Shown: in pieces, positions 1 through 31,297 of the stretch
How the letters are laid out: every line of letters begins with the position of its first letter
Numbering within the stretch: the first letter of the stretch is position 1
Source of the DNA: Planctomycetia bacterium
GTDB lineage: Bacteria; Planctomycetota; Phycisphaerae; Phycisphaerales; SM1A02
Assembly: GCA_005798965.1 (NCBI GenBank)
Contig: SYIB01000062.1
Location: 1 to 31,297 of the forward strand
Direction of reading: 5' to 3'
DNA length: 31,297 nt
Program-made: the position numbers and the translations under genes
Notes under the pieces: model-generated
Seen by the model: only the letters and a program-made list of their open reading frames with translations
Databases searched by the model: none
What the model was told of the DNA's origin: nothing

Positions 1-957
1 AGCGCCGGTGAGCAGCACACGCGCGCGTGTCCAGTCCTGCGCGTCGAGGCACACCTGCAGCCGCCACTCCATGGCAGCGGAGCGAACGGCCGGAGCGGTG
101 ACCGGATCGTCGCAGAGCTCCAGCCAACGCATCGCATCGCTCGCACCGCCCCGAGGCAGGAGCGCACGCGCCTGCGCCATGCCGACGATCGCCCACGCAT
201 AGACCTCGTTCGACCGCAGGTCCACGCTGACCTCCTCGGGTTTCGGCGTGCGACCATCGATCTCGAGGACCTCGGCCAACGGGCGGATGGCCGATTCGGC
301 GAGGTCCTCGGCACCGCGACCTTCGCCCTGCAACCGAAGCCATGCACCCTGCAGCCTGGACCAAGCCAGGCGCGACCGGAGCAGTTGTTCAAACCCAGGC
401 GGCGTGCGCGAGCCAAGGTCCTCGACCATGGCGCGCGAGAGCGATTCCGCCCTGCTCGCCCAGCCAATCGCCGTGGCCACCTCGGTTGCGGGAACCTCAT
501 CGCCTGCACGCAACCGACCGATCACCTGGCTGCTGGCATCGAGCAGTCGCCCCACACAGGCCATGCCGGGCGCATCCACGTGCACGGCAGCGAACTGGTC
601 GAGGATGCGCTCCAGCCGCTGCGCAAGCGCTTCGGCGAGCTCAGGATCAGCCGCTTCGGCCATGGGCTCGACGACCCGTACGAGGTCACGCGCCACCGCC
701 TCGCGCTCCTCAGGCGTTGTGGCCTCGTCGAACCGGCGTTCGGCCACATGCCAAGAGAGCCGATCGAGCCGGAGCGATCCCGACAATCGCTCGAGCGCCG
801 CCGCGTCGGCATCCAGGCGCTCCTGATCGGCATGCGCCGCGGGTGAGATCATCGCCATCAAAGCGATGAGTGCCGCGCCCAAGCCCCGCACGGCACCGGT
901 GATCCGACGCACACGCGAGCCAGCCAGCGTGCCCGCGTCGTCACCGCGCGGGCGCAT
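1..957 (-). CDS. Secreted alpha-helical (TPR-like) hypothetical protein, 3'-truncated by the window edge
   Basis: Missing from the ORF track because it has no stop in the window. My translation of the open minus frame: MRPRGDDAGTLAGSRVRRITGAVRGLGAALIALMAMISPAAHA-DQERLDADAAALERL...WRLQVCLDAQDWTRARVLLTGA. ATG at 957 follows a strong SD (GGAGGT, 5 nt spacer) and overlaps the exbD stop. Basic N-region, hydrophobic core and AHA cleavage motif indicate a signal peptide. Alternative start GTG 912. Confidence 0.75.
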   Translation of the reverse strand, partial: MRPRGDDAGTLAGSRVRRITGAVRGLGAALIALMAMISPAAHADQERLDADAAALERLSGSLRLDRLSWHVAERRFDEATTPEEREAVARDLVRVVEPMAEAADPELAEALAQRLERILDQFAAVHVDAPGMACVGRLLDASSQVIGRLRAGDEVPATEVATAIGWASRAESLSRAMVEDLGSRTPPGFEQLLRSRLAWSRLQGAWLRLQGEGRGAEDLAESAIRPLAEVLEIDGRTPKPEEVSVDLRSNEVYAWAIVGMAQARALLPRGGASDAMRWLELCDDPVTAPAVRSAAMEWRLQVCLDAQDWTRARVLLTGA

Positions 958-1345
958 ACGCCACCTCCCCGAACCCTGCATCGCTCGCAGCCTGCATCGC
1001 CGCCGCCACCGAGGCCACCGACGCGCTGTCGTGGCCCCGCACGAGCAGGCCGGCCTCCTTGGGCAGCCGCTCCAGGATGGACCGAAGTTCATCACGCGTG
1101 GCGACAGCATTGCTGCCCACGGTGAAGGCTGCGGCCGTGCCACCACGGACCTCGATCACCTGTGGTCGCAGTTCGGTGGCCGTCGAGGCGGCGCGCGCGG
1201 CCAGCGCAGCAGCGAGCTGCTCCTCGCGTCGTTCGACGCCGGTGGTGAAGATGAAGTAGGCCAGGAGCAGGAACGTGGCATCGATCATGCTGGTCATGCT
1301 CAGCACGATGCGACCGCCGCGGCGCCCACCCCGAGCGAACCTCAT
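941..1345 (-). CDS. exbD: ExbD/TolR family biopolymer transport protein (second copy)
   Basis: MRFARGGRRGGRIVLSMTSMIDATFLLLAYFIFTT: single TM helix with the conserved ExbD/TolR Asp. C-terminal 'LLVRGHDSASVASVAAAMQAASDAGFGEVAY' matches the ExbD periplasmic domain. ATG 1345 overlaps the upstream stop (ATGA), so the start was trimmed from 1402. Confidence 0.85.
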   Translation of the reverse strand: MRFARGGRRGGRIVLSMTSMIDATFLLLAYFIFTTGVERREEQLAAALAARAASTATELRPQVIEVRGGTAAAFTVGSNAVATRDELRSILERLPKEAGLLVRGHDSASVASVAAAMQAASDAGFGEVAYAPAR

Positions 1346-1755
1346 CCGCCGCCTCCGGGCGTGGTCGCCAGGCGGATGCCATCGAAGCCTGCTTGCCGGC
1401 ACGCATCGATCACGTCATTCAGCCGGGCACCGGGCGCGCTGCGATCGGCGCGCACCACGGGCACGTGGCGGCCCCGTTCGGCAAGCGATGCGCGCCCGGC
1501 CGTTGTCAGCTCGTCCATCGTCACCGTGCGCCCCGCGAGTTCGCAGCTCCCGTCAGCGCGGATCGAAACGACGAGCCCTGGCCCTGTCGGCGTTGGATCG
1601 GGAGCACCGGCCTCGCGCGGCAGATCGAGCTGCACGCGGTTGGCCTGCGCGATCGCTGCGGTGGTCAGGAAGAAGATGAGCAATTGGAAGACGATGTCGA
1701 TCATCGGCGTCATGTCGATGCCGCCCTCGGTCGCCATCCGACGTGCGAACCTCAT
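1342..1755 (-). CDS. exbD: ExbD/TolR family biopolymer transport protein
   Basis: MRFARRMATEGGIDMTPMIDIVFQLLIFFLTT is the classic ExbD TM signature. C-terminal 'VVRADRSAPGARLNDVIDACRQAGFDGIRL'. ATG 1755 overlaps the exbB stop (ATGA). Confidence 0.92.
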   Translation of the reverse strand: MRFARRMATEGGIDMTPMIDIVFQLLIFFLTTAAIAQANRVQLDLPREAGAPDPTPTGPGLVVSIRADGSCELAGRTVTMDELTTAGRASLAERGRHVPVVRADRSAPGARLNDVIDACRQAGFDGIRLATTPGGGG

Positions 1756-2465
1756 GCACGGCCTCCGCGCCCCTTGGCAGCATGACGCTCGAGCTCGGCC
1801 ACGACGCGGTCGCACTCATCACCCACGAGCGCCACGATCCGAGTGAGCCGCGTGCGGAGGAACGTGTGCAGCGCGATGCAAGGAATGGCCACGCAGAGTC
1901 CCTGGAAGGTGGTGATGAGCGCGATCGAGATGTTCTCGGCGAGCCGCTGGTAGTAGCCCGAATCATTGACGGCGCTCGAGGCCACCGTCTCGAAGGCACC
2001 GATCATGCCCTGCACCGTGCCCAGCAGGCCAAGCAGCGTGGCGATGTTGGCGATCGCAGCGAGCCAGTCGAGGCGCTGTTCGAGCTGCATCGATTCCTCG
2101 CCGCCGGCATCTTCCATGGCGCTGCGGGCTTCGAGCGGACCGAGCGGTCCCTGGCTGGCACGCTTGAGCCCGGCCCGCAGCACGCGACCGGCGAAGCAAT
2201 CGGCATCGGCGAGCTTGAGGCGCTCGAGCGCCCTGCCAAACTGCCCCTGCGATGCCATCGTGTTGATGTCATCCATCAGCGACGAGGGGGCCAGGGACGC
2301 TGCGCGCACATGCACGAGCTGCGCCAACCCAAGGGCGACGGCGATGACGCTCAGGCCGACGATCACGTAGCCAACCACACCACCGCCGGTGATGTAGCGC
2401 AGGTAGGTGGCCGAAGCCTCCTGGGCGAGGAACGGCATGAAGTCGAGGCCAAGGAGCGCATGCAT
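1752..2465 (-). CDS. exbB: MotA/TolQ/ExbB proton channel family protein
   Basis: Motifs 'IANIATLLGLLGTVQGMIGAF' and 'ISIALITTFQGLCVAIP' are the ExbB/TolQ TM2/TM3 with conserved Thr. ATG 2465 is TGATG-coupled to the upstream stop, so the start was trimmed from 2942. Confidence 0.92.
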   Translation of the reverse strand: MHALLGLDFMPFLAQEASATYLRYITGGGVVGYVIVGLSVIAVALGLAQLVHVRAASLAPSSLMDDINTMASQGQFGRALERLKLADADCFAGRVLRAGLKRASQGPLGPLEARSAMEDAGGEESMQLEQRLDWLAAIANIATLLGLLGTVQGMIGAFETVASSAVNDSGYYQRLAENISIALITTFQGLCVAIPCIALHTFLRTRLTRIVALVGDECDRVVAELERHAAKGRGGRA

Positions 2466-3496
2466 CACGGTGAGGGTCCTTCCTGGAGCAATCGGGTCCG
2501 TACGGTCGTAGCGCCGCGAGCATCGCCCGCAGCATCGAGAGCCTGCGCACCGAGTGCGGCGCAGGTCGCGGAAAGCATGGGAATCGCGGCGTCGTCGCAG
2601 GCAACGACGGTCAGGAATTGCTCGGCAGCATCCAGGGCCAGCCGGCGCGCGTCGGCCGAACCCGGCTTCGCATCCCGGGCCTCGGCCATCAGCGACTGGC
2701 CGATGGCCACGCGGCACCAGTGACGGACGGGCGTCTCGGTGCGCGTGAGCATGTCCGCAAGTGCTTCGCGCGCCCGCTGTCGTGCGCTCGATGCTTCGGC
2801 AAGCGCCTCGATCCACTGCTCGAGCACCAGCCGCTCGCGGCGCATGACGTCGTCCTTTGCGGCTCCGCGTGGCGGCTTGGGCGGGGCCTTCGGTGCCACG
2901 CTCGCCTGCCGGGCCGCGACCTCGCGCAAGAGCGCGCACCACGCCACCGCCCGAGGAGCAGCGAAGGGCGCGCCATCAAACGCAGCCCACGCTTCGCGTG
3001 CTTCCTTCGGATCGGCATAGGCCGGGCACAGATCTGCGGGCCACATCGCGATCGCATCATCGGACGAGAGATCGTTCCCCCTCATCAACGCAAGCGATGC
3101 TGCGGTCGCTCGGCCGCAGGCCTGCAACGAGCGAGCCCACTGCAGCCACACCGACTGCACGCACTCGCCGCGCGCGCCGGCCAGCAGCGTGGTCGCGCGC
3201 TCGAACGCCTCGGCCGCGAGTGCGGCATCACCACGGGCCAGCCGCTGGTCGCCGCGACGGGCGGCATCGCCCGCTTCGATCCATGACGACCACGCTGGAT
3301 CGGCGGGCGCGATCGCCCGGACATCGGACCACGCCAGCGAGATGTTGGCCTTGCCTCCCTCGAGCACGATGACGATGCCGCAGGCATCGGCGCGAGATAC
3401 GGTGCCGCGCATGGGGGCGCCGCCCCACGGCGTGCACTCGATCGGGTCGGCGACGAGCATTGCTGCCGCAAGCATGATGGGCACGAGCACCATCAC
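2465..3496 (-). CDS. Secreted hypothetical protein: small N-terminal beta domain plus helical (TPR-like) repeats
   Basis: 343-aa ORF coupled at both ends (GTGA/ATG overlap at 3493-3496, TGATG at 2463-2467). Hydrophobic N-terminus MVLVPIMLAAAMLVA followed by Ala/Leu/Arg-rich amphipathic helices. Start may be ATG 3493. Confidence 0.75.
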   Translation of the reverse strand: MMVLVPIMLAAAMLVADPIECTPWGGAPMRGTVSRADACGIVIVLEGGKANISLAWSDVRAIAPADPAWSSWIEAGDAARRGDQRLARGDAALAAEAFERATTLLAGARGECVQSVWLQWARSLQACGRATAASLALMRGNDLSSDDAIAMWPADLCPAYADPKEAREAWAAFDGAPFAAPRAVAWCALLREVAARQASVAPKAPPKPPRGAAKDDVMRRERLVLEQWIEALAEASSARQRAREALADMLTRTETPVRHWCRVAIGQSLMAEARDAKPGSADARRLALDAAEQFLTVVACDDAAIPMLSATCAALGAQALDAAGDARGATTVRTRLLQEGPSP

Positions 3497-4422
3497 TGCG
3501 GCCCCTCAGGCACGAAGGTGAAGCTGCCCCCGCTTACGGCGGCCACCCGCTGCAGCTGCACCTTGCCAGCGTCGCTGCCGAGCGCAATGCAGTGGATGAC
3601 CGCGGGTCGCCCCGAGGCGTTCAGCGCCAGGATCGCATCGACTTCCTCGGGATTGATCTCGCCGTCGCTGAGGAAGTACACGAGATCCGGCCGCTCGCCC
3701 TGCCCGAAGGCGCGGCGGAACGCGCCGATCGGCGACGTGTCTCCGGATGGACGCATGCCCGCGAGGAACGCCACGAAGTCATCACGCGAGGCGCCACGCA
3801 GCCGGGTGAACGCATCGAAGCCCGGTGGCGAGATGATGGTCGTGTCATAGAACAGCACGCACGCCTTGGCGTAGTCGGGCAGGCCCCAGACGGCCGCCGT
3901 CACTTCTGCCCGCGCCCGATCCATGCGATTGCCGCGGGACATCGATCCGCTCTTGTCCACGATGAAGGCCACGCGGCGACCCGTCCCCTGCACACCGAAG
4001 AACGTGGTGCCACCTCCGCCACCGCCGCCGAAACCATCACCACCGCCAGCGCCCATGCCGGTCCCCGTGCCGAATCCGCTCTCGATCGGGACCGGCGAGC
4101 CCTGGGTGGGCAGCGGCATCGCCTCGGCACTCACGGGCTCGGCTGTGCCGGAGGACTCGAGCGCCGGCATGTCGTCGGCCGACTGGGTCGATGGCTCGGC
4201 AGGCCGCTCAAGCGGAGTGGGCGCCGCGAGCACCACGTCGAAGACCTTGAACTCGGGCTCCGTCGCGACGGGACGAAGGATCGGGATGAGCGCCAGCACG
4301 CCGACCAGCAGCAGGTGGAACGGCACGCTGAAGGCGATCCCGAGCAGGATGGCACGCAACAGCCGGGGCGCACGCACATTCGGCGCGCCACTCTCCTGCC
4401 GTGCTCCTGCAGCCGACTGCAC
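3493..4422 (-). CDS. Membrane-anchored von Willebrand factor A (VWA) domain protein with Pro-rich and Gly-rich linker
   Basis: MIDAS motif DKSGS ('VAFIVDKSGSM'), then 'GDTSP' and 'YFLSDGE'. One N-terminal TM helix (AILLGIAFSVPFHLLLVGVLALI). GTG 4422 has SD AGGAGG with a 6-nt spacer and is preferred over ATG 4482. Confidence 0.88.
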   Translation of the reverse strand: MQSAAGARQESGAPNVRAPRLLRAILLGIAFSVPFHLLLVGVLALIPILRPVATEPEFKVFDVVLAAPTPLERPAEPSTQSADDMPALESSGTAEPVSAEAMPLPTQGSPVPIESGFGTGTGMGAGGGDGFGGGGGGGTTFFGVQGTGRRVAFIVDKSGSMSRGNRMDRARAEVTAAVWGLPDYAKACVLFYDTTIISPPGFDAFTRLRGASRDDFVAFLAGMRPSGDTSPIGAFRRAFGQGERPDLVYFLSDGEINPEEVDAILALNASGRPAVIHCIALGSDAGKVQLQRVAAVSGGSFTFVPEGPQ

Positions 4423-4453
4423 GCGCTTCCTCCTCGTCCGTTGGACACCGTGG

Positions 4454-4466
4454 ATTGTAGTACGCT
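4454..4466. promoter_or_regulatory. Back-to-back putative sigma70 -10 elements: TACAAT (minus, 4454-4459) for the VWA-exbBD operon and TACGCT (plus, 4461-4466) for pyrH
   Basis: TANNNT hexamers on opposite strands in the 62-bp gap between divergent starts (4422 and 4485). Confidence 0.4.
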
Positions 4467-4484
4467 CCGAACGGATCCCCACCC

Positions 4485-5204
4485 ATGGCGAGCCCCTACA
4501 AGCGCATCCTCCTGAAGATCAGCGGCGAGTCGTTGGCCGAGCAAGGCCAGTTCGGGATCTCGGCGGGCGAACTCGCGGTCATCGCCGGCGAAATCGCCGC
4601 AGCCAAGCAGTCCGCGACCTTCGACCTCGCCGTCGTCGTCGGTGGCGGCAACATCATCCGGGGCGCGAAGCTTGCCGCCGCGGGCAAGTTCGACCAGAGC
4701 ACCGCCGACTACATGGGGATGCTGGGCACCGTCATCAATGGCCTGGCGCTCAAGGAAGCCCTGGCGGCTGTCGGCGTCGAGAGCCGCGTCATGAGCGCGA
4801 TCCTGCTGCCTTCCGTGGCTGAGTCGTTCATTCGCCCTCGGGCGCTGCGCCACTTCGAGAAGGACCGAGTGGTCATCCTGACCGCAGGCACGGGCAATCC
4901 GTACTTCACCACCGACACCTGCGCGAGCCTGCGCGCCATCGAACTGAATGCCGATGTCCTGCTCAAGGCCACCAAGGTCGATGGCGTCTACACGGCCGAC
5001 CCGCGCAAGGACCCATCCGCGCGGCGCTACGAATCGCTGACCTTCGGCGAAGCCGTCGAGAAGCAGCTCGGCGTGATGGATCTCACGGCGCTGACCATGT
5101 GCATGGAGCACAAGCTGCCGCTGATCGTCTTCGACTACAAGGTGCCCGGCAACATCACGCGCGCCGTGCGCGGCGAGCCGATCGGCACGCTGGTCAGGGC
5201 CTAG
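4485..5204 (+). CDS. pyrH: Uridylate kinase
   Basis: 'YKRILLKISGESL', 'VVVGGGNIIRG', 'GTGNPYFTTDTCASLRAIE', 'ATKVDGVYTADP'; adjacent to frr. Confidence 0.98.
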   Translation: MASPYKRILLKISGESLAEQGQFGISAGELAVIAGEIAAAKQSATFDLAVVVGGGNIIRGAKLAAAGKFDQSTADYMGMLGTVINGLALKEALAAVGVESRVMSAILLPSVAESFIRPRALRHFEKDRVVILTAGTGNPYFTTDTCASLRAIELNADVLLKATKVDGVYTADPRKDPSARRYESLTFGEAVEKQLGVMDLTALTMCMEHKLPLIVFDYKVPGNITRAVRGEPIGTLVRA

Positions 5205-5253
5205 CGCCACGGCCTGATCCAACGGATCACCACCAAGGACCACGAGGAACACC

Positions 5254-5820
5254 ATGGATCTGGACACCATCCTGCTCGAGTGCGAGGAACGCATGCAGAA
5301 GTCGGTCGACTACCTGCAGCGCGAGCTGCGCGGCCTCCGCACCGGCCGGGCCAGCACGGCCCTGCTCGAGTACGTGAAGGTCGAGTACTACGGCAGCATG
5401 ACCGACCTGCGAGAGCTGGCGGCGATCAGCGTGCCCGAAGCATCGCAGCTGCTCTGCAAGCCCTTCGATCCCAGCGCGAAGGCCGCGATCATCCGTGCGA
5501 TCGAGACCAGCGGCCTGGGCCTCAACCCGCAGGCTGAGGGCAACCAGATCCGCATCAACGTGCCGCCCCCATCGGCCGATCGCCGCAAGCAGCTTGCCGG
5601 CCAGGTGAAGAAGCTTGCCGAGGAGTCGCGCGTGTCGATCCGCAACGAGCGCCGCGACGCGAACAAGTCGATCGACGCGGCCAAGGCCGACCCAAAGATC
5701 AAGGTCAGCGAGGACCAGGCCAAGGGCGCCAAGGAATCCGTCGACGACCTGACCAAGCAGTACACCACGCGCATCGACGAGATGGCCGCGAAGAAGGTCG
5801 CCGAGATCGAGGAGATCTGA
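5254..5820 (+). CDS. frr: Ribosome recycling factor
   Basis: 'LRTGRAS', 'VEYYGS', 'GLGLNPQAEG..IRINVPP', 'RVSIRNERRDAN'; SD GAGG upstream. Confidence 0.98.
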   Translation: MDLDTILLECEERMQKSVDYLQRELRGLRTGRASTALLEYVKVEYYGSMTDLRELAAISVPEASQLLCKPFDPSAKAAIIRAIETSGLGLNPQAEGNQIRINVPPPSADRRKQLAGQVKKLAEESRVSIRNERRDANKSIDAAKADPKIKVSEDQAKGAKESVDDLTKQYTTRIDEMAAKKVAEIEEI

Positions 5821-5827
5821 CCGTCAT

Positions 5828-5850
5828 GCGGATGCCGATCGGCCATCCGC
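5828..5850 (+). other. GC-rich hairpin between frr and nrdR
   Basis: GCGGATG (5828-5834) pairs with CATCCGC (5844-5850). There is no U-tract, so it is not called a terminator. Confidence 0.4.
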
Positions 5851-5875
5851 CCATCCACCGCAGGGAGGCCTGAGC

Positions 5876-6388
5876 ATGCGCTGCCCAAATCCCGACTGCA
5901 CCGCCCCTGACACCAACGTCGTCGACAGTCGCCCCGCCGAAGAAGGCGGCGCAGTCCGGCGGCGACGCGAATGCAAGGCCTGCGGCCGGCGCTTCACGAC
6001 CTTCGAACGCATCGAGCGCGCTGAACGGCTCATGGTGGTCAAGCGCGATGGCTCGCGTGTGGCCTTCGATGGCGAGCGCGTACTCGCCGGCATCCAGCGC
6101 GCGTGCTCCAAACGGCCCATTGAGGCCGCGATCATGGAACGCATCGCCACGCAGGTCGAGGACGAGCTGCACCGGCGATTCACCCGCGAGGTCGACAGCC
6201 CCGAGATCGGCCGATCGGTCGCCGTGAGGCTGCGGGAAGTGGATCCGGTCGCCTACATCCGTTATGCGAGCGTCTACTACGCCTTCCGTTCGGTCGAGGA
6301 CTTCGCCGCAGAGATCACCGCGCTCCAGGAGCGGCCTCCCGTCGGCGACCACCCGACCCTCTTCAACGACGGCAAGCCCAAGTCCTGA
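5876..6388 (+). CDS. nrdR: Transcriptional repressor NrdR
   Basis: Zn-ribbon 'MRCPNPDC...VVDSR...RRRRECKACGRRFTTFER' plus ATP-cone 'VVKRDG...DPVAYIRYASVY'. Confidence 0.96.
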   Translation: MRCPNPDCTAPDTNVVDSRPAEEGGAVRRRRECKACGRRFTTFERIERAERLMVVKRDGSRVAFDGERVLAGIQRACSKRPIEAAIMERIATQVEDELHRRFTREVDSPEIGRSVAVRLREVDPVAYIRYASVYYAFRSVEDFAAEITALQERPPVGDHPTLFNDGKPKS

Positions 6389-6418
6389 TCAGGCCGTGGC
6401 GCGGTACCTTCCGCCCCC

Positions 6419-8509
6419 ATGCCTCGCATCACGCTTCCTGACGGAACCGTCAAGTCCTACGACGCCCCCGTGACCGCCGCGCAGGTCGCCGCCGACATCG
6501 GCGCCGGCCTCGCGAAAGCCGCTCTGGGCGCCAAGGTCGACGGCATCCTCACCGACCTCGCCACCACGCTCGACCGCGACTGCGCGCTGGCCATCGTCAC
6601 CATGAAGCGCCGTGACGGAGGCATCGATCCCGAAGCCATCGCGCTCCTGCGGCACAGTGCGGCGCACGTGATGGCCGAGGCGATCCAGCGGCTCTTCCCC
6701 CTCGTGCGGCTCGTCTACGGGCCGTCGCTCGACACGGGCTTCTACTACGACATGGCCTTCTCCGATGACAAGGTGCCGAGCAGCGATGACTTCGCGCGCA
6801 TCGAGGCTGAGATGGCGAAGATCGTGGCCGAGGATCGCCGCTTCACGCGCTATGACCTGCCGCTGGCGGAGGGCATGACCAAGCTGCGCGGCGAGGGCAG
6901 CAAGTACAAGCTCGACAATGCCGAGCGCGCCGCCGAAGCGGGCAGCACCACGCTGAGCTGGTACGCCACCGGTACGCCTGGCAAGGACTGGGAGGACCTC
7001 TGCCGGGGCCCGCACGTGCCGAGCACGGGCCGTATCGGTGCCTTCAAGGTCATGAGCCTGGCCAGCAGCTACTGGAAGGGCGACGAGACCAGCGACCGCC
7101 TCACGCGCGTCTACGGCACGGCGTTCGCCACCAAGGCCGAGCTCGATGCCCACATGGTCCAGCTTGAAGAGGCCCGCAAGCGCGATCACCGCGTGCTCGG
7201 CAAGCAGCTTCGCCTCTTCCACATCGACGAGATGGTCGGCCAGGGGCTGATCCTCTGGACGCCCAAGGGTTCGATCGTCCGCAACGAACTCCAGAACTTC
7301 ATCGGGGCCGAACTGCGCAAGCAGGGCTACCAGCAGGTCTATACGCCGCACATCGGCAAGCTCGATCTCTACCGCACAAGCGGACATTTCCCCTACTACC
7401 GCGAGAGCCAGTACCCGCCGATCATCGAGCACGACGAGATGGCGCGCTTGGCCTCCGAAGGCTGCACCTGTGCAGACCTGAGCAACCGCATGGCCAAGGG
7501 CGAGGTCGACGGCTACATGCTCAAGCCGATGAATTGCCCGCACCACATCCGCATCTTCGCGAGTGAGCCGCACAGCTACCGTGACCTGCCCGTGCGCCTG
7601 GCGGAGTTCGGCACCGTGTACCGCTGGGAACAGTCCGGGGAGATCGGCGGCATGACGCGCGTACGCGGCTTCACGCAGGACGATGCCCACCTCTTCGTGC
7701 GCGAGGACCAGATCGCGCAGGAAGTGCTCGGCTGCCTCTCGCTCGTGAAGATCATCTTCGCCACGCTCGGTATGAACGAGTACCGCGTGCGCGTGGGCCT
7801 GCGTGATCCTGACAGCGCGAAGTACGTGGGTGACCCGTCGAACTGGGACAAGGCCGAGCAGGCCTGCCGCGACGCGGCGCGCTCGCTGGGCGTCCCGTTC
7901 AGTGAAGATCCCGGCGAGGCCGCCTTCTACGGCCCGAAGATCGACTTCGTCGTGAAGGATGTGATCGGCCGCTCGTGGCAGCTCGGCACCGTGCAGGTCG
8001 ACTACAACCTGCCGATCCGATTCGATCTCTCGTACGCAGGTGCAGACAACCAGCCCCACCGGCCGGTCATGATCCACCGCGCGCCGTTCGGCAGCATGGA
8101 ACGCTTCATCGGCTGCCTCATCGAGCACTTCGCCGGGGCGTTCCCGCTCTGGCTGAGCCCTGAGCAGGTGCGTGTGCTGCCGATCTCCGAGAAGAGCGCG
8201 GCCTACGCCGACGAGCTCTGCGCCGCCCTCAAGGCCCGCGGCATTCGCGCCGAGGCCGACCATTCGAACGAGCGCGTGCAGGCGAAGATCAAGATCGCCG
8301 CCGAGGAGAAGATCCCCTACATGGCCGTCGTGGGCCCGCGCGACGCCGAGAGCCGCGCCGTCAGCGTGCGCGCCCGCGGCACTGAGGCCAACCTCGGCGA
8401 GATGCCCTTTGACGCCTTCGTCGACGGCATCGCGCGCGAGGCGGAAGCGCGCATGCTCTCGGGTGCGCCTGGCTCGGTCCAGGCTTCGTTCGCCGCGCGG
8501 CCAGCCTGA
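6419..8509 (+). CDS. thrS: Threonine--tRNA ligase
   Basis: TGS domain 'ITLPDG', editing-domain 'LRHSAAHVMAEA' and 'DLCRGPHV', 'KPMNCPHH', 'RVRGFTQDDAH', 'AFYGPKID', 'MIHRAPFGSMERF'. Confidence 0.99.
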   Translation: MPRITLPDGTVKSYDAPVTAAQVAADIGAGLAKAALGAKVDGILTDLATTLDRDCALAIVTMKRRDGGIDPEAIALLRHSAAHVMAEAIQRLFPLVRLVYGPSLDTGFYYDMAFSDDKVPSSDDFARIEAEMAKIVAEDRRFTRYDLPLAEGMTKLRGEGSKYKLDNAERAAEAGSTTLSWYATGTPGKDWEDLCRGPHVPSTGRIGAFKVMSLASSYWKGDETSDRLTRVYGTAFATKAELDAHMVQLEEARKRDHRVLGKQLRLFHIDEMVGQGLILWTPKGSIVRNELQNFIGAELRKQGYQQVYTPHIGKLDLYRTSGHFPYYRESQYPPIIEHDEMARLASEGCTCADLSNRMAKGEVDGYMLKPMNCPHHIRIFASEPHSYRDLPVRLAEFGTVYRWEQSGEIGGMTRVRGFTQDDAHLFVREDQIAQEVLGCLSLVKIIFATLGMNEYRVRVGLRDPDSAKYVGDPSNWDKAEQACRDAARSLGVPFSEDPGEAAFYGPKIDFVVKDVIGRSWQLGTVQVDYNLPIRFDLSYAGADNQPHRPVMIHRAPFGSMERFIGCLIEHFAGAFPLWLSPEQVRVLPISEKSAAYADELCAALKARGIRAEADHSNERVQAKIKIAAEEKIPYMAVVGPRDAESRAVSVRARGTEANLGEMPFDAFVDGIAREAEARMLSGAPGSVQASFAARPA

Positions 8510-8540
8510 TGCCGGTCGAGCCGACGCCCGGAGCAGCGAT

Positions 8541-8572
8541 CACCCCCGGTCCGCGCACCGGGTGTGTTTCTC
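8541..8572 (+). terminator. Probable intrinsic terminator of thrS
   Basis: CACCCCCGGT-CCGCGC-ACCGGGTGTG stem-loop followed by TTTCTC, about 30 nt after the thrS stop. Confidence 0.55.
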
Positions 8573-8603
8573 CCGCCGCAACCGCGGAATTCACGGTGTC
8601 TGC

Positions 8604-8632
8604 TTGTGCCGGGCCGGATCTTGGGCTAGTGT
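8604..8632 (+). promoter_or_regulatory. Putative sigma70 promoter for the infC leader transcript
   Basis: TTGTGC (8604-8609), a 17-nt spacer, then TAGTGT (8627-8632), just downstream of the thrS terminator. Confidence 0.4.
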
Positions 8633-8648
8633 CCGCACGGCGCCTCGT

Positions 8649-8823
8649 GGCGTCGCTTCCCCATGCAGCGGACCATCGCCGAATGATGACTTCCCCCACT
8701 CGCGTCCTCCCATGAGGCCGTCGCGAGCGAGCATGGACATCCTCCACCCACGCAGTGGAAACCTGACATCAGGTTCACGGTTGCTGTCAGCGCGCCGTGG
8801 CCATTCCCGTCCGAGCTGACGCC
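8649..8823 (+). ncRNA. Candidate structured RNA (infC leader or 6S-like RNA); family unassigned
   Basis: Nested long-range pairings GGCGTC/GACGCC, GCT/AGC, CGGAC/GTCCG and GAATG/CATTC enclose internal hairpins CTCGCG/CGCGAG, TGGA/TCCA, CCAC/GTGG and AACCTG/CAGGTT. The fold ends 1 nt before the infC SD. Folded by eye only. Confidence 0.35.
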
Positions 8824-8835
8824 CAGGAGCCTCCC

Positions 8836-9528
8836 ATCAGCCAGTTCCCGCCTCGCCGTCCTCCCTTCCAGCGCGACTTCGCCCCCGCCGGCCCGCGCAT
8901 CAATGACCGCATCCGCATCAGCCCGATCCGCCTGATCGACGAGCACGGCACCATGATCGGCGTCGTCGAGACCGACGAGGCCAAGCGCATGGCCCAGGAG
9001 GCCGGCCTCGACTTGGTCGAGATCGCCGCCGATGTGCGCCCACCGGTTTGCAAGATCATGGACTTCGGCAAGTTCAAGTACGAGCAGGCCAAGACCGAGA
9101 AGAAGAACCGCCAGAACTCCAAGGGCGGCGAACTCAAGGAAGTCCGGCTCGGGCGCAGCATGAAGATCGGCGTGCACGACGTCGAGCTTCGCGTGCGACA
9201 GGCCCGGGCATTCCTCATCGAAGGCAACAAGGTCCAGATCGTGCAGAGCTTCCGCGGCGCGCGTGAACTCGCGCACCGCGAGATCGGTGACCAGCTCATC
9301 AGGCAGGTCATCAACGCCCTGCTTGAGGTGGCGCGCCTCGACATGTCGCCCCGCATGGCTGGTCGCCGGCAGTCGGCGATCCTCTCGCCCGACCGCACCA
9401 AGATCGACACCTACAAGCGCAAGATGGCTGCTGCCGGCCAGAAGATCGAGGGCTCCAAGGAGCTCCCGCCGCAGGAACCCGAAAGCGCTGACGACGGGCC
9501 TGACGAGGGCAGCGATCACGCCGAGTGA
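8836..9528 (+). CDS. infC: Translation initiation factor IF-3, probable non-canonical ATC start
   Basis: 'RINDRIRISPIRLID', 'GLDLVEIA..VRPPVCKIMDFGKFKYE', 'LKEVRL', 'FLIEGNKV'. SD AGGAG (8825-8829) lies 6 nt before an in-frame ATC at 8836. The ORF-track GTG at 8797 lacks an SD. Confidence 0.93.
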   Translation: MSQFPPRRPPFQRDFAPAGPRINDRIRISPIRLIDEHGTMIGVVETDEAKRMAQEAGLDLVEIAADVRPPVCKIMDFGKFKYEQAKTEKKNRQNSKGGELKEVRLGRSMKIGVHDVELRVRQARAFLIEGNKVQIVQSFRGARELAHREIGDQLIRQVINALLEVARLDMSPRMAGRRQSAILSPDRTKIDTYKRKMAAAGQKIEGSKELPPQEPESADDGPDEGSDHAE

Positions 9529-9561
9529 TCCGCAGCATCGCTCGCACGCGAGCACCGCACG

Positions 9562-9587
9562 ACCGCGCCGACTCGGCGCGGTTTTTT
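9562..9587 (+). terminator. Intrinsic terminator after infC
   Basis: ACCGCGCCG-ACT-CGGCGCGGT perfect 9-bp stem followed by a T run (9582-9587). Confidence 0.85.
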
Positions 9588-9588
9588 C

Positions 9589-9632
9589 ATGCAATCGCTT
9601 GCATAGTATGCAGAAGGCTGTATATTCATCCA
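9589..9632 (+). promoter_or_regulatory. arg operon promoter with overlapping ARG-box-like operators
   Basis: AT-rich island directly upstream of argR. Palindromes ATGCAA-N4-TTGCAT (9589-9604), TGCATAGTATGCA (9600-9612) and TGTAT-ATTC-ATCCA (9619-9632). -35/-10-like TTGCAT (9599-9604), N16, TATATT (9621-9626). Confidence 0.6.
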
Positions 9633-9639
9633 CTTCCCC

Positions 9640-10107
9640 ATGGCTGCCACCAAGGTCCAACGTCATCGTGCCATCGCCCGCCTCATCGCCGGCGCCGAGC
9701 TGCACAGCCAGCACGAGCTGCAGCGCGAGCTCGCTGCCCAGGGCATTCGCACCACGCAAGCCACGCTCTCGCGTGACCTTGCGGAACTCGGGGTGCTCAA
9801 GGGCGCCGGCGGCTATCGGCTGCAGGGTGGCGCCCCCGAGCCCTCGGTCGATGCGCTCGATGCCCTTGCGCGGCGGCTCCTGGCCGGCGTCGAACAGGCC
9901 GGGAACCTCGTGGTGCTCCACACGCCGCCGGGCCAAGCCAGCGCGCTGGCGCTCCAACTTGACCGATCGAGCATGCGCGGCGTCGTCGGCACCATCGCCG
10001 GCGATGACTGCGTCTTCGTGGCCACGCGCACGGCATCGAACGCCAAGGAACTCGTACGTCGGCTGACCGTCGCCGCCTCGCCCGCCCGCCGCAAGGCCAC
10101 GGCCTGA
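9640..10107 (+). CDS. argR: Arginine repressor
   Basis: wHTH 'SQHELQRELAAQGIRTTQATLSRDL', C-terminal 'NLVVLHTPPGQA' and 'VVGTIAGDD'. Confidence 0.96.
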   Translation: MAATKVQRHRAIARLIAGAELHSQHELQRELAAQGIRTTQATLSRDLAELGVLKGAGGYRLQGGAPEPSVDALDALARRLLAGVEQAGNLVVLHTPPGQASALALQLDRSSMRGVVGTIAGDDCVFVATRTASNAKELVRRLTVAASPARRKATA

Positions 10108-10135
10108 GCGGCCGGCCGCGCCTTCCCCCACCACC

Positions 10136-11200
10136 ATGACCACGCCCACCCTTCCCGTTGCCGTTGTCGGTGCCGCTGGCTACAGCGGAGCCGAGCTCGT
10201 CGCCATGCTGGCTGCGCACCCCGAGGTGTCGGTCGTTGGGGTCTATGGCTCGGGCTCGCGCGCCGGCAACGAAGCGCTGTCGAGCGTGCATCCACGCCTC
10301 CGCGGTGTGGCCGACCTGCCCATCGAGGCGGCCGATCCGTCCGCCATCATCGCCTCGGGCGCCAAGGCGGTTTTTCTCTGCACTCCACACGAAGCAAGCG
10401 AGGCCTTGGCCCCGGCGCTGCTCGATGCTGGCCTCGCTGTGCTGGATCTCTCGGCATCCTTCCGCCTGCGCGATCCCGCGCTCTACCCCGCGCACTACGG
10501 CTTCGAGCATCGCCATCCTGACTTGCTGGCGACTGCGGTCTATGGCCTCGCGGAGCTCAGACGGAATGATCTGATCGGTGCGCAGCTCATCGCCGTGCCC
10601 GGCTGCTATCCGACCAGCGTCATCCTCCCGGTGCGACCGCTCGTCGATGCTGGTCTCGTCCTGCCCGATCGTGTGATCGTCGACAGCGCCAGCGGTGTCA
10701 GCGGTGCAGGCCGAACCGCCGCCGTCAAGAGCCTGTTCTGCGAGGTCTCGATGCAACCCTACGGCGTGCTCTCGCACCGCCACCAACCTGAGATGGCGCA
10801 GGAAACCGGCGCCGATGTGCTGTTCACGCCCCATCTGGGCTGCTGGGACCGCGGCATCCTCTCCACGATCCATGCGGACCTTGCGCCGGGCACCACCGTC
10901 GATGCCTGCCGCCAAGCGCTCACCGATCGCTACGCGGCCAGTGCCTTTGTGCGAGTGCTGCCCGAGGGGTCGTGGCCCAGCGTGGCGGGCGTCGAGCGGA
11001 CGAACTTCTGCGACATCGGGCTTGGTGGCTGCGATCGCCGCGGCCACCTGGTCATCGTGAGTGCCATCGACAACCTGGTCAAGGGCGCGGCTGGCCAGGC
11101 GCTGCAGTGCATGAACCTCCGCTTCGGCTTCCCCGAGTCCATGGGCCTTGGCCTTTCCCGTCACGCCAACGCAAGCACCAACGCCGGAGCCTTGGCGTGA
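10136..11200 (+). CDS. argC: N-acetyl-gamma-glutamyl-phosphate reductase
   Basis: 'VVGAAGYSGAEL', catalytic 'VPGCYPT', 'SGVSGAGR', 'SAIDNLVKGAAGQALQCMN'. Confidence 0.98.
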   Translation: MTTPTLPVAVVGAAGYSGAELVAMLAAHPEVSVVGVYGSGSRAGNEALSSVHPRLRGVADLPIEAADPSAIIASGAKAVFLCTPHEASEALAPALLDAGLAVLDLSASFRLRDPALYPAHYGFEHRHPDLLATAVYGLAELRRNDLIGAQLIAVPGCYPTSVILPVRPLVDAGLVLPDRVIVDSASGVSGAGRTAAVKSLFCEVSMQPYGVLSHRHQPEMAQETGADVLFTPHLGCWDRGILSTIHADLAPGTTVDACRQALTDRYAASAFVRVLPEGSWPSVAGVERTNFCDIGLGGCDRRGHLVIVSAIDNLVKGAAGQALQCMNLRFGFPESMGLGLSRHANASTNAGALA

Positions 11201-12006
11201 GCGCACCCTTCGTCATCAAGCTCGGCGGCGCGCTGATGGACAGCCCCTCCGCGCTCACGCCGATCTGCCAGCAGATTGCCGCCATGCACGCGTCGCAGCC
11301 CGGCTGCGTGGTCGTCGTGCATGGTGGGGGCAAGGCCGTCGATCGCCAGCTCGCCGCACTTGGCATGCCGACCGAGCGGCGCGATGGCATCCGCATCACG
11401 CCGCCCGAACAGGTGCTGCAGATCAGTGGCGTCCTGAGCGGCCAGGTCAATGCCCAGCTCGTCGCCAGCATGATCGCCGCCGGGGTGCGCGCCTGCGGGC
11501 TTCGACTCTCCGATGCCGGTCTTGCAGCGTGCACCCGGGCCACGCACCTGGGCTTCGATCCCGGCTGCGTCGGCTCGGTCCACGCCGGTGACCCAAGCGG
11601 CATTCGTGCACTGCTGGGCGCGGGCGTGCTGCCGGTCGTCAGCAGCATCGGCACGAGTGCAGCGGGCGAACTGCTCAACGTCAACGCCGACGATGCCGCC
11701 GCCGCGGTCGCCTCGATCCTCCGTGCTCGCGGGCTGGTGTTCCTCACCGATGTGCCAGGCGTGCTTGCTGCCGGCCACGGCATCATCCCGGAGCTCGATG
11801 CCGCAACGATCGATCGGCTCGTCACCGATGGCACGATCACCGGCGGCATGATTCCCAAGGTCCGCGGTGCGCTCGAAACCGCCGCAGCCACTGGCGTGGC
11901 GGTCACGATCGCCGGCTGGGCCGACCCCGCCATCCTGTCGAACTTGCTCTCCGGTGGCGTCGCCGGGACCCGCATCGCCGCACCATCCGAGCTGCCCTGC
12001 CCATGA
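11197..12006 (+). CDS. argB: Acetylglutamate kinase (short type without N-terminal helix)
   Basis: GTG 11197 overlaps the argC stop (GTGA) and has SD GGAG. 'FVIKLGG', 'VVHGGG', 'NVNADDAAAAVA', 'LTDVPGV', 'ITGGMIPKV'. Confidence 0.96.
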   Translation: MSAPFVIKLGGALMDSPSALTPICQQIAAMHASQPGCVVVVHGGGKAVDRQLAALGMPTERRDGIRITPPEQVLQISGVLSGQVNAQLVASMIAAGVRACGLRLSDAGLAACTRATHLGFDPGCVGSVHAGDPSGIRALLGAGVLPVVSSIGTSAAGELLNVNADDAAAAVASILRARGLVFLTDVPGVLAAGHGIIPELDAATIDRLVTDGTITGGMIPKVRGALETAAATGVAVTIAGWADPAILSNLLSGGVAGTRIAAPSELPCP

Positions 12007-13025
12007 CCAAGCTTGCCACCACGCCGGCGGCACACCCGGCCACCGCTTCCACGCAGCGCCCCTTGGCCACGCGCCACCTCACCTGCGTGCACGACCTTGC
12101 CCAGCACGAGGTCCACGGCCTGCTCGCACTTGCCGCGCGCATCAAGCGCAATCCTGCTGCCTGGTCGACGGCCTTTCGTGGCATGGCGCTTGCGCTCGCG
12201 TTCGAGAAGCCCTCGCTGCGCACCCGCGCGTCGTTCGAAGTCGGTTTCCAGCTCATGGGGGGCAGCGTGGTCTTCATGGACCAGCGCGATTCGCCCATCG
12301 GCCAGCGCGAGGCGCTGAGCGACTGGGCCCGCAGCATGGAGCGCTGGTTCGATGCTCTCGTGGTGCGCACGATGTTGCACAGCACGGTCGAGGCCCTCAC
12401 GGCATGGTCCTCGATCCCGGTCGTCAATGCCCTCAGCAATCTGCATCACCCGTGCCAGGCCATGGCTGACCTGCTCACCCTGGCCGAGCGATTCGGCTCG
12501 GCGGCGATTCCCCATGTGGCTTGGGTGGGCGATGGCAACAACGTCTGTCACTCGCTGATGGAAGGCATCGCGACCGTCGGCGGCAGGCTCACGGTCATCA
12601 CGCCGCGGGGCCTCGCCCCATCGGCCGACATCGTGCGTGCGGTGCAGGCTCGATGCATGCGTACCGGCGCATCGATCCGGTTCACGCACGACCTCGATGC
12701 GGTGTCGGGCGCGAGCGCCATCTACACGGACACCTGGATCAGCATGGGGGAAGCCGATGCGGAACCCAAGCGTGCTGCGCTTCGGCCGTATCAGGTGAAT
12801 GCCGCACTGATGGCCAAGGCGGCGCCCGGTGCGGCGTTCATGCACTGCCTCCCCGCCCACCGCGGCGAAGAAGTCTCCGACGATGTGATCGATGCCCCCA
12901 CCTCGGTCGTCTTCGACCAAGCCGAGAATCGCATGCACGTGCAGTGCGCCATCCTGCTTGCACTGCTGCGCCCTGACCTCGTCGAGCTGCCCACCGCATT
13001 CGTGCCCAGCAATCTCTCGGCCTGA
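12003..13025 (+). CDS. argF: Ornithine carbamoyltransferase
   Basis: 'FEKPSLRTR', 'HHPCQAMAD', 'WVGDGNNV', 'YTDTWISMG', 'FMHCLPAHRG', 'DQAENRMH'. Confidence 0.96.
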   Translation: MTKLATTPAAHPATASTQRPLATRHLTCVHDLAQHEVHGLLALAARIKRNPAAWSTAFRGMALALAFEKPSLRTRASFEVGFQLMGGSVVFMDQRDSPIGQREALSDWARSMERWFDALVVRTMLHSTVEALTAWSSIPVVNALSNLHHPCQAMADLLTLAERFGSAAIPHVAWVGDGNNVCHSLMEGIATVGGRLTVITPRGLAPSADIVRAVQARCMRTGASIRFTHDLDAVSGASAIYTDTWISMGEADAEPKRAALRPYQVNAALMAKAAPGAAFMHCLPAHRGEEVSDDVIDAPTSVVFDQAENRMHVQCAILLALLRPDLVELPTAFVPSNLSA

Positions 13026-13082
13026 ACCGTTTCCCAACCGACCGCCATCCCTGACCCGTACCTTCCAAGGAAAGCACCGACC

Positions 13083-14314
<1,232 letters not shown>

Positions 14315-14318
<4 letters not shown>

Positions 14319-16207
14319 CAGCGCTCTGGGCCGGCCGCGCCAGCGGCGAAGTGGATCCTCTCTTCAAGCGCTTCAACGACAGCCTGCCTTTCGACCGCAG
14401 GCTCGTGCGCGAGGACATCGAGGGCAGCATCGCCTGGGCTCGCGCACTCAAGCATGGTGGCGTCCTCGATGCGACCGAGCTCACGCGTGTGACCGAGGGT
14501 CTCGAAGCGGTCCTCGAGCTCGTGGAGTCCGATCCCTCGTCGATCGAGTCCGCGCAGGACGAGGATGTGCACTCGTTCGTCGAGCGCGAGCTCGTCGCCC
14601 GCATCGGTGATCTGGGCAAGAAGCTCCACAAGGGCCGCAGCCTCAACGATCAGGTAGCAACCGACCTTCGCCTCTGGACGCTCGCCGAGATCGAGCAGCG
14701 CCGCATTGAGATCGACGGCGCCATCGAGGCGCTGCTGCGGCTGGCCGAGCGCGAGAAGGAGACGGTCTTCCCCGGCTACACGCACCTGCAGCGTGCGCAG
14801 CCGCTCCTCTTCGCCCACTGGTGCCTGGCCTACGTCGAGAAGCTTTCGCGCGACAGTGATCGCCTCGCCGATGCCGCGCGCCGCACGGCGGTCTGTCCGC
14901 TCGGCTCGGGTGCGCTCGCGGGGACCACCTACCCGATCGATCGCGTGCGTCTGGCCGAGAGCCTTGGTTTCCAAGCCGCCAGCGCCAACAGCCTCGATGC
15001 GGTCAGCGACCGCGACTTCGTCGTCGAGACGATCGCTGCGTGCACGCTCTGCGCGGTGCATCTCTCGCGCTTTGCCGAGGACGTGATCTTCTATGCCAGC
15101 GCCGAGGCAGGCTTCGTGGAGCTCAGTGATGCCGTCACCAGCGGCAGCAGCCTGATGCCGCAGAAGAAGAACCCCGACGCGCTCGAACTCATCCGCGGCA
15201 AGACCGGCCGCCAGATCGGCAACCTCGTCACGATCCTCACGGTCCTCACGGGGCTGCCGCTGGCCTACAACGAGGATCAGCAGGAGGACAAGGAGCCGCT
15301 CTTCGACTGCATGGAGCACCTCTCCATGTGCCTGCGCATGACAGCCATCGTCCTCGATGGCATGACCATCAATCGCGAGCGCTGCCGCGCTGCCGCACTC
15401 GGCGGCTACTCCAACGCCACCGAACTCGCCGACTACCTCGTCGCCAAGGGGCTCCCCTTCCGTGATGCCCATCACGTCGCCGGGCGGCTCGTGCGCAAGG
15501 CGATCATCGAGCAGAAGCCGCTCGAGGGCCTGAGCGTCGAGCAGATGTCGAGCGAGGACTCGCGCATCGGCTCCGACGTGTACACGGCGCTCACGGTCGA
15601 CAGTGCCCTGCGCAAGCGTGATGTGCCCGGTGGCACGGCACCCAGCCGCGTCGCCGAGCTCCTGGGTGCACGCAAGGCGCGGTTGGGCCATCGACGCGTA
15701 CGCACGCCCATGGGCGGTGTCACGATCCGCAAGGCACGCATGGCGGATCTTGACGGCATCGTGTCGCTCGTGGAGCACTGGGCCCGCGAAGGCGAAAATC
15801 TGCCGCGCTCCCGCGACGAGATCATGGAATGCGTGCAGGAGTTCGCCGTTGCCCAACTGGCCGATGGATCAACCGACAAGGTCGTCGGGTGCGGCTCGCT
15901 CTGGGTGTACACGCCACAGCTGGCCGAGATCCGCAGCCTGGGCATCGACCCATCCATGCTCGGGCACGGCATCGGCCAGAAGCTCGTGCAGTACTTCCTC
16001 GACTGGGCAGCGAAGCTCGGGCTGCAGAAGGTCTTCGTGCTCACCCGTACGCCACGGTTCTTCGAGCGCTGCGGCTTCCGGCAAGTGAGCGTGAACAGCC
16101 TTCCTGAGAAGGTGCTCAAGGACTGCGCCAACTGCCCGAAGAAGGAACAGTGCGACGAGATCGCGATGGTGTTCGAGCTCGCCGCTCCCGCCACCGCCAA
16201 CACCTGA
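14315..16207 (+). CDS. argH: Argininosuccinate lyase fused to a C-terminal GNAT amino-acid N-acetyltransferase, ArgH(A)
   Basis: Residues 1-465 are a lyase ('PGYTHLQRAQP', 'TSGSSLMPQKKNPD'). Residues ~466-630 (from 15710) are a short ArgA-type GNAT ('ENLPR', 'LAEIRSLG', 'KVFVLTR', 'LPEKVLKDCANCP...CDE'). Several normally invariant lyase residues are substituted (see findings). Confidence 0.93.
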
Positions 16208-16227
16208 ACCCTGCGGAGTTCCCTGCC

Positions 16228-17433
16228 ATGACCACCACCGCAAGCGCACCGCGTCGATCATCGGCCGGCCCAGCCGACCTCCCCCTGCCCTTGGGCTTTG
16301 CCTGCGCAGGGATCGCGGTTGGCATCAAGAAGTCGGGTGCGCCCGACCTGGGCTTGCTGTTGTGCGCCAAGGGCGCCGTGGCCGCGGCCATGTTCACGCG
16401 CAACCTCGTGGCCGCCGCACCCATCCAGGTGTCCCGCACGAACCTGGCGCGCAGCCGAGGACATTGCACCGCCCTGCTGGTCAACTCCGGCTGCGCCAAT
16501 GCCGCCACTGGCCCACACGGATTGGCAGCCTGCCAGGAGACGATCGACGCCCTCGCGCGACTCAGTGACTGCGCCCCCGAGGCCGTGCTCGTGAACTCCA
16601 CCGGAGTGATCGGTGTGCTGCTCCCAAGCGATCGGATCGTCTCGGCGCTGCCTGCGCTGTTGGCGGGTCTCACGACCGAGTCGTGCGCGCCCTTCGCCAC
16701 GGCGATCATGACGACCGATACCCGCGCCAAGGCATGCACGCGGACCGTCGGCAACGTCCGCGTGACCGGTGTGGCCAAGGGCGCGGGCATGATCCACCCC
16801 GATATGGCCACCATGATCGTGGCCATCACCACCGACGCAGCCGTCGATGCCCCCACGCTCGATCGAATCCTGCGCCGCAGCGTCGATCGCAGCTTCCACC
16901 GCATCAGCGTCGACGGCGATACGAGCACCAACGACAGCGTCTTCGCTCTCGCCAGCGGCCAGGCCGGCGCCTGCGACGAAGCGCTGCTGCAGACCGCCTT
17001 CGATGAGGTCTGCACCGACCTCGCCCTGAAGGTCGTGCAGGATGGCGAGGGCTTCGAGCGAGGCATCAAAGTCACGGTGACCGGCGCTGCCACGCCCGCG
17101 GCTGCGCTGCAGGTTGCGCGCACCGTGGCCATGAGCCTGCTCGTGCGTACTGCAGTGACCGGTGGTGATCCCAACTGGGGCCGCATCCTGGCCGCGGCGG
17201 GTCGCGCCGGCGTGCCGTTCAATGTCGAGGAACTTCGTGTAGGCGCCAACGGCGTGCCGCTCTTCGAGGGTGGTGCCCCTGCCGACAGCGCCATCACCAG
17301 CCGCCGCGCGGCGTTCACCGCCGACATCGTGCACATCACGATCGACCTGGGCCAAGGTGCATGCAGCGATGTCTTCTACAGTTGCGGCCTGACCAAGCGC
17401 TACGTCGAGATCAACGCCGACTACACCACCTGA
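16228..17433 (+). CDS. argJ: Ornithine acetyltransferase ArgJ
   Basis: ATG 16228 with SD GGAG. 'NSGCANAATG', 'STGVIG', 'IMTTDT', autoproteolysis motif 'KGAGMIHPDMATM', 'ISVDGDTSTND', 'GGDPNWGRI', 'YVEINADYTT'. Confidence 0.97.
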   Translation: MTTTASAPRRSSAGPADLPLPLGFACAGIAVGIKKSGAPDLGLLLCAKGAVAAAMFTRNLVAAAPIQVSRTNLARSRGHCTALLVNSGCANAATGPHGLAACQETIDALARLSDCAPEAVLVNSTGVIGVLLPSDRIVSALPALLAGLTTESCAPFATAIMTTDTRAKACTRTVGNVRVTGVAKGAGMIHPDMATMIVAITTDAAVDAPTLDRILRRSVDRSFHRISVDGDTSTNDSVFALASGQAGACDEALLQTAFDEVCTDLALKVVQDGEGFERGIKVTVTGAATPAAALQVARTVAMSLLVRTAVTGGDPNWGRILAAAGRAGVPFNVEELRVGANGVPLFEGGAPADSAITSRRAAFTADIVHITIDLGQGACSDVFYSCGLTKRYVEINADYTT

Positions 17434-17945
17434 GCACGCGTGCGCAGTGCCATGAGTGCCGGTCGCCAGGCCTCCGGCACGATCGGCAGCATGGCGGCAG
17501 CAACAGGATCAAGCTCGCTCGCGGGGCGCGAGCTGCGCCACACGCCGTGCTCGTGGAAGGCGAGCGCCACCATCGCCACATATCGCACGATGCCAGCCAC
17601 GCGCAGCAAGGGCGGCCAGTCCGCCCGGACAGGCCCATCGGGACCGTGGCGCGCAGCGTCGATGCGATCCAGCGATGCAAGGGTGCCCGGTTGCGGCAAT
17701 ACCTCCAAGAGATCGATGGCCAACGTGCCTGCGCCGGATCCGGCAAGCCACTGACGGACAAGGACATCGGCGGGCAACCGTTCGCCAAGCAGTGCCGCGT
17801 ACAGCGCAGCGCAGCGGGTGCGCTCGCTGCTTGCCGCATCGCTCGTGCGGATCGCGGGCTCACGCACTCCGCGTTCATGGAACACGGGAGCATCGCGGCG
17901 ATCGGCGCCGTCGGGGGCAGCATCAGCTGGAGGCAGTGCGCTCAT
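17421..17945 (-). CDS. Hypothetical alpha-helical protein cotranscribed with the ECF sigma factor
   Basis: 174-aa ORF with SD AGGAG (10-nt spacer), 41 nt after the sigma stop. Its 3' end overlaps argJ convergently by 13 nt. No recognisable family. Confidence 0.65.
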   Translation of the reverse strand: MSALPPADAAPDGADRRDAPVFHERGVREPAIRTSDAASSERTRCAALYAALLGERLPADVLVRQWLAGSGAGTLAIDLLEVLPQPGTLASLDRIDAARHGPDGPVRADWPPLLRVAGIVRYVAMVALAFHEHGVWRSSRPASELDPVAAAMLPIVPEAWRPALMALRTRAQVV

Positions 17946-17986
17946 GGCTCAGGAACTCCTGACTCCAAGCATCGTGGTTCCAAGAC

Positions 17987-18661
17987 TCATGGCTCCAGAT
18001 GCGAGAGCAGAGCCACGAGTTCACGCTCGACGTCAGCCTCGGCAACCTGCTCTGCCGAGAGCACGCCACGCAGTGCATCGAGCACCAAGCCCCGGACACG
18101 CGCCGTGGCGTGGCGTGCAGCATCGATGGGAATGCCCAGGGGTGGCGCACACTCTGCATAGGGCTTGCCATGCACGAAGTGCTCGATGAAGAGAATCCAC
18201 TCGTGGCTGCGACCTTGTGCATCGAGCGCTCGCTGCGCGGCATCCGATGCCGTCTGGATCAGCGATGCCGCGTAGGCGCGTTCAAAGGCGGCCTGGGCGT
18301 TGTCGGACTCGACCAGCTCCGCGAGCGCTTCATCGGCGGTGCCTGATCGACGACGCTCCGCCCGGATGCGATTCATGAGCTCGAACCGCGCGGCGGTGCG
18401 CAGCCAGAGACGGAACGGTCGCTCGGCGCGCTGCCAAGCATCGAGGAAGGCAGGATCGAGGATCCGAGCACAGAGATCCTGCACCACGTCCTCGACGTCG
18501 AGACGCGCACCAAAGGCATGCAGGTAGCGCAGCAGCGGTTCGCGATAAATGGACGTGAGGTTGGCCGCGAGTTCGCGGCGCTGCTCAGGCGAGCCGTCGC
18601 GCGCCACGGCCAGCCACGAACGGGCCGACGGTGGGAAGGAATCGCTGATGGGCGACGGCAT
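17987..18661 (-). CDS. ECF-type RNA polymerase sigma factor
   Basis: sigma2: 'YREPLLRYLHAFG...DVEDVVQDLCARIL' and 'RPFRLWLRTAARFELMNRIRAERRR'. sigma4 HTH: 'LFIEHFVHGKPYAECAPPLGIPIDAARHATARVR'. Confidence 0.85.
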   Translation of the reverse strand: MPSPISDSFPPSARSWLAVARDGSPEQRRELAANLTSIYREPLLRYLHAFGARLDVEDVVQDLCARILDPAFLDAWQRAERPFRLWLRTAARFELMNRIRAERRRSGTADEALAELVESDNAQAAFERAYAASLIQTASDAAQRALDAQGRSHEWILFIEHFVHGKPYAECAPPLGIPIDAARHATARVRGLVLDALRGVLSAEQVAEADVERELVALLSHLEP

Positions 18662-18847
18662 GCAAGGATCGTAGGTAGAACGGTTCCCTACTGCGGATGT
18701 GACATCGATGTTCTGAATCTGCGAAGGATTCCCACTCGCCCCGCGACGCCCCCACGAGTCATGACTCCTTCACGTGTCGGCAGTTTTCCGGGGCTGCCGA
18801 CGCTGGTCCGATCGCGCGATCCCGGTTCTCCTCCCATTGGGGGGGCT

Positions 18848-18892
18848 GTCCGCGCGTTGCGACCCGTCCGCGCGTTGACGGCCTGTCCGCGC
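18848..18892. repeat. Three degenerate tandem direct repeats GTCCGCGC(GTTG)
   Basis: GTCCGCGCGTTG at 18848-18859 and 18866-18877, and GTCCGCGC at 18885-18892. Periods 18 and 19 nt, immediately after the pheS stop. Confidence 0.75.
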
Positions 18893-18897
18893 CGAAC

Positions 18898-19890
18898 TCA
18901 GAACTGGCGCAGGAATCGGGCGTCGTTCTCGAACAGCCAACGAATGTCCGAAATGCCGTAGCGGCGCATGCAGATGCGTTCCACGCCCAAGCCAAAGGCG
19001 AATCCGCTCCAGTGCTCGGGGTCAATCCCCACGGCCGCGAAAACTGCAGGGTCCACCATGCCGCATCCACCGATCTCGACCCACTGCCGCTGACCGCGGA
19101 CATGCATCATGATGTCCACCTCGGCACTGGGCTCGGTGAACGGAAAGAAACTCGGCCGCATGCGCACCTCGGCGTCGGCACCGAAATAGGCGCGCGCGAA
19201 CTGGATCAGCGTCGTCTTCAGGTCAGCCATGCTCACGTGGCGATCCACGTACAGGCCCTCGACCTGGTGGAACATGCTGTAGTGCGTGGCATCATGCGTA
19301 TCCGGGCGGTACACGCGCCCCACCGCACACACCTTCAAGGGTGGCGGTGTGGTTTCCATCGCGCGGATCTGCACCGTGCTCGTCTGCGTGCGCAGCAAGC
19401 GCAGCGCGCCGCCCTGCGCGCCCATGTAGAAGTTGTCCGTCGGCTCGCGTGCCGGGTGGCCATCGGGGATGTTGAGGGCGTTGAAGTTGTGCCACTCGTC
19501 TTCGACCTCGGGCCCCTCGACCACGCTGAAGCCCATGCGGCCGAAGACATCGACGATGCCGTCGATGGTGCGGGTGAGCACATGCTGGCGACCAAGTCCG
19601 CAGGGTGCGCCGGACTCGGTGACATCGACGATCGGTCCAGCCGGTCGTGCACCGACGATCGCCTTGCGTTCGGCAAAGGCCGCTTCGAGCGCGGCCTTGA
19701 GTTCGTTGAGTCGCTTGCCCGCGGCAGGCTTCTCCGCGCCCGACAAGGCCTTCAGCGCAGCCATGGCATCCTTGAGGCGGCCCGACGCCCCGAGCCACTC
19801 CACTCGCCACGCCTCGAGCGCAGCGGGCGCGCTCGTCGCAGCGAGAGCGTTCAACGCAGTGGCCTGGAGGGCGTCAAGCTCGGCAAGCAT
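18898..19890 (-). CDS. pheS: Phenylalanine--tRNA ligase alpha subunit
   Basis: 'WHNFNALNIPDGHPAR', 'LLRTQTS', 'GRVYRPD..DATHYSMFHQVEG', 'FFPFTEPS', 'GFAFGLGVER'. Confidence 0.98.
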   Translation of the reverse strand: MLAELDALQATALNALAATSAPAALEAWRVEWLGASGRLKDAMAALKALSGAEKPAAGKRLNELKAALEAAFAERKAIVGARPAGPIVDVTESGAPCGLGRQHVLTRTIDGIVDVFGRMGFSVVEGPEVEDEWHNFNALNIPDGHPAREPTDNFYMGAQGGALRLLRTQTSTVQIRAMETTPPPLKVCAVGRVYRPDTHDATHYSMFHQVEGLYVDRHVSMADLKTTLIQFARAYFGADAEVRMRPSFFPFTEPSAEVDIMMHVRGQRQWVEIGGCGMVDPAVFAAVGIDPEHWSGFAFGLGVERICMRRYGISDIRWLFENDARFLRQF

Positions 19891-19998
19891 GGCCGGGCGA
19901 GGCTACACCAACACCTTCGTGATAGTGCGTCCGGCCGGATCCCCACCGGGTGCTGTTGGGCCTGCCGTGGCTCGGCGCCCACATCCCCCCCCAAAGCA

Positions 19999-20027
19999 CA
20001 ACGACCCGGCACGGGGCCGGGTCGTTG
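19999..20027 (-). terminator. Probable intrinsic terminator of the ribosomal superoperon after rplQ
   Basis: Perfect 12-bp stem CAACGACCCGGC/GCCGGGTCGTTG with a 5-nt loop, followed on the minus strand by TGCTTT, about 45 nt after the rplQ stop. Confidence 0.7.
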
Positions 20028-20072
20028 GTGGTGATCCTTGATCGTTGCGCAACGCGCTCTGATCGAGTGTGC

Positions 20073-20666
20073 TCAGGCTGCGGCCGGCTTCGCCTTGCGA
20101 CGGGCGGCAGCGAACTTGGTGCGGTTGTCCGCCTTCTCGCGACGGCGGCTGGCAGCGCCAGACACCTGCGAGCCGCTTTCGCGGCCGACGAGCTGGAGCA
20201 GCACCAAGTCGCTGGCGTCACCCTGACGGTGCTTGCCCAGGCGAATGATGCGGGTGTAGCCGCCGGCTCGACCTTCGAAGAGCGGTGCGACGCGCTTGAT
20301 GAGGTGCTCGACCAGGCGCGGACCGCGCTTGATCTCGCCAGTCGACTCATCAAACACGATCTCGTCTTCCTTCGGCAGATCCCAGAAGTCGCTCGTGAGC
20401 TTCTGCGGGTTCTTGACCTGGCCGTCGGCGATCCAACGGAACACGTTGCGATCCGTGAGGCGCGAATTGAGTGTGCGACGCGCGGCGAGCGAACGCTTGC
20501 GGGCGGTCGTGATCAGCTTCTCGACGAACGGCTGGACGGCCTTGGCCTTGGCCACGGTGGTCTCGATCTGGCCGTGCTCGAAGAGGCCGGCAGCGAGGTT
20601 GCGCAGCATGGCCCGGCGGTGATCCGCCTTGATGCTCAGCTGCTTTCCTGAAACGCGGTGACGCAT
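20073..20666 (-). CDS. rplQ: 50S ribosomal protein L17 with an internal insertion
   Basis: 'MRHR', 'HRRAMLRNLAAGL', 'IETTVAKAK', 'GGYTRIIRLG..RQGD'; follows rpoA. Confidence 0.97.
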   Translation of the reverse strand: MRHRVSGKQLSIKADHRRAMLRNLAAGLFEHGQIETTVAKAKAVQPFVEKLITTARKRSLAARRTLNSRLTDRNVFRWIADGQVKNPQKLTSDFWDLPKEDEIVFDESTGEIKRGPRLVEHLIKRVAPLFEGRAGGYTRIIRLGKHRQGDASDLVLLQLVGRESGSQVSGAASRRREKADNRTKFAAARRKAKPAAA

Positions 20667-20692
20667 GATGACTCCTTAGGGTGTGCTGTGCT

Positions 20693-21700
20693 TCAGGCCT
20701 GGACCGTGGGGGTGAAGCCCTCGGGCAGGCGCATGCCGAGGCTCAGGCCATGCTCGGCGAGCTTGTCCTCGACCTCGCGCAGGCTGGTCTTGCCGAAGGC
20801 GCGGATCTGGAGCAGATCGTCGATGGTGCGAGTGACGAGGTCGTGCACGAAACGGACCTGCGCGCTCTCGAGGCAGTTGCTCGATCGAACACCGAGTTCG
20901 AGGCCGGTCACCGGCATCGAGAGCTTGCGGAAGAGTTCTTCCTCACTCGCGGTCTCAGCGCCGATGCCTTGGACAGCCAGCGTTTCCCCGGCCGTCGCGT
21001 ACTGCACGAACGGGTTGAGGTGCTTGCGCATGATCTTGGCGGCCTCGACCACGGCCAATTCCGGGGTGACGGTGCCGTTGGTCCAGACGTCGAGGATGAG
21101 CTTGTCGTAGTTCGTGCGTTGACCGACGCGGGTGGCCTCGACGCGATACCGCACGCGCTGGACGGGGCTGAAGATCGCATCGATCGGGATCACGCCGACG
21201 ACCTGTTCCTGGCCGTTGGTGTACTGCTCGCTGGCGGGCTGGTAGCCACGGCCGCGCTCGATGGTGAGCTGCATCTCGAGCGACGCATCGCCGGTGAGCG
21301 TGGCGATGTGGCGATCCTTGTTGACGATCATGACGCCAGCCGGGCACTCCACGTGCTCGGCCGTGACGGCGCCCTTGCCCTTGGCGCGCAGACGCAGCAC
21401 CTGAGACTCATCGCCATCCATGTCGATGATCAGGTCCTTGCAGTTCAGCAGGATCTCGGTCACGTCCTCGAGGACGCCCGGGATGGTGCTGAACTCATGC
21501 GACACGCCGCCGATCTGCACGCTGGTGACCGCAGCGCCCTCGAGGCTCGAGAGCAGGATGCGGCGGATGCTGTTGCCGATGGTGGTGCCGAAGCCACGTT
21601 CGAACGGCTCGGCCACGAAACGGCCGAAGGTGTCGGTACGCGAAGCGGGATCAACGAGGACGGCGGCAGGAAGTTCAAGGCCGCGCCAACGGATATGCAT
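20693..21700 (-). CDS. rpoA: RNA polymerase alpha subunit
   Basis: ATG 21700 (SD GGAG), trimmed from 21823. 'EPFERGFGTTIGNSIRRILLSS', 'VSHEFSTIPGVLEDV', 'IPIDAIFSPV', alphaCTD 'LELGVRSSNCL', 'FGKTSLREV'. Confidence 0.98.
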   Translation of the reverse strand: MHIRWRGLELPAAVLVDPASRTDTFGRFVAEPFERGFGTTIGNSIRRILLSSLEGAAVTSVQIGGVSHEFSTIPGVLEDVTEILLNCKDLIIDMDGDESQVLRLRAKGKGAVTAEHVECPAGVMIVNKDRHIATLTGDASLEMQLTIERGRGYQPASEQYTNGQEQVVGVIPIDAIFSPVQRVRYRVEATRVGQRTNYDKLILDVWTNGTVTPELAVVEAAKIMRKHLNPFVQYATAGETLAVQGIGAETASEEELFRKLSMPVTGLELGVRSSNCLESAQVRFVHDLVTRTIDDLLQIRAFGKTSLREVEDKLAEHGLSLGMRLPEGFTPTVQA

Positions 21701-21825
21701 GGTGAGTCTCCAGGGTCCGGCAGGACAGGTTCTTCGGGACCGGTCGCCCTGCCTCGATCGGATGCTCCAGGCCGCTGCCGGGCGGTCCGGGCCCCTTCGG
21801 TGAGGCAGGAAAAAGTTGGACAATC

Positions 21826-21831
21826 AGTGTA
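21826..21831 (-). promoter_or_regulatory. Putative internal -10 element (TACACT) upstream of rpoA
   Basis: TANNNT in the only long (149 bp) gap of the superoperon, followed by an AT-richer stretch. Confidence 0.35.
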
Positions 21832-21849
21832 GCGAAAGCACCGGGCGGA

Positions 21850-22224
21850 TCACATGCGGCGCTTCTTGGCCGCCCGGCAGCCGTTGTGCGGCACGCCGGT
21901 GTGGTCCTCGATGGTGAGCACGCGCAGGCCGGCAGCGCCCAGGGCGGTGACGGCACTCTCGCGGCCCGGGCCGGGGCCCTTCACGCGGACATCGCATTCA
22001 CGCATGCCCACGCGCTTGGCCTTGCTCGCAGCTCGCTCGCTGGCGCGGCTTGCTGCGAACGGGGTCGCCTTGCGGGCGCCCTTGAAACCGGCCGTTCCGG
22101 CCGAGTCCCACGCCACCGTCTCGCCGTTGAGGTCGGTGATGGTGACGATGGTGTTGTTGAAGGACGCGTGCACGTGCACGATGCCCTTGACGACGCTTTT
22201 GCGGACCTTCTTCTTGGTAGCCAT
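21850..22224 (-). CDS. rpsK: 30S ribosomal protein S11
   Basis: '[15 protein letters not shown]', '[13 protein letters not shown]', '[11 protein letters not shown]', 'VPHNGCR'. Confidence 0.99.
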
Positions 22225-22254
22225 GGTGTGTTCCTTGGGGGGCTCGGGGCCGGA

Positions 22255-22632
22255 TCAGCCCTTCACGCCCTTCTTGCCGGCGACCGTCTTCTTGCGGCCC
22301 TTGCGGGTACGGGAGTTGGTTCGGGTGCGCTGGCCGCGGGCTGGGAGGCCCTTGCGGTGGCGGTCGCCACGGTACGAGTGGATTTCCTTGAGGCGCTGGA
22401 TCTGCGTCTGCACCTGGCGGCGCAAGGCGCCCTCGACGAGATGGCTCTCGTCGATCTCGGCGGCGATGGCCGCGAGCTCCTGGTCATTCAGCGTGTGTGC
22501 GCGACGATCAGGATCGATGCCGCACTTGCCCAAGATGTCGGTGGCGACCTTGAGGCCGATGCCGTGGACATACTGGATGGCCACGATGATCTTCTTCTTC
22601 TCGGGGATGTCAACGCCTGCAATACGTGGCAT
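22255..22632 (-). CDS. rpsM: 30S ribosomal protein S13
   Basis: 'MPRIAGVDIP', 'YRGDRHRKGLPARGQRTRTNSRTRKG'. Confidence 0.99.
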   Translation of the reverse strand: MPRIAGVDIPEKKKIIVAIQYVHGIGLKVATDILGKCGIDPDRRAHTLNDQELAAIAAEIDESHLVEGALRRQVQTQIQRLKEIHSYRGDRHRKGLPARGQRTRTNSRTRKGRKKTVAGKKGVKG

Positions 22633-22657
22633 GGTCTGTTCCTTTCGGTTCGATCGT

Positions 22658-22774
22658 TCAGCCCTGCCGCTGCTTCAGGCGGGGATTCTTCTTGTTGATG
22701 ACGATGCGCTTGCCCTTGCGGATGACGATCTGGCAATCCTTGGTGCGGCGCTTGATGCTGCTTCGGACTTTCAT
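22658..22774 (-). CDS. rpmJ: 50S ribosomal protein L36 (zinc-free type)
   Basis: MKVRSSIKRRTKDCQIVIRKGKRIVINKKNPRLKQRQG (38 aa), SD GGAG, in the canonical position between infA and rpsM. Confidence 0.96.
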   Translation of the reverse strand: MKVRSSIKRRTKDCQIVIRKGKRIVINKKNPRLKQRQG

Positions 22775-22812
22775 GGTGTGCTCCGTGTGGTTCCTGATGG
22801 TTCCCTGAGGGC

Positions 22813-23031
22813 TCACTGCTGACGGAAGACGATCCGACCCTTGGTCATGTCGTACGGGCTGAGTTCGACGGTGACCCGATCGCCGGGGGTGATGCGGATG
22901 AAGAACTTCCTCATCTTGCCGCTCACGTAGGCGATGATCTCCTGGTTGTTCGGCAGCTTGACCCGGAACTTGCTGTCCGGGAGCGCTTCCGTAACCTCGG
23001 CTTCGAGAGAGATCTTGTCTTCCTTGGGCAT
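22813..23031 (-). CDS. infA: Translation initiation factor IF-1
   Basis: '[12 protein letters not shown]', '[31 protein letters not shown]'. Confidence 0.99.
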
Positions 23032-23069
23032 GGGCTCCTTTGTGGTGGTGCGGTGTGACGATGCGGGGC

Positions 23070-24482
23070 TCAGGTCGCCCGTGCGCTTCGGATGCGCGGG
23101 CCGTCCTGGGCGCCGTCGCTGAGGAAGCCCGAGTAGTTGCGCATGAGGAGGTTCGCCTCCAAGCGCTGGACGATGTCGAGGGCGACGCTGACCACGATGA
23201 GCAGGCCCGTGCCGCCAAGGAACTGGCTCACGTACGGCGGCACACCGAAGGACTCGGAGACGAGCGTGGGGATGATCGCGATCACGCAGAGGAAGCCCGC
23301 GCCGACATAGGTGATGCGGCCGATGACGTCCTCGAGGTACTCGGCAGTGCGCGGCCCCGGGCGCACGTTGGGGATGAAGCTGCCGTGCTCCTTGAGCTGC
23401 TTGCTCATCTCCTCAGGCGACATCTGGATGGTCACCCAGAAGTAGCTGAAGACGTAGATCAGGACGATCTCAACGAGCACGTACGGGTACGCACCCATCT
23501 GGAAGTTCTGCGCGAGGAACGCGGTCGACTCGATGAGCCACTGAGCCCAGCCGCCCGAGGTGGCCAGGCCGGCGAGCCAGCCCAGGATCATGCTCGGGAA
23601 GATCATGAGGCTGCTGGCGAAGATGATGGGCATGACGCCAGCGTGGTTCAGACGCAGCGGCAGGTAGTGACGGCCCCCACCGTACATGCGTCGGCCGGAA
23701 ACATGCTTGGCCTGCTGGATCGGGATGCGTCGCGTCGCCACGGTCATGATGACCGCGCCCATGACCACCGCCACAAAGCAGGCGACCAGGAGCACCAATC
23801 CAAGCGCGCCGACCTTGCCGTCGGATGCCTGGACGCTTGGGTTGAAGTTGTCGAACAACCACTGGATCGCGGCCGGCATGCGCGCCAGGATGCCCGCGGT
23901 CAGGATGATCGAGATGCCGTTGCCGATGCCGAACTTATCGATCTGCTCGCCCAGCCACATGAGGAACAGGCTGCCGGCGACCAGCGCCGTCACGCCCGAC
24001 ACGTAGAACACCATGCGGCCGCCACCCGACACGTACTGGGGCTCGACCAGGTTCTGGCTGTAGAGGTACCCCAGCCACATGAAGCCCTGCACGAAGCAGA
24101 GCGCCACGGTGGCGTAGCGGGTGTACTCCATCACCTTCTGCTGGCCCGACATGCCTTCCTTCTTCAATGCAGCGAGCGGCGGGTAGACCGTCTGGAGCAG
24201 CTGGAAGATGATCGACGCCGTGATGTACGGCGCGATGCCAAGGCCGAACACCGTGCTCTGCTGCAGGCTGCCGCCCGAGAAGATGCTGGCGAACTGGAGC
24301 AGGCGACCGAAGCCCGTGGCATCTTCCGTGGCCTTCTCGGCCAGATTCGACAGCGCGGCCTGGTCGACCCCGATGAGGGGGATCCAGAAGCCGACGCGGT
24401 AGATGACCAGCATGCCCAGCGTGAACAGCACGCGGTTGCGCAGGTCAGGGATGCGGAAGATGTTCAGGAAGGCGCTCAGCAT
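23070..24482 (-). CDS. secY: Preprotein translocase subunit SecY
   Basis: '[11 protein letters not shown]', '[12 protein letters not shown]', '[18 protein letters not shown]', '[16 protein letters not shown]', 'FIPNVRPG', 'GGTGLLIVV'. Confidence 0.99.
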
Positions 24483-24492
24483 GGGATGGGCA

Positions 24493-24936
24493 TCACGCGA
24501 CGGTGACGCTGCCGCCGGCCTTCTCGATCTTGGCCTTGGCAGTCTCCGAGAACTTGCCGGCAGTGACCGACAGCTTCTTGGCGAGATCGCCAGTGCCGAG
24601 CACCTTGACCGGGAGCTTGCGGTTGCGAACGAGGCCGACCTTCACCATGGCATCGAGGTCGACGTGCGCGCCAGCGTCGAAGTACTTCTGGAGGTCCGAA
24701 ACATTCACGACCGCGTAGGTGGTGGCGAAGGCGTTCTTGAAGCCGATCTTGGGGAAGCGGCGCATGAGCGGCGTCGAACCGCCCATGTAGCCGGGGCGGC
24801 TGGTCCAGCCTGCACGGCTCTTGGCACCATTGTGGCCACGACGGCTGGTGCCGCCGATGCCGGAGCCTTCACCGCGGCCGCGACGCATGCGCTTGGTGTG
24901 CGCGCCGGCCTTCTTCGTAACGTCATGGATCATCAT
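24493..24936 (-). CDS. rplO: 50S ribosomal protein L15
   Basis: 'RRGRGEGSGIGGTSRRGHNGAKSRAG', 'GGSTPLMRRFPKIGF', 'KIEKAGG'. Confidence 0.98.
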   Translation of the reverse strand: MMIHDVTKKAGAHTKRMRRGRGEGSGIGGTSRRGHNGAKSRAGWTSRPGYMGGSTPLMRRFPKIGFKNAFATTYAVVNVSDLQKYFDAGAHVDLDAMVKVGLVRNRKLPVKVLGTGDLAKKLSVTAGKFSETAKAKIEKAGGSVTVA

Positions 24937-25003
24937 GTGAGCTGCGCTCCTCTACTGTGCTCAGTGTTCGTTCGTGTTCGTGTTCGTGTGGGAATGGCTT
25001 GGA

Positions 25004-25741
25004 TCAGCCCGCCGAGGGGGCATCGGCCGCCGGGGCTGGAGTGGCTGGTGCGGCAGGAGCCGCAGCCGGGGCTGGAGCCGGCGCCGGGGCTTCGCCGCCA
25101 CCGTCGAAGCGGCGACCACCACCACGGGGACCGCCACGCTGGCCACCGCGACGACGTTCGTCGCCGACCGTATTGACCGGGGCTTGGGCGCGCGGGCCGC
25201 CCGACGACTTGGGCATGAACGCCATGCCGCGCGCGATGGCATCTTCCACGGCGGTCGTGCCGAGGGTGACGCCACGCAGGGCTTCGATGCGCTCGCGGGT
25301 CTGAAGCATGGCCAGCGCCTCGAAGGTGGCCTTGACCAGGTTCTTCGGGTTGCTGCTGCCGTAGCACTTGCTGAGGCAATCCTTCACGCCGAGCAGTTCG
25401 AGCACCGCGCGCACAGCGGCGCCGGCCTTGATGCCCGTTCCCGGGCTCGCGGGCACCAGCACGACCTTCGAGGCACCGAAGCGGCCTTCGACGGTGTGCG
25501 GCACGGTCGTGGCCTGCACCGGGTAGCGCTTGGTCTTGCGACGCGCCTCGCGGGTGGCCTTCTCGACCGCCTGCGGGACCTGGTTGCTCTTCGCGTAGCC
25601 CACGCCGACCTCGCCGCGGCGATTGCCGACGACGACGAGTGCGGCGAAGCTGAAGCGACGGCCGCCGGCGACCGTGGAGCTGGTGCGGTAGACGCCCACG
25701 GTGATGGCGTCGGTTCCGTTGTCTTCAAGCATCTCTGCCAT
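25004..25741 (-). CDS. rpsE: 30S ribosomal protein S5 with a low-complexity C-terminal extension
   Basis: 'VAGGRRFSFAALVVVG', 'VPQAVEKA', 'PASPGTGIKAG', 'GSSNPKNLVKAT'. Confidence 0.98.
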   Translation of the reverse strand: MAEMLEDNGTDAITVGVYRTSSTVAGGRRFSFAALVVVGNRRGEVGVGYAKSNQVPQAVEKATREARRKTKRYPVQATTVPHTVEGRFGASKVVLVPASPGTGIKAGAAVRAVLELLGVKDCLSKCYGSSNPKNLVKATFEALAMLQTRERIEALRGVTLGTTAVEDAIARGMAFMPKSSGGPRAQAPVNTVGDERRRGGQRGGPRGGGRRFDGGGEAPAPAPAPAAAPAAPATPAPAADAPSAG

Positions 25742-25762
25742 TGGTGGTCCTTGGTGGTTGGC

Positions 25763-26122
25763 TCAGAACTGCAGGCCGGCGGTGCGAGCCGCTTCGGCGA
25801 GGGCCTTGATGCGGCCGTGGAATCGGAAACCGTTGCGGTCGAACACGACCTTCTGCACGCCAACCTTCATGGCGCGCTCGGCGACGGCCTTGCCGATCGT
25901 CGCTGCGGCGGCGGAGTTGCCGCCTGGCGCCGCGACATCGACGTCGCGGGTGCTGGCGCTCGCGAGCGTGCGGCCCGCATAGTCGTCGATCACCTGCACA
26001 TAGATGTGCTTGAGCGAGCGGAAGACGGTGAGGCGCGGACGGTCCGGCGTCCCCTGAATGCGCTTGCGCAGACCCTTCTTGCGACGGGTACGCGCGGCGA
26101 GCTTCTTGGTGCACTTGTCCAT
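25763..26122 (-). CDS. rplR: 50S ribosomal protein L18
   Basis: '[20 protein letters not shown]', '[22 protein letters not shown]'. Confidence 0.99.
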
Positions 26123-26169
26123 GGTCGTTTCCTAAAGTTTGGATCAGGGCGTTGGGTCAGGCCTTGGGA

Positions 26170-26733
26170 TCAGGCGCCGAAGGCCTTGCCCTGCTTGCGC
26201 TGGATGACTTCGTCGGAGTACTTGACGCCCTTGCCGTTGTACGGCTCAGGCTTGCGCTTGCTGCGGATGAGCGAAGCGAAGGCGCCGACCTTCTGACGGT
26301 CGATGCCGGTGATGGTCACGTTCACGCCCTGCTCGACGGCCACGGTCAGGCCATCGGGAATGGCGAGCTCGATCGCGTCGGCATAGCCGAGCTTGAGGGT
26401 GATCTTCTTGCCGGCGACCTTGGCATCCCAGCCGACGCCGACGATCTCGAGCTTGCGCTCGTAGCCCTTGGTCACGCCAGCGACCATGTTGTTCAGGGTC
26501 GCGCGGGTGGTACCCCAGTAGGCGCGGCGGTTGCCCATCTCGAGCTTGGCCGGATCATCGACCGTGCAGGTGATGGACTTGTCAGCCTCGCTGAAGGAGA
26601 CCTTCACCTCGGGGCGGTGGACGAAGCTGGTCTTGCCCTTGGGCCCTTCGATGCTGACGGTGCGGCTGGCGGCGTTGACCGCGACCTTCACCCCGCCGGG
26701 GACCGGGATCGACTTCTTTCCGATGCGTGACAT
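26170..26733 (-). CDS. rplF: 50S ribosomal protein L6
   Basis: ATG 26733 (SD AGGAG). 'MSRIGKKSI', 'WGTTRA', 'RKPEPYNGKGV'. Confidence 0.99.
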   Translation of the reverse strand: MSRIGKKSIPVPGGVKVAVNAASRTVSIEGPKGKTSFVHRPEVKVSFSEADKSITCTVDDPAKLEMGNRRAYWGTTRATLNNMVAGVTKGYERKLEIVGVGWDAKVAGKKITLKLGYADAIELAIPDGLTVAVEQGVNVTITGIDRQKVGAFASLIRSKRKPEPYNGKGVKYSDEVIQRKQGKAFGA

Positions 26734-26758
26734 GGTTCGCTCCTGTTGTTCCGGTGGT

Positions 26759-27157
26759 TCAGCTGACGGTGGCCACGACTTCGCCGCCAACGCGCATCTC
26801 GCGCGCCTTGCGGTCGCTCATGACGCCACGGCTCGTGCTCACGATGGCGATGCCGAGACCCTGCTGCGGACGCGGCAGCGAGTCACAGCCCCTGTAGATA
26901 CGGCAACCCACGCTCGAGACGCGCTCGAGGCGGTGGATCAGGCTTTCGCCGCGGTCGCCGTACTTGAGGGCGACGCGAAGCACGCCCTGCCGGCCGTCGT
27001 CGACGACCTCGAAGCTGCTGAGGTAACCCTCGTCCACGAGCACCTGGAGGATGCCGCGGTTCAGCTTGTTGTTCAGGCAGGTCACACTCTTGCGGTTCTG
27101 CTTCACCGCATTGCGGATGCGGGTGAGCATGTCGGCAGTCAGGTCTTGGAGGCTCAT
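26759..27157 (-). CDS. rpsH: 30S ribosomal protein S8
   Basis: 'ADMLTRIRNA', 'GLGIAIVSTSRGVMSD', 'VGGEV'. Confidence 0.99.
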   Translation of the reverse strand: MSLQDLTADMLTRIRNAVKQNRKSVTCLNNKLNRGILQVLVDEGYLSSFEVVDDGRQGVLRVALKYGDRGESLIHRLERVSSVGCRIYRGCDSLPRPQQGLGIAIVSTSRGVMSDRKAREMRVGGEVVATVS

Positions 27158-27182
27158 GTGTTGCTCCTGGGTTCGGTGTCGA

Positions 27183-27368
27183 TCACCAGCTCGCCTTGCG
27201 CATGCCCGGGATGAGGCCCTGGAGGGCCAGCTCGCGGAGCATGATGCGACTGATGCGGAACTTGCGGTAATAGCCGCGCGCGCGGCCGGTCAGCTCGCAG
27301 CGATTGCGCTTGCGGGTGCTGAACTTGGGGGTCTGCTTCATTCGAGCGAAGGTGCGCTTGCTTGCCAT
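27183..27368 (-). CDS. rpsN: 30S ribosomal protein S14, 61-aa form lacking three of four Zn ligands
   Basis: '[47 protein letters not shown]'; lies between rplE and rpsH. Confidence 0.97.
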
Positions 27369-27385
27369 GGTTGGTCCTTCGTTGG

Positions 27386-27991
27386 TCAGGCGATGCGCTT
27401 GCCGTTCTCGTCACGCCGTTCGAAGGGCATGCCGAGCTCACCGAGGGCAAAGCGGCTCATCTTGGGGTTGCTGTTGCGGAACACGATGTTGATGTTCATG
27501 CCATGGCTGAAGTTGACGTTCGCCATGTTGATCTCGGGCCACACCGACTGCTCGGTCAGGCCGCAGGAGTACGAGCCGCCCTTGTCGAAGGCGCGGTCGC
27601 CAAGACCGCGGAAGTCCTTGATGCGGGGCGTGGCCAGGTTGATGAAGCGATCCATGAAGGACCACATGCGCTCGCGGCGCAGGGTGACCATGAAGCCGCT
27701 CGGGGCGCCTTCGCGCACCTTGAAGTTGCTCACGCTCTTCTTCGCGAGCACCATGATCGGCTTCTGGCCGCTGATGGTCTTCAGCGTGCCGATGACCGTG
27801 TCGCGGTACTCGGGCTTGAGCTTCTGGTTCTCGAGCTGCTTGCCGACGCCCACGTTGATCACGACCTTCTCGATCGTGGGCGCTTGGTTGACGTTGCTCA
27901 GGCCGAACTCCTTCAAGAGCTTCGGCGTGACGGTCTCAGCGAACAGCTGCTGAAGCCGGGGGGTCGGGGTGGATGGGACGGCGTGAGGCAT
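27386..27991 (-). CDS. rplE: 50S ribosomal protein L5
   Basis: ATG 27991 (SD GGAG). '[10 protein letters not shown]', 'ISGQKP', 'NFKVREG', 'VTLRR', 'PRIKDFRG'. Confidence 0.99.
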
Positions 27992-28008
27992 GGTGGTAGC
28001 TCCGGGGC

Positions 28009-28356
28009 TCACTTGGCCTTCTTGGCGGTGCGGGGACCGTGCAGCGTGGAGAGTTCGGCACCGTTGCGGGCCGCCACGCGCACCTTCGAGCCGTCGGCCT
28101 TCGAGGCAAAGCGCACGCGGGTGGGCTTGCCATCGACGACCGGGCTCACGTTGCTCATATGGATGGGCAGTTCCATCTCGACGATCGCGCCCTGCGGTCG
28201 GCCCTGGGTGGGCTTCAGATGGCGCTTGTGGATGTTCACGCCGCGCACCACGACCCGGCTGGCCTTGGTGTCGACCGAGACGATCTCGCCGGTCTTGCCC
28301 TTGTCGTCACCGGCGGTGACGATGACCACGTCACCCTTCTTCACGTGCGCTGGCAT
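28009..28356 (-). CDS. rplX: 50S ribosomal protein L24
   Basis: 'HVKKGDVVIVTAGDDKGKTG', 'VRGVN', 'ELPIHMSNV'. Confidence 0.99.
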   Translation of the reverse strand: MPAHVKKGDVVIVTAGDDKGKTGEIVSVDTKASRVVVRGVNIHKRHLKPTQGRPQGAIVEMELPIHMSNVSPVVDGKPTRVRFASKADGSKVRVAARNGAELSTLHGPRTAKKAK

Positions 28357-28742
28357 CAGACCACCTCCGTCGCAAGGCTGACGATCTTCATGTAGTTCTT
28401 CTCGCGCAGCTCGCGGGCGACCGCACCGAAGATGCGAGTGCCGCGGGGGTTGCCATCATCGTCGATGAGCACGCAGGCGTTCGTGTCGAAACGAACATAG
28501 CTGCCATCGTCGCGGCGGACCGGATAGGAAGCACGCACGATCACGGCCTTGGCCTTGTCGCCGCTCTTCACGTCGCCGTTGGGGATCGCGCTCTTGACGG
28601 CCACGACGACCTTGTCGCCGACGGTCATGGTGAGACGGCGGAAGCGGCCGCGGGCGGTGCTCGCGCCGAGCACGCCGATGACCATCACTTCCTTGGCGCC
28701 GCTGTTGTCAGCGACATCGAGCCTGGATTCTTTTTGGATCAT
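28356..28742 (-). CDS. rplN: 50S ribosomal protein L14
   Basis: '[17 protein letters not shown]', '[10 protein letters not shown]', '[15 protein letters not shown]'. Confidence 0.99.
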
Positions 28743-28757
28743 GTCAGTTGCCGGGCG

Positions 28758-29069
28758 TCAGGCGCCCGCCTCCTCTGGCTTGTATTCGAGTCCGGTCGGC
28801 GCACGCTCGACGATGCGGACGAGCGCCCACGACTTCGTCTTGGACACGGGGCGGCACTCAGCGACCTCGACGCGGTCGCCGCGGCGGCTCTCGTTGTTCT
28901 CGTCGTGCACGTGCAGCACCGTCCGGCGCTGGACGAACTTGTTGTAGCGCGGGTGCTTGGCGACGTACGCCACGACGACCTTGCGCGTCTTGCTGGTGCG
29001 GTCGCTCTCGACCACGCCCACCACGCGGGGGCTGTTCTCAGGCAGCACCAGGGGCTTCTTCAGGCTCAT
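28758..29069 (-). CDS. rpsQ: 30S ribosomal protein S17
   Basis: 'GVVESD', 'HPRYNKFV', 'HDENN', 'GDRVEVAECRPVSKTKSW'. Confidence 0.98.
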   Translation of the reverse strand: MSLKKPLVLPENSPRVVGVVESDRTSKTRKVVVAYVAKHPRYNKFVQRRTVLHVHDENNESRRGDRVEVAECRPVSKTKSWALVRIVERAPTGLEYKPEEAGA

Positions 29070-29272
29070 CGGGCGGTCTCCTTCTGGGTGGCACGGGTGT
29101 TCTGCTCGGTGAGCAGGCGGGCCACGTCACGCTTGATCTTGCCGAACTGCGAGTGATCGTTGACCTTCTCGACCATGGTCTGCACGCGGAGGTCGTACAG
29201 GCGGCGCTTGAGCCCCTGCACCTCGGCGGAGATCTGCTCGTCGGTCAGCTTGCGGATGTCCTTGGCTTCCAT
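29066..29272 (-). CDS. rpmC: 50S ribosomal protein L29
   Basis: ATG 29272 (SD GAGG). MEAKDIRKLTDEQI...KIKRDVARLLTEQN. Confidence 0.96.
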   Translation of the reverse strand: MEAKDIRKLTDEQISAEVQGLKRRLYDLRVQTMVEKVNDHSQFGKIKRDVARLLTEQNTRATQKETAR

Positions 29273-29297
29273 GTCTGGTTCCTCGGTTGGTCCTGGG

Positions 29298-29717
29298 TCA
29301 GACGGCCAGCCGGCGGCCGACGAAGCGGCAGCGGATGGGCATCTTGTGGGCGACGCGGGCGAGGGCCTGCTTGGCAAGCTCCTCGGACACGCCGGCGATC
29401 TCGAACAGCATTGTGCCGGGCTTCACGCAGGCCGCCCAATAGTCGACGTCGGCCTTGCCGGTACCCATTCGGGTTTCCAGCGGCTTCTTCGAGATGGACT
29501 TGTGCGGGAAGACGCGGATGTACAGCTTGCCTTGGCGACGCAGGAAGTGCTGGGCGGCGATACGGCCGGCTTCGATCTGGCGCCCGCTCACCCAGTGGGT
29601 GTCGAGGGCCTGAAGGCCGTAGTCGCCATAGGCGACGTAGTTGCCGCGCGTGGCGTTGCCCTTCATCTTGCCGCGCTGCATCTTGCGGTGCTTGACTCGT
29701 TTTGGCATCAAGGCCAT
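29298..29717 (-). CDS. rplP: 50S ribosomal protein L16
   Basis: 'MPKRVKHRKMQRG', 'QIEAGRIA', 'RVFPHK', 'ETRMGTGK', 'KPGTMLFE'. Confidence 0.99.
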   Translation of the reverse strand: MALMPKRVKHRKMQRGKMKGNATRGNYVAYGDYGLQALDTHWVSGRQIEAGRIAAQHFLRRQGKLYIRVFPHKSISKKPLETRMGTGKADVDYWAACVKPGTMLFEIAGVSEELAKQALARVAHKMPIRCRFVGRRLAV

Positions 29718-29755
29718 GGTTCAGTCCTCTCTAGGTCCGTTGATCGTTGGAAAAC

Positions 29756-30460
29756 TCAGCGACGTCCGCGGGCGCGCGCACGGCCGCCGGCAGCCTTCGA
29801 CTGGTATTCCTCTTCCTGGTTGCTCGAGTACAGGCCCTTGAACACCCACACCTTGACGCCGATGACGCCGTAGGGGGTGGATGAGTGGGCGACGGCGTAA
29901 TCGACATGTGCCTGCAAGGTGGTCAGCGGGATGCTGCCCAGGCGCGAGTCGAGCTGGCGGCTCATTTCGGCGCCGCCGAGGCGGCCCGACAGGAGGATGC
30001 GGATCCCCTTCGCGCCGTTCTGGATGGCGTTCTCGCAGCGCATCTTCAGCACGCGACGGAAGTTCGCTCGCTTCTTGAGCTGCTCGCCCATGGTCTCGGC
30101 GATCAGCTTGGCATCGATTTCCGGGTTGCGGACTTCGACGACCTGCACGGCGACCTTGCGGCCGGTGAGCACTTGGAGCTCGTTGACGAGCTGCTCACGG
30201 CTGGCGCCCTTCTGGCCCAGCACCTGGCCGGGACGCGCGGTCTTGATGATGACCGTCAGCTCCTCGCGGGTGCGCTCGATGTGAATGTCGCTCACCGCGG
30301 CGAAGGGCGGCGTGCGGTTGAGGCGCTTGTCGATGTACGCGCGGATCTTGTGGTCCTCGACCAACAGCTCGCCGAAGAGCGCCTTGGGGGCGAACCAGCG
30401 GCTCTTGTGGGCTTCGGTGACGCCGACGCGGAAGCCGAACGGATGAACTTTCTGTCCCAT
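29756..30460 (-). CDS. rpsC: 30S ribosomal protein S3
   Basis: 'MGQKVHPFGFR', 'TARPGQVLG', 'SGRLGGAEMSR', 'IPLTTLQAHVDY', 'YGVIGVKVW'. Confidence 0.99.
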   Translation of the reverse strand: MGQKVHPFGFRVGVTEAHKSRWFAPKALFGELLVEDHKIRAYIDKRLNRTPPFAAVSDIHIERTREELTVIIKTARPGQVLGQKGASREQLVNELQVLTGRKVAVQVVEVRNPEIDAKLIAETMGEQLKKRANFRRVLKMRCENAIQNGAKGIRILLSGRLGGAEMSRQLDSRLGSIPLTTLQAHVDYAVAHSSTPYGVIGVKVWVFKGLYSSNQEEEYQSKAAGGRARARGRR

Positions 30461-30472
30461 GTGTTGCTCCGG

Positions 30473-30802
30473 TTACTTGATGTCCACCGCCACGATGATG
30501 TGGCTGGTGCGCTTCATGATCGGGTGTGCACGACCGCGGTCCTTCTGCTGGAACCGCTTGATGGTCGGGCCTTCGTCGACACGGCTCTCGACCACGATCA
30601 GGCGCGCAACGTCGGCGCTGGCCTGCTCGGCGTTCGCGATGGCGCTCTTGAGCACGCCCTGCACGAAGTAGGCGCCGCGACGCTTCGAGAACTCGAGTTC
30701 GGTCAGCGCATCGGCGACGCCGCGGCCACGGATCAGGTCAGCGACCAGACGGGCCTTGCGCGGCGCGATGCGGCAGAACTTGTGTGATGCCTTGTATGCC
30801 AT
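30473..30802 (-). CDS. rplV: 50S ribosomal protein L22
   Basis: 'APRKARLVADLIRG', 'LKSAIANA', 'VDEGPTIKR', 'KRTSHI'. Confidence 0.99.
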   Translation of the reverse strand: MAYKASHKFCRIAPRKARLVADLIRGRGVADALTELEFSKRRGAYFVQGVLKSAIANAEQASADVARLIVVESRVDEGPTIKRFQQKDRGRAHPIMKRTSHIIVAVDIK

Positions 30803-30826
30803 GGTGGTGTCCTCGGCGGACCGCGA

Positions 30827-31117
30827 TCAGCCCTTGCTGCCTTCCGCGATGCCTTCCTTCTTGTTGGTGTGTCCCTTGAAGGTCTTCGTGAGCGAGAACT
30901 CGCCCAGCTTGTGGCCGACCATGTCCTCGGTGCAATACACGTCGATGAACTTGCGGCCGTTGTGGACCTGGAACGTAAACCCGACGAACTCGGGGACGAT
31001 GGTGCACGCGCGCGACCAGGTCTTGATCGCGGTGCGCTTGGTGCTGCCCGAGGCCTTCTCCACCTTGCGGTAGAGCTTCTCGTCGACGAACGGGCCCTTC
31101 TTCAGTGATCGTGACAT
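30827..31117 (-). CDS. rpsS: 30S ribosomal protein S19
   Basis: '[12 protein letters not shown]', '[10 protein letters not shown]', 'HNGRKF', '[11 protein letters not shown]'. Confidence 0.99.
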
Positions 31118-31135
31118 GGTTCAGAGTCCTGTGGT

Positions 31136-31297
31136 TCAGATCTTGAGCTGGCCGTAGCGGCGGCTGACACGACGGCGCAGGATGCGCTTGTCGCTGGACT
31201 TGCCATAGCGGCGGGTACGACCGCCCTTGGACTGCGTGCCTGATGCGTTGGTCGGCTCCTGGCCGCCCTTGGAACGGCCTTCACCACCACCGTGCGG
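31136..31297 (-). CDS. rplB: 50S ribosomal protein L2, C-terminal 53 aa (5'-truncated by the window edge)
   Basis: Manual translation: PHGGGEGRSKGGQEPTNASGTQSKGGRTRRYGKSSDKRILRRRVSRRYGQLKI*. 'HPHGGGEG' is the L2 signature. Confidence 0.96.
   Translation of the reverse strand, partial: PHGGGEGRSKGGQEPTNASGTQSKGGRTRRYGKSSDKRILRRRVSRRYGQLKI

Follow-up and report, generated by a model that had tools for sequence, protein, structure and literature searches.

A chain of AUGA-linked upstream reading frames in the leader of the infC gene of a planctomycete and its relatives

How should the region between thrS and infC, the gene of translation initiation factor 3 (IF3), be understood in a planctomycete genome? 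IF3 sets start-codon fidelity in all bacteria. To our knowledge its autoregulation has so far been explained by the AUU start codon of its gene, and we know of hardly any work on translation initiation in Planctomycetes. In the window analyzed here (31,297 nt of contig SYIB01000062.1 from a member of the Phycisphaerales), the region in question forms the 5' leader of the infC transcript. It comprises about 197 nt (positions 8639 to 8835 of the plus strand, on which all features described below lie unless indicated), is present as a single copy in the genome and belongs to no Rfam family. The initial annotation had viewed it as a foldable RNA, either a cis-regulatory leader or switch for IF3 or a divergent 6S-like RNA that is co-transcribed with infC.

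The locus and the start codon of infC

The gene upstream of infC is thrS, encoding threonyl-tRNA synthetase (6419–8509; Pfam tRNA-synt_2b, HGTP_anticodon, tRNA_SAD and TGS). The order thrS-infC is kept in 18 of the 30 loci from relatives, which are freshwater Phycisphaerales and Phycisphaeraceae MAGs. A terminator scan located a terminator-like hairpin with a T-rich tail 3' of thrS (8545–8572, the hairpin itself at about 8545–8563), confirming what had been described before, and the sequence of this element is not conserved in the genus. An alignment of ten species of the genus cannot be extended over the 80 nt that follow thrS, and the sequence is almost invariant from about position 8585. 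Conservation begins abruptly with the block CGGAATTCACGGYGTCTGC (8585–8603), which abuts the −35 element and contains a GAATTC palindrome, and 5' of which the sequence is immediately unalignable across the genus. This block may serve the infC promoter as an UP element or as the site of a regulator.

The putative infC promoter consists of TTGTGC (8604–8609), a spacer of 17 nt and TAGTGT (8627–8632); the initial annotation had recognized it, and it is invariant in the genus. A promoter scan with the E. coli consensus gave no call at 8604–8632. A motif of the form TTGnnn-17-TAnnnT is found 190–365 nt 5' of the infC start in nearly all related genera, and a long infC leader with a promoter of its own is therefore a conserved trait throughout the order. 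From the position of these elements we infer that transcription of infC starts near 8639.

The coding region of infC (8836–9528, Pfam IF3_N and IF3_C) begins with an AUC codon at 8836, in frame and 6 nt 3' of the Shine-Dalgarno sequence (SD) AGGAG at 8825–8829, which had correctly been placed at the end of the leader. A GGAG/AGGA-type motif before the start is conserved in all relatives, and an SD-like motif together with an in-frame AUC, AUU or AUA occurs at the equivalent place in each of the 30 relatives, which were drawn from the genus, family and order of the host. Across 87 loci the infC start codons are 43 ATC, 28 ATA, 14 ATT, 1 GTG and 1 ATG, so that 85 of the 87 are of the AUH type, and infC has an AUH start in all of 40 genomes that were sampled throughout the class. 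In several relatives an in-frame stop codon lies just 6–15 nt 5' of the AUH start, which rules out an earlier start of infC. On these comparative grounds we rejected the GTG at 8797, from which the ORF lister had begun the gene (ORF 8797–9528), in favor of AUC 8836. ORF callers restricted to ATG, GTG and TTG miss the AUC, AUU and AUA starts of infC in these genomes and thus extend the gene to an upstream GTG, here that at 8797; the same error in the infC start is probable for existing annotations of this lineage.

A conserved AUU, AUC or AUA start behind an SD is the hallmark of IF3 autoregulation through a non-canonical start codon, and judged by its sequence infC of this planctomycete is a member of this known class. 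IF3 would accordingly be expected to repress its own initiation at the infC AUC. Read from this start, the protein carries an N-terminal extension of about 20 residues that is rich in proline and arginine (ISQFPPRRPPFQRDFAPAGP, 8836–8895) and an acidic C-terminal tail (…PPQEPESADDGPDEGSDHAE, 9430–9528), both of which lie outside the two Pfam domains.

The genes 3' of infC are argR and argC (Pfam; 9529–11200), not rpmI-rplT, and the sole rplT match in the genome is found on another contig (C188, 2483–2803), which indicates that the classical thrS-infC-rpmI-rplT operon has been split in this lineage. This arrangement bears on the possibility that the leader is of the L20 type, i.e. a ribosomal-protein leader such as that before infC-rpmI-rplT in Bacillus, to which it corresponds in position and, with about 200 nt, also roughly in length (PMC1865079). 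Besides the missing operon partners, the region 8450–8950 gave no match to the corresponding model RF00558 at the gathering score or at E-values up to 10, and the leader holds no terminator-like site, the sole sites being those at 8545–8563 upstream of the promoter. With model match, operon context and leader terminator all lacking, we regard an L20 leader as effectively refuted and very improbable.

Linked reading frames in the leader and in its relatives

What the initial annotation had missed is a chain of ATGA-coupled upstream open reading frames (uORFs). From about nucleotide 25 to nucleotide 181 the leader is tiled by three uORFs that start with AUG, each of them linked to the next by an AUGA overlap. 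The first, uORF0 (MQRTIAE, 8663–8686), ends with a UGA that overlaps the AUG of uORF-A (MMTSPTRVLP, 8683–8715), and the UGA of uORF-A overlaps in turn the AUG of uORF-B (35 codons, 8712–8819); the co-directional frames thus overlap as ATGA at 8683–8686 and at 8712–8715. The stop codon of uORF-B (UGA, 8817–8819) is separated from the infC SD by 5 nt. The chain opens with an AUG that lies 24 nt from the inferred 5' terminus and 3' of a hairpin, and no SD precedes any of the uORF AUGs in this leader.

All three frames have identical lengths in the ten species of the genus. uORF0 is kept in all of them with variation at codon 6 alone, and uORF-B is of equal length throughout. None of the 14 nucleotides of their start and stop signals varies within the genus, while 51 of the 211 alignment columns do. 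As a separate observation, the nucleotides around the start of uORF-B, CCTCCCATGAG (from 8706), recur around that of infC, CCTCCCATCAG (from 8830), where the AUG is replaced by AUC; over the longer segments CCTCCCATGAGGCC (8706–8719) and CCTCCCATCAGCCA (8830–8843), 11 of 14 positions are identical. This similarity could stem from a duplication of the infC start site or from a context requirement common to both starts.

Is this arrangement a peculiarity of the genus? The sequence of the leader appears to be. A profile built from the genus leaders (nhmmer) detected no homologue at other sites of the organism's own genome, in 80 loci from metagenomes or, outside the genus, in the 30 relatives' loci, and in a multi-genus MAFFT alignment of the leaders only promoter, SD and start codon were aligned. 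The layout, however, recurs in other genera, and counterparts of uORF-A are present in most related leaders. There, a uORF of 9–13 codons is joined, by AUGA or across a gap of about 4 nt, to a uORF of 26–61 codons, and the longer frame terminates 6–34 nt 5' of the AUH codon, in many cases with a stop that is part of the SD (UGAGGA). The leaders that bear this relay of uORFs do not align with those of our genus and mostly show no similarity to one another; by our count at least 12 leader types without evident sequence similarity carry it.

The frequency of the layout was compared with that in shuffled sequences. A chain of two uORFs is present in 18 of 29 non-redundant Phycisphaerales leaders, compared to 0.53 ± 0.72 (maximum 3) in shuffles, where it has to be considered that the relatives are kin and that the shuffle statistics consequently overstate their independence. 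A uORF of at least 25 codons that ends between −3 and 40 nt from the infC start was found in 19 of the 29 (6.8 ± 2.2 in shuffles that preserve the last 40 nt), and at least one ATGA link in 18 of the 29 (4.1 ± 1.6 in shuffles). About one third of the related leaders fall outside the chain thresholds used. The ATGA link is not enriched in a control set of 32 distant infC loci, mostly from Rhodobacterales and other phyla (3 of 32, 5.2 ± 2.0 expected), and the genome-wide background of a linked uORF pair, counted on both strands, amounts to 0.013 per 200 nt. Within the class sample of 40 genomes, the relay occurs mostly in the family of the host, plus one or a few neighbouring families, and one further family is represented by a single relay-bearing genome. 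Further species beyond the main set show the same uORF layout. The sequence comparisons thus show that what is conserved across the Phycisphaerales family is the architecture of the relay, not its sequence, its peptides or its overall fold.

In those groups of uORFs that can be aligned, substitutions are spread evenly over the three codon positions and most of them change the amino acid, and between two relatives the uORF-B peptides differ by an in-frame indel of three codons. The uORF peptides are not conserved, and hence the act of translation rather than its product seems to matter, in the manner of regulatory uORFs. Two further candidates were examined and discarded. Genuine small proteins would be at odds with the absence of codon-position bias and of any Pfam match for uORF-B, and an amino-acid attenuator with the absence of codon runs in the three uORF peptides and of a terminator in the leader. 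The long alternative ORFs of the region (8361–8747 on the minus strand, 8172–8819 on the plus strand and 8626–10149 on the minus strand) likewise gave no Pfam match.

The relatives display two variations. In 15 leaders from two sister groups, an extended −10 element, TGnTATnnT, precedes the first uORF's AUG by 6–8 nt. This AUG thus falls on the predicted 5' end of the transcript or no more than two bases away from it, and the first uORF is therefore predicted to be leaderless or nearly so. In these loci (L035, L038, L040–L042, L044, L118–L125 and L127), the infC mRNA would begin, about 200–250 nt upstream of infC, with a leaderless uORF of 9–10 codons, whose peptide often ends with (R/H)-S-A, encoded by TCCGCATGA. 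The second variation is seen in L070 (930–985) and L034, which represent the same lower-GC species: here uORF-B contains a perfect 9-bp hairpin, CTCTTGTCA-TTTC-TGACAAGAG, which together with a T-rich stretch between it and the nearby infC SD resembles a terminator. Some relatives may thus add transcription attenuation to the relay.

Could the uORFs serve merely to keep ribosomes on a C-rich leader and to shield it from Rho-dependent termination or attack by RNases? Transcription of infC or the stability of its mRNA would then track translational capacity, with AUGA simply as the most compact form of tiling. The uORFs do cover nearly the whole leader, which is C-rich and G-poor: its GC skew is −0.176, compared to −0.015 ± 0.092 in 197-nt windows of the contig, and in most related leaders C outnumbers G by a factor of more than 1.3. 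However, this skew deviates by just about 1.75 standard deviations from the mean of the contig, and rut sites are not reliably predictable. Shielding by itself would moreover result in positive, not homeostatic, feedback, and it leaves unexplained both the stop codon beside the SD and the leaderless first uORF of the sister genera. We therefore consider shielding a rather improbable function of the uORFs.

Structure of the leader RNA

The conservation within the genus indicates that the relay is not the whole story. The mean pairwise divergence of the leader within the genus is 7.7%, compared to 27.7% at the four-fold degenerate sites of infC, i.e. the leader is about 3.6-fold more constrained. 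A relay that is indifferent to sequence would not need near-complete conservation of its nucleotides, and an additional constraint must accordingly be present. Is this constraint an RNA structure?

The initial annotation had proposed a set of nested closing helices that enclose four hairpins, together with alternative pairings that would open the closing stem beside the SD. The complementary segments on which this proposal was built are all present. The minimum free energy (MFE) of 8639–8840 is −76.9 kcal/mol, compared to −67.7 ± 4.4 kcal/mol for dinucleotide shuffles, of which 5 out of 200 were as good (z = −2.12), and the MFE fold is multibranched. The predicted foldability thus holds to a modest degree for this leader, but not for those of its relatives, which overall fold no better than shuffles (mean z = −0.47 ± 1.29 for 29 non-redundant leaders). 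The closing helices fared worse. The helix 8649–8657/8814–8823 is paired to 82%, with single pairs broken in 5–6 of the ten species, and the helix 8681–8685/8802–8806, also paired to 82%, is broken in 4 of the ten. Several pairs of the nested helices are thus disrupted in 40–60% of the species of the genus, with no compensatory changes in the ten-species alignment. The same comparison contradicts a switch that opens the closing stem. SD and start codon do not appear sequestered either: the mean z-score of their pairing relative to upstream-shuffled sequences is +0.44 over the 29 leaders, and the leader studied here has a pairing score of 0.46, compared to 0.49 for its shuffled versions. Since the related leaders fold no better than shuffles and leave SD and start unsequestered, neither a conserved global fold nor an SD switch is supported.

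Covariation is restricted to two local hairpins, the only ones in the leader with compensatory changes in the genus. The first, GGCGCC-UCGU-GGCGUC (8639–8654), forms the predicted 5' terminus of the transcript; pair 6/19 of the RNAalifold consensus occurs as A-U, G-U and G-C. In this hairpin GGCGUC (8649–8654) pairs locally, and with covariation, with 8639–8644, although the same segment had been claimed for the outer closing helix. By eye, three other leader types were also seen to carry hairpins, unrelated in sequence, immediately 3' of their predicted transcription start. The second (8699–8727) is a two-tier hairpin with an outer stem CUCGCG/CGCGAG and an inner stem CCUC/GAGG, and in it a compensatory change, from U-A to G-C, and a wobble change were each observed once. 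It was among the enclosed hairpins of the earlier proposal and stands, whereas the others in that set show no compensatory change. The AUGA junction between uORF-A and uORF-B is located in and beside its apical loop. Every leader type examined has a hairpin that either sits at the AUGA junction or follows it by 8–10 nt, and in the junction hairpin of the relatives all four pairs show compensatory changes between subtypes.

These data allow an alternative to be judged in which the leader is a structured cis-regulatory RNA that binds a protein or ligand (such as IF3, one of the ribosomal proteins or an effector of the riboswitch type) and in which the uORFs are incidental or secondary. The 3.6-fold tighter conservation, the z-score of about −2.1 and the two hairpins with compensatory changes, one of them with a covarying counterpart near the junction in relatives, are what such an RNA would predict. 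On the other hand, no Rfam family matches the leader, its long-range helices are contradicted by the comparison within the genus, the related leaders show neither a general excess of structure nor SD sequestration, and outside the genus both sequence homology and fold are lost, yet the layout of the uORFs persists. We consider this alternative unlikely. The relay remains our preferred reading, with the two hairpins as its possible accessories.

A search with the 4227 covariance models of Rfam 15 returned nothing at the gathering threshold, and at E-values up to 10 just two chance-level matches to eukaryotic lncRNAs; the leader matches neither 6S RNA nor the L20 leader nor any riboswitch. For 6S RNA (RF00013), or another stand-alone small RNA co-transcribed with infC, this leaves as a resemblance the length alone, about 180–200 nt. 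The predicted fold is multibranched and not a long interrupted hairpin, and the element continues without a break into the infC SD. A better candidate exists elsewhere: on the minus strand of another contig (C41, 24326–24510, locus L232), model positions 1–187 of 6S RNA are matched with 29 bits, below the gathering score of 46.4 (E = 3.9e-4), and this sub-threshold but full-length match is probably the divergent 6S RNA of this planctomycete, which argues that the leader is not. A 6S-like nature of the leader, as initially considered, can hence be given hardly any probability.

Taken together, the comparative data support a cis-regulatory leader of infC in the broad sense, the part of the original proposal that is retained, whereas its closing stems and the switch are contradicted.

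Proposed mechanism and comparison with known systems

How could a series of mini-ORFs act on the synthesis of IF3? Overexpression of IF3 markedly reduces re-initiation in E. coli (PMC2268962), and the factor antagonises leaderless translation and discriminates against non-canonical triplets (reviewed in PMC4611024). ATGA overlaps provide translational coupling by termination-reinitiation (PMC6728339). Since IF3 opposes non-canonical starts, re-initiation and leaderless initiation alike, the last being the mode predicted for the first uORF of the sister genera, each step of the relay should be IF3-sensitive. We propose that ribosomes would load at the first uORF, would proceed from uORF to uORF by termination-reinitiation at AUGA, and would be released beside the infC SD, where they could re-initiate at the AUC. 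Abundant IF3 would damp every step of the relay and scarce IF3 would favor every step. With the relay added to the AUC codon, IF3 would thus restrain its own synthesis more steeply than through that codon by itself. Two hairpins, one 5'-terminal and the other at the AUGA junction or shortly after it, would be accessory parts.

We are evenly divided on whether the relay is indeed a re-initiation chain that reinforces IF3 autoregulation. The more far-reaching proposal, that the leader is a serial, multi-step and ultrasensitive re-initiation sensor of free IF3 which evolved within one Phycisphaerales family, is offered tentatively, as a possibility that we would not call probable. Several considerations speak against the relay: its AUGs lack an SD in this leader, and the first of them lies behind a hairpin; the infC SD is unsequestered, and de novo initiation could therefore bypass the uORFs; terminating ribosomes might occlude the SD instead of feeding it; and the tight nucleotide conservation within the genus exceeds what the relay accounts for. 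If the mechanism holds, IF3 would be subject to a second, re-initiation-based layer of control beside its start codon, and the leader would make a compact natural test bed for the action of IF3 on re-initiation and leaderless initiation in vivo.

In E. coli, infC starts with AUU and has neither a long leader nor uORFs, its promoters being located inside thrS. The planctomycete gene resembles this type of autoregulation in its non-canonical start behind a good SD, and differs from it in the leader of about 197 nt and the relay of three uORFs that precede the AUC. Leader uORFs whose translation, not product, sets downstream expression are familiar from the trp, thr and pheST leaders and from those of the mgtL and tnaC types. 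The short uORFs described here agree with these attenuators and Rho-dependent leaders in that their translation appears to count; in contrast, there are several of them in series, with no regulatory codon runs, no terminator or antiterminator and no conserved arrest motif. The L20 leader of B. subtilis (RF00558), which acts through transcription attenuation upon binding of L20 (PMC1865079), is comparable in that it controls its operon from the same place before infC and over a similar length (about 200 nt), but its model, its downstream rpmI-rplT and its terminator have no counterpart here.

With systems of ATGA-mediated termination-reinitiation coupling (PMC6728339, PMC10666635) the leader shares the AUGA overlaps and the short distance between the last stop codon and an SD-led start. 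The known cases join real protein genes in operons, whereas here mini-ORFs that are not conserved are chained within a 5' leader. In full-text literature searches we found no paper describing uORFs before a bacterial infC. The autoregulation of IF3 from an AUH start is a known class, of which the uORF relay before infC is not a part.

The logic of the leader comes closest to eukaryotic control by uORFs. In the autoregulation of eIF1 and eIF5 (PMC3326321), and in GCN4, a weak start combined with uORFs on the mRNA of a fidelity factor is the shared theme, whereby expression of the factor reflects how stringent start selection or re-initiation is. The present system differs from such eukaryotic sensing in being bacterial, in involving no cap-dependent scanning and in uORFs that overlap one another, and the resemblance is one of analogy in logic, not of homology. 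If the proposed mechanism is correct, the infC leader of these Phycisphaerales would constitute a bacterial counterpart of uORF control of the GCN4 or eIF1/eIF5 type.

What the first reader, a model, noticed from the sequence alone, without database searches (positions are those of the whole stretch)
14627..15292. ArgH domain has substitutions at normally invariant active-site residues
Seen: conserved region 1 reads H-K-G-R-S-L-N-D-Q (14627-14653) instead of H-T-G-R-S-R-N-D-Q. The Y-N-K-D-(M/L)-Q-E-D-K motif reads Y-N-E-D-Q-Q-E-D-K (15266-15292), and nearby K(G/A)LP reads TGLP (15248) and AYVEM reads AYVEK (14840). Catalytic T-H-L-Q and G-S-S-x-M-P-Q-K-x-N-P are intact. Most changes are one base from consensus codons (ACG>AAG, CGC>CTC, ATG>AAG, AAG>ACG, AAG>GAG). 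I saw no comparable damage in the other arg genes. Established: the second Arg of SRNDQ and the YNKDxQEDK segment contact the amino-acid moiety of argininosuccinate in ASL/delta2-crystallin. Three explanations: (a) altered specificity, with T>K and R>L four residues apart as a possible charge swap; (b) a decaying lyase kept as a tetrameric scaffold for the fused ArgA, analogous to inactive delta1-crystallin; (c) assembly or consensus errors.
Basis: partly seen in the sequence, partly recalled or inferred. Interest (0 to 1): 0.65.

Follow-up and report, generated by a model that had tools for sequence, protein, structure and literature searches.

The report
ArgH(A) with four private active-site substitutions
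The only argininosuccinate lyase gene found in this planctomycete genome has four amino-acid changes at positions identical in every relative examined, so the last step of arginine synthesis is probably crippled or remodelled, but the raw reads could not be checked.

Summary
The ORF at 14315-16207 (+) is a clear ArgH(A): argininosuccinate lyase fused to a short GNAT N-acetylglutamate synthase, in an argR-argCBFGH(A)J operon of a Phycisphaerales MAG.

Four of the six flagged changes are real anomalies: T106K, R110L, K312T and K320E. These sites are invariant in about 120 close homologues, in all nine same-genus genomes, and in E. coli and duck proteins. M176K and L322Q are ordinary features of this clade.

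The damage is specific to this gene. The window deviates at 4 of 150 invariant lyase columns and at 0 of 372 in thrS, argG, argF and argJ (p=0.007). The lyase domain still shows strong purifying selection on this lineage (pN/pS 0.05), and the GNAT part has no replacements. All other tested catalytic residues are intact. No second argH was found in the 78%-complete genome.

K312 and K320 match the published tetramer-interface and His-Glu-relay lysines. R110 matches human R113, where substitution causes disease. An unrelated Clostridia contig has privately replaced the same two lysines.

Best reading (0.42): genuine, recent mutations that cripple the lyase. Rivals are a compensated active enzyme, an assembly artefact, and new specificity. 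No independent copy of the allele was found.

The parts
14315..16207 (+). argH(A): 630-aa fusion of argininosuccinate lyase and a short GNAT N-acetylglutamate synthase (stop codon included)
   Evidence: NCBIfam NF008964 scores 833 bits (cut-off 657) and TIGR00838 scores 591 bits (cut-off 279.5). Pfam finds Lyase_1, ASL_C2 and Acetyltransf_1.
14315..15694 (+). Lyase domain (residues 1-460)
   Evidence: Pfam places Lyase_1 at residues 7-301 and ASL_C2 at 365-432. The best solved structure is E. coli ArgH 1tj7, E=9e-158. Window-branch pN/pS is 0.052.
14456..14458 (+). A48G (GGT), a private change at a position that is 94% Ala
14630..14632 (+). T106K (AAG), equivalent to duck delta2-crystallin T111 and first residue of the C1 motif TGRSRNDQ
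   Evidence: T in 119 of 119 homologues. Relatives carry ACC or ACT. Numbering follows the alignment to 1k7w.
14642..14644 (+). R110L (CTC), equivalent to duck R115 and human R113
   Evidence: R in 119 of 119 homologues. Human R113W is listed as likely pathogenic (PMC12512550).
14780..14785 (+). T156-H157, the catalytic Thr-His of motif C2, intact
14840..14842 (+).
   Evidence: K is also present in P0003, P0004, P0010, P0030 and the cluster mates.
15143..15175 (+). GSSLMPQKKNP, the catalytic Ser loop (C3), intact; E291 of the His-Glu relay at 15185-15187 is also intact
15248..15250 (+). K312T (ACG), equivalent to goose/human K315 and duck K317, the buried lysine at the diagonal-subunit interface
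   Evidence: K in 120 of 120 homologues. Its structural role is described in PMC4701392.
15272..15274 (+). K320E (GAG), equivalent to goose K323 and duck K325, the lysine H-bonded to the Glu that positions the catalytic His
   Evidence: K in 120 of 120 homologues. Its role is described in PMC2779060.
15278..15280 (+).
15713..16180 (+). GNAT (short NAGS) domain, residues about 467-622, with no amino-acid replacement on the window's branch
   Evidence: NF005840 scores 162.5 bits (cut-off 154). The branch count is N=0, S=18.
9640..17433 (+). Operon context: argR, argC, argB, argF, argG, argH(A), argJ

Best explanation
The gene is a genuine ArgH(A). On the terminal branch leading to this species, its lyase domain acquired four real mutations: T106K, R110L, K312T and K320E. 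By homology with characterised enzymes, R110L removes the Arg whose substitution causes disease in human ASL. K320E reverses the charge of the Lys that holds the Glu of the His-Glu relay across a subunit boundary. K312T removes the buried Lys that ties the diagonal subunits together. T106K places a new Lys in the C1 loop. The nucleophile/acid-base machinery (Ser loop, Thr-His, Lys, Asn, Glu) is untouched. Inferred consequence: argininosuccinate cleavage is abolished or strongly reduced. The change is recent, because neither the lyase domain nor the neighbouring arg genes show relaxed selection. The polypeptide is still in use, through the untouched ArgA/GNAT domain and perhaps some residual lyase activity. 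This would be an early stage of losing arginine prototrophy, in a family where several genera already lack the pathway. Shown: the substitutions, their uniqueness, their restriction to this gene, and the selection statistics. Inferred: loss of activity, recency, and that the bases are correct.
For: The four residues are unique among 120 homologues, the cluster mates and nine congeners. They are extremely rare in 185,579 genomes and in the JGI metagenome contigs. The damage is gene-specific: 4 of 150 invariant columns against 0 of 372 (p=0.0066). No frameshifts or stops occur in any operon gene. T106K and A48G each need two base changes, and the mutation spectrum matches the background. Branch statistics are lyase pN/pS 0.052, GNAT 0, and other genes 0-0.13. 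The only other Lyase_1 gene in the genome is purB. No argF, argG, argH or argJ match was found in five genera of the same family (G011-G015); a sixth, G016, lacks argF and argJ and has only weak argG/argH-like hits. All six genomes are 90-96% complete. The structural roles of K315 and K323-E294-H160 come from PMC4701392 and PMC2779060. E294L leaves about 10% activity. Human R113W is pathogenic.
Against: No reads and no second assembly of this species could be examined, so the bases are unverified. The exact protein is on record from one contig only. Catching a gene just after inactivation needs a narrow time window, roughly 2% or less of the branch. Three of seven private changes fall in the classical active-site segments, which random post-inactivation drift would give only about 2% of the time. 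The same two lysines were replaced together in an unrelated lineage. That points to epistasis, and so to continued selection on the protein, rather than free decay. The genome is 78% complete, so a second argH cannot be excluded. No activity data exist.
Confidence: 0.42

Rival explanations
1. Compensated, still-working lyase. The four changes are epistatically linked and rearrange the charges of one pocket and one interface. T106K would relocate the positive charge lost with R110L. K312T and K320E would be a coupled pair. The enzyme would still make arginine, perhaps with changed kinetics or oligomeric stability.
For: The lyase domain and argG remain under strong purifying selection on this branch. 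All 20 other functionally studied residues are intact. In a Clostridia contig (L065/P0256), both equivalent lysines are privately K>E while 119 relatives keep K/K. That contig was picked only for K320E, so the second hit is not due to ascertainment. By inference from PMC2779060, K320 comes from a different subunit than E291 and H157, most likely the subunit that supplies the C1 loop.
Against: These residues are invariant from bacteria to humans, and no clade carries the combination. Every occurrence found is private to a single assembly. Human R113 substitutions cause disease. Net charge falls by three per subunit, with no compensating gain near 312 or 320. Three-dimensional contacts could not be computed here.
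Confidence: 0.2
2. Assembly or consensus artefact: a local burst of wrong bases in a low-coverage, fragmented MAG (357 contigs, 78% complete). The true gene would carry the consensus residues.
For: The allele is seen in one contig only. No independent copy turned up in the genome, metagenome or protein searches. Random errors would hit invariant columns as often as neutral mutations do (P=0.16 for 4 or more of 7). Partial Pantoea ASL entries show K>N at the same lysines next to contig ends, so such artefacts do exist in deposited MAGs.
Against: The gene sits 14 kb from either contig end. There are no frameshifts or stops in the aligned genes. The window deviates at 0 of 372 invariant columns in four control genes on the same contig. 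Two of the odd codons need two base changes each. Synonymous divergence is not raised locally.
Confidence: 0.18
3. Neofunctionalisation. The fumarate-eliminating machinery is kept, while the residues that hold the leaving-group part of the substrate are changed, giving a lyase for a different N-succinyl or guanidino compound.
For: The pattern of intact catalytic motifs, altered binding residues and a low overall dN/dS is what a specificity switch looks like.
Against: This is the only argH found, it sits directly after argG in an intact arg operon, and congeners have a single copy. Switching without duplication would sacrifice arginine synthesis. There is no clade of similar sequences. K312T lies at an interface, not in the pocket.
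Confidence: 0.08

Closest known systems
ArgH(A) bifunctional argininosuccinate lyase / N-acetylglutamate synthase of marine gammaproteobacteria (Moritella, Idiomarina; Xu et al. 2006, PMC1382215; NCBIfam NF008964)
   Same: It has the same two-domain architecture, the same argCBFGH(A) gene order with tightly coupled genes, and an argR. It scores well above the family cut-off.
   Different: The host is a Phycisphaerales planctomycete. The operon also carries argJ. Four residues invariant in the family are replaced in the lyase half.
Canonical argininosuccinate lyase / duck delta2-crystallin (PDB 1tj7, 1k7w, 1aos)
   Same: The fold and all catalytic residues match: S278, T156, H157, K284, N286, E291, and also S23, D27, D84, H86, R233, Y318, Q323, D325 and K326.
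   Different: The equivalents of T111, R115, K317 and K325 (duck numbering) are K, L, T and E.
Enzymatically inactive delta1-crystallin
   Same: It is an ASL-fold protein that is retained although lyase activity is lost. That resembles the best reading here.
   Different: By my recall of Vallee 1999 and Sampaleanu 2001 (not re-read here), delta1 loses activity through its N-terminal loops, with the C1 motif and the 320s segment intact. Here the reverse holds. Inactivity is not demonstrated for the window's protein.
Goose delta-crystallin interface mutants K315A/L and E294L (PMC4701392, PMC2779060)
   Same: K312T and K320E affect the same interface lysine and the partner of the same Glu. These mutants show lower stability, and E294L retains about 10% activity.
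   Different: Those are laboratory single mutants. Here the changes occur naturally and in combination with two C1-loop changes.

Membership tests
ArgH(A) fusion (NCBIfam NF008964) | Full-length HMM score above the curated cut-off | tested here: met
   833.4 bits against a cut-off of 657, covering residues 3-623
ArgH(A) fusion (NCBIfam NF008964) | Lyase_1 plus ASL_C2 followed in frame by a roughly 150-aa GNAT | tested here: met
   Pfam places domains at 7-301, 365-432 and 515-589; NF005840 scores 162.5 against 154
Argininosuccinate lyase (TIGR00838, EC 4.3.2.1) | HMM score above the cut-off | tested here: met
   590.6 bits against 279.5
Argininosuccinate lyase (TIGR00838, EC 4.3.2.1) | Catalytic Ser loop GSSxMPxKxNP and the C2 Thr-His | tested here: met
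   GSSLMPQKKNP at residues 277-287 and T156-H157
Argininosuccinate lyase (TIGR00838, EC 4.3.2.1) | C1 motif T-G-R-S-R-N-D-Q | tested here: not met
   The window reads K-G-R-S-L-N-D-Q; T and R are found in 119 of 119 homologues
Argininosuccinate lyase (TIGR00838, EC 4.3.2.1) | K-G-L-P...Y-N-K-D-x-Q-E-D-K segment | tested here: not met
   The window reads T-G-L-P...Y-N-E-D-Q-Q-E-D-K; both K are found in 120 of 120 homologues
Argininosuccinate lyase (TIGR00838, EC 4.3.2.1) | Cleaves argininosuccinate to arginine and fumarate | not testable with these tools
   This needs an enzyme assay or a complementation test
Inactive ASL-fold protein (delta1-crystallin type) | Loss of activity through changes in the N-terminal 20s and 70-89 loops | tested here: not met
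   S23, D27, D84 and H86 are intact and invariant

The most novel reading that the evidence does not exclude
The four changes are a selected, epistatically coupled remodelling of the ASL pocket and the diagonal interface. The paired replacement of the K312 and K320 equivalents recurs independently in a Clostridia ASL. This would give a viable enzyme with a different oligomeric or regulatory behaviour, or a new substrate, in the only argH of the genome.
Probability: 0.15. Interest if true: 0.7.

Novelty: new variant of a known kind. Interest (0 to 1): 0.45.

Why it matters
If the bases are right, this is a natural ArgH caught with its substrate-binding and interface residues changed while everything else is still under selection. 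It would be either a snapshot of how a biosynthetic pathway starts to die in a streamlined aquatic bacterium, or evidence that residues thought immutable in ASL can be replaced as a set. The recurrence of the K312/K320 pair in an unrelated lineage gives a concrete hypothesis about coupling between the interface lysine and the lysine of the His-Glu relay, and it can be tested cheaply. It also bears on whether the lyase half of ArgH(A) is needed for the fused NAGS.

Tried and rejected
Same-genus genomes were used instead.
- I looked for an independent copy of the allele four ways. Cluster members: none carries it. Degenerate DNA pattern for HKGRSxNDQ in 185,579 genomes: 42 hits, of which only one is an ASL. 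Degenerate pattern for YNEDxQEDK in metagenome contigs: 11 hits, one ASL. Search for shorter proteins: no near-identical fragments. The genus holds only 10 species and none is closer than 91.5% at nucleotide level.
- The primary delta2-crystallin structure papers are not held, and one literature search was wasted. Substrate-contact statements for R115 and T111 therefore rest on my recall plus the human disease data.
- An unusual mutation process was rejected. The transition/transversion ratio and the number of multi-base codon changes are like the background. There is no adenine-specific pattern that would suggest a diversity-generating retroelement.
- Pathway-wide relaxation was rejected. argG, argF and argJ have no hits at invariant columns, and branch pN/pS is 0.03-0.13, as in sister lineages.
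- The second Lyase_1 hit is purB, not an ASL.
- Three-dimensional distances between the four residues could not be computed, because no coordinates are available from the tools. No structure prediction was run, since it would not resolve point-mutation effects.
- Locus L172 (G039, unpublished) was left out of the analysis.

Full report
**What is there.** The ORF at 14315-16207 (+) encodes a 630-aa protein (P0002). It matches the bifunctional ArgH(A) model NF008964 at 833 bits (cut-off 657). It also matches argH TIGR00838 at 591 bits (cut-off 279.5) and the short N-acetyltransferase NF005840 at 162.5 bits (cut-off 154). Pfam finds Lyase_1, ASL_C2 and a GNAT domain. The gene sits in an operon argR-argC-argB-argF-argG-argH(A)-argJ. 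The window is a whole 31,297-bp contig of a 2.06-Mb, 357-contig, 78%-complete MAG. Its homologues are labelled Phycisphaerales or Phycisphaerae.

**Checking the observation.** I aligned the protein with its 120 best homologues, which are 60-97% identical and all ArgH(A) fusions. T106K, R110L, K312T and K320E are unique to the window, because 119-120 of 120 sequences carry T, R, K and K. The same holds for the members of its own 90% cluster and for all nine other species of the genus. E. coli ArgH and duck delta2-crystallin also carry T, R, K and K.

- M176K and L322Q, also flagged, are shared with the nearest relatives and are normal clade features.
- A fifth private change, A48G, lies at a position that is 94% Ala.
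- T106K and A48G each need two base changes from the relatives' codons. The other three need one.

**How unusual this is.** Of the 121 aligned sequences, 106 have no deviation at columns invariant in all the others, and 13 have one, mostly conservative. Only the window (four, all radical) and one N-terminally truncated sequence have more. A degenerate DNA pattern for HKGRSxNDQ found one other ASL in 185,579 species genomes. It is a Gemmatimonadetes MAG with T>K only, and there too the change is private, since 24 relatives keep T. A pattern for YNEDxQEDK found one ASL in the metagenome contigs.

**Is the contig generally unreliable?** It does not look so. All arg genes align full-length to congeners without frameshifts or stops. 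I built order-wide alignments from related genomes for four control genes. The window deviates at 0 of 212 invariant columns in thrS, 0 of 43 in argG, 0 of 47 in argF and 0 of 70 in argJ. In the lyase domain it deviates at 4 of 150 (Fisher p=0.0066). The substitution spectrum and the number of multi-base codon changes match the background.

**Selection.** The nearest relatives differ by about 9-11% at nucleotide level, so the window's terminal branch is long. I polarised changes against the two closest species.

| Region on the window's branch | Synonymous changes | Non-synonymous changes | pN/pS |
|---|---|---|---|
| Lyase domain | 65.5 | 10.5 | 0.052 |
| GNAT domain | 18 | 0 | 0 |
| argG | 39 | 4 | 0.029 |
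| Other arg genes | – | – | 0.10-0.13 |
| Housekeeping neighbours | – | – | 0-0.08 |

These values are similar to those of the sister lineages. The lyase domain has therefore been constrained for nearly all of this branch. Either the four changes are recent, or the protein that carries them is still under selection. With 33% of lyase columns invariant, 4 of 7 private changes falling on invariant columns is what neutral drift or random error would give (P=0.16). Three of the seven fall in the classical active-site segments, which cover about 10% of the positions. That has a chance probability of only about 0.02.

**What the residues do.** Numbering follows the alignment to 1k7w.

- K312 corresponds to goose/human K315. 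This is the buried lysine that links the diagonal subunits. K315A lowers thermal stability by about 9 °C, and K315L partly dissociates the tetramer (PMC4701392).
- K320 corresponds to goose K323. It H-bonds E294 from another subunit, and E294 in turn positions the catalytic H160. E294L keeps about 10% activity and destabilises the dimer-dimer interface (PMC2779060).
- R110 corresponds to human R113. R113W is listed as likely pathogenic in argininosuccinate lyase deficiency (PMC12512550).
- By my recall, the equivalent duck R115 binds a substrate carboxylate, and T111 aligns with an active-site Ser of fumarase C. The papers were not held, so this is unverified.
- Twenty other functionally studied residues, including the Ser loop, Thr-His, K284, N286 and E291, are intact.

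**Context.** The only other Lyase_1 gene in the assembly is purB. Congeners have a single argH(A). In the same family, five genera (G011-G015, 90-96% complete) gave no argF, argG, argH or argJ match. A sixth, G016, lacks argF and argJ and has only weak argG/argH-like hits. Loss of arginine synthesis is therefore common in this group.

**A recurrence.** The one metagenomic ASL found through the K320E pattern is L065/P0256, a stand-alone Clostridia-type argH that follows argG. It also has the K312 equivalent replaced by Glu. All 119 of its closest homologues, including one at 97% identity, keep K/K. Its private changes cluster in the same helix: M>V, L>H, K>E, K>E. The contig was selected only for K320E, so the second lysine is an independent observation, with a coincidence probability of roughly 2%. 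This hints that the two lysines are coupled.

**Interpretation.** I weigh four readings.

- *Crippled lyase (0.42).* The substitutions are genuine and recent, and they cripple or strongly weaken argininosuccinate cleavage. The polypeptide is retained for its untouched ArgA domain and perhaps for residual activity. This would be an early step toward arginine auxotrophy.
- *Compensated enzyme (0.20).* The enzyme is still active. This is supported by the continuing constraint and by the K312/K320 recurrence. It is opposed by universal invariance and by the absence of any clade with these residues.
- *Local assembly artefact (0.18).* This is possible because the allele is known from one contig only. 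It is opposed by the clean controls, the mid-contig position and the two-base codon changes.
- *New specificity (0.08).* This is unlikely without a second argH.

Noticed in passing
window 9640-17433; homologues P0003-P0122: The argH(A) fusion and the argCBFGH(A) order were described as confined to marine gammaproteobacteria (PMC1382215). Here they are widespread in Phycisphaerales, with 120 or more fusion homologues plus an added argJ. E. coli ArgH is by far the best solved-structure match (E=9e-158). This suggests an old transfer or a much wider distribution.
   Followed up: partly
genomes G011-G016 and G023: Five genera of the same family (G011-G015, 90-96% complete) gave no argF, argG, argH or argJ match. 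G016 lacks argF and argJ and has only weak argG/argH-like hits. G023, from another family of the order, lacks argG, argH and argJ but has an argF-like match. thrS was found in all of them. They look like arginine auxotrophs.
   Followed up: partly
L065:595-1962 (-), protein P0256: A Clostridia-type stand-alone ASL on a 3.2-kb metagenome contig has private K>E changes at both lysines equivalent to K312 and K320. It also has private L>H and M>V changes next to them. All 119 closest homologues keep K/K.
   Followed up: yes
L059:3475-4800 (-), genome G031: The ASL of a Gemmatimonadetes MAG reads HKGRSRNDQ, with T>K at the same Thr as in the window. The change is private, since 24 relatives at 51-95% identity all have T.
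   Followed up: yes
proteins P0211 and P0255 (Pantoea MAG entries, partial): Partial ASLs that end just after the motif show K312N, Y318S and K320N within the last 20 or so residues. These are probably contig-end assembly errors, which shows that such artefacts exist in deposited MAGs.
   Followed up: no
window 17361-18805: The region downstream of argJ is poorly conserved within the genus (41-49% amino-acid identity for ORF 17361-18161; 77% nucleotide identity over 17987-18805). The two minus-strand ORFs there have no Pfam match.
   Followed up: no
G018:C96:4898-6754: The argH(A) of a related genus contains one in-frame TGA. It could be a sequencing error or a broken gene.
   Followed up: no
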